Shown here in pieces: positions 1 through 35,326 of a DNA stretch of 35,326 bases. Each line of letters opens with the position of its first letter. Positions within the stretch are counted from its first letter, which is position 1. The translations under genes were made by a program, and so were the position numbers. The notes below the pieces were generated by a model. The model ran no database searches, was not told where the DNA came from, and saw only the letters and a program-made list of their open reading frames with translations. Source of the stretch: Candidatus Woesearchaeota archaeon CG1_02_57_44 (GTDB lineage: Archaea > Nanobdellota > Nanobdellia > Woesearchaeales > CG1-02-57-44); the NCBI GenBank assembly GCA_001871415.1, contig MNWW01000036.1, positions 1 to 35,326 on the forward strand, read 5' to 3'.

Positions 1-11
1 TATTGAAATAA

Positions 12-29
12 ATTCATTCATTCATTCAT
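12..29. repeat. (ATTC)4 short tandem repeat in AT-rich DNA upstream of the ORB element
   Basis: attcattcattcattcat read directly at 12-29. Confidence 0.8.
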
Positions 30-37
30 ACTAACCC

Positions 38-58
38 TTCCACACGAAATCAAGGGGT
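38..58 (+). promoter_or_regulatory. Origin recognition box (ORB), likely part of oriC next to cdc6
   Basis: TTCCACACGAAATCAAGGGGT fits the archaeal ORB pattern TCCA-N3-GAAA...G-string and lies about 70 bp upstream of cdc6. Confidence 0.8.
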
Positions 59-126
59 GGGCGCGATTTAACAAACTATTTATACCACCGTTTCTTGTGC
101 AGAATTTCCTGTGGAGGTGTGAGAAC

Positions 127-1341
127 GTGGGGGACCGTAACCTATCAGACTTTTTTCAGTCATACATAAAAAAGCAGAGCATCTTCATCAACAAGAAGGT
201 TTTACAGGATCAGCATACCCCGTCTGAGATCCTGCACCGTAAGGAGCAACTGGGCCAGATTGCAAGTGTCCTGGCCCCCTGCCTTCGCGGCGAAAAGCCA
301 TCCAATCTCTTCATCTACGGCAAAACGGGCACAGGAAAGACCCTTGCGATGAAATATGCGCAAGGCGAGCTTGAGTCAGTAGCAAAAGACAACAACCTGC
401 CTTTGCAGATAATCTATACTAATTGTAAGATGAAAAAGATAGCTGCGACAGAATATCGGCTCATTGCGGAGCTGGGCCGTGCGTTGGGCGTCGACATACC
501 ACCAACAGGCCTGCCGACTGATGAGGTCTATAATATCTTCTTCAACCGCGTCGTGCAGGCAAAGGCGCTCATTCTGGTCATCCTTGATGAGATTGACGTG
601 CTCGTGGCAAAGAACTCTGATGAGGTGCTATACAACCTGACGCGCATGAACGCGGATCTGCAGGGCGCGAGTCTTTCTATCATCGGCATCAGCAATGACC
701 TGCGCTTCACTGAGTTATTAGACCCGCGGGTGCGCTCAAGCCTGAGCGAAGAAGAACTGGTGTTTCCTCCCTATAATGCAGTGCAGCTGCAGGACATCTT
801 GCGCAAGCGCTCAACCGAAGCGTTCAAGACCAACGCGATAGGGCCTGGTGTCATTGAGAAGTGCGCCGCCTACGCGGCCCGCGAGCACGGCGATGCGAGA
901 AGAGCCCTGGAGCTCCTGCGTGTGGCGGGCGAGATAGCTGATAGGGCTGAATCCGAGCAGGTAGGCATAGAACATCTGGACCTTGCGGAAGACAAGATAG
1001 AGCACGATCGCATGCTGGAAGTGGTGCAGACACACCCCAAGCAGCATCAGGTCGTCTTGCTCTCCATGCTGCGCAGCCCCACCCATCAAGGTGTCGTGCA
1101 GACCGGAACTGTGTATGATACCTACCGCGAGCTCTGCGCGCCCGTAGGGCTGCGGCCATTGACCCAGCGCCGCGTTTCAGATATCATAGGGGAGTTTGAC
1201 ATGCTGGGTATCATCAACGCCAAGGTGCATAGCTTCGGTCGTTATGGCAGGACGCGTAACATCTCTGTGCAGATTCCTTCCAGCCTGCTGCCCACGGTCA
1301 ATGCTATCTTGCAGGACGCCTTGCATCTACCCAGGATATAG
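127..1341 (+). CDS. cdc6: Orc1/Cdc6 replication initiator
   Basis: Walker A GKTGTGKT, Walker B ILDEID, GDARRAL sensor, C-terminal winged helix with LTQRRVSD and GRYGRT. GTG start at 127 chosen because GGAGGTG lies at 113-119. Confidence 0.95.
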   Translation: MGDRNLSDFFQSYIKKQSIFINKKVLQDQHTPSEILHRKEQLGQIASVLAPCLRGEKPSNLFIYGKTGTGKTLAMKYAQGELESVAKDNNLPLQIIYTNCKMKKIAATEYRLIAELGRALGVDIPPTGLPTDEVYNIFFNRVVQAKALILVILDEIDVLVAKNSDEVLYNLTRMNADLQGASLSIIGISNDLRFTELLDPRVRSSLSEEELVFPPYNAVQLQDILRKRSTEAFKTNAIGPGVIEKCAAYAAREHGDARRALELLRVAGEIADRAESEQVGIEHLDLAEDKIEHDRMLEVVQTHPKQHQVVLLSMLRSPTHQGVVQTGTVYDTYRELCAPVGLRPLTQRRVSDIIGEFDMLGIINAKVHSFGRYGRTRNISVQIPSSLLPTVNAILQDALHLPRI

Positions 1342-1344
1342 ACC

Positions 1345-2763
1345 ATGAAGCAGCTGGTAGCGCAACTGATGGACCGCGGTATTATTGTGACAAGCGATCT
1401 GCTCGAGCGCCTAGCTGATGAGGGCGCAAGAGTGCGGGTGGCGGAGTATCTACGCAAGAACCCGCACGCATCAAGCATCGAGCCTGCGTTCGATCAAGAA
1501 GACGGCAGCTACGTCAATCCCATCATCATCATAGCGCCCGAGATGTTTACCACAGACCCGCAGCCATTCACGTTGCAGGGATTCACCTCCTATTTTCGCT
1601 CGCGCTACAAGACGCTGGCAGGCATGCTATCGCATCATCCTGCGCTGGCGTCCGCGGTATCGATCGCGAAGCTCGCGCCGGGCCGCCAGGGAGCAGTCAT
1701 CGGCATGCTGGCAAATAAGCGCGTGGCAAAGACAGGCAGCATCATCTTGGATGTGGAGGATCTGACCGGCTCGCTCAAATGCATGGTGAAGGCAGACGCT
1801 GCCTGCGCCAAGAAAGCAGCGAACCTGACGGAAGACACGGTCGTTGGCCTCGTGGGGCACGCGGGCAAGGGAGTGCTGTTCTGCAATGATATCATCTTGC
1901 CGGATCTTCCTGTCACAACAACCATCAAGAAAGGGCCAAGGGAATCCTATGCCATTTTCCTCTCTGACCTGCACGTGGGCTCGAACAATTTTCTCGCTGG
2001 CGAGTTTGATGCGTTCCTGGATTGGATGGCGGGCAAGGAAGGGACGCCAGAGCAGCGCCGCATAGCGTCGCTCGTGCGCTATGTCTTTATCGCAGGGGAT
2101 CTTGTTGACGGCGTCGGGGTCTATCCGAACCAGGAGGACGAGCTCGTCATCAAGGATATCCGTGAGCAATACGAAGAATGCGCGCGCTTGCTCTCGCGCA
2201 TACCACAGGACAAGACCATTGTCGTATCACCCGGCAATCACGACTACGTGCGCATAGCGGAGCCCCAGCCGCGCCTGGATGAGCGCTACGCGGCCTCATT
2301 GCTGGCGATGCCGAATCTTATCAGCGTGACCAACCCTGCCTATCTCTCATTTGAGCGCATGTCGGGCTTTCCAGGTTTTGACATCCTGCTCTATCATGGC
2401 AATAGCTTTGATCATTACTTCGCGAACATGGATGTCATACGCATGGCCGGCGGCTACGACCGCTCGGATTTGCTGATGCGTTATCTGTTGCGCGTGCGGC
2501 ATCTTGCGCCTACTTACAGTTCGACACAGCTCATGCCGCTCGCCGACCGTGACCCGCTGGTCGTGCGTCGCGTGCCGGACTTCTTTGTCACCGGTCACAT
2601 CCATAAGAGCAACGTGTCAACCTACCGTGGGGTGACCATGATATCCGGCTCTTGCTTCCAGTCGACGACCGCGTTTCAGGAGCGCGTCGGTCACAAGCCC
2701 GAGCCAGGGTACGTGCCCTGCGTCAATCTGCAGACGAGGCAGATAACAGTGATGAGGTTCTAA
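1345..2763 (+). CDS. polB: DNA polymerase D small (proofreading exonuclease) subunit DP1
   Basis: OB fold followed by calcineurin-like phosphoesterase motifs SDLH, GDLVDG, PGNHD, YHG, GHIH; sits between cdc6 and DP2. Confidence 0.93.
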   Translation: MKQLVAQLMDRGIIVTSDLLERLADEGARVRVAEYLRKNPHASSIEPAFDQEDGSYVNPIIIIAPEMFTTDPQPFTLQGFTSYFRSRYKTLAGMLSHHPALASAVSIAKLAPGRQGAVIGMLANKRVAKTGSIILDVEDLTGSLKCMVKADAACAKKAANLTEDTVVGLVGHAGKGVLFCNDIILPDLPVTTTIKKGPRESYAIFLSDLHVGSNNFLAGEFDAFLDWMAGKEGTPEQRRIASLVRYVFIAGDLVDGVGVYPNQEDELVIKDIREQYEECARLLSRIPQDKTIVVSPGNHDYVRIAEPQPRLDERYAASLLAMPNLISVTNPAYLSFERMSGFPGFDILLYHGNSFDHYFANMDVIRMAGGYDRSDLLMRYLLRVRHLAPTYSSTQLMPLADRDPLVVRRVPDFFVTGHIHKSNVSTYRGVTMISGSCFQSTTAFQERVGHKPEPGYVPCVNLQTRQITVMRF

Positions 2764-2765
2764 CG

Positions 2766-5700
2766 ATGTCTGTGCAATCCTACTTCAAGGCGCTCTCTGA
2801 GGAAGTGGCGATGTGCTATGGCATCGCCAGCAGCGCGCGCGCGAAAGGATTCGACCCCGACACCAAGGTGGAGGTCCATCTGGCGCGGGACATGGCTGAG
2901 CGCGTTGAAGGGTTGGTCGGTTCTGTCGCGCCCCAGATTGTCGGCTCGGGCATGACCGCGCGCATCAAGGAGCTCGAGAAGCAATATGGGGAGCAGGACT
3001 GGCGCGTGGCGCTGGTCATCGCGGCAGAAGTGGCAAAGCAGAGCTTCTGTAAGTTCGCTGACGAGCGCGAGGCCATGGAAGTGGGCATCCGTGTGGGCTT
3101 CGCGTATCACACCGTGGGTGTTGTCGCGGCCCCGTTAGAGGGCTTCATCGAGCTGGCGATAAAGCAGCGCCGTGATGGCAAGGCGTATCTCGCGGCAAAG
3201 TACGCAGGGCCGGTGAGAGGTGCGGGCGGCACTGCCGCCGCGGTCTCTGTTGTCATCGCCGACTACGTCGGCCGTCAGATGGGATACGCGCAATACGACC
3301 CTGATGACAAGGAGACCGAGCGCATGATAACCGAGCTGACTGATTATCATGAGCGCGTGACCAATCTGCAATACAAACCCTCTGATGACGAGATTCGCTA
3401 TTTGGTGCAGCACCTGCCTGTGGAGGTTGACGGCGATCCGACCGAGCAGCGTGAGGTTTCCAATTACAAAGATCTGCCGCGCGTCGCGACCAATCGCATC
3501 CGTGGGGGGGTCTGTCTCGTGGTCTCCATGATAGCGCTCAAGGCCCCAAAGTTAAGGACGAACATGCTCTCCTGGGGGAAGGACATGGGCATGGACTGGT
3601 CCTGGCTCACGGACTTTGAGAAGATTCAGAAAAAAGCCAAGGCAGGCAAGAGTGCCGGCAAAGGCGGCATGCTCCCTGACTTCACATACATTGCTGACCT
3701 GCCTGCGGGCAGGCCGGTGCTTGGTTATCCGCTGCGCGCGGGCGGCTTTCGTTTGCGCTACGGTCGCAGCCGACTTTCAGGATTCAGCGCTGTGGGTATC
3801 CATCCAGCCACGCTCCAGGTGCTCAATGATTTCATCGCTGTGGGAACACAGCTGAAGACCGAGCGTCCGGGCAAGGCGGCGTCAGTGACGCCGTGCGATA
3901 GCATCGAAGGTCCTGTGGTCAGGCTGCAGGATGGAAGCGTCCTGCACCTGCAGGATGAGGCAGAGGCTAAGCGTGTCGCCGCGAGCGTCACGGATATTCT
4001 GTTCCTGGGGGACATGCTCATCAGCTACGGCGACTTCTTCGACCGTGGGCATCCTCTGATTCCAGCGGGTTATTGTGAAGAATGGTGGTTCGCTGAGCTC
4101 AAGGGAAAGGCCAAGCAAGGTGATGGCCTGCAGGCCGTGGCAAAAGCGCTCTCCTGTGAAGAGCGCGAGCTTCGTGCGCTGGGCGCCACAATCAAAAACC
4201 TTGATTTTAATGTCTCGCTCGCGCTCGCCGCGTCGCGCTGGCTTGGCGTGCTGCACCCACGCATGACGCACTGGTGGAAGCTGCTTGACGAGCCAGCGTG
4301 GAAAGCATTGCTGGAAGGCCTGCGAAAAGCAAAGGATGCGAAAGAAGCGATAAACAATGAGTTCTCAGACATCATCGTCCCCTATGGCAGTGCCTTCAAG
4401 GCCGCTTGCGAAAAAGCGCGGCTCCCGCACAAGGTGCAGCTCAATGAGTTCGTCATCTTCTCTGGCGCTGATGCTGCGGCATTGCGCCTGCTCTTCTTGA
4501 GTCCAAAGGGAGTATTGCTTGACGCGCAGTCGCTCGCGCAGGATCCGCTCGCGGCGCTCAGCCATACAGTGCAAGTGCGCGACAAGACAGGGACATTCAT
4601 CGGTGCGCGCATGGGTCGCCCGGAGAAGGCCAAGATGCGGCGCATGACCGGAAGTCCCCATGGGTTGTTTCCGGTAGGAAAAGAGGGCGGCAAGATGCGC
4701 TCCTTGCAGGCGTCGCTGGAAAAAGGCGCGGTGACAGCAGATTTTCGTGCGTATCTGCGCGACGACGGGAGCGCGTCATTCTTCCCCGGCGATGGCAAGC
4801 CTGCGATGTGGTGCAATACCTGCGGCAAGGTCGTGCTGGAATCATGCAACCTGGGTTGTGACCTGGCGACGCACTATCGCTCAAGCGTTCCCATAACCGA
4901 GCATTTCAAGCAGAGCCTTGAGCGTCTGGGCATGTCATCGTTTCCAGACCTCATCAAGGGCGTGCGCGGCACCATGAACGCGGACCACGAGGTGGAGCAT
5001 GTCATGAAATCCATCCTGCGCGCCAAGCACAAGGTCTATGTCAACAAGGACGGAACGACCCGTTATGACATGACAGAATTGCCCATCACACATTTCACTC
5101 CGAAAGAGGTGGGCACCAGCGTCGCCCGCCTGCGAGAGCTCGGCTACACTGAGGACATGGATGGCACGTCCCTCGAACACGAGACACAGGTGCTAGACCT
5201 GTTGCCCCAGGATGTCATCCTGCCTGTCAATACTGATACAGCGGACTGCGCTGACGAGGTGCTCATCAACATAGCGGGTTTCATCGATGACCTGCTCGAG
5301 CGCATGTACGGCCTTGAACCTTACTACAACATCAAGACGCGCGAGGATCTGGTCGGTCATCTGGTGATCGGGCTTGCGCCGCACATCTCCGCGGGCATCA
5401 TCGGTCGCATCGTGGGCTTCTCCGGCACCCAAGGATGCCTCGCGCATCCGCTCTGGCACGCTGCCCAGCGCCGCGATTGCGACGGTGACGAGAATTGCAT
5501 CCTGCTGCTCCTTGACGGGCTCATCAATTTCTCCCGCAAGTTCCTGCCTGACCGCAGAGGCAGTCGCACCATGGACGCGCCATTGGTTTTGACAGACATC
5601 CTGGTCCCTTCAGAGGTCGACGACATGGTCCATAAGCTCGACATCGCGGGGGAGTATCCGCTTGAGCTCTGGCAGAAGGGCCTGCTGCTGGAGTCGCCAA

Positions 5701-6227
5701 AGAAGGTGAAGGTCGCGCAGCTGGGAGACTTCCTAGGCACTGATAGACAGTACATAGGTATGCGCTACACAAACACGGTGACGAGCGTCAACGCGGGTGT
5801 GCTCTGCAGCTCATACAAGACCCTGCCCAGTATGGAAGACAAGCTCAAAGGGCAAATGGGCCTGGCCGAGAAGCTCTGGAGCGTCGAGGCGAGTGATGTC
5901 GCGCGCCTGGTCATCGACAAGCATTTCATGAAGGATATCATCGGCAACCTGCGTCAGTTCAGCATGCAGAAGTTCCGCTGCGTGGACTGCAATGAGAAAT
6001 ATCGCAGGCCGCCGCTGGCAGGAAAGTGCAAGTGCGGCGGCAAGTTGTTGTTCACCGTGACCGAAGGGACTGTCATAAAATACCTGATCCCCAGCATCAG
6101 CCTTGCGCAGAAATACAACCTGCCGCCGTATTCGCAGCAGCGCCTGGAGATAGTGCGCGAGCGCGTCGAGTCCATGTTCGGCAGGAGCAGAGATAAGCAG
6201 GAAGCGCTCGGGAGATGGTTCGGGTGA
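2766..6227 (+). CDS. polC: DNA polymerase D large subunit DP2
   Basis: YAGPVRGAGGT, GFRLRYGRSR, IGARMGRPEKA, catalytic RRDCDGDE, C-terminal Zn finger (CVDC...CKC) and PIP-like QEALGRWF. ATG at 2766 is 2 nt after the DP1 stop. Confidence 0.96.
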   Translation: MSVQSYFKALSEEVAMCYGIASSARAKGFDPDTKVEVHLARDMAERVEGLVGSVAPQIVGSGMTARIKELEKQYGEQDWRVALVIAAEVAKQSFCKFADEREAMEVGIRVGFAYHTVGVVAAPLEGFIELAIKQRRDGKAYLAAKYAGPVRGAGGTAAAVSVVIADYVGRQMGYAQYDPDDKETERMITELTDYHERVTNLQYKPSDDEIRYLVQHLPVEVDGDPTEQREVSNYKDLPRVATNRIRGGVCLVVSMIALKAPKLRTNMLSWGKDMGMDWSWLTDFEKIQKKAKAGKSAGKGGMLPDFTYIADLPAGRPVLGYPLRAGGFRLRYGRSRLSGFSAVGIHPATLQVLNDFIAVGTQLKTERPGKAASVTPCDSIEGPVVRLQDGSVLHLQDEAEAKRVAASVTDILFLGDMLISYGDFFDRGHPLIPAGYCEEWWFAELKGKAKQGDGLQAVAKALSCEERELRALGATIKNLDFNVSLALAASRWLGVLHPRMTHWWKLLDEPAWKALLEGLRKAKDAKEAINNEFSDIIVPYGSAFKAACEKARLPHKVQLNEFVIFSGADAAALRLLFLSPKGVLLDAQSLAQDPLAALSHTVQVRDKTGTFIGARMGRPEKAKMRRMTGSPHGLFPVGKEGGKMRSLQASLEKGAVTADFRAYLRDDGSASFFPGDGKPAMWCNTCGKVVLESCNLGCDLATHYRSSVPITEHFKQSLERLGMSSFPDLIKGVRGTMNADHEVEHVMKSILRAKHKVYVNKDGTTRYDMTELPITHFTPKEVGTSVARLRELGYTEDMDGTSLEHETQVLDLLPQDVILPVNTDTADCADEVLINIAGFIDDLLERMYGLEPYYNIKTREDLVGHLVIGLAPHISAGIIGRIVGFSGTQGCLAHPLWHAAQRRDCDGDENCILLLLDGLINFSRKFLPDRRGSRTMDAPLVLTDILVPSEVDDMVHKLDIAGEYPLELWQKGLLLESPKKVKVAQLGDFLGTDRQYIGMRYTNTVTSVNAGVLCSSYKTLPSMEDKLKGQMGLAEKLWSVEASDVARLVIDKHFMKDIIGNLRQFSMQKFRCVDCNEKYRRPPLAGKCKCGGKLLFTVTEGTVIKYLIPSISLAQKYNLPPYSQQRLEIVRERVESMFGRSRDKQEALGRWFG

Positions 6228-6292
6228 GGCGCGTCATACGACATTGCAGTCGGATGCACTACTGGATGGATGCGTAGGGTTCTCCGGAGAAT

Positions 6293-6568
6293 TCAACCCT
6301 TCACCCAGAACCCTTCGTATTCGTCGTCGGGGACATCAATATACTCAACATCGACCTTGTCCACTTTCGCCAGCAGCGGCCCGACCTTGCAGAACTCGAT
6401 AAGCTGCTTGGCCTTGGCTTCATCGCCGCAGGCAAGCACCTCTACTGTCCCATCCCGTTTATTTTCCGCATACCCTGCGAGCCCAAGCTTCGCTGCCTTT
6501 TGCCGGGTCTCTTCGCGGTAGAACACGCCCTGCACTTTGCCGGACACTTTCAACCTGACCGCCTTCAT
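6293..6568 (-). CDS. acyP: Acylphosphatase
   Basis: VSGKVQGVFYR and GYAENKRDGTVEV signatures; 91 aa. Confidence 0.93.
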   Translation of the reverse strand: MKAVRLKVSGKVQGVFYREETRQKAAKLGLAGYAENKRDGTVEVLACGDEAKAKQLIEFCKVGPLLAKVDKVDVEYIDVPDDEYEGFWVKG

Positions 6569-6852
6569 GCTTCCACCAGTATGGCATACGGGATGCCGTC
6601 TATCTTCTTGACGCTGGATAGGCCAATCTTCTCCTCTACTAGTGCGATTGTCTTCTCGCCAGCGACGATAGCGTGATGTGCGAGCTTCACAGCGGCGATG
6701 ATCTCATCAGGTGTCGCGTCAGCGCCTGCGAAGAATCCTGCGGAGAAATCCAGCACCTTGTCGTCTTCCTCAAAGCTCCTGCCCGCGAGCGCAGCGTCGA
6801 TGGCAGTGACCAATAGGCGCTTGCCCGGAAGCTCTTTTTTCGTGAGTCTCAT
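6565..6852 (-). CDS. DUF424-family archaeal protein
   Basis: LVTAIDAALAGRSFEE...FF.G...GIPYA pattern; directly downstream of aIF-2beta with a 4-nt overlap. Confidence 0.7.
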   Translation of the reverse strand: MRLTKKELPGKRLLVTAIDAALAGRSFEEDDKVLDFSAGFFAGADATPDEIIAAVKLAHHAIVAGEKTIALVEEKIGLSSVKKIDGIPYAILVEA

Positions 6853-7256
6853 AGTCTGGCGCGTACCACTTGCCTTGCGCCGCAGGCCTGGCACTTGAGG
6901 GTGTTGATGTTGCTATCCTTGGAAAGCGTCGTGTCCGGCTTGCCGCACTCGCGGCAGATGACGAAATCATGCGCGAACTGCCGGACCTTGCCATTGAATC
7001 TGCTGGCGGATATCTTGGTGCCCATGATGAGCGCGTTGCCGCGAAGATCGCCTGGTGTCGCGAGCTCGCGCAGGATGTATTTCTGCAATTGATTGACAGG
7101 CCTGCCCAGCGCGTCTGCTACCTGCTTGAAATTACCGATGACGGTCTTGTTGCCTTCCATGTGCCCAGAAGCCTTGGGTATCTCGAAGCGCTCGAACTGC
7201 GTGGCCGAGTCCGGCAGCCGTTCGCGCGCCTTGTCGAGCATAGTATCGTAGTCCAT
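6849..7256 (-). CDS. eif2b: Translation initiation factor 2 beta subunit (aIF-2beta)
   Basis: ERFEIP, GNKTVIGNF, LRELATPG, C-terminal Zn ribbon CRECGKPDT...CQACGA. Confidence 0.93.
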   Translation of the reverse strand: MDYDTMLDKARERLPDSATQFERFEIPKASGHMEGNKTVIGNFKQVADALGRPVNQLQKYILRELATPGDLRGNALIMGTKISASRFNGKVRQFAHDFVICRECGKPDTTLSKDSNINTLKCQACGARQVVRARL

Positions 7257-7346
7257 AGCATGCCACAAATCGCAGGTGGTATATAAATCCTGCCGACATG
7301 CGCGTTCTCCACAAACCTTTTATTCCCTCCACCCTTCCGTGAAGCC

Positions 7347-8399
7347 ATGGATACGCAATCACGCATGGACCTCATCAGGCAGGTGGGTGAGGAGATACTG
7401 ACGGAAGATGATCTGAAGGCGCTTCTGGACTCTAACGAGCATCCTATCGCCTATGACGGCTTTGAGCCCTCTGGCAAGGTGCACATAGCGCAAGGCGTCA
7501 TGCGCACCATAACCATCAACAAGATGCTCAAGGCGGGCTGCAAGTTCAAGATGCTGGTCGCGGACTGGCACGCATGGGCCAATAACAAGGTCGGCGGTGA
7601 TCTTGAGAATATACAGACTGTCGGCAACTACCTTATCGAGACCTGGAAGGCCGCGGGCATGGATACCGACAAGGTGGAGTTTGTCTGGGCCAATGATTTC
7701 ATGGCGGACAGAGACTATTGGAAGACCGTCATGAATGTCGCGCGTTCGAGCACGGTGAGTCGCATCCTGCGCTGCAGTCAGATAATGGGGCGCAAGGAAT
7801 CAGACGCACTGAACGCATCGCAGATATTTTATCCCTGCATGCAGGCAGCGGACATCTTCAAGCTCGATGTCGATATCTGCCAGCTGGGTCTTGACCAGCG
7901 CAAGGTCAATGTGCTGGCAAGAGAGCTTGCGCCAGGCCTTGGCTTCACCAAGCCCGTCGCCGTCCACCATCACATGCTCGCCGGATTGCACGAACCCAAG
8001 GGTGACGCGCTCGAGGCGAAGATGAGCAAGTCAAAGCCCGACTCCGCTATCTTCATGACCGATCCGGTAGAGGAGGTCGAGCGCAAGCTGAAAAAGGCCT
8101 TTTGCCCGGAGAAGCTGGTCGAGCAGAATCCTGTCATGGAATACTGCCGCTACATCCTGTTCGAGCGATTCCCGACCTTGGATATCGAGCGGCCAGAGAA
8201 GTTCGGTGGCGACATCTCCTATTCCTCCTACATGGAGCTTGAATTAGACTACACCGCAGGCAACCTGCATCCGGCAGATCTCAAGACCGCGGTGGCAAGG
8301 CAGCTCAATGAGCTGCTTGAGCCGGTGAGAAAGCACTTCGCCTCCGGCAGGCCAAAGGAGCTGCTCGAGCAGGTGCAATCATTCCAGGTAACGCGATGA
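7347..8399 (+). CDS. tyrS: Tyrosyl-tRNA synthetase (archaeal type)
   Basis: YDGFEPSG, HIGH-like HIAQ, YPCMQAADI, GLDQRK, KMSKS, LHPADLK. Confidence 0.95.
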   Translation: MDTQSRMDLIRQVGEEILTEDDLKALLDSNEHPIAYDGFEPSGKVHIAQGVMRTITINKMLKAGCKFKMLVADWHAWANNKVGGDLENIQTVGNYLIETWKAAGMDTDKVEFVWANDFMADRDYWKTVMNVARSSTVSRILRCSQIMGRKESDALNASQIFYPCMQAADIFKLDVDICQLGLDQRKVNVLARELAPGLGFTKPVAVHHHMLAGLHEPKGDALEAKMSKSKPDSAIFMTDPVEEVERKLKKAFCPEKLVEQNPVMEYCRYILFERFPTLDIERPEKFGGDISYSSYMELELDYTAGNLHPADLKTAVARQLNELLEPVRKHFASGRPKELLEQVQSFQVTR

Positions 8400-9430
8400 A
8401 GCTGCCAAAGCAGGTCAGGGCTGCGTTGTTCATCTCGCGCGAGGACTGGAGGGACTACACGGTCCAATGGGCGACAGGCATCAGCGCAGGATTTGCTGCG
8501 CTGCTCGTCACGCAGCGCTCCAGGCGTCTGTTCTGCTCCCGCCACGAGATTAGTATGTTGCAGTCGCAGGTGAAGCCGGGCATCCGGCTCATCCCACTGA
8601 AGAAAGGCCAGCGTCTCACCGATGCCATCGGTGTCATCAACGGCCCGCTGGGTATCAATGCGACCTCTCTTTCCTACTCAACAGCGCGTGCCATACAGAG
8701 GTCCTGCAAGGCAAGGCTTATGGATATCAGCGCTGAGCTCGCGCTGCAACGCGAAGTCAAGACGCGAGAGGAGATAGCACTCATCGCCCGTTCCTGCGCC
8801 ATAGCGTCGCGTATCGTGGGCGAGGCGATGCGCCGGGCCAAGGGCAGGACCGAGCGGGAGCTGGCGCGCTTTCTGGTCGAGAGGGCGCAGGAGCTGGCCG
8901 ACGGCACGTCCTTTGATCCCATCGTGGCATCAGGCCCGAACGGCGCGAACCCGCATCACCTCCCGTCGGCAAGGAAGCTGCATGGCATGGTGGTTCTTGA
9001 CTTCGGCGTGCGTCACAAGGGCTATTGCTCTGATATCACCCGCACCTTCTGCGTGGGCAGGCAGCCCACAGGAAAGGAGCGTGAGGCCTACGACCGGGTG
9101 CTGGCAGCTGAGCTGGCAGGTGTGCGTGAGTGCGTCGCAGGCAATAACGCGAGCAAAGTCGTGACTGAAGCAGTAGAGCAACTAGGTGATATGGCGCCCT
9201 ATTTCATCCATCGCATCGGCCACAGCGTCGGCGTGGAGATTCACGACCCAAGCAGGACGCAGTTGCTTGAAGATTCCAAAGACCTGCTACAGGCGAACAG
9301 CACCTTCACGGTCGAGCCGGGCGTCTACTTCCCCAGCAGGTTCGGCATACGCATTGAGGACACGGTGCTGATAGGCGAGCGGCCCAAGCGCCTCACCACA
9401 GTGGGGAGGGAATTAGTTGTGGTGCGATAG
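8396..9430 (+). CDS. M24-family Xaa-Pro aminopeptidase
   Basis: DFG...YCSDITRT, HRIGHSVGVEIHD, TVEPGVY, GIRIED metal-ligand motifs; ATGA overlap with tyrS. Confidence 0.9.
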   Translation: MKLPKQVRAALFISREDWRDYTVQWATGISAGFAALLVTQRSRRLFCSRHEISMLQSQVKPGIRLIPLKKGQRLTDAIGVINGPLGINATSLSYSTARAIQRSCKARLMDISAELALQREVKTREEIALIARSCAIASRIVGEAMRRAKGRTERELARFLVERAQELADGTSFDPIVASGPNGANPHHLPSARKLHGMVVLDFGVRHKGYCSDITRTFCVGRQPTGKEREAYDRVLAAELAGVRECVAGNNASKVVTEAVEQLGDMAPYFIHRIGHSVGVEIHDPSRTQLLEDSKDLLQANSTFTVEPGVYFPSRFGIRIEDTVLIGERPKRLTTVGRELVVVR

Positions 9431-9533
9431 TGGTGGGGATTTCTTTACTGATTTCCTAGTTGAATCTTTCTGGTGATATCTTATCACGAATGAATTGTCT
9501 GTCGTCTGTTGTATTCATTTGACTCCCATAACT

Positions 9534-9833
9534 TCACACCTTCACGACTTTTATTCCATCTCCTTCGACCGTGATGCTCACATCCTCGCCCTGCTCCAGG
9601 TTGAGCGCCATCTCGATGTCTTTCGGGAGCCGAAGGATGAGGTTGCTGCGAATCCTCCCTAATTTTGCCTTGACTGATTGCTTCTTCAATGTATTGAGCA
9701 ATAGGATGCGCTGCGCTTGCTCTGGTTCATAATATTTCTCTCCGCACGTGCAGACCCATCCGTCCACGGTGTACTCATTGAACCTGATTCCTTTCTGGGG
9801 TTTCATGGTCTTATCGCAGTTGGGGCATTTCAT
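9534..9833 (-). CDS. Putative antitoxin: N-terminal Zn ribbon (CPNC...CTC) fused to an AbrB/MazE-type DNA-binding domain
   Basis: YgiT/MqsA-like Zn ribbon, then KLGRIRSNLILRLPKDIEMALNLEQGEDVSITVEGDGIKV (AbrB/SpoVT pattern). Confidence 0.75.
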   Translation of the reverse strand: MKCPNCDKTMKPQKGIRFNEYTVDGWVCTCGEKYYEPEQAQRILLLNTLKKQSVKAKLGRIRSNLILRLPKDIEMALNLEQGEDVSITVEGDGIKVVKV

Positions 9834-9838
9834 GGTGT

Positions 9839-10108
9839 TTACCTTTTTGTGAATTTTCCGAAGTGTGTGAGCAACCAGATCTCTTCATCATTCGCTACAG
9901 TATATGACTTCACTACTACTGCATTATACGTCTTTTTCCCTTTGTCAAGCCATTTCTCGACAGTCCCTCTTTTTCTCTTCCGTGGGGCATTATGACCGTC
10001 CTCAAGCACTTCGACGACGTCAGAAAGGATTAGGCCTTCTTTCATCAGCTCGCGCATGGCAGCATCGCTGGGCGCGATGCGCAGTCCGTCATATGTTTCA
10101 TCAAACAT
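9839..10108 (-). CDS. Putative toxin, DUF4258/RelE-like small protein
   Basis: 89 aa, SDAAMRELMKEGLILSDVVEVLEDG resembles DUF4258-type N-termini; 5 nt upstream of the Zn-ribbon/AbrB gene; AT-richer than flanks. Confidence 0.6.
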   Translation of the reverse strand: MFDETYDGLRIAPSDAAMRELMKEGLILSDVVEVLEDGHNAPRKRKRGTVEKWLDKGKKTYNAVVVKSYTVANDEEIWLLTHFGKFTKR

Positions 10109-10117
10109 ACTGTATCA

Positions 10118-10139
10118 ACATATGTAATAAACATATGTT
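10118..10139. promoter_or_regulatory. Tandem ACATATGT palindromes, probable operator of the TA pair
   Basis: ACATATGT at 10118-10125 and AACATATGTT at 10130-10139, with a third CATATGTT at 10090-10097. Confidence 0.55.
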
Positions 10140-10199
10140 AATAAACTTTGCTATGCTCCACCACAACCCCTTTAAACCCCTCCCCCAACCACTCCTCTC

Positions 10200-10946
10200 A
10201 TGCCCTACCCCAACTATCCTGGCAAGGACAAGGAGCCGGCGCTCTTCAATGCCAAGGAATTCATCACCTGGCGTAACTACCTCAAGCGTGACTATCGTGA
10301 TGCGCCGAAGAAATACATCATCATCTACTATCCGAACATCCTGCGCCACTTCAGGAAGAACCGTGAGACAAAGAAGATTCGATTATATCGATTAGTGTCC
10401 ATCCACCAGTACCTCGATGTCGGCGTGGTCATGATGACGGGCATCGGTTCGCCCAATGCTGCTGTGGCCATGGAAGAGCTCATCGCGCTCGGTGGCGAAT
10501 ATTTCATCAACATCGGTAGTGCGGGCGGCTTGGAGTCGTTCGGCACGTATCTCTGCGAGAAATCTTTGCGCGACGAGGGAACCAGCCATCATTACCTGCC
10601 GGACGCTGAGTTTGCCTACCCGGACAAGGAGCTCACGTTGCGTCTGCAGCAATCCATGCAGCATCAGGATATCACATTCCAGATAGCGCCGTCCTGGACC
10701 ATCGACGCTCCGTACCGTGAGACCAAGGCAGAGATACAGCGTTACCGCAGGAAAGGTATCAAGACCGTGGAGATGGAATCTGCAGCGATATTCGCCGTGG
10801 CGAGAGCAAGAAAAGTCCAAGCCGCGGCGGCTTTCGTAGTCACGGACCTGGTGAGCAAGGACACCTGGCAGCCGAAGTTTCGCGCCCGTTCGGTCAATAA
10901 GGCGCTCTATGCGCTGTTTGATGCCGCGTTGACGAGCCTGTTGTGA
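10200..10946 (+). CDS. Nucleoside phosphorylase (PNP/UDP family 1)
   Basis: GIGSP, EELIALG, IGSAGGL, RDEGTSHHY, WTIDAPYRET, VEMESAA. Confidence 0.9.
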   Translation: MPYPNYPGKDKEPALFNAKEFITWRNYLKRDYRDAPKKYIIIYYPNILRHFRKNRETKKIRLYRLVSIHQYLDVGVVMMTGIGSPNAAVAMEELIALGGEYFINIGSAGGLESFGTYLCEKSLRDEGTSHHYLPDAEFAYPDKELTLRLQQSMQHQDITFQIAPSWTIDAPYRETKAEIQRYRRKGIKTVEMESAAIFAVARARKVQAAAAFVVTDLVSKDTWQPKFRARSVNKALYALFDAALTSLL

Positions 10947-11030
10947 GAGTGTCTATCCTTTGCGGTTGCTATGGGCATTCTACTAGAACTTCCCGAAACC
11001 CTTAATAACCCCCAACGAAAAGACAATGCT

Positions 11031-12425
11031 ATGCACGATCTTCCAGAATGGCTGATTAACGAAGCGACCAAGCGCGGCGCGTCCTACGCAGAGGCACGCT
11101 ATGAGAAGGTCAAGGCGTCAGCTTTCCTGCTCAAGAACGGCGAAGCCGAGCTCGGGCATCTGGACGAGTCCGAAGGCGTCAGTGTCAAGCTGATAGCGGG
11201 CGGCAAGGCGTTCTTCTCCACGCGCACGCTCACAAAGGACAATTGCTCGCGCTTGCTGGACAACGCGCTGCGCATGGCGCAGAAGGCGAAGGTCGATATC
11301 AAGCTTTCAGAAGAACAACCTGTTTCAATCAAATGGGAAGTGCCTGCGAAAAAGCCGATAGCGGACATGGATGTCGCTGACAAGCTCTCCTACCTCAAGG
11401 ATCTTGACAAGCTTATCGTAAGCAAGGGGGATGTGCCAGGCAGGTATCTCTCGCTCACCGACGCCCACACAGAGAAGCTCATTCTCACCAGCGACGGAGG
11501 AAAGGTCGAGTGCGTAACGCCGTCGGTCAATATGCTCTATCACATGACCGTGCAGGTAGAGGAGAAGACCGCGCAGCGCTTCTGGCAGTACGCGGGCAGC
11601 GCAGGCTATGAACTCCTTGACGAATGGGACCTGCAGCAAATTCTCAGCGACGAGGTCACCTCCATGACGCGAGCGCTCACCAAAGGCGAGCGCCCACCGC
11701 AAGGCAAGCTTGACCTGGTGGCTGCGCCGCAGGTCGTGGGCATCATGTGCCATGAGAGCGTCGGGCATCCGACCGAGGCGGACCGCATCCTGGGCTTTGA
11801 GGCCGCGCAGGCAGGCAAGTCATTTATAACGCAGGAGAAACTCGACACGCGCATAGGATCCGACGCGATAACCATCGTCGACGATCCAACAGTCTCTAAC
11901 TCATTCGGCTACTACCAGGCCGACGATGAGTGCATGCCGGCAAGGCGCAGATACCTCTACAAGCAGGGCATCATCACTGACCTGCTGCACAACCGCGAGA
12001 CAGCAGCATTGATGGATACGACAACCACTGCATCTGCCCGCGCCTCAGCGGTCGACCGCGAGAGCATGGTGCGCATGGCCAATACCTTCCTGCTCGAGGG
12101 AGATAATTCCGAAGAGGAGCTCATCGAAGGTGTCAGCAAAGGTGTCTTCATGCGCAACTTCATGGAATGGAACATCGATGACTCCCGCCTGAACCAGAAG
12201 TATGTGGGCATGGACGCATGGCTCATCGAGGACGGTGAGCTCACCAAGCCGCTCCTCAACCCATCGCTGGAGATAACCACCCCGCAGCTCTGGTCAAGTG
12301 TCGACGCTGTCGCGAACAACACGGAATTCCATGCAGGAACGTGCGGCAAGGGCGAGCCCATGCAGGCGATTCCGGTCTGGATGGGCGGCCCGAGTATGCG
12401 CCTTCGCCAGGTGATGCTCAAATGA
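11031..12425 (+). CDS. tldD: TldD-family metalloprotease
   Basis: HESVGHPTEADR zinc motif, DDPT...FGYYQADDE, VRMANT, CGKGEPMQ, GGPSMR. Confidence 0.92.
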   Translation: MHDLPEWLINEATKRGASYAEARYEKVKASAFLLKNGEAELGHLDESEGVSVKLIAGGKAFFSTRTLTKDNCSRLLDNALRMAQKAKVDIKLSEEQPVSIKWEVPAKKPIADMDVADKLSYLKDLDKLIVSKGDVPGRYLSLTDAHTEKLILTSDGGKVECVTPSVNMLYHMTVQVEEKTAQRFWQYAGSAGYELLDEWDLQQILSDEVTSMTRALTKGERPPQGKLDLVAAPQVVGIMCHESVGHPTEADRILGFEAAQAGKSFITQEKLDTRIGSDAITIVDDPTVSNSFGYYQADDECMPARRRYLYKQGIITDLLHNRETAALMDTTTTASARASAVDRESMVRMANTFLLEGDNSEEELIEGVSKGVFMRNFMEWNIDDSRLNQKYVGMDAWLIEDGELTKPLLNPSLEITTPQLWSSVDAVANNTEFHAGTCGKGEPMQAIPVWMGGPSMRLRQVMLK

Positions 12426-13717
12426 ATCATATTGCGCTCCTGCAGGCGAAAGGTGCGACCGATGTCATTGTCACTAACCACGATTTTACCTTGACCCAAG
12501 TCAAGTTCGCCAACAGCAGCATCTTGACGGCAAAGACCTGGGACAGCAATGATCTGGAGCTCTTCGCAGTATTCGGCAAGAAGATGAGCGCGACGACGCT
12601 CCAGAATCCTGCGGCGATTCCGCTTGCAGCAGACGCTATGGCGTCGCTCGCCAAGCATATGCCGGACAATCCGATGTACGATGGCATAGCGAAGGCGCCG
12701 CAGACCTATGCGAAAGTCGATGGCCTCTATGACCCTGCGATCATCGACGCCGATGTCATGGATATGGTGCATGAGCAACTCAATCTCGCCCAGGAACTGC
12801 TGCCTGGTTGCCAGTGCGCTGGCGTGCTGGAGCTCGCCAACGGAACAGAGCACATCGAAAGTTCTGGCGGCATTGATGTCCAAGACAAGGGTACCACTAT
12901 CTATTTTTCCATGCGTGTGATGAAGGGCGATGCGTCAGGGCATATGGTGACCGCGGGTCGTTCATTTAAGACCGACCTTGCCAAAGCGACATCATTCGCG
13001 GCCGATGTCGCACGTACAGCAGCAGCCCTCCCCGTCCGAAAGCTAAAACCAGGACCCTACCAGACCCTCCTTGCACCACTCCCGGCAGCAAACCTCCTGG
13101 ACCATGTAGGTTCAGCCACTTCGATGTTCCATGTGGAAAGCCAGATGAGTCATCTCGGTGGCAAGCTGGGAAAACAAGTCGCAAGTCCGATATTCACGCT
13201 GAGTGATTGCCCGCACCTATCAGATGGCTATCATAGTACGGCAGTTGATGAAGAGGGTCAGGCAACGGCAGACAAGACCTTGATAGAGAATGGCGTCCTG
13301 AAGCGCTATCTGCATAACACCAGCACCGCGAAGCGCAACAATGGCGAGCCAGGCAACGCCGGTCTGATAGCGCCAGAGCCATTCAATATGGTCGTAGACC
13401 CAGGTGAGCATACTGAGGAAGAACTCCGGCAGGAAGCGCAGCTCTACATGACCAATGTCTGGTACACACGTTTTCAGAACATGGCCACAGGTGACTTCTC
13501 CACCATCCCCCGCGATGGCTGTTTTATCATGGAAAAAGGCGAGCCAGTTGCTACCGTCAAGAACATCCGGGTGACCGAGAACCTGCAAGGCGTCTTTGAA
13601 CGCATCGAGGCTCTGGGGAAGGAGCGCGTGCAGGTGCGTGGTTGGGAGGTCGAGACTCCTTGTGTATTGCCCCAGATATTGGCTAAAGATTTAAATATCT
13701 CAGCTCCTTTTTCCTGA
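12422..13717 (+). CDS. pmbA: TldE/PmbA-family partner subunit
   Basis: VDEEG, LIENGVLKRYLHN, TGDFS motifs, no HExxH; ATGA overlap with tldD. Confidence 0.88.
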   Translation: MNHIALLQAKGATDVIVTNHDFTLTQVKFANSSILTAKTWDSNDLELFAVFGKKMSATTLQNPAAIPLAADAMASLAKHMPDNPMYDGIAKAPQTYAKVDGLYDPAIIDADVMDMVHEQLNLAQELLPGCQCAGVLELANGTEHIESSGGIDVQDKGTTIYFSMRVMKGDASGHMVTAGRSFKTDLAKATSFAADVARTAAALPVRKLKPGPYQTLLAPLPAANLLDHVGSATSMFHVESQMSHLGGKLGKQVASPIFTLSDCPHLSDGYHSTAVDEEGQATADKTLIENGVLKRYLHNTSTAKRNNGEPGNAGLIAPEPFNMVVDPGEHTEEELRQEAQLYMTNVWYTRFQNMATGDFSTIPRDGCFIMEKGEPVATVKNIRVTENLQGVFERIEALGKERVQVRGWEVETPCVLPQILAKDLNISAPFS

Positions 13718-14878
13718 ATGGTTTCTATGACGATGAATAAAGAAGAGGACGCTGGCAAGGACGTGAGCAATGTCGTGTTCGGCTACACGGCCAATAACGC
13801 GCAGGTAGAGGAAGAGAACCGCATCCTGCGCGAGACCGTCAACCAGCTCAAGAACGAGCTCACCAAATTCCAGAAGACACCATTGCTGGTCTGCGAGATA
13901 AAGGATTTGCAGGGCGACAAGGCCCTCATGCGCCTGCCCAATGGCAATGAGTTCTTTGTCAATATCGCCGCGTCCTGTGAGCCGCTCACAGCAGGTGATT
14001 CTGCGCTCGTTGAGCAGAAAAATCTGACCGTGGTCAAGAAGATCCCGCTTTCCAAGCGCTTCACGGTCGAGCAGTTTGTCATCATCGAGAAGCCTAACAT
14101 CTCCTGGTCGAGCATCGGCGGTCTTGCCGAGCAGATGACGGAGATAAAGGAAGTAATAGAGCTTCCCCTGAAAAAGCCAGAGCTCTTCAAGGCCATTGGC
14201 ATCACGCCGCCCAAGGGAATCCTTTTGCATGGCCCGCCGGGCACGGGCAAGACTTTGCTGGCAAAGGCGGTGGCATCTTCTACAAAATCAACATTCATCG
14301 AGCTGGTGGGTTCCGAGCTCGTGCAAAAGTTCATCGGCGAGGGCGCCAAGCTCGTCAAGGAGGTCTTTCAGCTCGCGCGGGAGCGCGCGCCATCCATCAT
14401 ATTCATTGATGAGATTGACGCGCTGGCATCAAGGCGCATCGAGATTGGCACGAGTGGCGAGCGTGAGGTGCAGCGCACCTTCATGCAGCTGCTCGCGGAG
14501 ATTGATGGCTTCAAGCATCTGGGCAATGTCAAGGTTGTTGGTTGTACGAATCGCAAGGATATCCTCGACCCCGCGATATTGCGTCCAGGCAGGCTCGACC
14601 GATTAATATACGTCCCTGTACCAAATGTCGAAGGCCGCAAGGAGATTTTTCATATCCATGCAAAGGGCATGGCCACCGGTCGCATGAATGCGCAGAAGCT
14701 GGTCGATGCCATGGACGGGTTTTCCGGCGCTGAAGTGCGCTCGGTCTGCACAGAGGCGGGCTACTTCGCCATCCGCGCGAGCCGTCACAAGGTCACCCAG
14801 GATGACTTCGTCAAAGCCATCGAGAAGGTGCGCCAGGACGAGGAAGCGAGCAAGGATTATCTAGTCATGTTTGGCTGA
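13718..14878 (+). CDS. pan: Proteasome-activating nucleotidase (AAA+ ATPase)
   Basis: N-terminal coiled coil and OB domain, GPPGTGKT, KFIGEG pore loop, FIDEID, REVQRT, RPGRLDR, C-terminal VMFG. Confidence 0.95.
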   Translation: MVSMTMNKEEDAGKDVSNVVFGYTANNAQVEEENRILRETVNQLKNELTKFQKTPLLVCEIKDLQGDKALMRLPNGNEFFVNIAASCEPLTAGDSALVEQKNLTVVKKIPLSKRFTVEQFVIIEKPNISWSSIGGLAEQMTEIKEVIELPLKKPELFKAIGITPPKGILLHGPPGTGKTLLAKAVASSTKSTFIELVGSELVQKFIGEGAKLVKEVFQLARERAPSIIFIDEIDALASRRIEIGTSGEREVQRTFMQLLAEIDGFKHLGNVKVVGCTNRKDILDPAILRPGRLDRLIYVPVPNVEGRKEIFHIHAKGMATGRMNAQKLVDAMDGFSGAEVRSVCTEAGYFAIRASRHKVTQDDFVKAIEKVRQDEEASKDYLVMFG

Positions 14879-14948
14879 ACAGCGGGCAGCTGTTTGCCTC
14901 GTCTTCTGTCACAGGGCACGCATGTTGTGCTGAACGAAGCGATGTGTT

Positions 14949-15986
14949 CTATCGCATCCACGCGCCTGAATGGTATTGCTCCGCAAGCTCCCTCACGCTC
15001 CTCTCGCCGATACCGAAGATGACCGGCTCATGGAACATATTGCGCGTGTCGATTGATTCCTCGATGCCGAGCGCTCGCAGGGCATAGTCTGGCGGGGCGG
15101 GCTGCTCGGTCCATGAGAGCGTGCCCTGATAGAGGCCGCTGGCATCGAGGGGGCGAAGCTCTATGCGATAGTGCTGGGATGCCCCCGGAACCGTCATGTC
15201 TGTGAGTGTGAGCGATACGCTGATATCGCCGTCTCCTTCAGCATCACTGCTGGCCATGCCATCCCTGTCTAGCGTGTGCACACCGATGTTTTCATCCTGC
15301 CGGAACAGTTCGATGTAGGACGCGAGAGGATTAAAAACATTCAGCACGCCGGTGTACAGGATACGCTCTTTGCTGATGTGTCCAGTCTGCGCCAGCAGCG
15401 CCCGGCGTTCAGTGATCCTCGCTTCCCTGGCAATCTCCAGGTCCACTTCTGACGAGATCACTTGTCGTTGCACTTCTTTCTGGAGCGACAGTCCCTGCCT
15501 ATAGGCGATGTCGTGGGCGAGCAGTGGAGATGCCACGACGAGCGGGATGTCCTGCGTCTGCAGCGCGCCTTTTAGCCGATGCAGGCTGCGGGCGTAGCAG
15601 GCATCATCAATTCGTCCCTGCTGCATGCCTGTTTTGATGGCGTAGTCGGCGACTGCCTGCCCATCATGGACGTCGGGATGAGGAATGTCCGGCATCATCC
15701 GGGATGCATTCAGGTAGTCTCCATAGTCACCAGCATTGGTGAGCCACGCGACAGAAGTGCCAAGGGCCTCGCAGGACTCCCTGACCTGGCCCCAGTAGCG
15801 CTGGTTCAGGCGCATGCGCTCGTGCAGGATGTGTGCATCATCGTCGCGCAGCATCCTTGCCGCTTCGTGCTCATCCTCTTCGCTCATCCACGCGATGGCG
15901 GCAGTCTTGCCGGGCTCCACAGCGGAGAGCAGCGCTATGAGTCCTCTGCTGGGTGTTGGGTCTGTCCTGGCGCTGACAATCATCAT
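14949..15986 (-). CDS. Hypothetical protein
   Basis: Long ORF filling the gap between pan and the trm5-like gene; TTTATAAA at 16009-16016 supports a start at 15986; no motif recognised. Confidence 0.7.
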   Translation of the reverse strand: MMIVSARTDPTPSRGLIALLSAVEPGKTAAIAWMSEEDEHEAARMLRDDDAHILHERMRLNQRYWGQVRESCEALGTSVAWLTNAGDYGDYLNASRMMPDIPHPDVHDGQAVADYAIKTGMQQGRIDDACYARSLHRLKGALQTQDIPLVVASPLLAHDIAYRQGLSLQKEVQRQVISSEVDLEIAREARITERRALLAQTGHISKERILYTGVLNVFNPLASYIELFRQDENIGVHTLDRDGMASSDAEGDGDISVSLTLTDMTVPGASQHYRIELRPLDASGLYQGTLSWTEQPAPPDYALRALGIEESIDTRNMFHEPVIFGIGERSVRELAEQYHSGAWMR

Positions 15987-16249
15987 ACTGCAGAAAATTT
16001 TTTGTCGGTTTATAAAACTGAGCATGATGAGGCGTAGCGCGTGCAAAGTGATCCGCAATGATGCATCGATGGTACAGAGAAGAGCACAGCTCCCAAGTTA
16101 CATCCGTCGCTCATCGCCGAGGCTCGCTGGGTGTTCACACGGTCATCGCTGTGCAGAACCTAATAATCCCGTGGTGTATTTCAACCTTCGCTTTTGCCAG
16201 ATCAAAGCGCGTGTAAACGACAGCCAGACTCCTGTGGTACGAATAGCGC

Positions 16250-17293
16250 TCAGTTGTGTCGCTTCCGCTTCACGGCGATATCGATGCACGTCCTCGTGAT
16301 GCCCGGGCTATAGCCGCCGCAAGCGACGCAGCGCACGATGCTGCAATCATAGCCCTCGGTCGGCAGCTGCGTCAGCTCATACGCGCAGTCTGCCTGCAGC
16401 TCTTTTTCTCTGCAGAAGAAGTAGTAATGTATCATGGCCGAGTCTTTGCACGCGGCAAGCGAGGTGCTGAAGAATCCCGCCGCCCCTTTCGGCAGCGGCA
16501 TGACTATCCTGTCGAACTGCCCCAGCGTCGGGACCACCTCGTTGGCATCGCCGCAGTGGAGCGCTATCCTGCCCGCCGCGGCCTTGTTGCGCTGCGCGTT
16601 CTCCTCTGCCAGCGCGTGCGCGTCAGCATTCAGCTCCACGCCGACTATTTTGCCTGCTTCGCTGTTCTTGGCGAGGGTGAGCACATAAGGCCCGCTGCCA
16701 GAGAACATGACGAGCACGTCCTCGCCTGGCTTGACGAGTGATGCCACGCGCATGCGTTCCCCTGCGGAGCGTGGGGAATAGTAGGTCTTCCCCAGTGTCA
16801 GCTTGAGCCTCGCGCCGTTTTCGTGGTGGACGGTCGTGAGGTTGTCCTCTCCCGCGATGACCCGGACGGGCTGCAGCCGATGTTCGCCAACGTGCATGCC
16901 TGCTTTCGCGGCAATGGCGCGTATGCCCTTATGGAACTGCAGGTAGCATTGGCCGATGGCGGCTGATTTCTGCTCAAGTTCCGGCGGCAGCTCTATGAGT
17001 ACGATGTCGCCGATGATGTCATAGCTGCTGCCCAGCAGCGAGAGTTCATCCGCGCTCAACACTTCAGAAAGCAGCTCCTTGACCTCACGCGGCTTTGCAA
17101 TGATCCTGTCTGGCAAGTCGCGCATGATTGCAGCAATGCCCGCCAGCGACTCAGCAACCTCGCCTGCCACCGGCAGGCACACTTCATCGTCTTGTGTAGA
17201 GAACCGTCGTCGCCGGTCCAGCAGCCCAACGTGCGCTAGTCGCTCGCGCGCTTTCTGCGCGTCTTCTGGCCTGACACAGCAATAGAGACCCAT
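16250..17293 (-). CDS. Trm5/Met-10+-like SAM-dependent tRNA methyltransferase
   Basis: SYDIIGDIVLI, HHENG, YYSPR, VLVMFSGSGPY, VELN, GDA, DRIVMPLP. Confidence 0.88.
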   Translation of the reverse strand: MGLYCCVRPEDAQKARERLAHVGLLDRRRRFSTQDDEVCLPVAGEVAESLAGIAAIMRDLPDRIIAKPREVKELLSEVLSADELSLLGSSYDIIGDIVLIELPPELEQKSAAIGQCYLQFHKGIRAIAAKAGMHVGEHRLQPVRVIAGEDNLTTVHHENGARLKLTLGKTYYSPRSAGERMRVASLVKPGEDVLVMFSGSGPYVLTLAKNSEAGKIVGVELNADAHALAEENAQRNKAAAGRIALHCGDANEVVPTLGQFDRIVMPLPKGAAGFFSTSLAACKDSAMIHYYFFCREKELQADCAYELTQLPTEGYDCSIVRCVACGGYSPGITRTCIDIAVKRKRHN

Positions 17294-17385
17294 GGTGGGG
17301 AATAATCCCTATCACAATATAATCTTTGCGTCGGAACCATGGACATCGGACAGCAAAGGAGCTATATGCTGCTGAATGCCACCCT

Positions 17386-18420
17386 TCAGAAGAACGCGTC
17401 AAGCCCCCGCTGTTTGGGGGTCATCTTGGCAAGCGATGCTTCGATGCGCTCGAGAGAGAATTCATGCTGCCCGACAAGGATGCGAAGCACGGCCTGTTTG
17501 TCAGGCGCCTTCCAGGCCAAGGAGTAGTCGTCAGTGACCGCAGGATGGGCGAGCAGCGTATAGACGTCATGCCAGTCCTGCTCAAAATATTCTTCCCACT
17601 TCACCGCGGCGAAGAGCGCGCGTCTGCCGTCGTCGCTGACACCATCGCCAGTGACATGCTCTTTCACCAGCTTGAGCGCTTTTTTCGGGCCGATGCCCTT
17701 GATGCCTCCCTGGTTGTAGTCTGTGCCGATGAGCATGCCCAGCAGTATCAATTGCTCTTGCGTGAGTCCCTGCTGCTCGAGCATGACTGATAGTTCGACA
17801 AGCTCAGGCGGTGTCTGTCGTGTGCCAAGCCCTTGTCGTCGTCGTTGGCTGGCTGATAGATTCCTTGCCAGCCGCGGCGCGCCGAAGAGCAAGGTGTCAG
17901 CGTCCTGGCTGGCGACAGCCCACGCCTTGCTTTGTTTGACCATGTGCGCTGCCTGCGCTTCTGCTTCCGCTGGCGCGGCGATAACAGGCATGCCGAGTGC
18001 GGCGACAAGCGTCATGGCTTCTTCTTTCATCTCGCGTGTCAAGCGTACTGTTCTTCTGGCGTACTTGGCCATGGCGTCGATGTCCTTCTCAGCGGCAGCT
18101 TTCTGGTACGCCGCCGCGGCCTCCTCTTTTGCGACACGCCGCCGGGTGAGTTCCGCCTGCTTGAGTCCGGGAGGTGTCCCGTCAAAGACCCATGCCGGTC
18201 GCGCGCCAAGTGACATCAACCAGGCGCTGCGATTGAGGACTCCTGCGAGATGGCTGGTGATAGAGCCGTGGCTGTCCATGAGCGGCGTCCCGTCCTGTTG
18301 CCTGATGCTGCTCAGGAACTGGTAGAGGAAGAGCGGAGCGTCCACAGCCAGAATCTTGCCTTTGAGAGCCTCTTCTGAGAGTTCTCTGGCCTGCCACAGC
18401 TCCGTGATGTTGACGCCCAT
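17386..18420 (-). CDS. fen: Flap endonuclease 1
   Basis: MGVNI, AVDA, YQFLSSIRQ.DG.PL.DS.G.ITSHL, EAEAQ, SQDADTLLFG, GTDYN, GIGPKKA, C-terminal PIP box QRGLDAFF. Confidence 0.96.
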   Translation of the reverse strand: MGVNITELWQARELSEEALKGKILAVDAPLFLYQFLSSIRQQDGTPLMDSHGSITSHLAGVLNRSAWLMSLGARPAWVFDGTPPGLKQAELTRRRVAKEEAAAAYQKAAAEKDIDAMAKYARRTVRLTREMKEEAMTLVAALGMPVIAAPAEAEAQAAHMVKQSKAWAVASQDADTLLFGAPRLARNLSASQRRRQGLGTRQTPPELVELSVMLEQQGLTQEQLILLGMLIGTDYNQGGIKGIGPKKALKLVKEHVTGDGVSDDGRRALFAAVKWEEYFEQDWHDVYTLLAHPAVTDDYSLAWKAPDKQAVLRILVGQHEFSLERIEASLAKMTPKQRGLDAFF

Positions 18421-18551
18421 GTGAAGCGGTATCCTGCGGGCGCTTATAAAATTGGCCCTGTCTGTCCCTGTGGTCTTCCTGCTCTTCCTGTTCGCTGTAC
18501 AGTCGCTCAGAAATGATACTTTTATTAATGCAGCCCCCACCAGTACAGTTC

Positions 18552-19706
18552 ATGCGCGATGCTCAATTGCACAGGCCTGTCATATTGGCCATGGTCGCTG
18601 TCATCATGGTGCTGGGGCTTGGTCTGGCCTACTCGTCCATGGGCCGTCTGCAGAATCTGCGTATGGAGGAAGAGCAGGTCTCGCTCACCGCGAGCATGCA
18701 GGCGACCATCGATAACCTGCTGCGAAGTTCTGAGACAGGCTCTGCCATCGAGCGCTCCTTCCAGGTGGCGCCAGGCATATCTGAGATATGCTTCGCGGAT
18801 GCGAACGCCCCTTTGGATAAGTTTGTCTCGGCTGAGCTTGCGCGTAGGGTGACAGATGGTTCTGTAGTGGCCGCTAAATCAGGCAAAAGATTTCTGCTCT
18901 CTCCTGTGGAGCATCTGCAGCTCAATCGCAATCCGCTGTGCATAGCGACTGACGGCTCGCTTGATGTGCGGCTCGTCTCGCGCAGCAGAGGGGCCGACAT
19001 CATGCCGCTCGACCAGGGGCAGCAGCGCGCTGATTGCACATCCGTGCTCTACAATGGCGCGGAGCAATCGAGCGTCGATGTGACTTTTGTCAGCGACAAC
19101 TACGGCGATGAGGAGGACTTTGCCAGGGACGTCGCGGAATACACGCTCTACCTCATCCAGCATGAGCCCTTCAAGTCGCGCCAGGACGTGTTCAATTTCT
19201 ATCGTGTCTTCACCCAAGCACCGCTTGACTGCATGCAGCAGGGCATCCTCGCCTGCGACCCTTACGCAGCGAAGCGCGAGGCGGCCAAGTGCCCGTCAGA
19301 TTATGTCATCGTCATGCACAGCAGGTCAAAGACGCAGAACCTGGCATCGCCCATCCGTTCGAGCAGCCGAGGGACGCTGGTGTCACTGAACGCGGCTGAT
19401 GACAAGGCGATATTCATCCATGAGTTCGGTCATGCCTTTGGCGAGCTTGGCGACGAGTACGTCGACGAGCGTTACTACAGCGCGGCGCGCATCGACCCGT
19501 TGGATTATCCGAACTGCGACAGGGCGCCCTGCGCGCGCTGGTCAGGCATGAACGCGACCGGATGCTATTCTGGGTGTATGCTGGGCGCCTACAGCAGACC
19601 CACCGCTGATTCCGTCATGCGTTCTCCCTACAGGACCACTGACTTTGGCGCGTTCAACGAGCAGGAGCTGATGCAGCATCTTGCGCGTTATGGAGGTGAG
19701 CGTTGA
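18552..19706 (+). CDS. Exported M64 (IgA peptidase)-like zinc metalloprotease with N-terminal membrane/pilin-like segment
   Basis: N-terminal hydrophobic helix; VDVTFVSD, EPFKS...FNFY, HEFGHAFGELGDEY, NC, RPTADSVMR; Cys-rich. Confidence 0.8.
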   Translation: MRDAQLHRPVILAMVAVIMVLGLGLAYSSMGRLQNLRMEEEQVSLTASMQATIDNLLRSSETGSAIERSFQVAPGISEICFADANAPLDKFVSAELARRVTDGSVVAAKSGKRFLLSPVEHLQLNRNPLCIATDGSLDVRLVSRSRGADIMPLDQGQQRADCTSVLYNGAEQSSVDVTFVSDNYGDEEDFARDVAEYTLYLIQHEPFKSRQDVFNFYRVFTQAPLDCMQQGILACDPYAAKREAAKCPSDYVIVMHSRSKTQNLASPIRSSSRGTLVSLNAADDKAIFIHEFGHAFGELGDEYVDERYYSAARIDPLDYPNCDRAPCARWSGMNATGCYSGCMLGAYSRPTADSVMRSPYRTTDFGAFNEQELMQHLARYGGER

Positions 19707-20251
19707 TGCGTGCAAGGACTCAGGGCGCATTCCATATGCAAAGGGCACTGTTGGCATCATTGCTCCTGGCAATCGCGTTGTCATCACTCCCAGCCATACG
19801 CGCGGGCATCATCGGTCAGGCGCCTGATGAGCTATTGCTGGTCAAGGTGCAGGCGGCAGACAGCAGCACAGGAGGGTATCGCGTGCTTGAGTCCGTGACC
19901 TTGACTGGCTTTCTGCCTGACTACAGAAACCCCCCTGCAAAGCCCTATCAGGCCGTGCTGCGCGACCATGACATGGTGCAGTTCACTCTGGGTTTCCATG
20001 ACCCGCGCCTTATCCTGACTGACGCTATCGTCGGAGAAGAGATGCAGGGGGGCGTGGAGAAGCTTGATGAGGCAAGCTTCGCGCTGCTCTTGCCCACGAC
20101 CAACGCGACAGACCTGGACATCTACGACAATGAAGGCGCGCTGGTGCTCACGCACCCGTTGCGGAAGCGGGCGGTGTCATGGTCATGGTTGTTGCTGCTG
20201 GCGCTGCCGCTGCTCGCGTGGATTGTCTACGCCATGAGAAAGGAAGCGTGA
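19706..20251 (+). CDS. Exported protein with signal peptide and C-terminal membrane anchor
   Basis: GGAGGTG at 19692-19698, TGATG overlap with the protease gene, hydrophobic N-terminus, C-terminal SWSWLLLLALPLLAWIVYAMRKEA. Confidence 0.8.
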   Translation: MRARTQGAFHMQRALLASLLLAIALSSLPAIRAGIIGQAPDELLLVKVQAADSSTGGYRVLESVTLTGFLPDYRNPPAKPYQAVLRDHDMVQFTLGFHDPRLILTDAIVGEEMQGGVEKLDEASFALLLPTTNATDLDIYDNEGALVLTHPLRKRAVSWSWLLLLALPLLAWIVYAMRKEA

Positions 20252-20272
20252 TGCTGTCGGAGATTCATTCAA

Positions 20273-21436
20273 TCATTCGGCTGCCAGGTAATCCACGGCA
20301 ATGCCGAATTCTTTGAGCATGGTCTCGGCGCGCTTGGTCAGTCCTTTCTGGCAGACAAAGAGCACCGGCATGTTTCTTTTCTGTCCAGTAGCGTATGCCA
20401 TGCCTAAATCGCCGTCATTGCCTTTGGCCTTGTTCTTGGCTTTGCAATAGTAGGTCATGGTGCCGACCGCCGAGGGGACCCTGACAATAAGGTCCAGCTC
20501 TTTTCCTTTGCGCACGCTCCTGAGCTCAGCCACGCCGACGCCCTTGCTGGCGAAGTGCGCAGTGACCTGCGCCTCGAAGCTGCCAGGGATGATGTCAGGT
20601 ATCGTTGGTGTATCAGCGGCTGCTGCGGCTGTTCCGCTGATTGCGTGTTGTCTTTTGCTCGGCTTTGGTCTTGCGGGCTTGCTCTTGGCCGCAGGAGTGG
20701 TCGCTTCTTTGTTTGTCATCGGTAGTGGCAGCTGTTCCTGGCTTTCCTTGACCGCATGCGTTGCGGATTGTGACGTTGACGCAAGAACCTCGGGCGTGTC
20801 CTGCTCGTATCTGCAATCAGGAGTCCTCGCAGAAACTGGTGTTGCGGGGGCTTTAGGGATTGCTTGCGTAGTGGGCTGCTGCTCTGGTTTCGCATCTTGC
20901 GAAGCAGATGCTACCCGCTCCTGTATCACTGCTTCTGTTGTCTCCTGCACCGGGGGCTGCATTATTTTCCGCATTGGCTCCCGTGTAGGTGCTGCCGACA
21001 AAGTGGGCGCGAGAGGATTGAGCGCGCGCAGTGCCTCATCATCATTGAGCAGGAACCATCTGAAGTAGAGCGCGCCGTCGTGCTGGAAGGGCTTGGCAAA
21101 ATCCGGGATGTTCGTGAGCGCGACGCGCTCGACCGGCTGCAGCTCAGAGGCCTTGAGCACCTTGCGCTCCAGCAGCAGATCATACGCGTGCTTATCGACG
21201 CTGCCGAGCTTGTCGCAGAAATTGCAGAGCGCTGCTTCCTGTCCGGGGATGTAGTAGAGTGGGCTGCCCCCGACCTTCAGCCGCGTGATGCGCACCAGCC
21301 CTGACGCGGCAAGCTCGCTGAGTATCGCGCCAGCGATCATGGTGTTGCTGTTCATCCTGCTGGCGATGGTCATGGGGACCGTGGGCCCGGACTGGCGGAG
21401 GATCTCCAGTGCCTGGTCGCGATGCGTCGTGGCCAT
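20273..21436 (-). CDS. Hypothetical protein: N-terminal winged-helix-like region, Pro/Ala/Thr/Lys-rich linker, C-terminal restriction-endonuclease-like domain
   Basis: GPTVPMTIA...AGAILSEL...KVGGSPLYY; FE...ELDLIV...YYCKAKNK; 4 nt downstream of endA. Confidence 0.7.
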   Translation of the reverse strand: MATTHRDQALEILRQSGPTVPMTIASRMNSNTMIAGAILSELAASGLVRITRLKVGGSPLYYIPGQEAALCNFCDKLGSVDKHAYDLLLERKVLKASELQPVERVALTNIPDFAKPFQHDGALYFRWFLLNDDEALRALNPLAPTLSAAPTREPMRKIMQPPVQETTEAVIQERVASASQDAKPEQQPTTQAIPKAPATPVSARTPDCRYEQDTPEVLASTSQSATHAVKESQEQLPLPMTNKEATTPAAKSKPARPKPSKRQHAISGTAAAAADTPTIPDIIPGSFEAQVTAHFASKGVGVAELRSVRKGKELDLIVRVPSAVGTMTYYCKAKNKAKGNDGDLGMAYATGQKRNMPVLFVCQKGLTKRAETMLKEFGIAVDYLAAE

Positions 21437-21440
21437 GCGC

Positions 21441-21950
21441 CTACGGCCTCATCCACCGCACTTCCCAGTAGGATACGCCATTCTCGTCATCGACCACGCC
21501 CATGAGCAGGCGCTTTCTCGTGCTGTGCGCGACGCGGTTCTTGGCAGCGAAGTCCTGCCACGTGAGCGCGTTGCCTTCCGCGACCGGGTACACGACCCAT
21601 TTCGCGTGGTCATCGCCCGGCTTGACCCCGCGATCATACACGCGAAAGTCAGCGCCGAACTTGAGCGCGGTCTTGACGATGTAGCCGCGGCTGCGAAGAT
21701 CAGAGAACACGATATAGCGGGTGCGAAACTGCGGGTCTGTCTTGCTGAACATGCGCAGCATGCCGCGCGTGGTGAGCGTCCTGCCTCTGGTGTCCCTGAC
21801 CGTGAGGCGTCCTTTCTCTGTCAGGAACAGTCCTTCGAGCAACGAGAGCTGCAAGGTGCCGTCAGGATTCGGCTCACCATAGCCGGCCTGCTGGTGAAGC
21901 TCGTCATTCTCCGCGATGATGCTCTCTCCAAGGTAGGTAGCCTGGTGCAT
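21441..21950 (-). CDS. endA: tRNA-splicing endonuclease (single unit, about 169 aa)
   Basis: LSLLEGLFL, DLRSRGY, KFGADFRVY (Tyr), DDHAKW (His), AHSTRK (Lys). Confidence 0.93.
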   Translation of the reverse strand: MHQATYLGESIIAENDELHQQAGYGEPNPDGTLQLSLLEGLFLTEKGRLTVRDTRGRTLTTRGMLRMFSKTDPQFRTRYIVFSDLRSRGYIVKTALKFGADFRVYDRGVKPGDDHAKWVVYPVAEGNALTWQDFAAKNRVAHSTRKRLLMGVVDDENGVSYWEVRWMRP

Positions 21951-22048
21951 GGGCGATTGAAATGCTGCGGTGTTTATAAGCGATGCGGTGGGGGGCGACC
22001 AACATGATGTGGTAATCCTTATATACGCTCCCTGCCTTTCCTGCCCGT

Positions 22049-22942
22049 ATGCCGACCGTAACCTTCCTGGGCACAAGCTGCATGCAGCCGACCAAGGAGC
22101 GCAACCACAGCGCGCTCTTCTTCCCTCATGATACAGAGGGCATCCTCTTTGACTGTGGCGAGAACACGCAGCGTCAGCTCAAGATAGCGGGCATCAGGCC
22201 CACCAAGATAACGCGCATCTTCCTGACCCATTGGCATGGCGATCATGTGCTTGGCCTGCCCGGGCTGTTGCAGACCATGGCAGCCGCCCCCTATGTTGGG
22301 ACGCTGCACGTCTATGGTCCGAAAGGATCCAAAGAGCGCTTCGGTTATATGTTTCGCGCATTTGACTTCGACGCCAAGCTTGACCTGGTGGTCCATGACA
22401 TCGAGCCCGGCGTGGTCTGCGATGCTTCCTTGTTCGAGGTGCATGCCGCGATGCTTGACCATGGTGTGCCCTGCTTCGGGTATCGATGGGTGGAGAAAGA
22501 TAAACGGCGCATAAAGGTCGCGGCAGTCAAGAAGCTGGGCATCCCCGACGGTCCCTTGCTCGGCGAGCTGCAGCGCGGCAGGTCCATCGAGTGGAAGGGT
22601 AAGAGGGTCCCTGCTGATGAGCTGACCTTCCTGCAGAAAGGAAAGGTCATCGCCTACGTCGTGGATACAGCACCCTGCAAAGGCGCTATCGACCTCGCGC
22701 AGGGCGCGGACCTGCTCATCTGCGAGGCCGCCTATGCCAATGCCTTGGAGGACAAAGGTGAGCAGTACAAGCACCTGACCGCAAGGGACGCAGCGACCAT
22801 CGCCCGCAAGGCCGACGCGAAGCAGCTCGTGCTCACGCACTTTAGCCAGCGCTACGCATCGACTGAGGACATCGAGGAGGACGCGAAGGAGATATTTCCT
22901 GATGTCGTGTGCGCGTATGATTTCCTGAAAGTCAAGTGCTAA
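22049..22942 (+). CDS. rnz: Ribonuclease Z
   Basis: FLGTS, PTKERN, DCGE, THWHGDH, GIPDGP exosite, DT.PC, HLT, LTHFSQRY. Confidence 0.95.
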   Translation: MPTVTFLGTSCMQPTKERNHSALFFPHDTEGILFDCGENTQRQLKIAGIRPTKITRIFLTHWHGDHVLGLPGLLQTMAAAPYVGTLHVYGPKGSKERFGYMFRAFDFDAKLDLVVHDIEPGVVCDASLFEVHAAMLDHGVPCFGYRWVEKDKRRIKVAAVKKLGIPDGPLLGELQRGRSIEWKGKRVPADELTFLQKGKVIAYVVDTAPCKGAIDLAQGADLLICEAAYANALEDKGEQYKHLTARDAATIARKADAKQLVLTHFSQRYASTEDIEEDAKEIFPDVVCAYDFLKVKC

Positions 22943-22977
22943 GGCCGCAGCGATAGTCTTCTCAGGACAATAGCAGT

Positions 22978-23196
22978 TCAATCCTTCTGTGTCACCGACG
23001 AGAGCGCAAGCGCGACATCTTCCGCCTGCACCGTGCGCCGGCCTGCGTGCAGGGCGAGCGACGAGGATTTCTCAGCGACCTTTCTGCCAACAGCGACGAG
23101 ATGCGCCGCCATGGCAGCTTTCGCGTCTTCGCCTACGCGTATGCCTGGATGCGCTTCCTTGATGAACGCTTCCATTGCGTGAAGGCTTGGTTTCAT
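22978..23196 (-). CDS. Archaeal histone-fold protein
   Basis: RVGEDA...A.HAGRRTVQAEDVALA histone-fold signature; 72 aa. Confidence 0.88.
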   Translation of the reverse strand: MKPSLHAMEAFIKEAHPGIRVGEDAKAAMAAHLVAVGRKVAEKSSSLALHAGRRTVQAEDVALALSSVTQKD

Positions 23197-23340
23197 GTTG
23201 GTGTGGTCGGTGCAGGGGGTATTTTAAGGTTCGTGCCACAGAGCGAGGGAACGGGGGCAGGTGCTGGCGCATCATGGCGTGTCCTGCAGGGTGATTGCAG
23301 GGTGATAATACTTTTAAGTGGACCAGTTATTCCCTTGCTG

Positions 23341-24657
23341 ATGGCTCCGGGCATGGACTCCTCTCACGTGGATCAGATGCAGGGGTTTCTGCATTTTCTG
23401 GCAGGCCGGATCGCGAGATCAGATGCGTATCTGTTCCAGGATCTGGTCTCCGCAGGGACGCTCGCCATCCTCGAGCATGGGGGCGAATATGAGTCGTGGC
23501 GCAGCGTGTACAGGTCTGCCGACGGGCGAGCTGATGAGGAAGTGATGCTCACGCAGTTCTTCGTGCCTGTGGTGAGATATGCCATGCTTGACCAGTGCAG
23601 GGCCTGCAAGGCCCGGCCTCAATGGGGCGCAACCTTCCTCAGGGAGCAGGAGCAGGCGATGCTGGACATGGGCACATCAGATACCGCGGTAATCGCGATG
23701 CGCATGGGGCTCTCGCGTGATGAGTATCAAAGGCGCGCGCGGCTGGTTGATCCGTCTGGCACAGTATCCATCGACGATAGTGAGGCGGGCCTGCTGGATG
23801 TTGTGGGAGATGCAGATGCTGCGTATGATGCAGTCCTTGAGCACGACCAGGGCGCGCGGTATCTGCGCGGGCTCGATGCGCTGCCGGTGAGAGAGCGCAG
23901 GCTGCTCGTGGAGGTCGGTCTGAGGGGCCAGACCTTTGCCAGCATGGCGAGCAATATGAGGTTATCTCCGGGACGAGCCGACCAATTATACCAGCAAGCT
24001 AAAGACCGGATGCGTGAGCAGGTCGATGGCGCATCCAGCAGCAATGGCGCTTGCCATCATCCCAGTCTGCCCAGTTCGTTGGCGTACTCCTATGCGGGAT
24101 TCGATGAGTGGCATCCGGGTCCGGCGGCAAAAGACTTTTTCTGGCGACGGCCGATGGAATATTTCTCATCGATGATTGGCATTGATTTCTATCTTCAGCA
24201 CGCGACAAGGGACGCTTCGCTGTTGCGTCCCGCGGTCGTGGGGTACGCGGATCGTTTTGACCCCTTGGTGCATGGCACCATGGAGGCGCTGCTGCTTGAT
24301 GCGAATGGCGTCCGGGGCGAAGATGCGCGTGACGCAGTGACCGTCCATGCGAATCCGTATGGCAGGAACGATTCGTTCCTCAACATATTCGCGTTCGCAT
24401 TGGAGACCATAGCAGCGTATCAGCTCAATCCCTGGTGGCGGGGGGATGAGGCCGACGAGTCGCTCGGCCGGGCGCAGGCACTGGTGGAAGCCGTATTTGA
24501 GCGCTCAGCGCCAACAGAGGCGATAGTGCTCGCCAGCAGGCACTGCCTGGGTCTTGAGACTCGGGTGGCGGCATGGGCGCTTGGCATGCCGTATGATGCC
24601 GTGCGAAACGCAATGCTCGCCGCCCAGGACAAGGCGCAGGACTTGATGAGGGGCTGA
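23341..24657 (+). CDS. Sigma-70-family (FliA/WhiG-like) protein with a C-terminal extension ending in a second region-4-like HTH
   Basis: QDLVSAGTLAILE (region 2.2), VRYAMLDQCR (2.4), IAMRMGLSRDEY (3), LPVRERRLL...LSPGRADQLYQQAKDRMR (4). Start 23341 or 23353, after TTTTAAG at 23312-23318. Confidence 0.75.
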   Translation: MAPGMDSSHVDQMQGFLHFLAGRIARSDAYLFQDLVSAGTLAILEHGGEYESWRSVYRSADGRADEEVMLTQFFVPVVRYAMLDQCRACKARPQWGATFLREQEQAMLDMGTSDTAVIAMRMGLSRDEYQRRARLVDPSGTVSIDDSEAGLLDVVGDADAAYDAVLEHDQGARYLRGLDALPVRERRLLVEVGLRGQTFASMASNMRLSPGRADQLYQQAKDRMREQVDGASSSNGACHHPSLPSSLAYSYAGFDEWHPGPAAKDFFWRRPMEYFSSMIGIDFYLQHATRDASLLRPAVVGYADRFDPLVHGTMEALLLDANGVRGEDARDAVTVHANPYGRNDSFLNIFAFALETIAAYQLNPWWRGDEADESLGRAQALVEAVFERSAPTEAIVLASRHCLGLETRVAAWALGMPYDAVRNAMLAAQDKAQDLMRG

Positions 24658-24758
24658 GTCGCTAAAAAGTTCTGAATTCCGAACTTTCGTTATTCCATGA
24701 CGCATAACGCAATCGCATATAGTAACACATAAATACTTGCGCGCCTGCATTTTTTCTC

Positions 24759-24833
24759 ATGGTAGCTGCGTCGCACATGAGATCTGTTGGCTGTGCAGCT
24801 ACGTGCGCGACTATTATGTCGGGCACCTGGTAA
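24759..24833 (+). CDS. Putative 24-aa leader peptide MVAASHMRSVGCAATCATIMSGTW
   Basis: ATG about 29 nt after TATA-like CATAAATA (24728-24735); begins MVAAS like the cimA leader; lies in a structured 5' region. Confidence 0.55.
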   Translation: MVAASHMRSVGCAATCATIMSGTW

Positions 24834-24886
24834 CCAATAATAAAATGGTTCCCGGGTGCTGGAGATTCTTGCTAGTGCTTGGGAAC
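24762..24886 (+). promoter_or_regulatory. Structured leader with mutually exclusive hairpins (attenuator-like)
   Basis: Stems paired by hand: 24762-71/24793-802; 24803-11/24818-26; 24823-36/24846-59; 24848-62/24872-86. Confidence 0.6.
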
Positions 24887-24906
24887 TCACGAGGAGGTGG
24901 GGAAAG

Positions 24907-25218
24907 ATGGATGTATGCCACGTGTGCAGTGAGCCGGTCACAAATCCCTTGTGTCCGCACTGCCTGCACGAGACCGTACGGCAATGGGTCGAAGAAGAGG
25001 ACCAAGACATGGCGAGGAGCATCTGGCGTCTGGACGAGGTGTTCCCTGATATGGCTATGGCGTCTGTCCATTGCATCAGGTGCGGGCGTGGCGTAGAGGT
25101 CTGTCCTCATTGCTATACCAAGGAAGTCCGCGACATCCTGGGCAAGGATGAGCAGCTGCAGGCGCAGTTCACGCGCCTGTTCAATTTCCATCTTCACGCC
25201 CCGCCCAACATGGCGTGA
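24907..25218 (+). CDS. Small protein with four CxxC motifs (putative two-Zn binding)
   Basis: CHVC, CPHC, CIRC, CPHC; strong SD GGAGGTG at 24893-24899. Confidence 0.85.
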   Translation: MDVCHVCSEPVTNPLCPHCLHETVRQWVEEEDQDMARSIWRLDEVFPDMAMASVHCIRCGRGVEVCPHCYTKEVRDILGKDEQLQAQFTRLFNFHLHAPPNMA

Positions 25219-25251
25219 TCCGCTGCGAGTTGCCTGCGATTGATGCGAGGC

Positions 25252-25281
25252 GCGGTCTTTAGCGGCCGCTGTTTTTTCTTT
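25252..25281 (+). terminator. Hairpin plus T-tract downstream of the CxxC gene
   Basis: GCGGTC-tttagc-GGCCGC followed by TGTTTTTTCTTT. Confidence 0.55.
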
Positions 25282-25503
25282 ATGATCGCGCGAGGCGATG
25301 GTTAAGGTGTGGGACTTCTGTGTATGCGTCTCATAGGTGCTTCACGCGGTGGACTGTGCACATGCTGAGCTGCTGTCAGCGTCAAGCATCTTTCGCTTGT
25401 GGGGCAGGTTCGGCAGCCTCTGCCTTGCCCCTGCCCTGCGCCATGCTGCAGGGCGCGGGAACAGACCTTCATGAAGTCAGGTTCTTTTTCCATCATCCCG
25501 AAA

Positions 25504-25512
25504 TTATATAAA
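25504..25512 (+). promoter_or_regulatory. TATA box of the cimA leader transcript
   Basis: TTATATAAA centred about 28 nt upstream of the leader ATG (25536), the spacing expected for a leaderless archaeal mRNA. Confidence 0.65.
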
Positions 25513-25535
25513 CTCCCTATGCATTCCCAATAACT

Positions 25536-25613
25536 ATGGTCGCGGCATCAATCGTGGCATGGTCTGTTCCATCTGCCTGCGGCTCTGCCATTATCGGCAT
25601 TATTATTCGTTAG
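25536..25613 (+). CDS. Ile-rich leader peptide of cimA: MVAASIVAWSVPSACGSAIIGIIIR
   Basis: Translated by hand; five Ile codons in the last seven (ATT ATC GGC ATT ATT ATT CGT TAG); ends 32 nt before the cimA ATG. Confidence 0.75.
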   Translation: MVAASIVAWSVPSACGSAIIGIIIR

Positions 25614-25645
25614 AGCAGCCAGACTTCTGGGCTGCGGTGGTAAAC

Positions 25646-27220
25646 ATGGTACAGATAGCAGTGTATGACACAACGCTTCGGGACGGGGCGCAGAGCCCGC
25701 ATGTGCGCTTTGGCATCAAGGACAAGCTGACCCTCCTGCGGATGCTCGATGACTATGGTATCGACTACGTTGAGCTGGGTTATCCTGCAGCGTCCGAGGC
25801 AGAGATGAAGGTCTTTCAGGAGGGCTCAAAGCTAAACCTTGCGACCAATATCGTCGCCTTCGGTTCTACGCATCGCATGGGTGTGGCGGCGAAGGATGAC
25901 ATAGGCATGCATGCTCTTGTAAAATCAGGCGCGAAGGTGGCGTGCATCTTCGGCAAGGCAAGGCCGAGTCATGTGAGCCTGCAACTCAAGGCGAGCCTTG
26001 ATGACAACTTGGCAGCCATCGCTGATAGCGTCTCTTATCTCAAGTCCCAGGGCATGACGGTCTTCTTTGACGCAGAGCATTTTTTTGATGGCTGCGGGGA
26101 GGACAAGGCCTACGCGTTCTCCTGCCTCAACGTGGCGGCTGACGCTGGCGCGCACACGCTCATCCTTTGTGACACGTCCGGCGGAGCCATGCCCCCTGAT
26201 GTGGAGCTGCTGACCCGTGAAGCGGTCAAGGCATTCCCTGGTACAGTCATCGGCATCCACTGCCACAATGACTGTGGCCTTGGCGTGGCCAACACGATGG
26301 CAGCGGTGCGTGCTGGCGCAAGCCACGTGCAGGGTACTATCAACGGCTTTGGTGAGCGAACAGGCAATGCTGACCTTTGCCAGGTGCTGCCCTTGCTGGG
26401 CCTTAAGCTCGGCTGCGCGCTGGGCACAAGAGTCTGCAAGCCAGGTATCAAGCTGAGCAAGACCAAATCCGTATCAGATCGCATCTTCTCGCTGGCTAAT
26501 GTCAAGCCGGACAAGAGCAAGCCATTCGTGGGCGATTATGCCTTCATGCACAAGGCGGGCATGCACGTTGACGCCATACGCAAGGGCGCGTCCTACGAGC
26601 ACATAGCGCCGGCTGCTGTGGGCAATGATACATACTTTGTGCTCTCTGAGCTGTCAGGCAAGGCTAACGTCCTGGCGCTGCTCGAGAAGCATGGCATCGT
26701 CGTTGATAAGCAGGATCCGCGTGTCAAGGCCCTCCTCATGGACGTGGAGCGCATGGAAGCAGAAGGCTATGGCATCAGTGGTCTTCCCGCGGAGCATGAG
26801 CTGCTGATAGCCAAGCATTTCAAGGCGCTGCCCTTCCAGCTGGACTCCTGGCGCATCGTGACTGAGCACATGCATGGCGAGTTCTCTGAGTGCATGATGA
26901 CAGGCGTGCTTGATGGGGCAAAGATTGAGGCCTTTGTCTCCCTGGATGACAACGGTCCGGTTGACGCCATGTTCGTCGCGCTCAAGAAGCTGCTGGCGAA
27001 ATATCCTGTCAGGGGTATATCGCTCATCAACTACAAGGTCATGATAGCGCAGGACAAGGGCCCGGAATCAAGCGTGCGCGTCTACATTGAGTTCAAGGAT
27101 AATGGTCATGAGTGGGCGACCGCTGGCGTATCGACCAATATCCTGGAAGCGAGCATTGAGGCGCTGACCAAGGGATTTACCTACCACCTCCACAGGAAAC
27201 AAAGCAACGTGTCGACATAG
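25646..27220 (+). CDS. cimA: Citramalate synthase (LeuA-related, bacterial-type CimA)
   Basis: DTTLRDGAQ, FDAEHFFDG, LCDT.GG, HCHND.G, NG.GERTGN, HKAGMH, SELSGK, C-terminal regulatory domain with GPVDA and GVSTNILEAS. Confidence 0.85.
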   Translation: MVQIAVYDTTLRDGAQSPHVRFGIKDKLTLLRMLDDYGIDYVELGYPAASEAEMKVFQEGSKLNLATNIVAFGSTHRMGVAAKDDIGMHALVKSGAKVACIFGKARPSHVSLQLKASLDDNLAAIADSVSYLKSQGMTVFFDAEHFFDGCGEDKAYAFSCLNVAADAGAHTLILCDTSGGAMPPDVELLTREAVKAFPGTVIGIHCHNDCGLGVANTMAAVRAGASHVQGTINGFGERTGNADLCQVLPLLGLKLGCALGTRVCKPGIKLSKTKSVSDRIFSLANVKPDKSKPFVGDYAFMHKAGMHVDAIRKGASYEHIAPAAVGNDTYFVLSELSGKANVLALLEKHGIVVDKQDPRVKALLMDVERMEAEGYGISGLPAEHELLIAKHFKALPFQLDSWRIVTEHMHGEFSECMMTGVLDGAKIEAFVSLDDNGPVDAMFVALKKLLAKYPVRGISLINYKVMIAQDKGPESSVRVYIEFKDNGHEWATAGVSTNILEASIEALTKGFTYHLHRKQSNVST

Positions 27221-27250
27221 TTACTTAATCTCCAGTGGAAATTATGGGGT
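27188..27250 (+). promoter_or_regulatory. Second ORB-like cluster (one full ORB and one partial ORB)
   Basis: CTCCAGTGGAAATTATGGGGT (27230-27250) shares 15 of 21 nt with the ORB at 38-58; CTCCACAGGAAACAAAG (27188-27204) is a copy without the G-string. Confidence 0.7.
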
Positions 27251-27477
27251 GTTGCCTCATTTAGAGGCGTTTTGAAGGCATTTATTGCTTGTCAAGCCCT
27301 TGGATTGTCATAAATTTGCTTATGTCCAACGTTTCGACTCCTTTTATATTCGGTTTATAACTTGTTTATAAGTGGGGCGCTGTCCCTGATAATACCCGTC
27401 TTATATACGCAACTCGTGGTTTAAAAGCGGAGCATTTTTAAATGCCAAAAAAATTCCGCATATAAAAGGGATACACC

Positions 27478-28038
27478 ATGGCCAAAGCCAAGAAACCAGA
27501 AGGAAAGCGTGAGCTTACCGTCGTAAACATCGTGGTGAGCGCTTCGCTCGGGCACGACATCCCGCTTGAGAAGATGGCTGCCACGCTGTCAAACACCGAA
27601 TATAATCCTGAGCAGTTTCCCGGACTAGTCCTCAGGATTAAAGAGCCAAAGACCTCTGCGCTGATTTTCAGCTCCGGCAACATTGTCTGTACTGGCGCGC
27701 GCAGCATGGACAAGGTCGAGGAGGCTGTAAAGAAGATTATCAAGTCCCTGGAGAAGATTGGTATCAAGATCACCATCAAGCCGGAGATCAAGATCCAGAA
27801 CATTGTAGCTTCAGGCACCGTGGGTATGGACCTTAACCTCAACACCCTAGCCATGAAGCTCGATAACACAGAGTACGAGCCAGAGCAGTTCCCCGGTCTG
27901 GTCTATAAGCTGCCTGCCGCGAAAGCCACGTTCCTGCTGTTCTCTAACGGCAAGGTCGTCTGCACAGGTACCAAGAGCGAAACCGCGGTGCAGATAGCGC
28001 TCGAAAAACTTGTGGAAAATCTCAAGAAGGTTATTTAA
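27478..28038 (+). CDS. tbp: TATA-box binding protein
   Basis: Two repeats: NIVVS...YNPEQFPGLVLR...LIFSSG..VCTGA and QNIVAS...YEPEQFPGLVY...LLFSNGKVVCTG. Confidence 0.97.
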   Translation: MAKAKKPEGKRELTVVNIVVSASLGHDIPLEKMAATLSNTEYNPEQFPGLVLRIKEPKTSALIFSSGNIVCTGARSMDKVEEAVKKIIKSLEKIGIKITIKPEIKIQNIVASGTVGMDLNLNTLAMKLDNTEYEPEQFPGLVYKLPAAKATFLLFSNGKVVCTGTKSETAVQIALEKLVENLKKVI

Positions 28039-28153
28039 CCCAGTTTCTTTTCCCTTTTCTTCGCCTGCGTGGTAGTTTTCGCTATGCGCTGGCAGAGGCG
28101 TGACGCTGGTTCGCAAGGGTCTTTCGTCATGCTGCAATCGTATTTGGGGGTAT

Positions 28154-30169
28154 ATGATGGAGACTGGAGAACAGATAGGGTTATTCAAGGAGTTCTTTGA
28201 GCAGCAGTACTCCCTGGACCTTGCTGAGATACAGCGCCTGGGCAAGCGCCGCATGAGCGTCGACTTTGGCGCCATCGCGACCCACAGTGTTGAGCTGGCT
28301 GAGATGCTCATGGATCAGCCCGAGGAGGTCATCAAGGCCGCCGAGCTCGCTATCCAGGAAGTATTGGGGCTTGATGAGCCGGTGGTGGCTGTCCGCCTCA
28401 TCAATGTTCCTTACACGCAGAAGTACATGGTGCGCTCGGTGCGTGCAGAGCACATAGGGAGGCTCATCTATCTGGAAGGCATCATCAGGCAGAAGTCTGA
28501 TGTGCGCCCGCAGATGACACTCGCGCGCTTTGAGTGCCCTGCTTGCGGCAACGTGACCAGTATCCCGCAGACCGATACGACCCTGAAGGCCCCCGGGCGC
28601 TGCAGTTGCGGCTACAAAGGCACATTCAGGCAGGTGAGCAAGGAGCTCGTTGACGCGCAGAGCATTGTGTTAGAAGAATCCCCTGATGAGCTCGAAGGCG
28701 GCGAGCAGCCAAAAAGAATCAACCTCTTCCTGCGCTCAGACCTCGTGAGTCCATTGAGCGAGAAGCGGACCAACCCAGGAAGCCGTATCGGTGTGGTGGG
28801 CATCCTGAAGGAAAGTCCGCAGATGACGAAAGCAGGGCAGAAGAGCACGCGCTACGACATATTCTTCGATGTCAATAATATCATCCCGAAGGATGAGACT
28901 TTCGAGGACGTGAAGATAACTGACGAGGAGGAAGAGACCTTTCGCGAGCTGGCGGCAGACCCCCATCTCTGGGACCGTCTGGTGGCCTCCCTCGCTCCAA
29001 GCATCTACGGGCATGAGAAGGTCAAGTTGGCGCTGCTGTTGCAGATGTTCTCTGGCGTGCGAAAGCGTAGGGAGGGCGGTGTTGTCATCAGAGGTGACAT
29101 TCACGTCCTGCTGGTAGGTGATCCTGGGGCGGGAAAGAGTCAGCTCCTGCGCAGGGTCGCGGCTGTCGCGCCCAAGGCCCGCTACGTGGCAGGTAAGGGT
29201 GCGTCTGGTGCTGGCCTTACTGCGGCTGTGGTCAAGGATGAGTTCATTCGCGGCTGGGCGCTTGAGGCAGGAGCGCTGGTCCTCGCGAATGAAGGTATGT
29301 GCATGATTGACGAGCTTGACAAGATGAGTACGGAGGATAGAGACGCGATGCACGAGGCGCTTGAGCAACAGACCGTCAGCATCGCCAAGGCGAATATTCA
29401 GGCGACGCTGAGGGCTGAGACGACCGTGCTTGCGGCAGCCAACCCAAAGTACGGTCGCTTTGTCATAACCGAATCCCTGCCCGGGCAGGTGGACCTCATC
29501 CCGTCGCTGCTTTCGCGATTTGACCTGCTCTTCGCCATCAAGGACCTGCCGGATCCGGGGCGCGACGCGGAGATGGCAGGATTCATCCTGAACATGCACC
29601 GCACGACCAAGCATGAGAGCCCGGACATTCCCACTCCTGTCCTGAAAAAATACATCGCCTTTGCCAGACGGTTCCAGCCCAAGCTGACCGAGGCGGCCTT
29701 CAACGAGATTAAGGACTACTATGTCAGCATGCGCTCCAAGGGCCTGGAGGGCGAGACCAAGAGCGTCCCCATAACGCCGCGCCAGCTCGAGGCCCTGGTG
29801 CGATTGTCCGAGGCGGCGGCCAAGGCGCGCTTCTCTGACCTTGTCGAGCAGCAGGACGCGAAGATAGCAACTGACCTCGTGCAATACTACCTCAATGAGT
29901 TTGGCAGGGACTCGAGCACAGGCGTTGTGGATATCGACCGCATCATGACGGGAACGCCAGCGTCCCAGAGAAACAAGCTGCTCATTGTCCGAGACATCAT
30001 CCGCAACCTGCTCTCGCGCTCCGGCGAGAAGGAGGTCTTGGTTACTGACATCTACATGGAGGCGCAGGAGAAGAACCTGGGCGAGCAGGAGATAGACGAT
30101 CTGCTCGTGCAGCTCGAGCGCAAGGGCGACATCTGGAAGCCAAGCAAGAACAAAGTATCGACCATGTGA
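28154..30169 (+). CDS. mcm: MCM replicative helicase
   Basis: Zn motif CPAC...CSC, GDPGAGKS, IDELDKM, SIAKA, AAANP, SRFD, TPRQLE, C-terminal winged helix. Confidence 0.96.
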   Translation: MMETGEQIGLFKEFFEQQYSLDLAEIQRLGKRRMSVDFGAIATHSVELAEMLMDQPEEVIKAAELAIQEVLGLDEPVVAVRLINVPYTQKYMVRSVRAEHIGRLIYLEGIIRQKSDVRPQMTLARFECPACGNVTSIPQTDTTLKAPGRCSCGYKGTFRQVSKELVDAQSIVLEESPDELEGGEQPKRINLFLRSDLVSPLSEKRTNPGSRIGVVGILKESPQMTKAGQKSTRYDIFFDVNNIIPKDETFEDVKITDEEEETFRELAADPHLWDRLVASLAPSIYGHEKVKLALLLQMFSGVRKRREGGVVIRGDIHVLLVGDPGAGKSQLLRRVAAVAPKARYVAGKGASGAGLTAAVVKDEFIRGWALEAGALVLANEGMCMIDELDKMSTEDRDAMHEALEQQTVSIAKANIQATLRAETTVLAAANPKYGRFVITESLPGQVDLIPSLLSRFDLLFAIKDLPDPGRDAEMAGFILNMHRTTKHESPDIPTPVLKKYIAFARRFQPKLTEAAFNEIKDYYVSMRSKGLEGETKSVPITPRQLEALVRLSEAAAKARFSDLVEQQDAKIATDLVQYYLNEFGRDSSTGVVDIDRIMTGTPASQRNKLLIVRDIIRNLLSRSGEKEVLVTDIYMEAQEKNLGEQEIDDLLVQLERKGDIWKPSKNKVSTM

Positions 30170-30289
30170 GAGTTATGATGCGAACAGAAAAAGAATCCAT
30201 GATAGCGCGTGCGGCGTGTGCGCGAAGAGGGTCATCTTCTCCTTATTATCCTGCATCGCAACTACGATGCGGTCCCCATGGAGGCCATC

Positions 30290-30976
30290 ATGTCAGAGCA
30301 TGACGTGGACAGTCAACCCGCTGGAAGGCCGACGCAATTCACCTACCCTCCTGCGGTGCCATTGACCGCTGACATGTTTCTCGCAGCGCCGTTCATGCAA
30401 GGTCAGGACATGCAGCCCTCATGCCTGCGCATGAATGTGCCTGCCTATCGCGTCTCCCTGCTGGGTATGATAGTGCTCAGCCAGGACGGCGCTGCGATTC
30501 TCGACGACGGTACAGGGAGCGTGCCGTTGCGTGGTCTTTCCTTTGAGCCCAAGGTCGGCGACATCCTCAATGTCATCGGCAGGCCGCGCGAGTTCGGAGC
30601 CCGCCATTGCTCAGTGGAGATAATGAAAGTACTAGGCGACGCGCGCTGGATAAAAGTGCACCGTGCGAAGGCGCAGCTGCTGCGTATGCGCCCGGGCGAA
30701 GCGCCGCCTCCTGAGCCTGCCCAGGTGATTCCTGACGAGGTGCGCGAGGCCGCATCCGTGCCGCCAGAGTCATTGGACATGGGCGAGGCCGTGCTTGCTG
30801 CTATCAGGAAGCTGGACAAGGGCGAGGGCGCGTCGCTCACGGATGTGGTCGCGGCCGCGGTAGGCGCCGACCATTCCAGCACAAAGGCCGCAGAAGCAGA
30901 GCAGGCAGTGACAGACCTCACCAATGCCGGGGAGATCTTCGAGCTCGCGCCGGGACGGCTGAAGGTGCTGGAATGA
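30290..30976 (+). CDS. OB-fold plus winged-helix protein, RPA32/RPA2-like
   Basis: RVSLLG.IV, LDDGTG, GD...VIGRPR OB pattern; Pro-rich linker; C-terminal GEIFELAPG winged helix; follows mcm. Alternative start 30278. Confidence 0.72.
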   Translation: MSEHDVDSQPAGRPTQFTYPPAVPLTADMFLAAPFMQGQDMQPSCLRMNVPAYRVSLLGMIVLSQDGAAILDDGTGSVPLRGLSFEPKVGDILNVIGRPREFGARHCSVEIMKVLGDARWIKVHRAKAQLLRMRPGEAPPPEPAQVIPDEVREAASVPPESLDMGEAVLAAIRKLDKGEGASLTDVVAAAVGADHSSTKAAEAEQAVTDLTNAGEIFELAPGRLKVLE

Positions 30977-31025
30977 CCGCTTGATATTATATGTTCTTTC
31001 AAGAATGCGTTGCTTGTTTCCTTGC

Positions 31026-32303
31026 CTACTTGCTCGTCGAGTAGAAGAGGCGAAGGTAGGTGTTGTCTGATATTCTCACATATTTCTTTCGCCTGTCTTT
31101 GTCGGACGTTGTTATAGTGATCAGCCCCTTATCGAGAAGATCCTTTATTGGATGTCTGAGATTGGTTGGGAGTATCCCGGTGCGTTGCGCCAAATCTGTC
31201 ATGGTTATCTTTCCGGTGACATCGAGCAGTATGGTAATGATCTTGGTTTCGTGCTGTGTCAGTGTGGAGAATATTGCCTGTTTCTCCTTCTCCTGCACGG
31301 CTTTTATCTCATGCATGGTTATCTTGCAGGGGGCTTGCTGCTCTGTCGAGAGCATGGTGTCTTCCAGGACTTTGAAGGCGAATCTGATGTTGTTTAATGT
31401 TTCATAGAGCCAGGTCACTGTTGTTTCTTCATACGGAGACAGATAGGTCCCTTCTGGAATCGTGAGTGAATTGCAGCGTTTTTTCAGTATCTCCAGCACA
31501 TGGTATGAATTCAGCGGTCCTAGGACAATTGGTTGAGAAAAAGTACTGTGCGCCTGTGGGTATGTCTCCAATGCGCCCAAGCATGAAGGTGGCCCCATGA
31601 ATATAAAATGAATGCCTTCTATCTGGAGGTAGTCGCGTATCATGCGGAAAAAATCAGCTAGGTGCATGCTGTCAATGTTCTCCAAGTTGTCATACGGCAG
31701 TATCAGCTGCTTTCCTTGTGCGAGGAGTTCCTGGCTCAGTGCACGGAGTAACTCTTCATATATTTCCGGACTGATTGCTCCAGGAACGCTCTTTGTTGAG
31801 GAGACTCCTACTCCTGTTCCTGCGATGCTCCCTTGCACTGCCTTCTGTGTCCCGATAGCGACATAATCGCCGATTCTGGCGAGAGCAGGGAGCTTGAGCC
31901 CGTGCTGGTCCCATCGGAAGATTAAACTGGAAGTATAGACTGCAGACAGGGTTGCCAGAAGGAATTCCTTGGATCCCCAAGCGGATTGGGCCTTTATTTC
32001 GGTCGATGTTGTGACGTGATGCGCTTTGGATTGTCGTTCGATGCAGAGCTTCCATCTGATATAGTTGGAGAAGGTTGTCTTGCCTACGCCAAAATTGCCG
32101 CTGATGAATGTCCGTGTGTTGTTGGATGAACAGATGATCCTCAGTAATTTTGTGGTTTCTTCTGTTCTACCTGAAAAGACCTTTCCGATGGGCAGAGAAC
32201 TCAAGAGGGTCGTGGGGCCGGTCGTGAATGGGCTTTCACGAAGTCCATACTTGGGCCAGACTGAATGCGCATCCTCGGGAGAAGTTTCTTCCTGAATTGC
32301 CAT
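31026..32303 (-). CDS. P-loop ATPase with C-terminal MarR-like winged helix
   Basis: FSGRTEE, Walker A GNFGVGKTT, Walker B LILPYDNLE, ILKKR, C-terminal LAQRTGI...LLDKGLI...DRRKKYVRI. Confidence 0.8.
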   Translation of the reverse strand: MAIQEETSPEDAHSVWPKYGLRESPFTTGPTTLLSSLPIGKVFSGRTEETTKLLRIICSSNNTRTFISGNFGVGKTTFSNYIRWKLCIERQSKAHHVTTSTEIKAQSAWGSKEFLLATLSAVYTSSLIFRWDQHGLKLPALARIGDYVAIGTQKAVQGSIAGTGVGVSSTKSVPGAISPEIYEELLRALSQELLAQGKQLILPYDNLENIDSMHLADFFRMIRDYLQIEGIHFIFMGPPSCLGALETYPQAHSTFSQPIVLGPLNSYHVLEILKKRCNSLTIPEGTYLSPYEETTVTWLYETLNNIRFAFKVLEDTMLSTEQQAPCKITMHEIKAVQEKEKQAIFSTLTQHETKIITILLDVTGKITMTDLAQRTGILPTNLRHPIKDLLDKGLITITTSDKDRRKKYVRISDNTYLRLFYSTSK

Positions 32304-32489
32304 GTGCTGTAGTATTCCACAGTGATATAAATAGTTATGCATTTACATATAATTATTTAGTTTTATATAATGATATTATTCTATATCATAATCGCATTAT
32401 TTTCCTGGCTTGGTGCTGTATATTATTTTTACGTATCAAATCACCACTTTAGAGTAATATTCTTAAAGTCTTCCGAGTTTTCGCAGCCC

Positions 32490-33545
32490 ATGCAGGACGT
32501 CCAGATACTCCACGAGCAGCCATATCCAAGTATGGCCCGGCGCGATGACCTTGAGCGCCTGCTCGATACCATCCCACAAGTCGAGCACGACAACCCTGCG
32601 CGTCCTGAATGGCCGCCAGCGCCGCAGCGCGAGATAGACCTTGCGACATATGGCTGCGGTGCAATCATTGTCCAGGACGAGTCGGTCAATCCGACAGGTA
32701 CGCACAAGGCCCGCTCCGCGCACGAGACCGGTCCGGTCTGGCATAGGGGTTGGGCAGAGCGTATGTGGCTGAGTGGTGTGGATGTCACCCCTTTTCCCAC
32801 CATGAGCATCATCACCACGGGCAATGCTGGCGCCGCCATTGCGCAGGCGCATCAGCAGTATGGCCTGCCGCCCATCCGATGCCTGATGGACAGGGCAACG
32901 CCGGCATCCAACACCGACCGTCTCATCGGGCTTGGCGCGTCAGTCTATCTGACCGACCTTTCTGTAGGAGTCCTCGCTGCCGACGACATCCTGGCGATGA
33001 CCAGCAACAGAGAAGGTCTTGACCTGACCAGCGCGCGTATCGTCGATCGACAGCGTACCTTCTATGACTGGCTTGCGCATGAGTCGTTCAATCATTTTGC
33101 TGACGCGAAGAACGGTTGTCACATCCTGCTGCCCTACGGCTCTGGAGATCTATTCGCGAATCTCCTCTACTGGCAGGCGGAGAACCTGCGTCATGGCCCG
33201 GACCCGCGGCTCCAGATACCGCTCAGCACCCTCGCGTCAATCAACATCATGGCTGCCCAACCAGGTTCCCCCGCAAGTGCCGCCAGATACCTGACAGGAT
33301 GCAAGCCTTTTGAGTACTTCGCCTCTAATGATATTGATGGCGCAATCCGCGCAGGCCTCACCGGATCAAGGACAGGGATATACGCGGTGGATGAGCAGGA
33401 GATAGCGCACGGCGCACAGACCCTTGCGCAATTCATGCGCACGAGCGAGAGCGGTGCCGCGGGCGTCGCATTGTACATGGCGCTCTGGGAACAGCAGGCG
33501 TTCGTGCGTCATGATGATATTCTTGCGATAAATACCGGCGGTTAG
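32490..33545 (+). CDS. Fold-type II PLP-dependent enzyme (threonine synthase/dehydratase superfamily)
   Basis: DESVNPTGTHKAR (PLP lysine), TTGNAG, PYGSGD, SESGAAG. Confidence 0.78.
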   Translation: MQDVQILHEQPYPSMARRDDLERLLDTIPQVEHDNPARPEWPPAPQREIDLATYGCGAIIVQDESVNPTGTHKARSAHETGPVWHRGWAERMWLSGVDVTPFPTMSIITTGNAGAAIAQAHQQYGLPPIRCLMDRATPASNTDRLIGLGASVYLTDLSVGVLAADDILAMTSNREGLDLTSARIVDRQRTFYDWLAHESFNHFADAKNGCHILLPYGSGDLFANLLYWQAENLRHGPDPRLQIPLSTLASINIMAAQPGSPASAARYLTGCKPFEYFASNDIDGAIRAGLTGSRTGIYAVDEQEIAHGAQTLAQFMRTSESGAAGVALYMALWEQQAFVRHDDILAINTGG

Positions 33546-33593
33546 GGTGCGCGTAAAATAGAGACCGAGCGCAAGAGCGTCGGATCAAGGTCA

Positions 33594-34976
33594 TCATTCC
33601 CCCCTGCTGTGATACTCGACGATCTTCTTATGCTTCCAGTAGCCCCGTCCGAACCACCACCAGCACAGGATGGCCGTGAGTACGTTAGACACAGGAAACG
33701 CCCACCAGAGTCCAGAATACGAGAGCGATGTATATTTCGAGAGCGTGAACGCGACGGGCAATTGTATGACCCAGAAGCTGACGAGCGAGAGTATCATGCT
33801 GGACTTGGTGTCGCCCGCGCCGCGCAGCGCGCCGAGCAGCGCCATCTGGATGCCGAGGAACCCGAACACAGGAGACATGATGCGCAGGAACGCTGCGCCT
33901 GCCCTGATGACCTCTAGCTCGCCAGGGACGAAGAATGCGGTGATGGGCCTCGCGAAGATATAGAACATTGCGCCGATGATGGTCAGTATCCAGAACCCTA
34001 GCTGGTAGCTTGTCCTGGTTATCTCCTCTGCCTCATCAGGCTTGCCTGCGCCCATGCGTTGTCCCACGAGCGTCGAGGTGCCAAGGGACAGTCCGACAGC
34101 GGGGATGATAACGAAACTGAAGATGCGCATGCCGATGCCGTAGGCGGCGACGATTATCGTGCCGAACGTCGCGACAATGACCATCATGGCCACAAGACCC
34201 AATGCCCTGCTGCCTTGTTCGATGCTGCTGGGCAATCCGATGCGAAAGAGCTTTCTGACCACAGGCCAGTCCGGCTTGAGATGCTTGAGGCGAAGCCGTA
34301 TGCCCTGCTTGCCAGACAGCAGGAAGTACAGGCCCGCGATGCTGGCGAGGCCCTGCGTGCCGATGGTCGCGAGCGCGGCGCCTGTGACGCCATAGGCAGG
34401 GATGGGTCCATAGCCGAAGATGAACAAGGGGTCTAGTATGAGATTGAGCAGCACCGTGCCAAGCACGATGTATGCAGGCACCTTGACCTCGCCCACGCCT
34501 CGGACGAGCGACTGATACGCGAAGAACCCGAACAGGAACAGTATGCCCGCGAACGACAACTGCATGTAGGCGACAGTATCAGCGAGGATGTCAGGCCCTG
34601 CGCCGATGGCTTTGGCGACCGGGGCGGAGAGCAGGTATCCGAGCGCGCCGCACACCAGTGATAGCACCAGCATCAGCACCAGGGTCTGTCCGGCAGCATG
34701 GTCAATGGCCTCTGGTTTTTTCGCGCCATAGTACTGCGCGACCAGCACGCTGCCCGCGACGCCGATGCCCATGGCGATGCTCATGACAAAGAAGAACACA
34801 GGAAAGCTCAGGGATACAGCTGCCACAGCGCCAGCGCCGAGCCGTCCTACCCAGAACGTGTCCGTGAGCTGATACGCGGTCTGCAGGATATTTGCAGCGA
34901 CGATGGGCAAGGTCAGTCCCAGCAGCGCCTTGATGGTATCGCCGTCCTTGACCCGCAGGCGCTTTGTTGACGTCAT
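33594..34976 (-). CDS. MATE-family efflux transporter
   Basis: LTLP...LQTAYQLTDTFWVGRLG, RGVG...P, NLILDPLFIFG, GAALAT, RGAGDT; about 12 hydrophobic segments. Confidence 0.93.
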   Translation of the reverse strand: MTSTKRLRVKDGDTIKALLGLTLPIVAANILQTAYQLTDTFWVGRLGAGAVAAVSLSFPVFFFVMSIAMGIGVAGSVLVAQYYGAKKPEAIDHAAGQTLVLMLVLSLVCGALGYLLSAPVAKAIGAGPDILADTVAYMQLSFAGILFLFGFFAYQSLVRGVGEVKVPAYIVLGTVLLNLILDPLFIFGYGPIPAYGVTGAALATIGTQGLASIAGLYFLLSGKQGIRLRLKHLKPDWPVVRKLFRIGLPSSIEQGSRALGLVAMMVIVATFGTIIVAAYGIGMRIFSFVIIPAVGLSLGTSTLVGQRMGAGKPDEAEEITRTSYQLGFWILTIIGAMFYIFARPITAFFVPGELEVIRAGAAFLRIMSPVFGFLGIQMALLGALRGAGDTKSSMILSLVSFWVIQLPVAFTLSKYTSLSYSGLWWAFPVSNVLTAILCWWWFGRGYWKHKKIVEYHSRGE

Positions 34977-35005
34977 CTATCCAGAACACAAGGAACTGGT
35001 ATTTA

Positions 35006-35050
35006 TGTGTGACTGCGGTCTGTGTGATTGTGGTCTGTGTGACTGTGGTA
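35006..35050. repeat. Three tandem 15-bp direct repeats
   Basis: tgtgtgactgcggtc / tgtgtgattgtggtc / tgtgtgactgtggta. Confidence 0.9.
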
Positions 35051-35052
35051 TT

Positions 35053-35326
35053 GGCTCTGTCCTAAGAGTCGGTAGAGCATAAGGAATGCGTTGTAGACGA
35101 TGCACTTCCTGATGATCTCGGCGCGGATGGTTCGTGCCTTGCGGCAGCGTATGCTGCCGCCAAGGGTTCTTTTTATGGCGCTGATGAGAGCTTTTGCTAG
35201 TTCGCGTCGGTGGTAGGTGCGGGTGCGAAAGGCCTTGAGGGCTATCTTGCGGTAGTGCCCTTTTTTGGTGGTTTTGCGGGCTGGTATCATGCTTTGGATG
35301 CCGTGGTCGTGGCAGAGTTCGTGTAT
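35053..35326 (-). mobile_element. IS5-family insertion sequence end with C-terminal part of the DDE transposase (truncated by window edge)
   Basis: Frame open to the window end: IP.R, YHRR...SAIKR.LG..IRCR.....E.....YN. Candidate terminal repeat GGCTCTGTCC begins at 35053; the ORF reads through it to a stop at 35003. Confidence 0.8.

Follow-up and report, generated by a model that had tools for sequence, protein, structure and literature searches.

Sigma factors define transcription initiation in bacteria, and archaea use TBP, TFB and TFE. Sigma-like genes are retained in hundreds of genomes of the DPANN archaea, which are predicted symbionts. A sigma-like domain also occurs in PhyR, where it binds an anti-sigma factor. 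The sigma-70 genes of DPANN archaea, especially Woesearchaeota, were published in 2021 as family fam00359 (Castelle et al., Front Microbiol, PMC8204110). According to that paper, these genes lie among archaeal genes in genomes with TBP, TFB and TFE, no anti-sigma factor is found nearby, and none was found in DPANN. In addition, rpoS-like genes have been annotated in DPANN viruses, according to a further report (PMC12647753).

Here we analyzed a 35,326-nucleotide stretch of DNA (the window; positions 1–35,326 of contig MNWW01000036.1) from Candidatus Woesearchaeota archaeon CG1_02_57_44 (GCA_001871415.1), a metagenome bin of 77 contigs and 1.53 Mb that is 82% complete, with a contamination estimate of 0.1%. 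A reading frame on the plus strand is open from 23047 to 24657, and from the ATG at 23341 it encodes P0001, a sigma-like protein of 438 residues (23341..24657, stop codon included), the same length as given by public gene callers. Like the DPANN sigma-70 genes as that paper describes them, P0001 is a homologue encoded among informative archaeal genes on a contig of the DPANN/Woesearchaeota lineage, in a genome of Woesearchaeota type with TBP, TFB and TFE. We conclude, with a probability of about 0.9, that P0001 descends from a bacterial sigma-70 family protein of group 3 (FliA/WhiG-like), is evolving fast in its archaeal lineage and is native to this genome. Sigma-like genes in DPANN archaea were already known, and P0001 is an extreme, lineage-specific variant of them. 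It adds one case in which a sigma module is joined to a private C-terminal half, is duplicated in one genome and stands behind a clean archaeal promoter.

The initial annotation had placed a FliA/WhiG-like sigma domain at 23341–24030; this interval does cover the N-terminal 230 residues, and it misses the C-terminal 204 residues of the gene. All peptides that it quoted are present in the translation in the given order, namely DLVSAGTLAILE (aa 34–45), VPVVRYAMLDQCR (aa 75–87), IAMRMGLSRDEY (aa 118–129), VSID (aa 142–145), LPVRERR (aa 181–187) and LSPGRADQLYQQAKDRMR (aa 208–225). Profile searches confirmed that sigma-70 regions 2, 3 and 4 run collinear with aa 1–233 in the right order, the nearest type being FliA/WhiG. 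The scan against NCBIfam returned 10 families at E<=10, nine of which are sigma factors and one the sigma-like PhyR anti-anti-sigma family. The best match is TIGR02937 (E 2e-8, aa 11–227), which scores 34.0 bits where the cut-off is 42.9. FliA_WhiG (TIGR02479) aligns aa 32–228 with profile positions 26–223/224 (E 3.6e-6); its score of 26.9 bits does not reach the subfamily threshold of 189.6. Likewise, all three Pfam matches score below their gathering thresholds (r4_2, 18.9 vs 25.7; r4, 16.2 vs 24.1; r2, 13.2 vs 24). The Pfam and FliA_WhiG scans that the initial annotation had called for gave collinear matches to regions 2-3-4 at scores that are all sub-threshold. As P0001 misses every curated Pfam and NCBIfam cut-off, we call it a diverged homologue (sigma-like) rather than a curated member of the family. 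When 1.84 billion representatives were scanned with HMMER, seven non-self matches came up at E<=1e-3, all seven from the sigma-70 family, with alignments running from aa 18–88 to aa 226–243 of P0001. A seed HMM built from P0001's own matches scores P0001 at 94.9 bits and was rejected as evidence, being circular.

The region-2-like domain spans aa 7–92 (23359..23616, plus strand), and is covered by the TIGR02937 and FliA_WhiG alignments and by phmmer matches starting at aa 18–19. In the AF2 model it comprises helices 7–27, 32–45, 47–57 and 66–89 (pLDDT 79–95). Region 2.2 keeps D34, L35 and the near-invariant G39; the alignment revealed a 12-residue insertion at about aa 55–66 between regions 2.2 and 2.3, and the helix of regions 2.3/2.4 contains a proline. 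Compared alone with 18 sigma sequences of the archaeal order, region 2 aligns in the correct register with an hhalign E of 0.068, and regions 3–4 reach 1.7e-4 over aa 111–227. Judged by Pfam and hhalign, P0001 has eroded furthest in region 2. The region-3-like domain (aa 94–136; 23620..23748, plus strand) is supported by multiple alignment, hhalign and AF2, which places helices at 94–110, 115–121 and 126–136 (pLDDT 80–96). The region-4 helix-turn-helix domain follows at aa 158–233 (23812..24039, plus strand); its Pfam matches, to Sigma70_r4_2 at E 1.2e-3 and to r4 at E 7.8e-3, stay under their cut-offs. It retains the near-invariant residues L181, R212 and Q215, the latter two at recognition-helix positions.

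Across most of aa 1–233, the AF2 model of P0001 has a pLDDT of 79–97. The region-4 model superimposes on solved sigma-4 domains with an rmsd of 1.0–3.4 Å (Z 9.5–11.3), and all Foldseek matches listed for the P0001 model, ranks 1–50, are sigma chains. The overlay on sigma28 proposed beforehand aligned the model over 216 residues of aa 3–234, with PDB entries 6pmi, 9wsm, 1rp3 and 6pfj as sigma-28/FliA comparison structures. However, this fold is not independent evidence, because the AF2 input alignment itself included sigma factors. Bacterial FliA/WhiG factors (sigma-28, group 3) share with P0001 the collinear regions 2-3-4 and recognizable motifs (VRYAMLDQCR in P0001 vs RIRGAMLDELR; SPGRADQLYQQA vs SESRVSQLHSQA). 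In contrast to them, P0001 has the 12-residue region-2 insertion and a 204-residue C-terminal extension, and no bacterial core RNA polymerase was found in its 82%-complete genome.

P0001 is no isolated case: the genome encodes three sigma-like genes (P0001, P0002 on contig C53 and a third on contig C40), and FliA/WhiG-profile matches occur elsewhere in the order. P0002 (64078–65355 on C53; the called gene, P0010, has 486 aa) passes curated cut-offs, with 77.5 bits for TIGR02937 (cut-off 42.9) and 61.1 and 32.1 bits for Pfam r4 and r2, respectively; on FliA_WhiG it scores 108.1 bits, under the cut-off of 189.6. It shares the architecture of P0001, in which the extension comes after a FliA-like sigma module, and BLASTP aligns the two proteins over aa 118–437 of P0001 (E 4e-10). 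Compared to P0001, it has about 70–100 extra N-terminal residues, and the overall identity is only 20%–25%. The C40 paralogue is ECF-like and adjoins the Rpo7 gene. Both further sigma-like genes lie beside archaeal genes (PolB, Rpo7 and, assigned by eye only, a putative class I CCA-adding enzyme).

The extension comprises aa 235–438 (204 residues; 24043..24654, plus strand) and aligns collinearly with the C-terminal portion of P0002, with 47 invariant columns. Only P0001 and P0002 were found to carry this extension; in the order sample, it did not turn up in the remaining 300 genomes, bar one marginal match. Residues 235–344 are without a confident AF2 model, and residues 345–438 are helical, with a pLDDT of 80–88 for aa 351–438 in the full-length model. 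On this model, the end of the extension (aa 345–438) is probably a second sigma-4-like helix-turn-helix. The last 60 residues match region 4 with an hhalign E of 0.01 at a probability of 4%. In a structure search of the ESM Atlas with the extensions of P0001 and P0002, all 10 matches listed for each are ECF or sigma-4 clusters, with TM values of 0.41–0.49 for P0001, whose extension model has a mean pLDDT of only 0.50, and of 0.30–0.49 over both paralogues. These leads towards sigma-4 and ECF (group 4) sigma factors are weak and below threshold. In sequence, the extension of P0002 matches the sigma-4 portion of models for ECF sigma factors; it also hits PhyR_sigma-like in Pfam, at 24.5 bits for a cut-off of 27, and the PhyR family of NCBIfam, all below threshold. 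A search of NCBIfam with the P0001 extension itself gave no match, and Pfam at E<=10 found neither a receiver nor any further domain in P0001. Folded alone from a two-row alignment, the extension reached an AF2 pLDDT of 44.5, too poor for a search query. A recent internal duplication is not supported: when the extension was compared by hhalign with the sigma module of P0001 itself, no match emerged (E 0.48). Against the ECF-like paralogue on C40, hhalign gave only a 32-column match at a probability of 0.3%.

FliA/WhiG-profile matches occur in 109 of the 301 genomes of the order sample and in 133 of the 301 of the phylum sample. Order members other than P0001 have mostly near-canonical sigma motifs in the alignment, and P0001 is far more diverged. 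Against 40 relatives, P0001 gave no match at E<=0.01, and no orthologue was found outside its own genome among these relatives, the 1.84 billion representatives and public gene calls. Word-index homologue searches with P0001 and P0002 returned only their own entries, and a viral contig collection holds no relative of either. The branch of P0001 is very long, at 2.96 changes per column where the median is 1.18, and its placement relative to P0002 is not settled in the tree. The tree was discarded for inference of a donor, as P0001 joins its own best matches P0003 and P0004 (support 84/87) by construction.

The gene is embedded in archaeal surroundings, as the initial annotation had claimed from histone, rnz, tbp and mcm; the flanking genes encode a histone, an RNase Z-type protein, EndA, TBP, MCM, PolD, Cdc6 and FEN1. 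The adjoining ZnR-TBP-MCM synteny is common to relatives and marks a core chromosomal stretch. The composition of the gene matches that of its neighbors, its GC3 of 0.68–0.69 and its GC1/GC2/GC3 pattern in both halves are neighbor-like, and its codon index is 0.64–0.66 in frame versus 0.50–0.58 off frame. The archaeal TATA-like box reported earlier is indeed present, as a TTTTAA that lies 29 bases ahead of the ATG (23312..23317, plus strand); of the 22 genes in the window, 6 have a TATA-like hexamer between −25 and −31. Directly upstream of this box lies a tandem direct repeat, two copies of GCAGGGTGAT with a period of 11 (23286..23306, plus strand), which is a possible operator. The 21-mer of this tandem occurs only once in the genome of 1.53 Mb. 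Of the single 10-mer GCAGGGTGAT there are 16 copies, most of them in coding sequence; this number falls within the 95th–99th percentile for 10-mers of the same composition and does not exceed what composition allows, and the 10-mer was rejected as a regulon signal. The downstream Zn-ribbon gene was also dropped as an anti-sigma-like partner, being present in 41 of 151 genomes and yet next to a sigma-like gene in none of the nine other loci.

The Rpo1N found in the genome is archaeal (1200.5 bits) and is the sole large subunit of RNA polymerase found (contig C26). It shares 63%–76% identity with 80 records, whose titles read Woesearchaeota (35), Nanoarchaeota/-ia/-um (16), 'archaeon' (3) and 'uncultured Methanosarcinales' in third-party bins (26). 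No bacterial RNA polymerase was found in the genome, and the beta-prime model matches only the Rpo1N locus, below its cut-off. TBP, TFB and TFE are all present, and therefore the normal archaeal initiation kit is complete. The role that we favor, tentatively and at chances somewhat short of even, is that of a free-standing DNA-binding regulator with multiple helix-turn-helix units at archaeal TBP/TFB-dependent promoters. In this role, P0001 would bind DNA via its sigma-4, sigma-3 and C-terminal helix-turn-helix units and would not be a promoter-specificity subunit of RNA polymerase. The finding of only an archaeal Rpo1N, with a complete TBP/TFB/TFE set, is consistent with such a regulator, as are the retention of R212 and Q215, the erosion of region 2 and the further helix-turn-helix-like unit that the extension supplies. 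Against it, region 2 is still predicted to fold, which would be needless for a pure DNA binder. The promoter tandem repeat, unique in the genome, is the sole candidate for a DNA target, site or regulon, and none has been identified.

Among the alternatives, P0001 may rather be a remnant of evolution: a sigma-like duplicate that drifts with no function, its frame still open by chance or lately released from selection. The long branch, the missed cut-offs and the want of an orthologue in 40 relatives or 1.84 billion representatives are in keeping with such drift, and the better-conserved P0002 could carry the function. However, the 438-codon frame is intact with neighbor-like codon usage in both halves, the TATA-like box stands at a normal distance from the ATG, and the sequence is kept in contigs from four other studies. 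Moreover, P0001 and P0002 have conserved positions in common throughout the extension, and we consider a remnant rather unlikely.

Also unlikely, and a step below a remnant, is that P0001 binds archaeal RNA polymerase, for example the clamp coiled-coil of Rpo1N via region 2, as an accessory or alternative specificity factor that competes or cooperates with TFE and Spt4/5. The predicted fold of the sigma-2-like domain with D34, L35 and G39, the third paralogue next to the Rpo7 gene, and the retention of sigma-like genes across the order and phylum samples all speak for it. In particular, the near-canonical region 2 motifs of many of these genes suggest a retained protein partner. Yet P0001 is least conserved in region 2, which also has the insertion and the proline, the genome has a full TBP/TFB/TFE set, and no published contact between a sigma factor and archaeal RNA polymerase was found in the literature searched. 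Co-folding of Rpo1N aa 1–340 (24-row alignment) with P0001 aa 1–112, run without controls, scored 0.00 against a mark of 0.32 and counts neither for nor against such binding. The better-conserved P0002, or the near-canonical RpoD-like copies in related genomes, would be more attractive test cases than P0001.

Protein–protein mimicry in place of DNA binding is slightly less likely still; here the two sigma-like modules would act in a PhyR-like manner on a paralogue or another partner, by pairing with it, titrating it or sequestering it. The PhyR matches in the extension of P0002 and the coexistence of three paralogues point this way; the DPANN survey (PMC8204110) found no anti-sigma factors, and therefore control must work in some other way. 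On the other side, those matches are sub-cut-off and confined to P0002, P0001 has no receiver or partner-switching domain in Pfam at E<=10, and no conserved partner gene adjoins it, the Zn-ribbon gene being without a sigma-like neighbor in nine of nine other loci.

A very improbable reading treats P0001 and P0002 as tandem-sigma proteins, each combining a group-3 module with a degenerate module of ECF type, which would attach to the clamp of the archaeal RNA polymerase and offer a second, sigma-type route of promoter selection beside TBP/TFB. If true, this would be a working hybrid of bacterial and archaeal initiation. About as improbable is action on a foreign polymerase, either that of a virus or the bacterial enzyme of a cell that serves as partner or host; the predicted symbiotic lifestyle of DPANN archaea and the rpoS-like genes annotated in their viruses (PMC12647753) fit this idea, but the gene lies on a core chromosomal stretch with conserved synteny, the viral contigs hold no relative, and the N-terminus has no obvious secretion signal as judged by eye only.

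Finally, a bacterial fragment joined to archaeal DNA by misassembly or misbinning is scarcely credible for all that the genome is a 77-contig, 82%-complete bin, given the neighbor-like composition and codon usage, the contamination estimate of 0.1%, the two further sigma-like genes beside archaeal genes on other contigs, and the independent contigs across both gene borders. These contigs, which speak against the chimera considered at the outset, come from four other studies, are at least 99% identical with 0–1 differing letters, and have no joints or loose ends at the borders. The 5′ border is bridged by X3 (22589–23385), X4 (22725–23887) and X6 (23284–23545), and the 3′ border by X5 (23734–24701), X4 (24121–24747) and X3 (24331–25969).

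P0001, the sigma-like protein of the window, is a diverged member of the sigma family natively encoded in a DPANN archaeon, by a gene whose frame is intact, whose codon usage resembles that of the host and whose promoter is of archaeal type. Within the open frame at 23047-24657 (+) of the translated sequence, the ATG at 23341 is the first with a sensible upstream region, yielding a gene at 23341-24657 (+) for 438 aa. Public gene calls contain the protein at exactly this length, and a second cluster member, of 502 aa, differs from it only in the choice of a start further upstream. The initial annotation, which placed the sigma domain at 23341-24030, had the correct start but not the end, as its span takes in only residues 1-230 of the 438; the peptides it quoted all occur in the translation, in the order it gave. 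Pfam analysis of 27 window ORFs revealed Cdc6, PolD DP1 and DP2, FEN1 and tRNA-splicing endonuclease, together with the RNase Z-type metallo-beta-lactamase, archaeal histone, TBP and MCM that had been named as archaeal flanks. Both halves of the P0001 gene share an identical GC1/GC2/GC3 pattern (GC3 0.68-0.69), with an in-frame codon index of 0.64-0.66 (neighbours, 0.59-0.74; own off-frames, 0.50-0.58). The proposed archaeal TATA-like box was recovered in the sequence as TTTTAA at 23312-23317 (+), 29 bases 5' of the ATG. Such hexamers lie at -25 to -31 in 6 of 22 window genes, the divergent histone gene included, which is the expectation for leaderless archaeal mRNAs.

The assembly was checked against contigs (X3-X6) from four runs of four other studies of groundwater or aquifers, dated 2017 and possibly belonging to a single campaign; the two possible source runs were left out. 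These contigs match the window at 99% or more. The 5' border of the gene is spanned by X3 (22589-23385), X4 (22725-23887) and X6 (23284-23545), and the 3' border by X5 (23734-24701), X4 (24121-24747) and X3 (24331-25969). They show no joint, indel or loose end at the gene, so that a chimeric assembly at its borders is not borne out. The genome is a 1.53-Mb bin of 77 contigs, 82% complete with 0.1% contamination. Its Rpo1N shares 63%-76% identity with 80 public records, of which 35 are titled Woesearchaeota, 16 Nanoarchaeota/-ia/-um, 3 'archaeon' and the other 26 'uncultured Methanosarcinales', the last from third-party bins.

Profile comparison revealed sigma regions 2, 3 and 4 in P0001, as first claimed. 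It matches TIGR02937 over aa 11-227 (E 2e-8, 34.0 bits; cut-off 42.9) and, collinearly, FliA_WhiG (E 3.6e-6, 26.9 bits; cut-off 189.6), aa 32-228 covering profile positions 26-223 of 224. The ten NCBIfam families at E<=10 are nine sigma factors and one sigma-like PhyR anti-anti-sigma. In Pfam, Sigma70_r4_2 (18.9 bits, aa 175-224), Sigma70_r4 (16.2 bits) and Sigma70_r2 (13.2 bits, aa 10-55) all fall below the gathering score. The scans suggested at the outset thus returned sigma families and PhyR only, all under cut-off. An exhaustive search of 1.84 billion representatives with HMMER yielded eight proteins at E<=1e-3, one being P0001 itself; the seven others (204-278 aa, 27%-36% identity) all belong to the sigma-70 family by NCBIfam, the best model being FliA/WhiG in five and TIGR02937 in two. 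The best PDB sequence match is FliA (6pmi_F, E 0.017), in which RIRGAMLDELR faces VRYAMLDQCR of P0001. Independently of those matches, we compared P0001 with 18 sigma-like sequences encoded by genomes of its order, which had been selected with the FliA_WhiG profile rather than with P0001. Against these, regions 3-4 (aa 111-227) gave an E of 1.7e-4 and region 2 alone (aa 1-112) an E of 0.068 in the correct register, FQDLVSAGTLAILE facing DLIQEGNLGLMKA. Because of these values, the sigma origin of P0001 is solid, with region 2 as its weakest part. In the alignment of P0001 with sigma-family sequences, the near-invariant A21, G39, L181, R212 and Q215 are retained, a 12-residue insertion separates regions 2.2 and 2.3, and the region 2.3/2.4 motif is largely gone (FFVPVVRYAML versus TYAxxRIRGAIL).

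An AF2 model of P0001 built on this alignment (27 rows) has a mean pLDDT of 72.4 at full length. Block means are 79-97 over aa 1-233, except the region 3-4 linker (aa 147-159); pLDDT is below 50 over aa 235-344 and 72-88 over the wholly helical aa 351-438. Foldseek against the PDB gave seven matches at E<=1e-3, and the rows listed at ranks 1-50 are without exception sigma chains, among them SigD, SigB, sigma-28, WhiG and sigma-S. The overlay on sigma-28 proposed earlier aligned 216 residues (model 3-234) to 9wsm_F at Z 10.8 by VIA-align, and isolated sigma-4 domains superimposed at rmsd 1.0-3.4 Å (Z 9.5-11.3). The predicted model confirms consistency with the sigma fold and is not an independent proof, because sigma factors stood in its input alignment.

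Three sigma-like genes were found in the genome. The paralogue P0002 (C53:64078-65355; locus L002, 895-2565), a 557-aa frame whose called gene product, P0010, has 486 aa, carries a FliA-like sigma module and an extension. It scores 108.1 bits with FliA_WhiG, and 77.5 bits with TIGR02937 and 61.1 (r4) and 32.1 bits (r2) with Pfam, these three over cut-off. P0002 is a clear sigma, and a better candidate for experiments than P0001. It aligns with P0001 over aa 118 to 437 (E 4e-10), and therefore the C-terminal extension is common to both, with 47 invariant columns. Around P0002 lie genes for sugar-type oxidoreductases, a diverged PolB (family-B DNA polymerase), SRAP and HEPN. The third gene is ECF-like (C40:45336-45851, -; locus L025, 1468-2235; TIGR02937 40.1-40.9 bits), near genes read by eye as a putative Rpo7 (E'), a PIN-domain protein and a class I CCA-adding enzyme.

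The extension of P0001 (aa 235-438) has no match in Pfam or NCBIfam. The equivalent part of P0002 has nine weak NCBIfam matches (E 1.4e-3 to 0.14), all to ECF sigma or PhyR models and within their sigma-4 part, and scores 24.5 bits with Pfam PhyR_sigma-like (cut-off 27). When the two-row alignment of the extension was compared with 25 sigma sequences by hhalign, its last 60 residues fell on region 4 (E 0.01, probability 4%). In the full-length model, helices 369-388, 391-402, 407-414 and 418-437 are arranged like those of the N-terminal sigma-4; folded by itself, the extension gave an unusable model (pLDDT 44.5). ESM Atlas searches by structure returned sigma clusters (ECF or sigma-4) in 10 of 10 rows for P0001 and P0010 alike, at TM 0.41-0.49 and 0.30-0.41, respectively (mean pLDDT of the models 0.50), and searches by features returned sigma-4 clusters at 0.90-0.92 and 0.95. 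Taking these resemblances as leads, not proof, we consider that the extension probably ends in a second sigma-4-like HTH; that the whole of it is a degenerate ECF-like module is possible but less likely. An origin as a recent copy of the P0001 sigma module is not supported by comparing the two. Beyond this genome, the order sample (300 further genomes) gave one marginal match to the extension (E 2e-3) and no other.

FliA_WhiG matches at E<=1e-3 occur in 109 of 301 genomes of the order sample (83 of 222 high-quality ones; 103/295 without flagged unpublished genomes) and in 133 of 301 of the phylum sample (131/299), exceeding the family cut-off in 1/301 and 0/301, respectively; the profile was positive in the 10 bacterial control genomes and in none of four archaeal model genomes. 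The aligned sequences of the order comprise RpoD-like and FliA-like types, the former with near-canonical motifs (NLRLVVSIAKKY, DLIQEGNxGL, STYATWWIRQAI, TRERIRQIE). Of 18 ORFs taken from published genomes of the order, 16 have no more than 27 residues after the sigma module; extra sequence there is N-terminal, unlike the extension of P0001 and P0002, which is C-terminal. Many members of the order have RpoD-like modules (loci L006, L009, L010, L014, L017 and L018), nearly canonical in their region 1.2, 2, 3 and 4 motifs. These modules close open frames of 380-730 residues at the C-terminal end, and modules are sometimes in tandem (two each in L010 and L008); the RpoD-like motifs are strongly conserved in these archaea without bacterial RNAP. 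Passages of Castelle et al. 2021 (PMC8204110) describe sigma-70 genes (fam00359) in DPANN, particularly prevalent in Woesearchaeota, exclude mis-binning, state that anti-sigma factors were not found in DPANN and call the mechanism unclear; a passage of PMC12647753 mentions rpoS-like genes annotated in DPANN viruses. A full-text literature search turned up no functional study of DPANN sigma-like genes. P0001 is an extreme addition to a kind already in print, its C-terminal half being private.

The archaeal Rpo1N model matches one locus of the genome, on contig C26, at 1200.5 bits; the bacterial beta-prime model matches this locus only, under its cut-off, and no bacterial core RNAP was found by profile in the contigs of this 82% complete genome. 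TFB, TBP and two TFE-alpha-like loci are present. A sigma-70 superfamily model weakly matches the second cyclin repeat region of the TFB gene (C20:9666-9773, E 1.8e-4), and weak HTH-level sigma matches in archaea can stem from TFB. In bacteria, region 2 is the main part for core binding and DNA melting. In P0001 it seems the most eroded part, the sigma-4 and sigma-3 HTH domains seem best kept, and the extension may contribute a further HTH-like unit. Together with an apparently complete TBP/TFB/TFE kit, the kept HTH parts and eroded region 2 argue for a free-standing DNA-binding regulator as the most likely role, at a probability of roughly 0.45. The observation of a sigma-like gene in archaeal DNA was confirmed, and its initial interpretation is supported in part. 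A drifting remnant is improbable; slightly more so is a binder of the archaeal RNAP clamp. A sigma-mimic protein-protein module seems less probable again, and a factor acting on a foreign polymerase very unlikely. An assembly artefact, with both borders bridged, is hardly credible.

A tandem direct repeat, GCAGGGTGAT(T)GCAGGGTGAT, at 23286-23306 abuts the TATA-like box on its upstream side, within the 144-base divergent intergenic region between the P0001 and histone genes. The full 21-mer occurs nowhere else in the genome, in which the single 10-mer shows no over-representation beyond composition; the tandem is a possible operator. A 103-aa Zn-ribbon gene at 24907-25218 (+), 199 bases downstream of the P0001 gene, encodes four CxxC pairs in a double Zn-ribbon-like arrangement; this conserved protein recurs in 41 of 151 genomes of the order. 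In nine other loci the gene has no sigma-like neighbour in any, and adjoins TBP in two, one of these with MCM as well; the sigma-like gene therefore borders a conserved ZnR-TBP-MCM core and is lineage-specific at this site. Elsewhere in the window, the gene at 31026-32342 (-) joins a KAP-family P-loop NTPase to a MarR-type winged helix. The stretch around it, at about 31000-33000, is lower in GC (0.48-0.52, compared with about 0.58), has AT-rich intergenic regions and may be a small island. Adjoining EndA, a 387-aa ORF at 20273-21436 (-) with no Pfam match has a long low-complexity middle rich in Pro/Ala/Thr/Ser.

What the first reader, a model, noticed from the sequence alone, without database searches (positions are those of the whole stretch)
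24759..25613. Two paralogous MVAAS leader elements: a possible new family of archaeal uORF attenuators
Seen: both uORFs start about 30 nt after a TATA box, are 24-25 aa long and begin MVAAS with different third bases in all four codons (GTA GCT GCG TCG vs GTC GCG GCA TCA). Both contain CATG..TCTGTT (Ser-Val), a ~9-bp stem starting at nt +4 with different but complementary arms (24762-70/24794-802; 25539-47/25574-83), and a second hairpin whose loop holds ATTAT in frame as an Ile codon (24812-17; 25590-95). Inference: a shared scaffold with interchangeable 3' sensor codons (Ile run vs terminal Trp), conserved at both peptide and RNA level.
Basis: partly seen in the sequence, partly recalled or inferred. 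Interest (0 to 1): 0.85.

Follow-up and report, generated by a model that had tools for sequence, protein, structure and literature searches.

The report
Archaeal leaderless leader-peptide gene switches
Two tiny genes at the very start of their messages in a groundwater archaeon are conserved ribosome-read switches; one, rich in isoleucine codons, precedes the first enzyme of isoleucine synthesis, a control familiar from bacteria that I could not find described for archaea.

Summary
Both short ORFs are real and conserved, but they are not a shared "MVAAS family".

uORF2 (25536-25613, tail AIIGIIIR) precedes citramalate synthase (cimA). A short ORF with an isoleucine-rich tail sits before 35 of 43 cimA loci of the same archaeal order. 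It occurs on 0 of 43 reverse strands and before 2 of 154 cimA loci from other lineages.

Its true paralogue is a 24-codon Leu/Val-tailed leader before leuA on another contig, sharing 17 identical bases. Such leaders precede 26 of 30 leuA loci of the order.

uORF1 (24759-24833, ending in Trp) belongs to a second family before a Zn-ribbon gene of unknown function. There, 42 of 67 loci carry a short ORF ending in Cys or Trp, against 2 of 67 on the reverse strand. Its last codons pair with the spacer downstream.

In all three families the ATG lies about 27 nt from the TATA centre, so the transcripts are probably leaderless. The stop codon is followed by a hairpin.

MVAAS occurs in no relative, and the uORF1/uORF2 likeness is not beyond chance. 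The mechanism (a ribosome stalled at terminal codons holding a stop-adjacent hairpin open) is inferred. No classical terminator/antiterminator was found.

This scan has noted similar leaders in other archaea. Six literature searches found no published archaeal case.

The parts
24730..24737 (+). TATA-like box (ATAAATAC) of the uORF1 transcript. Its centre lies 25.5 nt before the ATG.
   Evidence: Sequence. In 29 of 42 orthologous Zn-ribbon leaders a TATA octamer centre lies 24.5-31.5 nt before the ATG, with the mode at 26.5.
24759..24833 (+). uORF1: a 24-codon, probably leaderless leader ORF that ends TGG TAA.
   Evidence: It belongs to a family of 15-40-codon uORFs ending in Cys or Trp before homologues of the Zn-ribbon gene: 42 of 67 loci forward against 2 of 67 reverse.
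24762..24802 (+). 5' stem of uORF1: 24762-24770 pairs with 24794-24802 (9 bp).
   Evidence: Seen in the folds. Duplex energy is -14.0 kcal/mol. Pairing of the 5' segment with the rest of the uORF exceeds shuffles (z<-1.64) in 23 of 42 Zn-ribbon leaders.
24803..24826 (+). Hairpin inside uORF1 with loop TATTAT; the Ile codon is at 24813-24815.
   Evidence: Minimum-energy folds.
24822..24860 (+). Alternative helix P1. The last codons of uORF1, including the Trp codon (24822-24830), pair with 24852-24860, which is part of the 5' arm of the long hairpin.
   Evidence: The duplex of the last 18 nt of uORF1 with the spacer is -22.0 kcal/mol, z -3.8. The 9-bp core is -15.3 kcal/mol. Across 42 leaders the mean is -14.5 against -9.0 kcal/mol for a control segment (p=3e-7), and 31 of 42 have z<-1.64.
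24847..24887 (+). Long hairpin (16 bp, loop AGATTCTTG) between the uORF1 stop and the Shine-Dalgarno sequence.
   Evidence: Fold: the region has z -3.48, and 0 of 200 shuffles fold as well. Spacer folds have mean z -3.0, and 32 of 42 leaders have z<-2.
24891..24900 (+). Shine-Dalgarno sequence GAGGAGGTGG of the Zn-ribbon gene.
   Evidence: Sequence. Predicted unpaired probability is about 0.6 in every ribosome state modelled.
24907..25218 (+). Gene for a 103-aa protein with four CxxC-type pairs (Zn-ribbon-like), function unknown.
   Evidence: No Pfam family reaches its cut-off and there is no NCBIfam hit. Homologues occur in 111 of 401 genomes of the order. Atlas clusters are 'hypothetical protein', mostly from archaea.
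25252..25279 (+). Terminator-like hairpin plus T-run after the Zn-ribbon gene. It separates the two transcription units.
25504..25511 (+). TATA-like box (TTATATAA) of the uORF2-cimA transcript. Its centre lies 28.5 nt before the ATG.
   Evidence: Sequence. In 35 of 37 cimA leaders a TATA octamer centre lies 25.5-29.5 nt before the ATG.
25536..25613 (+). uORF2: a 25-codon Ile-sensing leader ORF. Its Ile codons are at 25551-25553, 25590-25595 and 25599-25607.
   Evidence: Ile-tailed uORFs stand before 35 of 43 cimA loci, against 0 of 43 on the reverse strand and 0.5% of shuffles. They stand before 2 of 154 outgroup cimA loci.
25539..25583 (+). Possible 5' stem of uORF2: 25539-25547 pairs with 25574-25583 (9 bp with one bulge).
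   Evidence: Duplex energy is -12.6 kcal/mol. It is not in the minimum-energy fold. A comparable 5' pairing exceeds shuffles in 15 of 37 cimA leaders.
25584..25600 (+). 17 bases (GGCTCTGCCATTATCGG) identical to the leuA leader on contig C44. They contain the small hairpin 25586-25599.
   Evidence: (p=0.002), and the folds.
25615..25635 (+). Stop-adjacent hairpin H1 (-10.6 kcal/mol). It starts 1 nt after the stop codon and ends at the Shine-Dalgarno sequence.
   Evidence: The modelled pair probability is 0.67 free, 0.81 with a ribosome on the first tail Ile codon, 0.24 on the last Ile codon and 0.00 on the stop codon.
25636..25640 (+). Shine-Dalgarno sequence GGTGG of cimA.
   Evidence: Sequence. 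In the free minimum-energy fold it pairs with 25573-25577 inside uORF2, and the cimA ATG pairs with 25569-25572.
25646..27220 (+). cimA, citramalate synthase (524 aa).
   Evidence: TIGR00977 scores 466.9 bits against a cut-off of 450. HMGL-like and LeuA_dimer domains are present.

Best explanation
Both elements are ribosome-read leader ORFs that begin at, or within a few bases of, the 5' end of their mRNAs.

uORF2 gauges isoleucine supply for cimA, the first enzyme of the pyruvate route to isoleucine. When charged tRNA-Ile is short, the ribosome lingers on the Ile codons that fill the last codons of the leader. From there it covers the base of the hairpin that starts right after the stop codon and holds it open. 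In this genome that hairpin abuts the cimA Shine-Dalgarno sequence, so holding it open should raise cimA translation. When Ile is plentiful the ribosome terminates and leaves, the RNA refolds and cimA is damped. A sister leader with a Leu/Val tail does the same for leuA on another contig.

uORF1 is a member of a different conserved leader family, placed before a Zn-ribbon gene of unknown function. Its last codons, always ending in Cys or Trp, form one strand of a helix with the spacer. A ribosome finishing the uORF, or stalled on the terminal codon, therefore switches the leader RNA between two folds.

Shown here: the ORFs, their conservation, the amino-acid specificity of the tails, the TATA spacing, the stop-adjacent hairpins and the P1 pairing.

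Inferred: translation of the uORFs, leaderless starts, the sign of regulation, and whether the output is translation or transcription.
For: cimA leader:
- cimA is citramalate synthase (TIGR00977, 466.9 bits against a cut-off of 450).
- Ile-tailed uORFs stand before 35 of 43 cimA loci of the order. The reverse strand has 0 of 43 and shuffles 0.5%. Outgroup cimA loci have 2 of 154.
- In all 37 leaders listed the last Ile is the last (9) or next-to-last (28) sense codon.
- Between 5 independent pairs of cimA leaders, substitutions fall 23/24/44 on codon positions 1/2/3 (p=0.01).

leuA leader:
- Leu/Val-tailed uORFs stand before 26 of 30 leuA loci, and three more loci have 5 of 8. The reverse strand has 0 of 30.
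- The tails do not cross over: 0 of 37 cimA leaders have a Leu/Val tail and 0 of 29 leuA leaders have an Ile tail.
- uORF2 and the leuA leader of this genome share 17 identical bases (p=0.002).

Shared anatomy:
- The TATA centre lies 25.5-29.5 nt before the ATG in 35/37 cimA and 26/29 leuA leaders, and 24.5-31.5 nt in 29/42 Zn-ribbon leaders.
- Stop-adjacent hairpins beat shuffles: mean z -2.8 with 26/37 below -2, and mean z -3.3 with 22/29 below -2.
- Mean modelled hairpin probability is 0.90 free, 0.89 with a ribosome on the first tail Ile, 0.39 on the last Ile and 0.07 on the stop codon.

Zn-ribbon leader:
- uORFs ending in Cys or Trp occur in 42 of 67 loci forward against 2 of 67 reverse.
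- The uORF 3' end pairs with the spacer at -14.5 against -9.0 kcal/mol for a control segment (p=3e-7).
Against: - There is no expression, transcription-start or ribosome data. No RNA run is on hand.
- Predicted access to the Shine-Dalgarno sequence rises only a little when a ribosome is placed on the Ile run. The mean goes from 0.48 to 0.54 (p=0.012). In this genome it goes from 0.28 to 0.44 or from 0.31 to 0.38.
- Complementarity between the codon run and the Shine-Dalgarno sequence is not above shuffles in the relatives (z about 0). The same holds for the uORF and the initiation region (z about 0).
- In 25 of 37 cimA leaders the hairpin ends more than 12 nt before the start codon. Hairpin opening cannot act on the Shine-Dalgarno sequence directly in those.
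- A ribosome on the stop codon also opens the hairpin. The model therefore depends on dwell time, not on an all-or-none switch.
- For uORF1 a single terminal codon is a weak amino-acid gauge.
- Substitutions in Zn-ribbon leaders show no third-position excess (19/20/23).
- The Shine-Dalgarno sequence of the Zn-ribbon gene is predicted to be open in every state modelled.
Confidence: 0.72

Rival explanations
1. These are classical transcription attenuators. The stop-adjacent hairpin is an intrinsic terminator, and a ribosome stalled on the codon run prevents termination, either directly or through an antiterminator.
For: One clade of cimA leaders carries, right after the hairpin, a conserved T-rich motif of the CATTGTTTCT type. 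So do many leuA leaders, including this genome's leuA leader (CATTGTCTTG). An ATTGT/ATTCT-like motif lies within 14 nt after the hairpin in 11 of 37 cimA leaders and 10 of 29 leuA leaders.
Against: - Neither window leader has a T-run between the uORF stop and the gene.
- T content after the hairpin is not raised in general: 0.27 against 0.32 for cimA and 0.36 against 0.32 for leuA.
- No alternative pairing that removes the hairpin appears when a ribosome is placed on the first Ile codons (0.89 against 0.90 free).
- A ribosome following the polymerase closely would block the hairpin when Ile is plentiful too, which gives the wrong sign. This last point is inference.
Confidence: 0.15
2. One reading: uORF1 and uORF2 are paralogues of one 'MVAAS' leader family, conserved at both the peptide and the RNA level.
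For: - The first five residues are identical, with all third bases different.
- Both have an ATT codon at codon 19 in a small hairpin loop, and both have a possible +4 stem. The stems differ by two changes that alter both sides of a pair.
- The two uORFs lie 777 nt apart.
Against: - Peptide similarity has p=0.13 and DNA similarity p=0.185.
- 1.5 chance pairs sharing residues 2-5 are expected among 474 TATA-proximal ORFs, and MVAA occurs 4 times.
- No orthologous leader starts MVA.
- No other TATA-linked copy exists in the genome.
Confidence: 0.12
3. uORF1 is incidental to a structured RNA leader that binds a protein, for example the Zn-ribbon protein itself in autoregulation, or some other ligand. 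The conserved TG(C/G/T)-stop bases would then serve the RNA fold and not decoding.
For: - The leader is strongly folded (z -3.5; spacers have mean z -3.0).
- The bases around the stop are one strand of a conserved helix.
- There is no third-position excess of substitutions.
- The hairpin loops carry a recurrent TTCT-type motif.
Against: - An ATG-started frame of 15-40 codons ending at that stop is kept in 42 of 67 loci, against 2 of 67 on the other strand.
- Its ATG keeps the TATA spacing of a transcript start in 29 of 42 leaders.
- No Rfam family matches.
Confidence: 0.2
4. The short ORFs encode small hydrophobic peptides that act in trans, for example membrane micro-proteins, and do not sense amino acids.
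For: The Ile-rich and Leu/Val-rich tails are hydrophobic and of transmembrane-like composition.
Against: - The tail residue follows the pathway of the gene downstream without exception in the sets examined: 0/37 and 0/29 cross-over.
- The same Ile tails stand before a second, non-orthologous group of LeuA/CimA-family genes (L007, L009, L020).
- Peptide length and N-termini vary freely.
Confidence: 0.04

Closest known systems
Mycobacterial leaderless polycysteine short ORFs, the cysteine-responsive 'ribulon' (Canestrari et al., bioRxiv 10.1101/834739; abstract and outline read)
   Same: A short ORF begins at the 5' end of a leaderless mRNA. It carries a run of codons for one amino acid and stands before genes of that amino acid's metabolism. 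Several loci share the design. [quoted passage not shown]
   Different: - The domain is different: Archaea, with TATA/TBP promoters.
- The amino acids sensed are Ile and Leu/Val.
- The run is fixed at the very end of the ORF, and a hairpin starts right after the stop codon.
- Sequestration of the ribosome-binding site is not supported as a conserved feature here.
- Nothing here has been tested at the bench.
Enterobacterial and actinobacterial leader-peptide transcription attenuators of branched-chain operons (ilvL, ivbL, leuL; Corynebacterium ilvBNC leader, PMC11857589 and PMC10272879, seen as search listings and abstract starts only)
   Same: A short leader ORF is enriched in codons for the end-product amino acids of the operon it precedes. 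Sister leaders with exchanged codon runs serve the ilv and leu genes.
   Different: - In the two window leaders I found no Rho-independent terminator and no antiterminator.
- The leader ORF is leaderless, not led by a Shine-Dalgarno sequence.
- The codon run is always terminal.
- The target is cimA, a single gene, and the organism is an archaeon.
- The names and layouts of the E. coli leaders are recalled, not taken from a call.
Translational attenuation of ermC and cat by leader peptides (recalled; ErmCL paper PMC5499644 seen as a search listing only)
   Same: A ribosome stalled in a short leader ORF opens a hairpin next to the initiation region of the gene downstream.
   Different: In ermC and cat the stall is caused by a drug together with the nascent peptide. 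Here it would be caused by shortage of a charged tRNA.
TnaC-type arrest peptides that stall at their own stop codon (recalled)
   Same: This applies to uORF1 only. The uORF is about 24 codons long, and its conserved feature is the last residue next to the stop codon.
   Different: No arrest motif, ligand or stall has been shown. The resemblance is only a lead.

Membership tests
Classical leader-peptide transcription attenuator (trpL/hisL/leuL/ilvL type) | A short leader ORF upstream of a biosynthetic gene, enriched in codons of the pathway's end product | tested here: met
   uORF2 has 5 Ile in its last 8 codons and stands before cimA. The same holds in 35 of 43 loci of the order against 0 of 43 on the reverse strand.
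Classical leader-peptide transcription attenuator (trpL/hisL/leuL/ilvL type) | An intrinsic terminator (hairpin followed by a U-run) between the leader and the gene | tested here: not met
   There is no T-run between 25614 and 25645, or between 24834 and 24906. T content after the hairpin is not raised across the cimA leaders (0.27 against 0.32). A T-rich motif follows the hairpin in only 11 of 37.
Classical leader-peptide transcription attenuator (trpL/hisL/leuL/ilvL type) | An antiterminator helix that excludes the terminator and forms when the ribosome stalls on the regulatory codons | tested here: not met
   The hairpin probability does not change when a ribosome is placed on the first tail Ile codon (0.89 against 0.90 free, 37 leaders). 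This is thermodynamic modelling only.
Leaderless sensory short-ORF attenuator (mycobacterial Cys 'ribulon' type) | The short ORF starts at the 5' end of the transcript | tested here: inconclusive
   The TATA centre lies 25.5-29.5 nt before the ATG in 35/37 cimA and 26/29 leuA leaders, and 24.5-31.5 nt in 29/42 Zn-ribbon leaders. This equals the usual archaeal TATA-to-start distance, which I recall and did not take from a call. No transcription-start data exist.
Leaderless sensory short-ORF attenuator (mycobacterial Cys 'ribulon' type) | A tract of codons for the amino acid whose metabolism the downstream gene serves, repeated at several loci | tested here: met
   cimA carries an Ile tract and leuA a Leu/Val tract in the same genome. 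The pattern holds across the order without cross-over.
Leaderless sensory short-ORF attenuator (mycobacterial Cys 'ribulon' type) | An mRNA structure that sequesters the downstream ribosome-binding site and is blocked by the stalled ribosome | tested here: inconclusive
   In this genome the free fold pairs the Shine-Dalgarno sequence and the ATG of cimA with 25569-25583, and hairpin H1 abuts the Shine-Dalgarno sequence. The modelled gain in access is small, and the complementarity is not above shuffles in the relatives.
Leaderless sensory short-ORF attenuator (mycobacterial Cys 'ribulon' type) | Expression responds to limitation of the amino acid | not testable with these tools
   The organism is uncultured, and no RNA run is listed.
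Known RNA families (riboswitches, T-box, ribosomal-protein leaders) | A match to a curated covariance model | tested here: not met
   Rfam gives 0 matches at gathering score over the window. Only chance-level microRNA and lncRNA matches appear in 24600-25700.

The most novel reading that the evidence does not exclude
This archaeal order, probably DPANN archaea of the Woesearchaeota kind, runs a ribosome-read regulon built on one module: a leaderless 20-25-codon uORF, with the sensor codons placed against the stop codon, followed at once by a hairpin.

The module has been re-used with different sensors: Ile for cimA, Leu/Val for leuA, and a single terminal Cys or Trp codon for a lineage-specific Zn-ribbon gene. 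The last of these would work as a termination-linked or nascent-peptide-linked sensor and not as a codon-run gauge. That would be a new sensing mode for archaea, and direct evidence that ribosome position controls gene expression in this domain.
Probability: 0.3. Interest if true: 0.85.

Novelty: new variant of a known kind. Interest (0 to 1): 0.72.

Why it matters
Ribosome-mediated attenuation is a textbook bacterial mechanism. Whether archaea use it has remained open, even though their transcription and translation are coupled (recalled). Six full-text searches found no archaeal case.

Three gene families in one archaeal order carry conserved sensory uORFs whose amino-acid tails match the pathway. 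These are concrete, easily mutated test objects:
- remove the start codon;
- swap the Ile codons;
- break and then restore the stop-adjacent hairpin.

The leaderless layout with a terminal codon run and no evident antiterminator suggests a simpler, steric version of attenuation. The finding also shows that small-genome archaea with very few regulators may lean on the ribosome itself as a sensor. Finally, it flags a widespread Zn-ribbon gene of unknown function as tightly regulated.

Tried and rejected
Searches and alignments that led nowhere:
They gave no close relative of this genome, so I used them only as the outgroup control.
- RNAalifold on a MAFFT alignment of 14 leaders gave 0 pairs because hairpins of different length were misaligned. 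I built no covariance model.
- The phylum-level search returned cimA only in genomes of the same order, so nothing is known outside the order.
- Runs: no RNA holder is listed. Contigs of four DNA runs were identical to the window apart from one C>T at 25684, so there is no population variation to read.

Mechanism ideas tested and rejected:
- The codon run acts as an anti-Shine-Dalgarno sequence. For cimA, run against Shine-Dalgarno gave -5.6 against -5.7 kcal/mol for a control segment (p=0.78, z 0.07). For leuA, z was 0.34.
- The uORF pairs at long range with the gene's initiation region. Mean z was 0.21, 0.44 and -0.23. The strong duplexes of this genome (-29.2 and -26.7 kcal/mol) have z of only -0.9 and -0.5.
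- An antiterminator is formed by alternative pairing. No sign of one was found.

Other leads:
No ileS reached the family cut-off. The class-I synthetase gene on C57 has no codon-run uORF. The script broke on C67 and I did not repeat it.
- Function of the Zn-ribbon protein: Pfam and NCBIfam give nothing above cut-off. The word-based homologue search found only the protein itself. The Atlas gives only 'hypothetical protein' clusters.
Full report
SETTING

The window is contig C8 of a 1.53-Mb assembly with 57% G+C, 77 contigs and 82% completeness. It is archaeal: the window encodes a histone-fold protein, and ORFs I read by eye as TBP and MCM lie downstream (not searched). The only taxonomic lead is that Atlas clusters of one window protein come mostly from Nanobdellota/Woesearchaeota. 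DNA runs that hold the stretch are labelled groundwater or aquifer metagenomes. In the genome collection this genome is the only member of its family; all comparisons are with other families of the same order.

THE TWO UNITS

uORF1 (24759-24833, 24 aa) is followed by 73 nt of spacer, a strong Shine-Dalgarno sequence (24891-24900) and a 103-aa protein with four CxxC-type pairs (24907-25218). No Pfam or NCBIfam family reaches its cut-off for that protein.

A terminator-like hairpin with a T-run follows at 25252-25279.

uORF2 (25536-25613, 25 aa) is followed by 32 nt and then by cimA (25646-27220). cimA scores 466.9 bits on TIGR00977 citramalate synthase, against a cut-off of 450.

CHECK OF THE OBSERVATION

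The coordinates, the MVAAS starts with different third bases, the CATG...TCTGTT strings, the TATA boxes and the ATTAT-loop hairpins are all as described.

The +4 stems are possible (-14.0 and -12.6 kcal/mol). They are not part of the free minimum-energy fold of either leaderless transcript.

The claimed paralogy is not shown:
- Peptide similarity has p=0.13 and DNA similarity p=0.185 against shuffles.
- Among 474 TATA-proximal ATG ORFs of this genome, 1.5 pairs sharing residues 2-5 are expected by chance. Eight 5-mers are shared, and MVAA occurs four times.
- The DNA pattern occurs 7 times in the genome, and only these two copies lie behind a TATA box.
- No uORF upstream of any orthologous locus begins MVA.

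uORF2 IS AN ISOLEUCINE LEADER OF cimA

cimA (E <= 1e-80) is present in 43 of 401 genomes sampled from the order. I examined 43 of the 45 places listed. The two I dropped were a contig-edge fragment in G287 and a partial second copy in G026.

I looked for an ATG ORF of 12-45 codons with at least 4 Ile in its last 8 residues, within 200 nt upstream of cimA:
- It is present in 35 of 43 loci.
- It is present on 0 of 43 reverse strands.
- It appears in 0.5% of 4,300 shuffles.

With a looser rule (at least 3 Ile), 37 leaders were listed. Examples are MEGSIIKRICKIFLIIGIIIIG (L188) and MTDSSKRILTIILGIIIIIS (L207). In all 37 the last Ile is the last (9) or next-to-last (28) sense codon.

In 154 cimA loci from other lineages, mostly bacteria, the same test found 2 forward and 0 reverse, even with GTG and TTG starts allowed.

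Ile-tailed leaders also precede a second, non-orthologous group of LeuA/CimA-family genes (L007, L009, L020).

Between five independent pairs of cimA leaders, substitutions fall 23/24/44 on codon positions 1/2/3 (p=0.01). This fits a translated frame.

THE REAL PARALOGUE: A LEUCINE/VALINE LEADER OF leuA

I scanned this genome for a TATA box, then 24-38 nt, then an ATG-started short ORF, then a gene led by a Shine-Dalgarno sequence. That gave 40 candidates. They include the two window uORFs and a 24-codon ORF on C44, MHDNHSITGSAIIGKSVLLLVLVL, which lies 53 nt before leuA.

This leader shares 17 identical bases with uORF2 (p=0.002).

LeuA (E <= 1e-100) occurs in 47 of 401 genomes. I examined the 30 best of the 48 places:
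- 26 have a 20-29-codon uORF with at least 6 Leu/Val in the last 8 residues.
- Three more have 5, and one has none.
- The reverse strand has 0 of 30.

No cimA leader has a Leu/Val tail (0/37) and no leuA leader has an Ile tail (0/29).

uORF1 BELONGS TO A SECOND FAMILY

The Zn-ribbon gene has homologues in 111 of 401 genomes, 114 places in all. I took 70 places in order of E-value, leaving out three that lie within 400 nt of a contig end. Three more were dropped because the upstream sequence was too short or masked.

Of the remaining 67 loci:
- 42 have an ATG uORF of 15-40 codons that ends 40-165 nt before the gene and whose last residue is Cys or Trp.
- The reverse strand has 2 of 67.
- Among 78 distinct forward uORF stops the last residue is C in 30 and W in 12. 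Among 57 reverse stops it is C in 1 and W in 1.

The last 15 nt plus the stop codon pair with the spacer about 15-25 nt downstream. The mean duplex is -14.5 kcal/mol, against -9.0 for a control segment of the same uORF (p=3e-7). Of the 42 leaders, 31 have z<-1.64. In this genome the value is -22.0 kcal/mol, z -3.8.

In the window this helix (24822-24830 with 24852-24860) competes with the long hairpin at 24847-24887.

Substitutions show no third-position excess (19/20/23). The frame, its length and its terminal codon appear to be kept, but the peptide as a whole does not.

SHARED ANATOMY

The centre of a TATA octamer lies 25.5-29.5 nt before the ATG in 35/37 cimA and 26/29 leuA leaders. In 29/42 Zn-ribbon leaders it lies 24.5-31.5 nt before the ATG, with the mode at 26.5. 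As I recall it, this is the usual distance from an archaeal TATA box to the transcript start, so the uORFs would open leaderless mRNAs.

A hairpin follows the stop codon. The hairpins nevertheless beat shuffles searched the same way:
- cimA: mean z -2.8, with 26/37 below -2.
- leuA: mean z -3.3, with 22/29 below -2.

The stems differ in sequence between lineages.

A pairing of the 5' end of the uORF with its later part exceeds shuffles in 15/37 cimA, 7/29 leuA and 23/42 Zn-ribbon leaders.

MECHANISM: WHAT THE MODELS SAY

I placed a ribosome footprint on the RNA (15 nt before to 12 nt after the first base of the A-site codon, a recalled geometry). The mean probability of the stop-adjacent hairpin in 37 cimA leaders was then:
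- 0.90 when free;
- 0.87 with the ribosome early in the uORF;
- 0.89 on the first tail Ile codon;
- 0.39 on the last Ile codon;
- 0.07 on the stop codon.

Only a ribosome on the last codons opens the hairpin. This fits the strict terminal position of the run. No antiterminator appears.

Whether the output is translation or transcription is open.

For translation:
- In 12 of 37 cimA leaders the hairpin ends 2-12 nt before the start codon. In the window it abuts GGTGG.
- In this genome the free fold pairs 25562-25583 with 25631-25656, which covers the Shine-Dalgarno sequence and the ATG of cimA.
- Neither window leader has a T-run.

Against a general model of Shine-Dalgarno sequestration:
- Modelled access rises only from 0.48 to 0.54 (p=0.012).
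- Complementarity is not above shuffles.

For transcription termination in part of the family:
- A conserved T-rich motif follows the hairpin in 11/37 cimA and 10/29 leuA leaders, including this genome's leuA leader.
- General T enrichment is lacking.

I therefore commit to a steric, dwell-time model. A ribosome held on the terminal hungry codons keeps the stop-adjacent hairpin open. The read-out is translational in the two window leaders and possibly transcriptional in some relatives.

COMPARISON WITH WHAT IS KNOWN

Rfam has nothing here.

Six full-text searches gave no archaeal leader-peptide attenuator. I read one passage of PMC13158618, and it concerns bacteria.

The closest described system is the set of leaderless polycysteine short ORFs of mycobacteria (10.1101/834739; abstract and outline read).

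Earlier notes of this same scan describe Ile leaders before cimA in Asgard archaea, ilv/leu leaders in another archaeon, and Ile/Leu leaders before ileS and leuS in DPANN archaea. I saw these after reaching my reading. They are unchecked AI notes on other genomes and I did not test them, except for a brief and inconclusive look at synthetase genes in this genome.

UNPUBLISHED GENOMES

The counts include G209, G207 and G131 (cimA and leuA) and G335 (Zn-ribbon gene). Without them the counts are:
- cimA: 32/40;
- leuA: 23/27;
- Zn-ribbon gene: 41/66.

No sequence of theirs is quoted in this report.

VERDICT

The 'MVAAS family' is not. The deeper idea is supported by strong comparative evidence: archaeal sensory uORFs on a common scaffold with exchangeable sensor codons. 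The window in fact holds members of two families. The mechanism and the sign of regulation remain inferred.

Noticed in passing
window 23047-24657 (+): A 536-aa ORF just upstream of uORF1 has a weak sigma-70/ECF-like match (TIGR02937, E 3.6e-8, 33.2 bits, below the cut-off of 42.9). It has no Pfam hit. A sigma-like region would be odd in an archaeon.
   Followed up: no
G000 contig C44, 118930-119004 (+), before leuA at 119058: A 24-codon leaderless leader with a Leu/Val tail. A hairpin follows the stop codon, then the motif CATTGTCTTG. It shares 17 identical bases with uORF2.
   Followed up: yes
L213, L207, L201, L198, L215 (upstream of cimA): In five relatives a second short ORF lies between the Ile leader and cimA and ends in an ATGA overlap with the cimA start codon. 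This may be translational coupling.
   Followed up: no
L187, L190, L195, L196, L203, L206, L216 and others, 300-390 nt upstream of cimA: A conserved antisense reading (MSESSPAVETPL...) marks a conserved, divergently transcribed gene next to the cimA leader in many relatives. By eye it looks like a helix-turn-helix regulator. I ran no family search.
   Followed up: no
L104 and L158 (outgroup cimA loci): Two non-relatives also carry an Ile-tailed short ORF before cimA. One is an Anammoxibacter MAG and the other a 61% G+C metagenome contig. These may be bacterial Ile leaders.
   Followed up: no
G000 contig C57, upstream of a 793-aa class-I aminoacyl-tRNA synthetase gene: About 25 nt after a TATA box centre lies a three-codon ORF, ATG TGG TAG. 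It may be chance.
   Followed up: no
G000 C41:5043 (+), C34:1666 (-), C57:3192 (-): Three further TATA-proximal short ORFs of 15-24 codons end in Trp or Cys and precede genes led by a Shine-Dalgarno sequence. By eye, one of those genes looks like an amino-acid permease. I did not check conservation.
   Followed up: no
window 24863-24871 and 25623-25629; spacers of L231-L259: A TTCT-type motif (such as AGATTCTTG or ACTTCTG) recurs in the loops of the post-uORF hairpins of both window leaders and of many Zn-ribbon leaders. It resembles the T-rich motif that follows the cimA and leuA hairpins. Its meaning is unknown.
   Followed up: partly
G238 C14 and G175 C1: In two relatives the Zn-ribbon gene lies 1.5-2.8 kb from cimA, as it does in the window. 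This is weak synteny between the two regulated genes.
   Followed up: no
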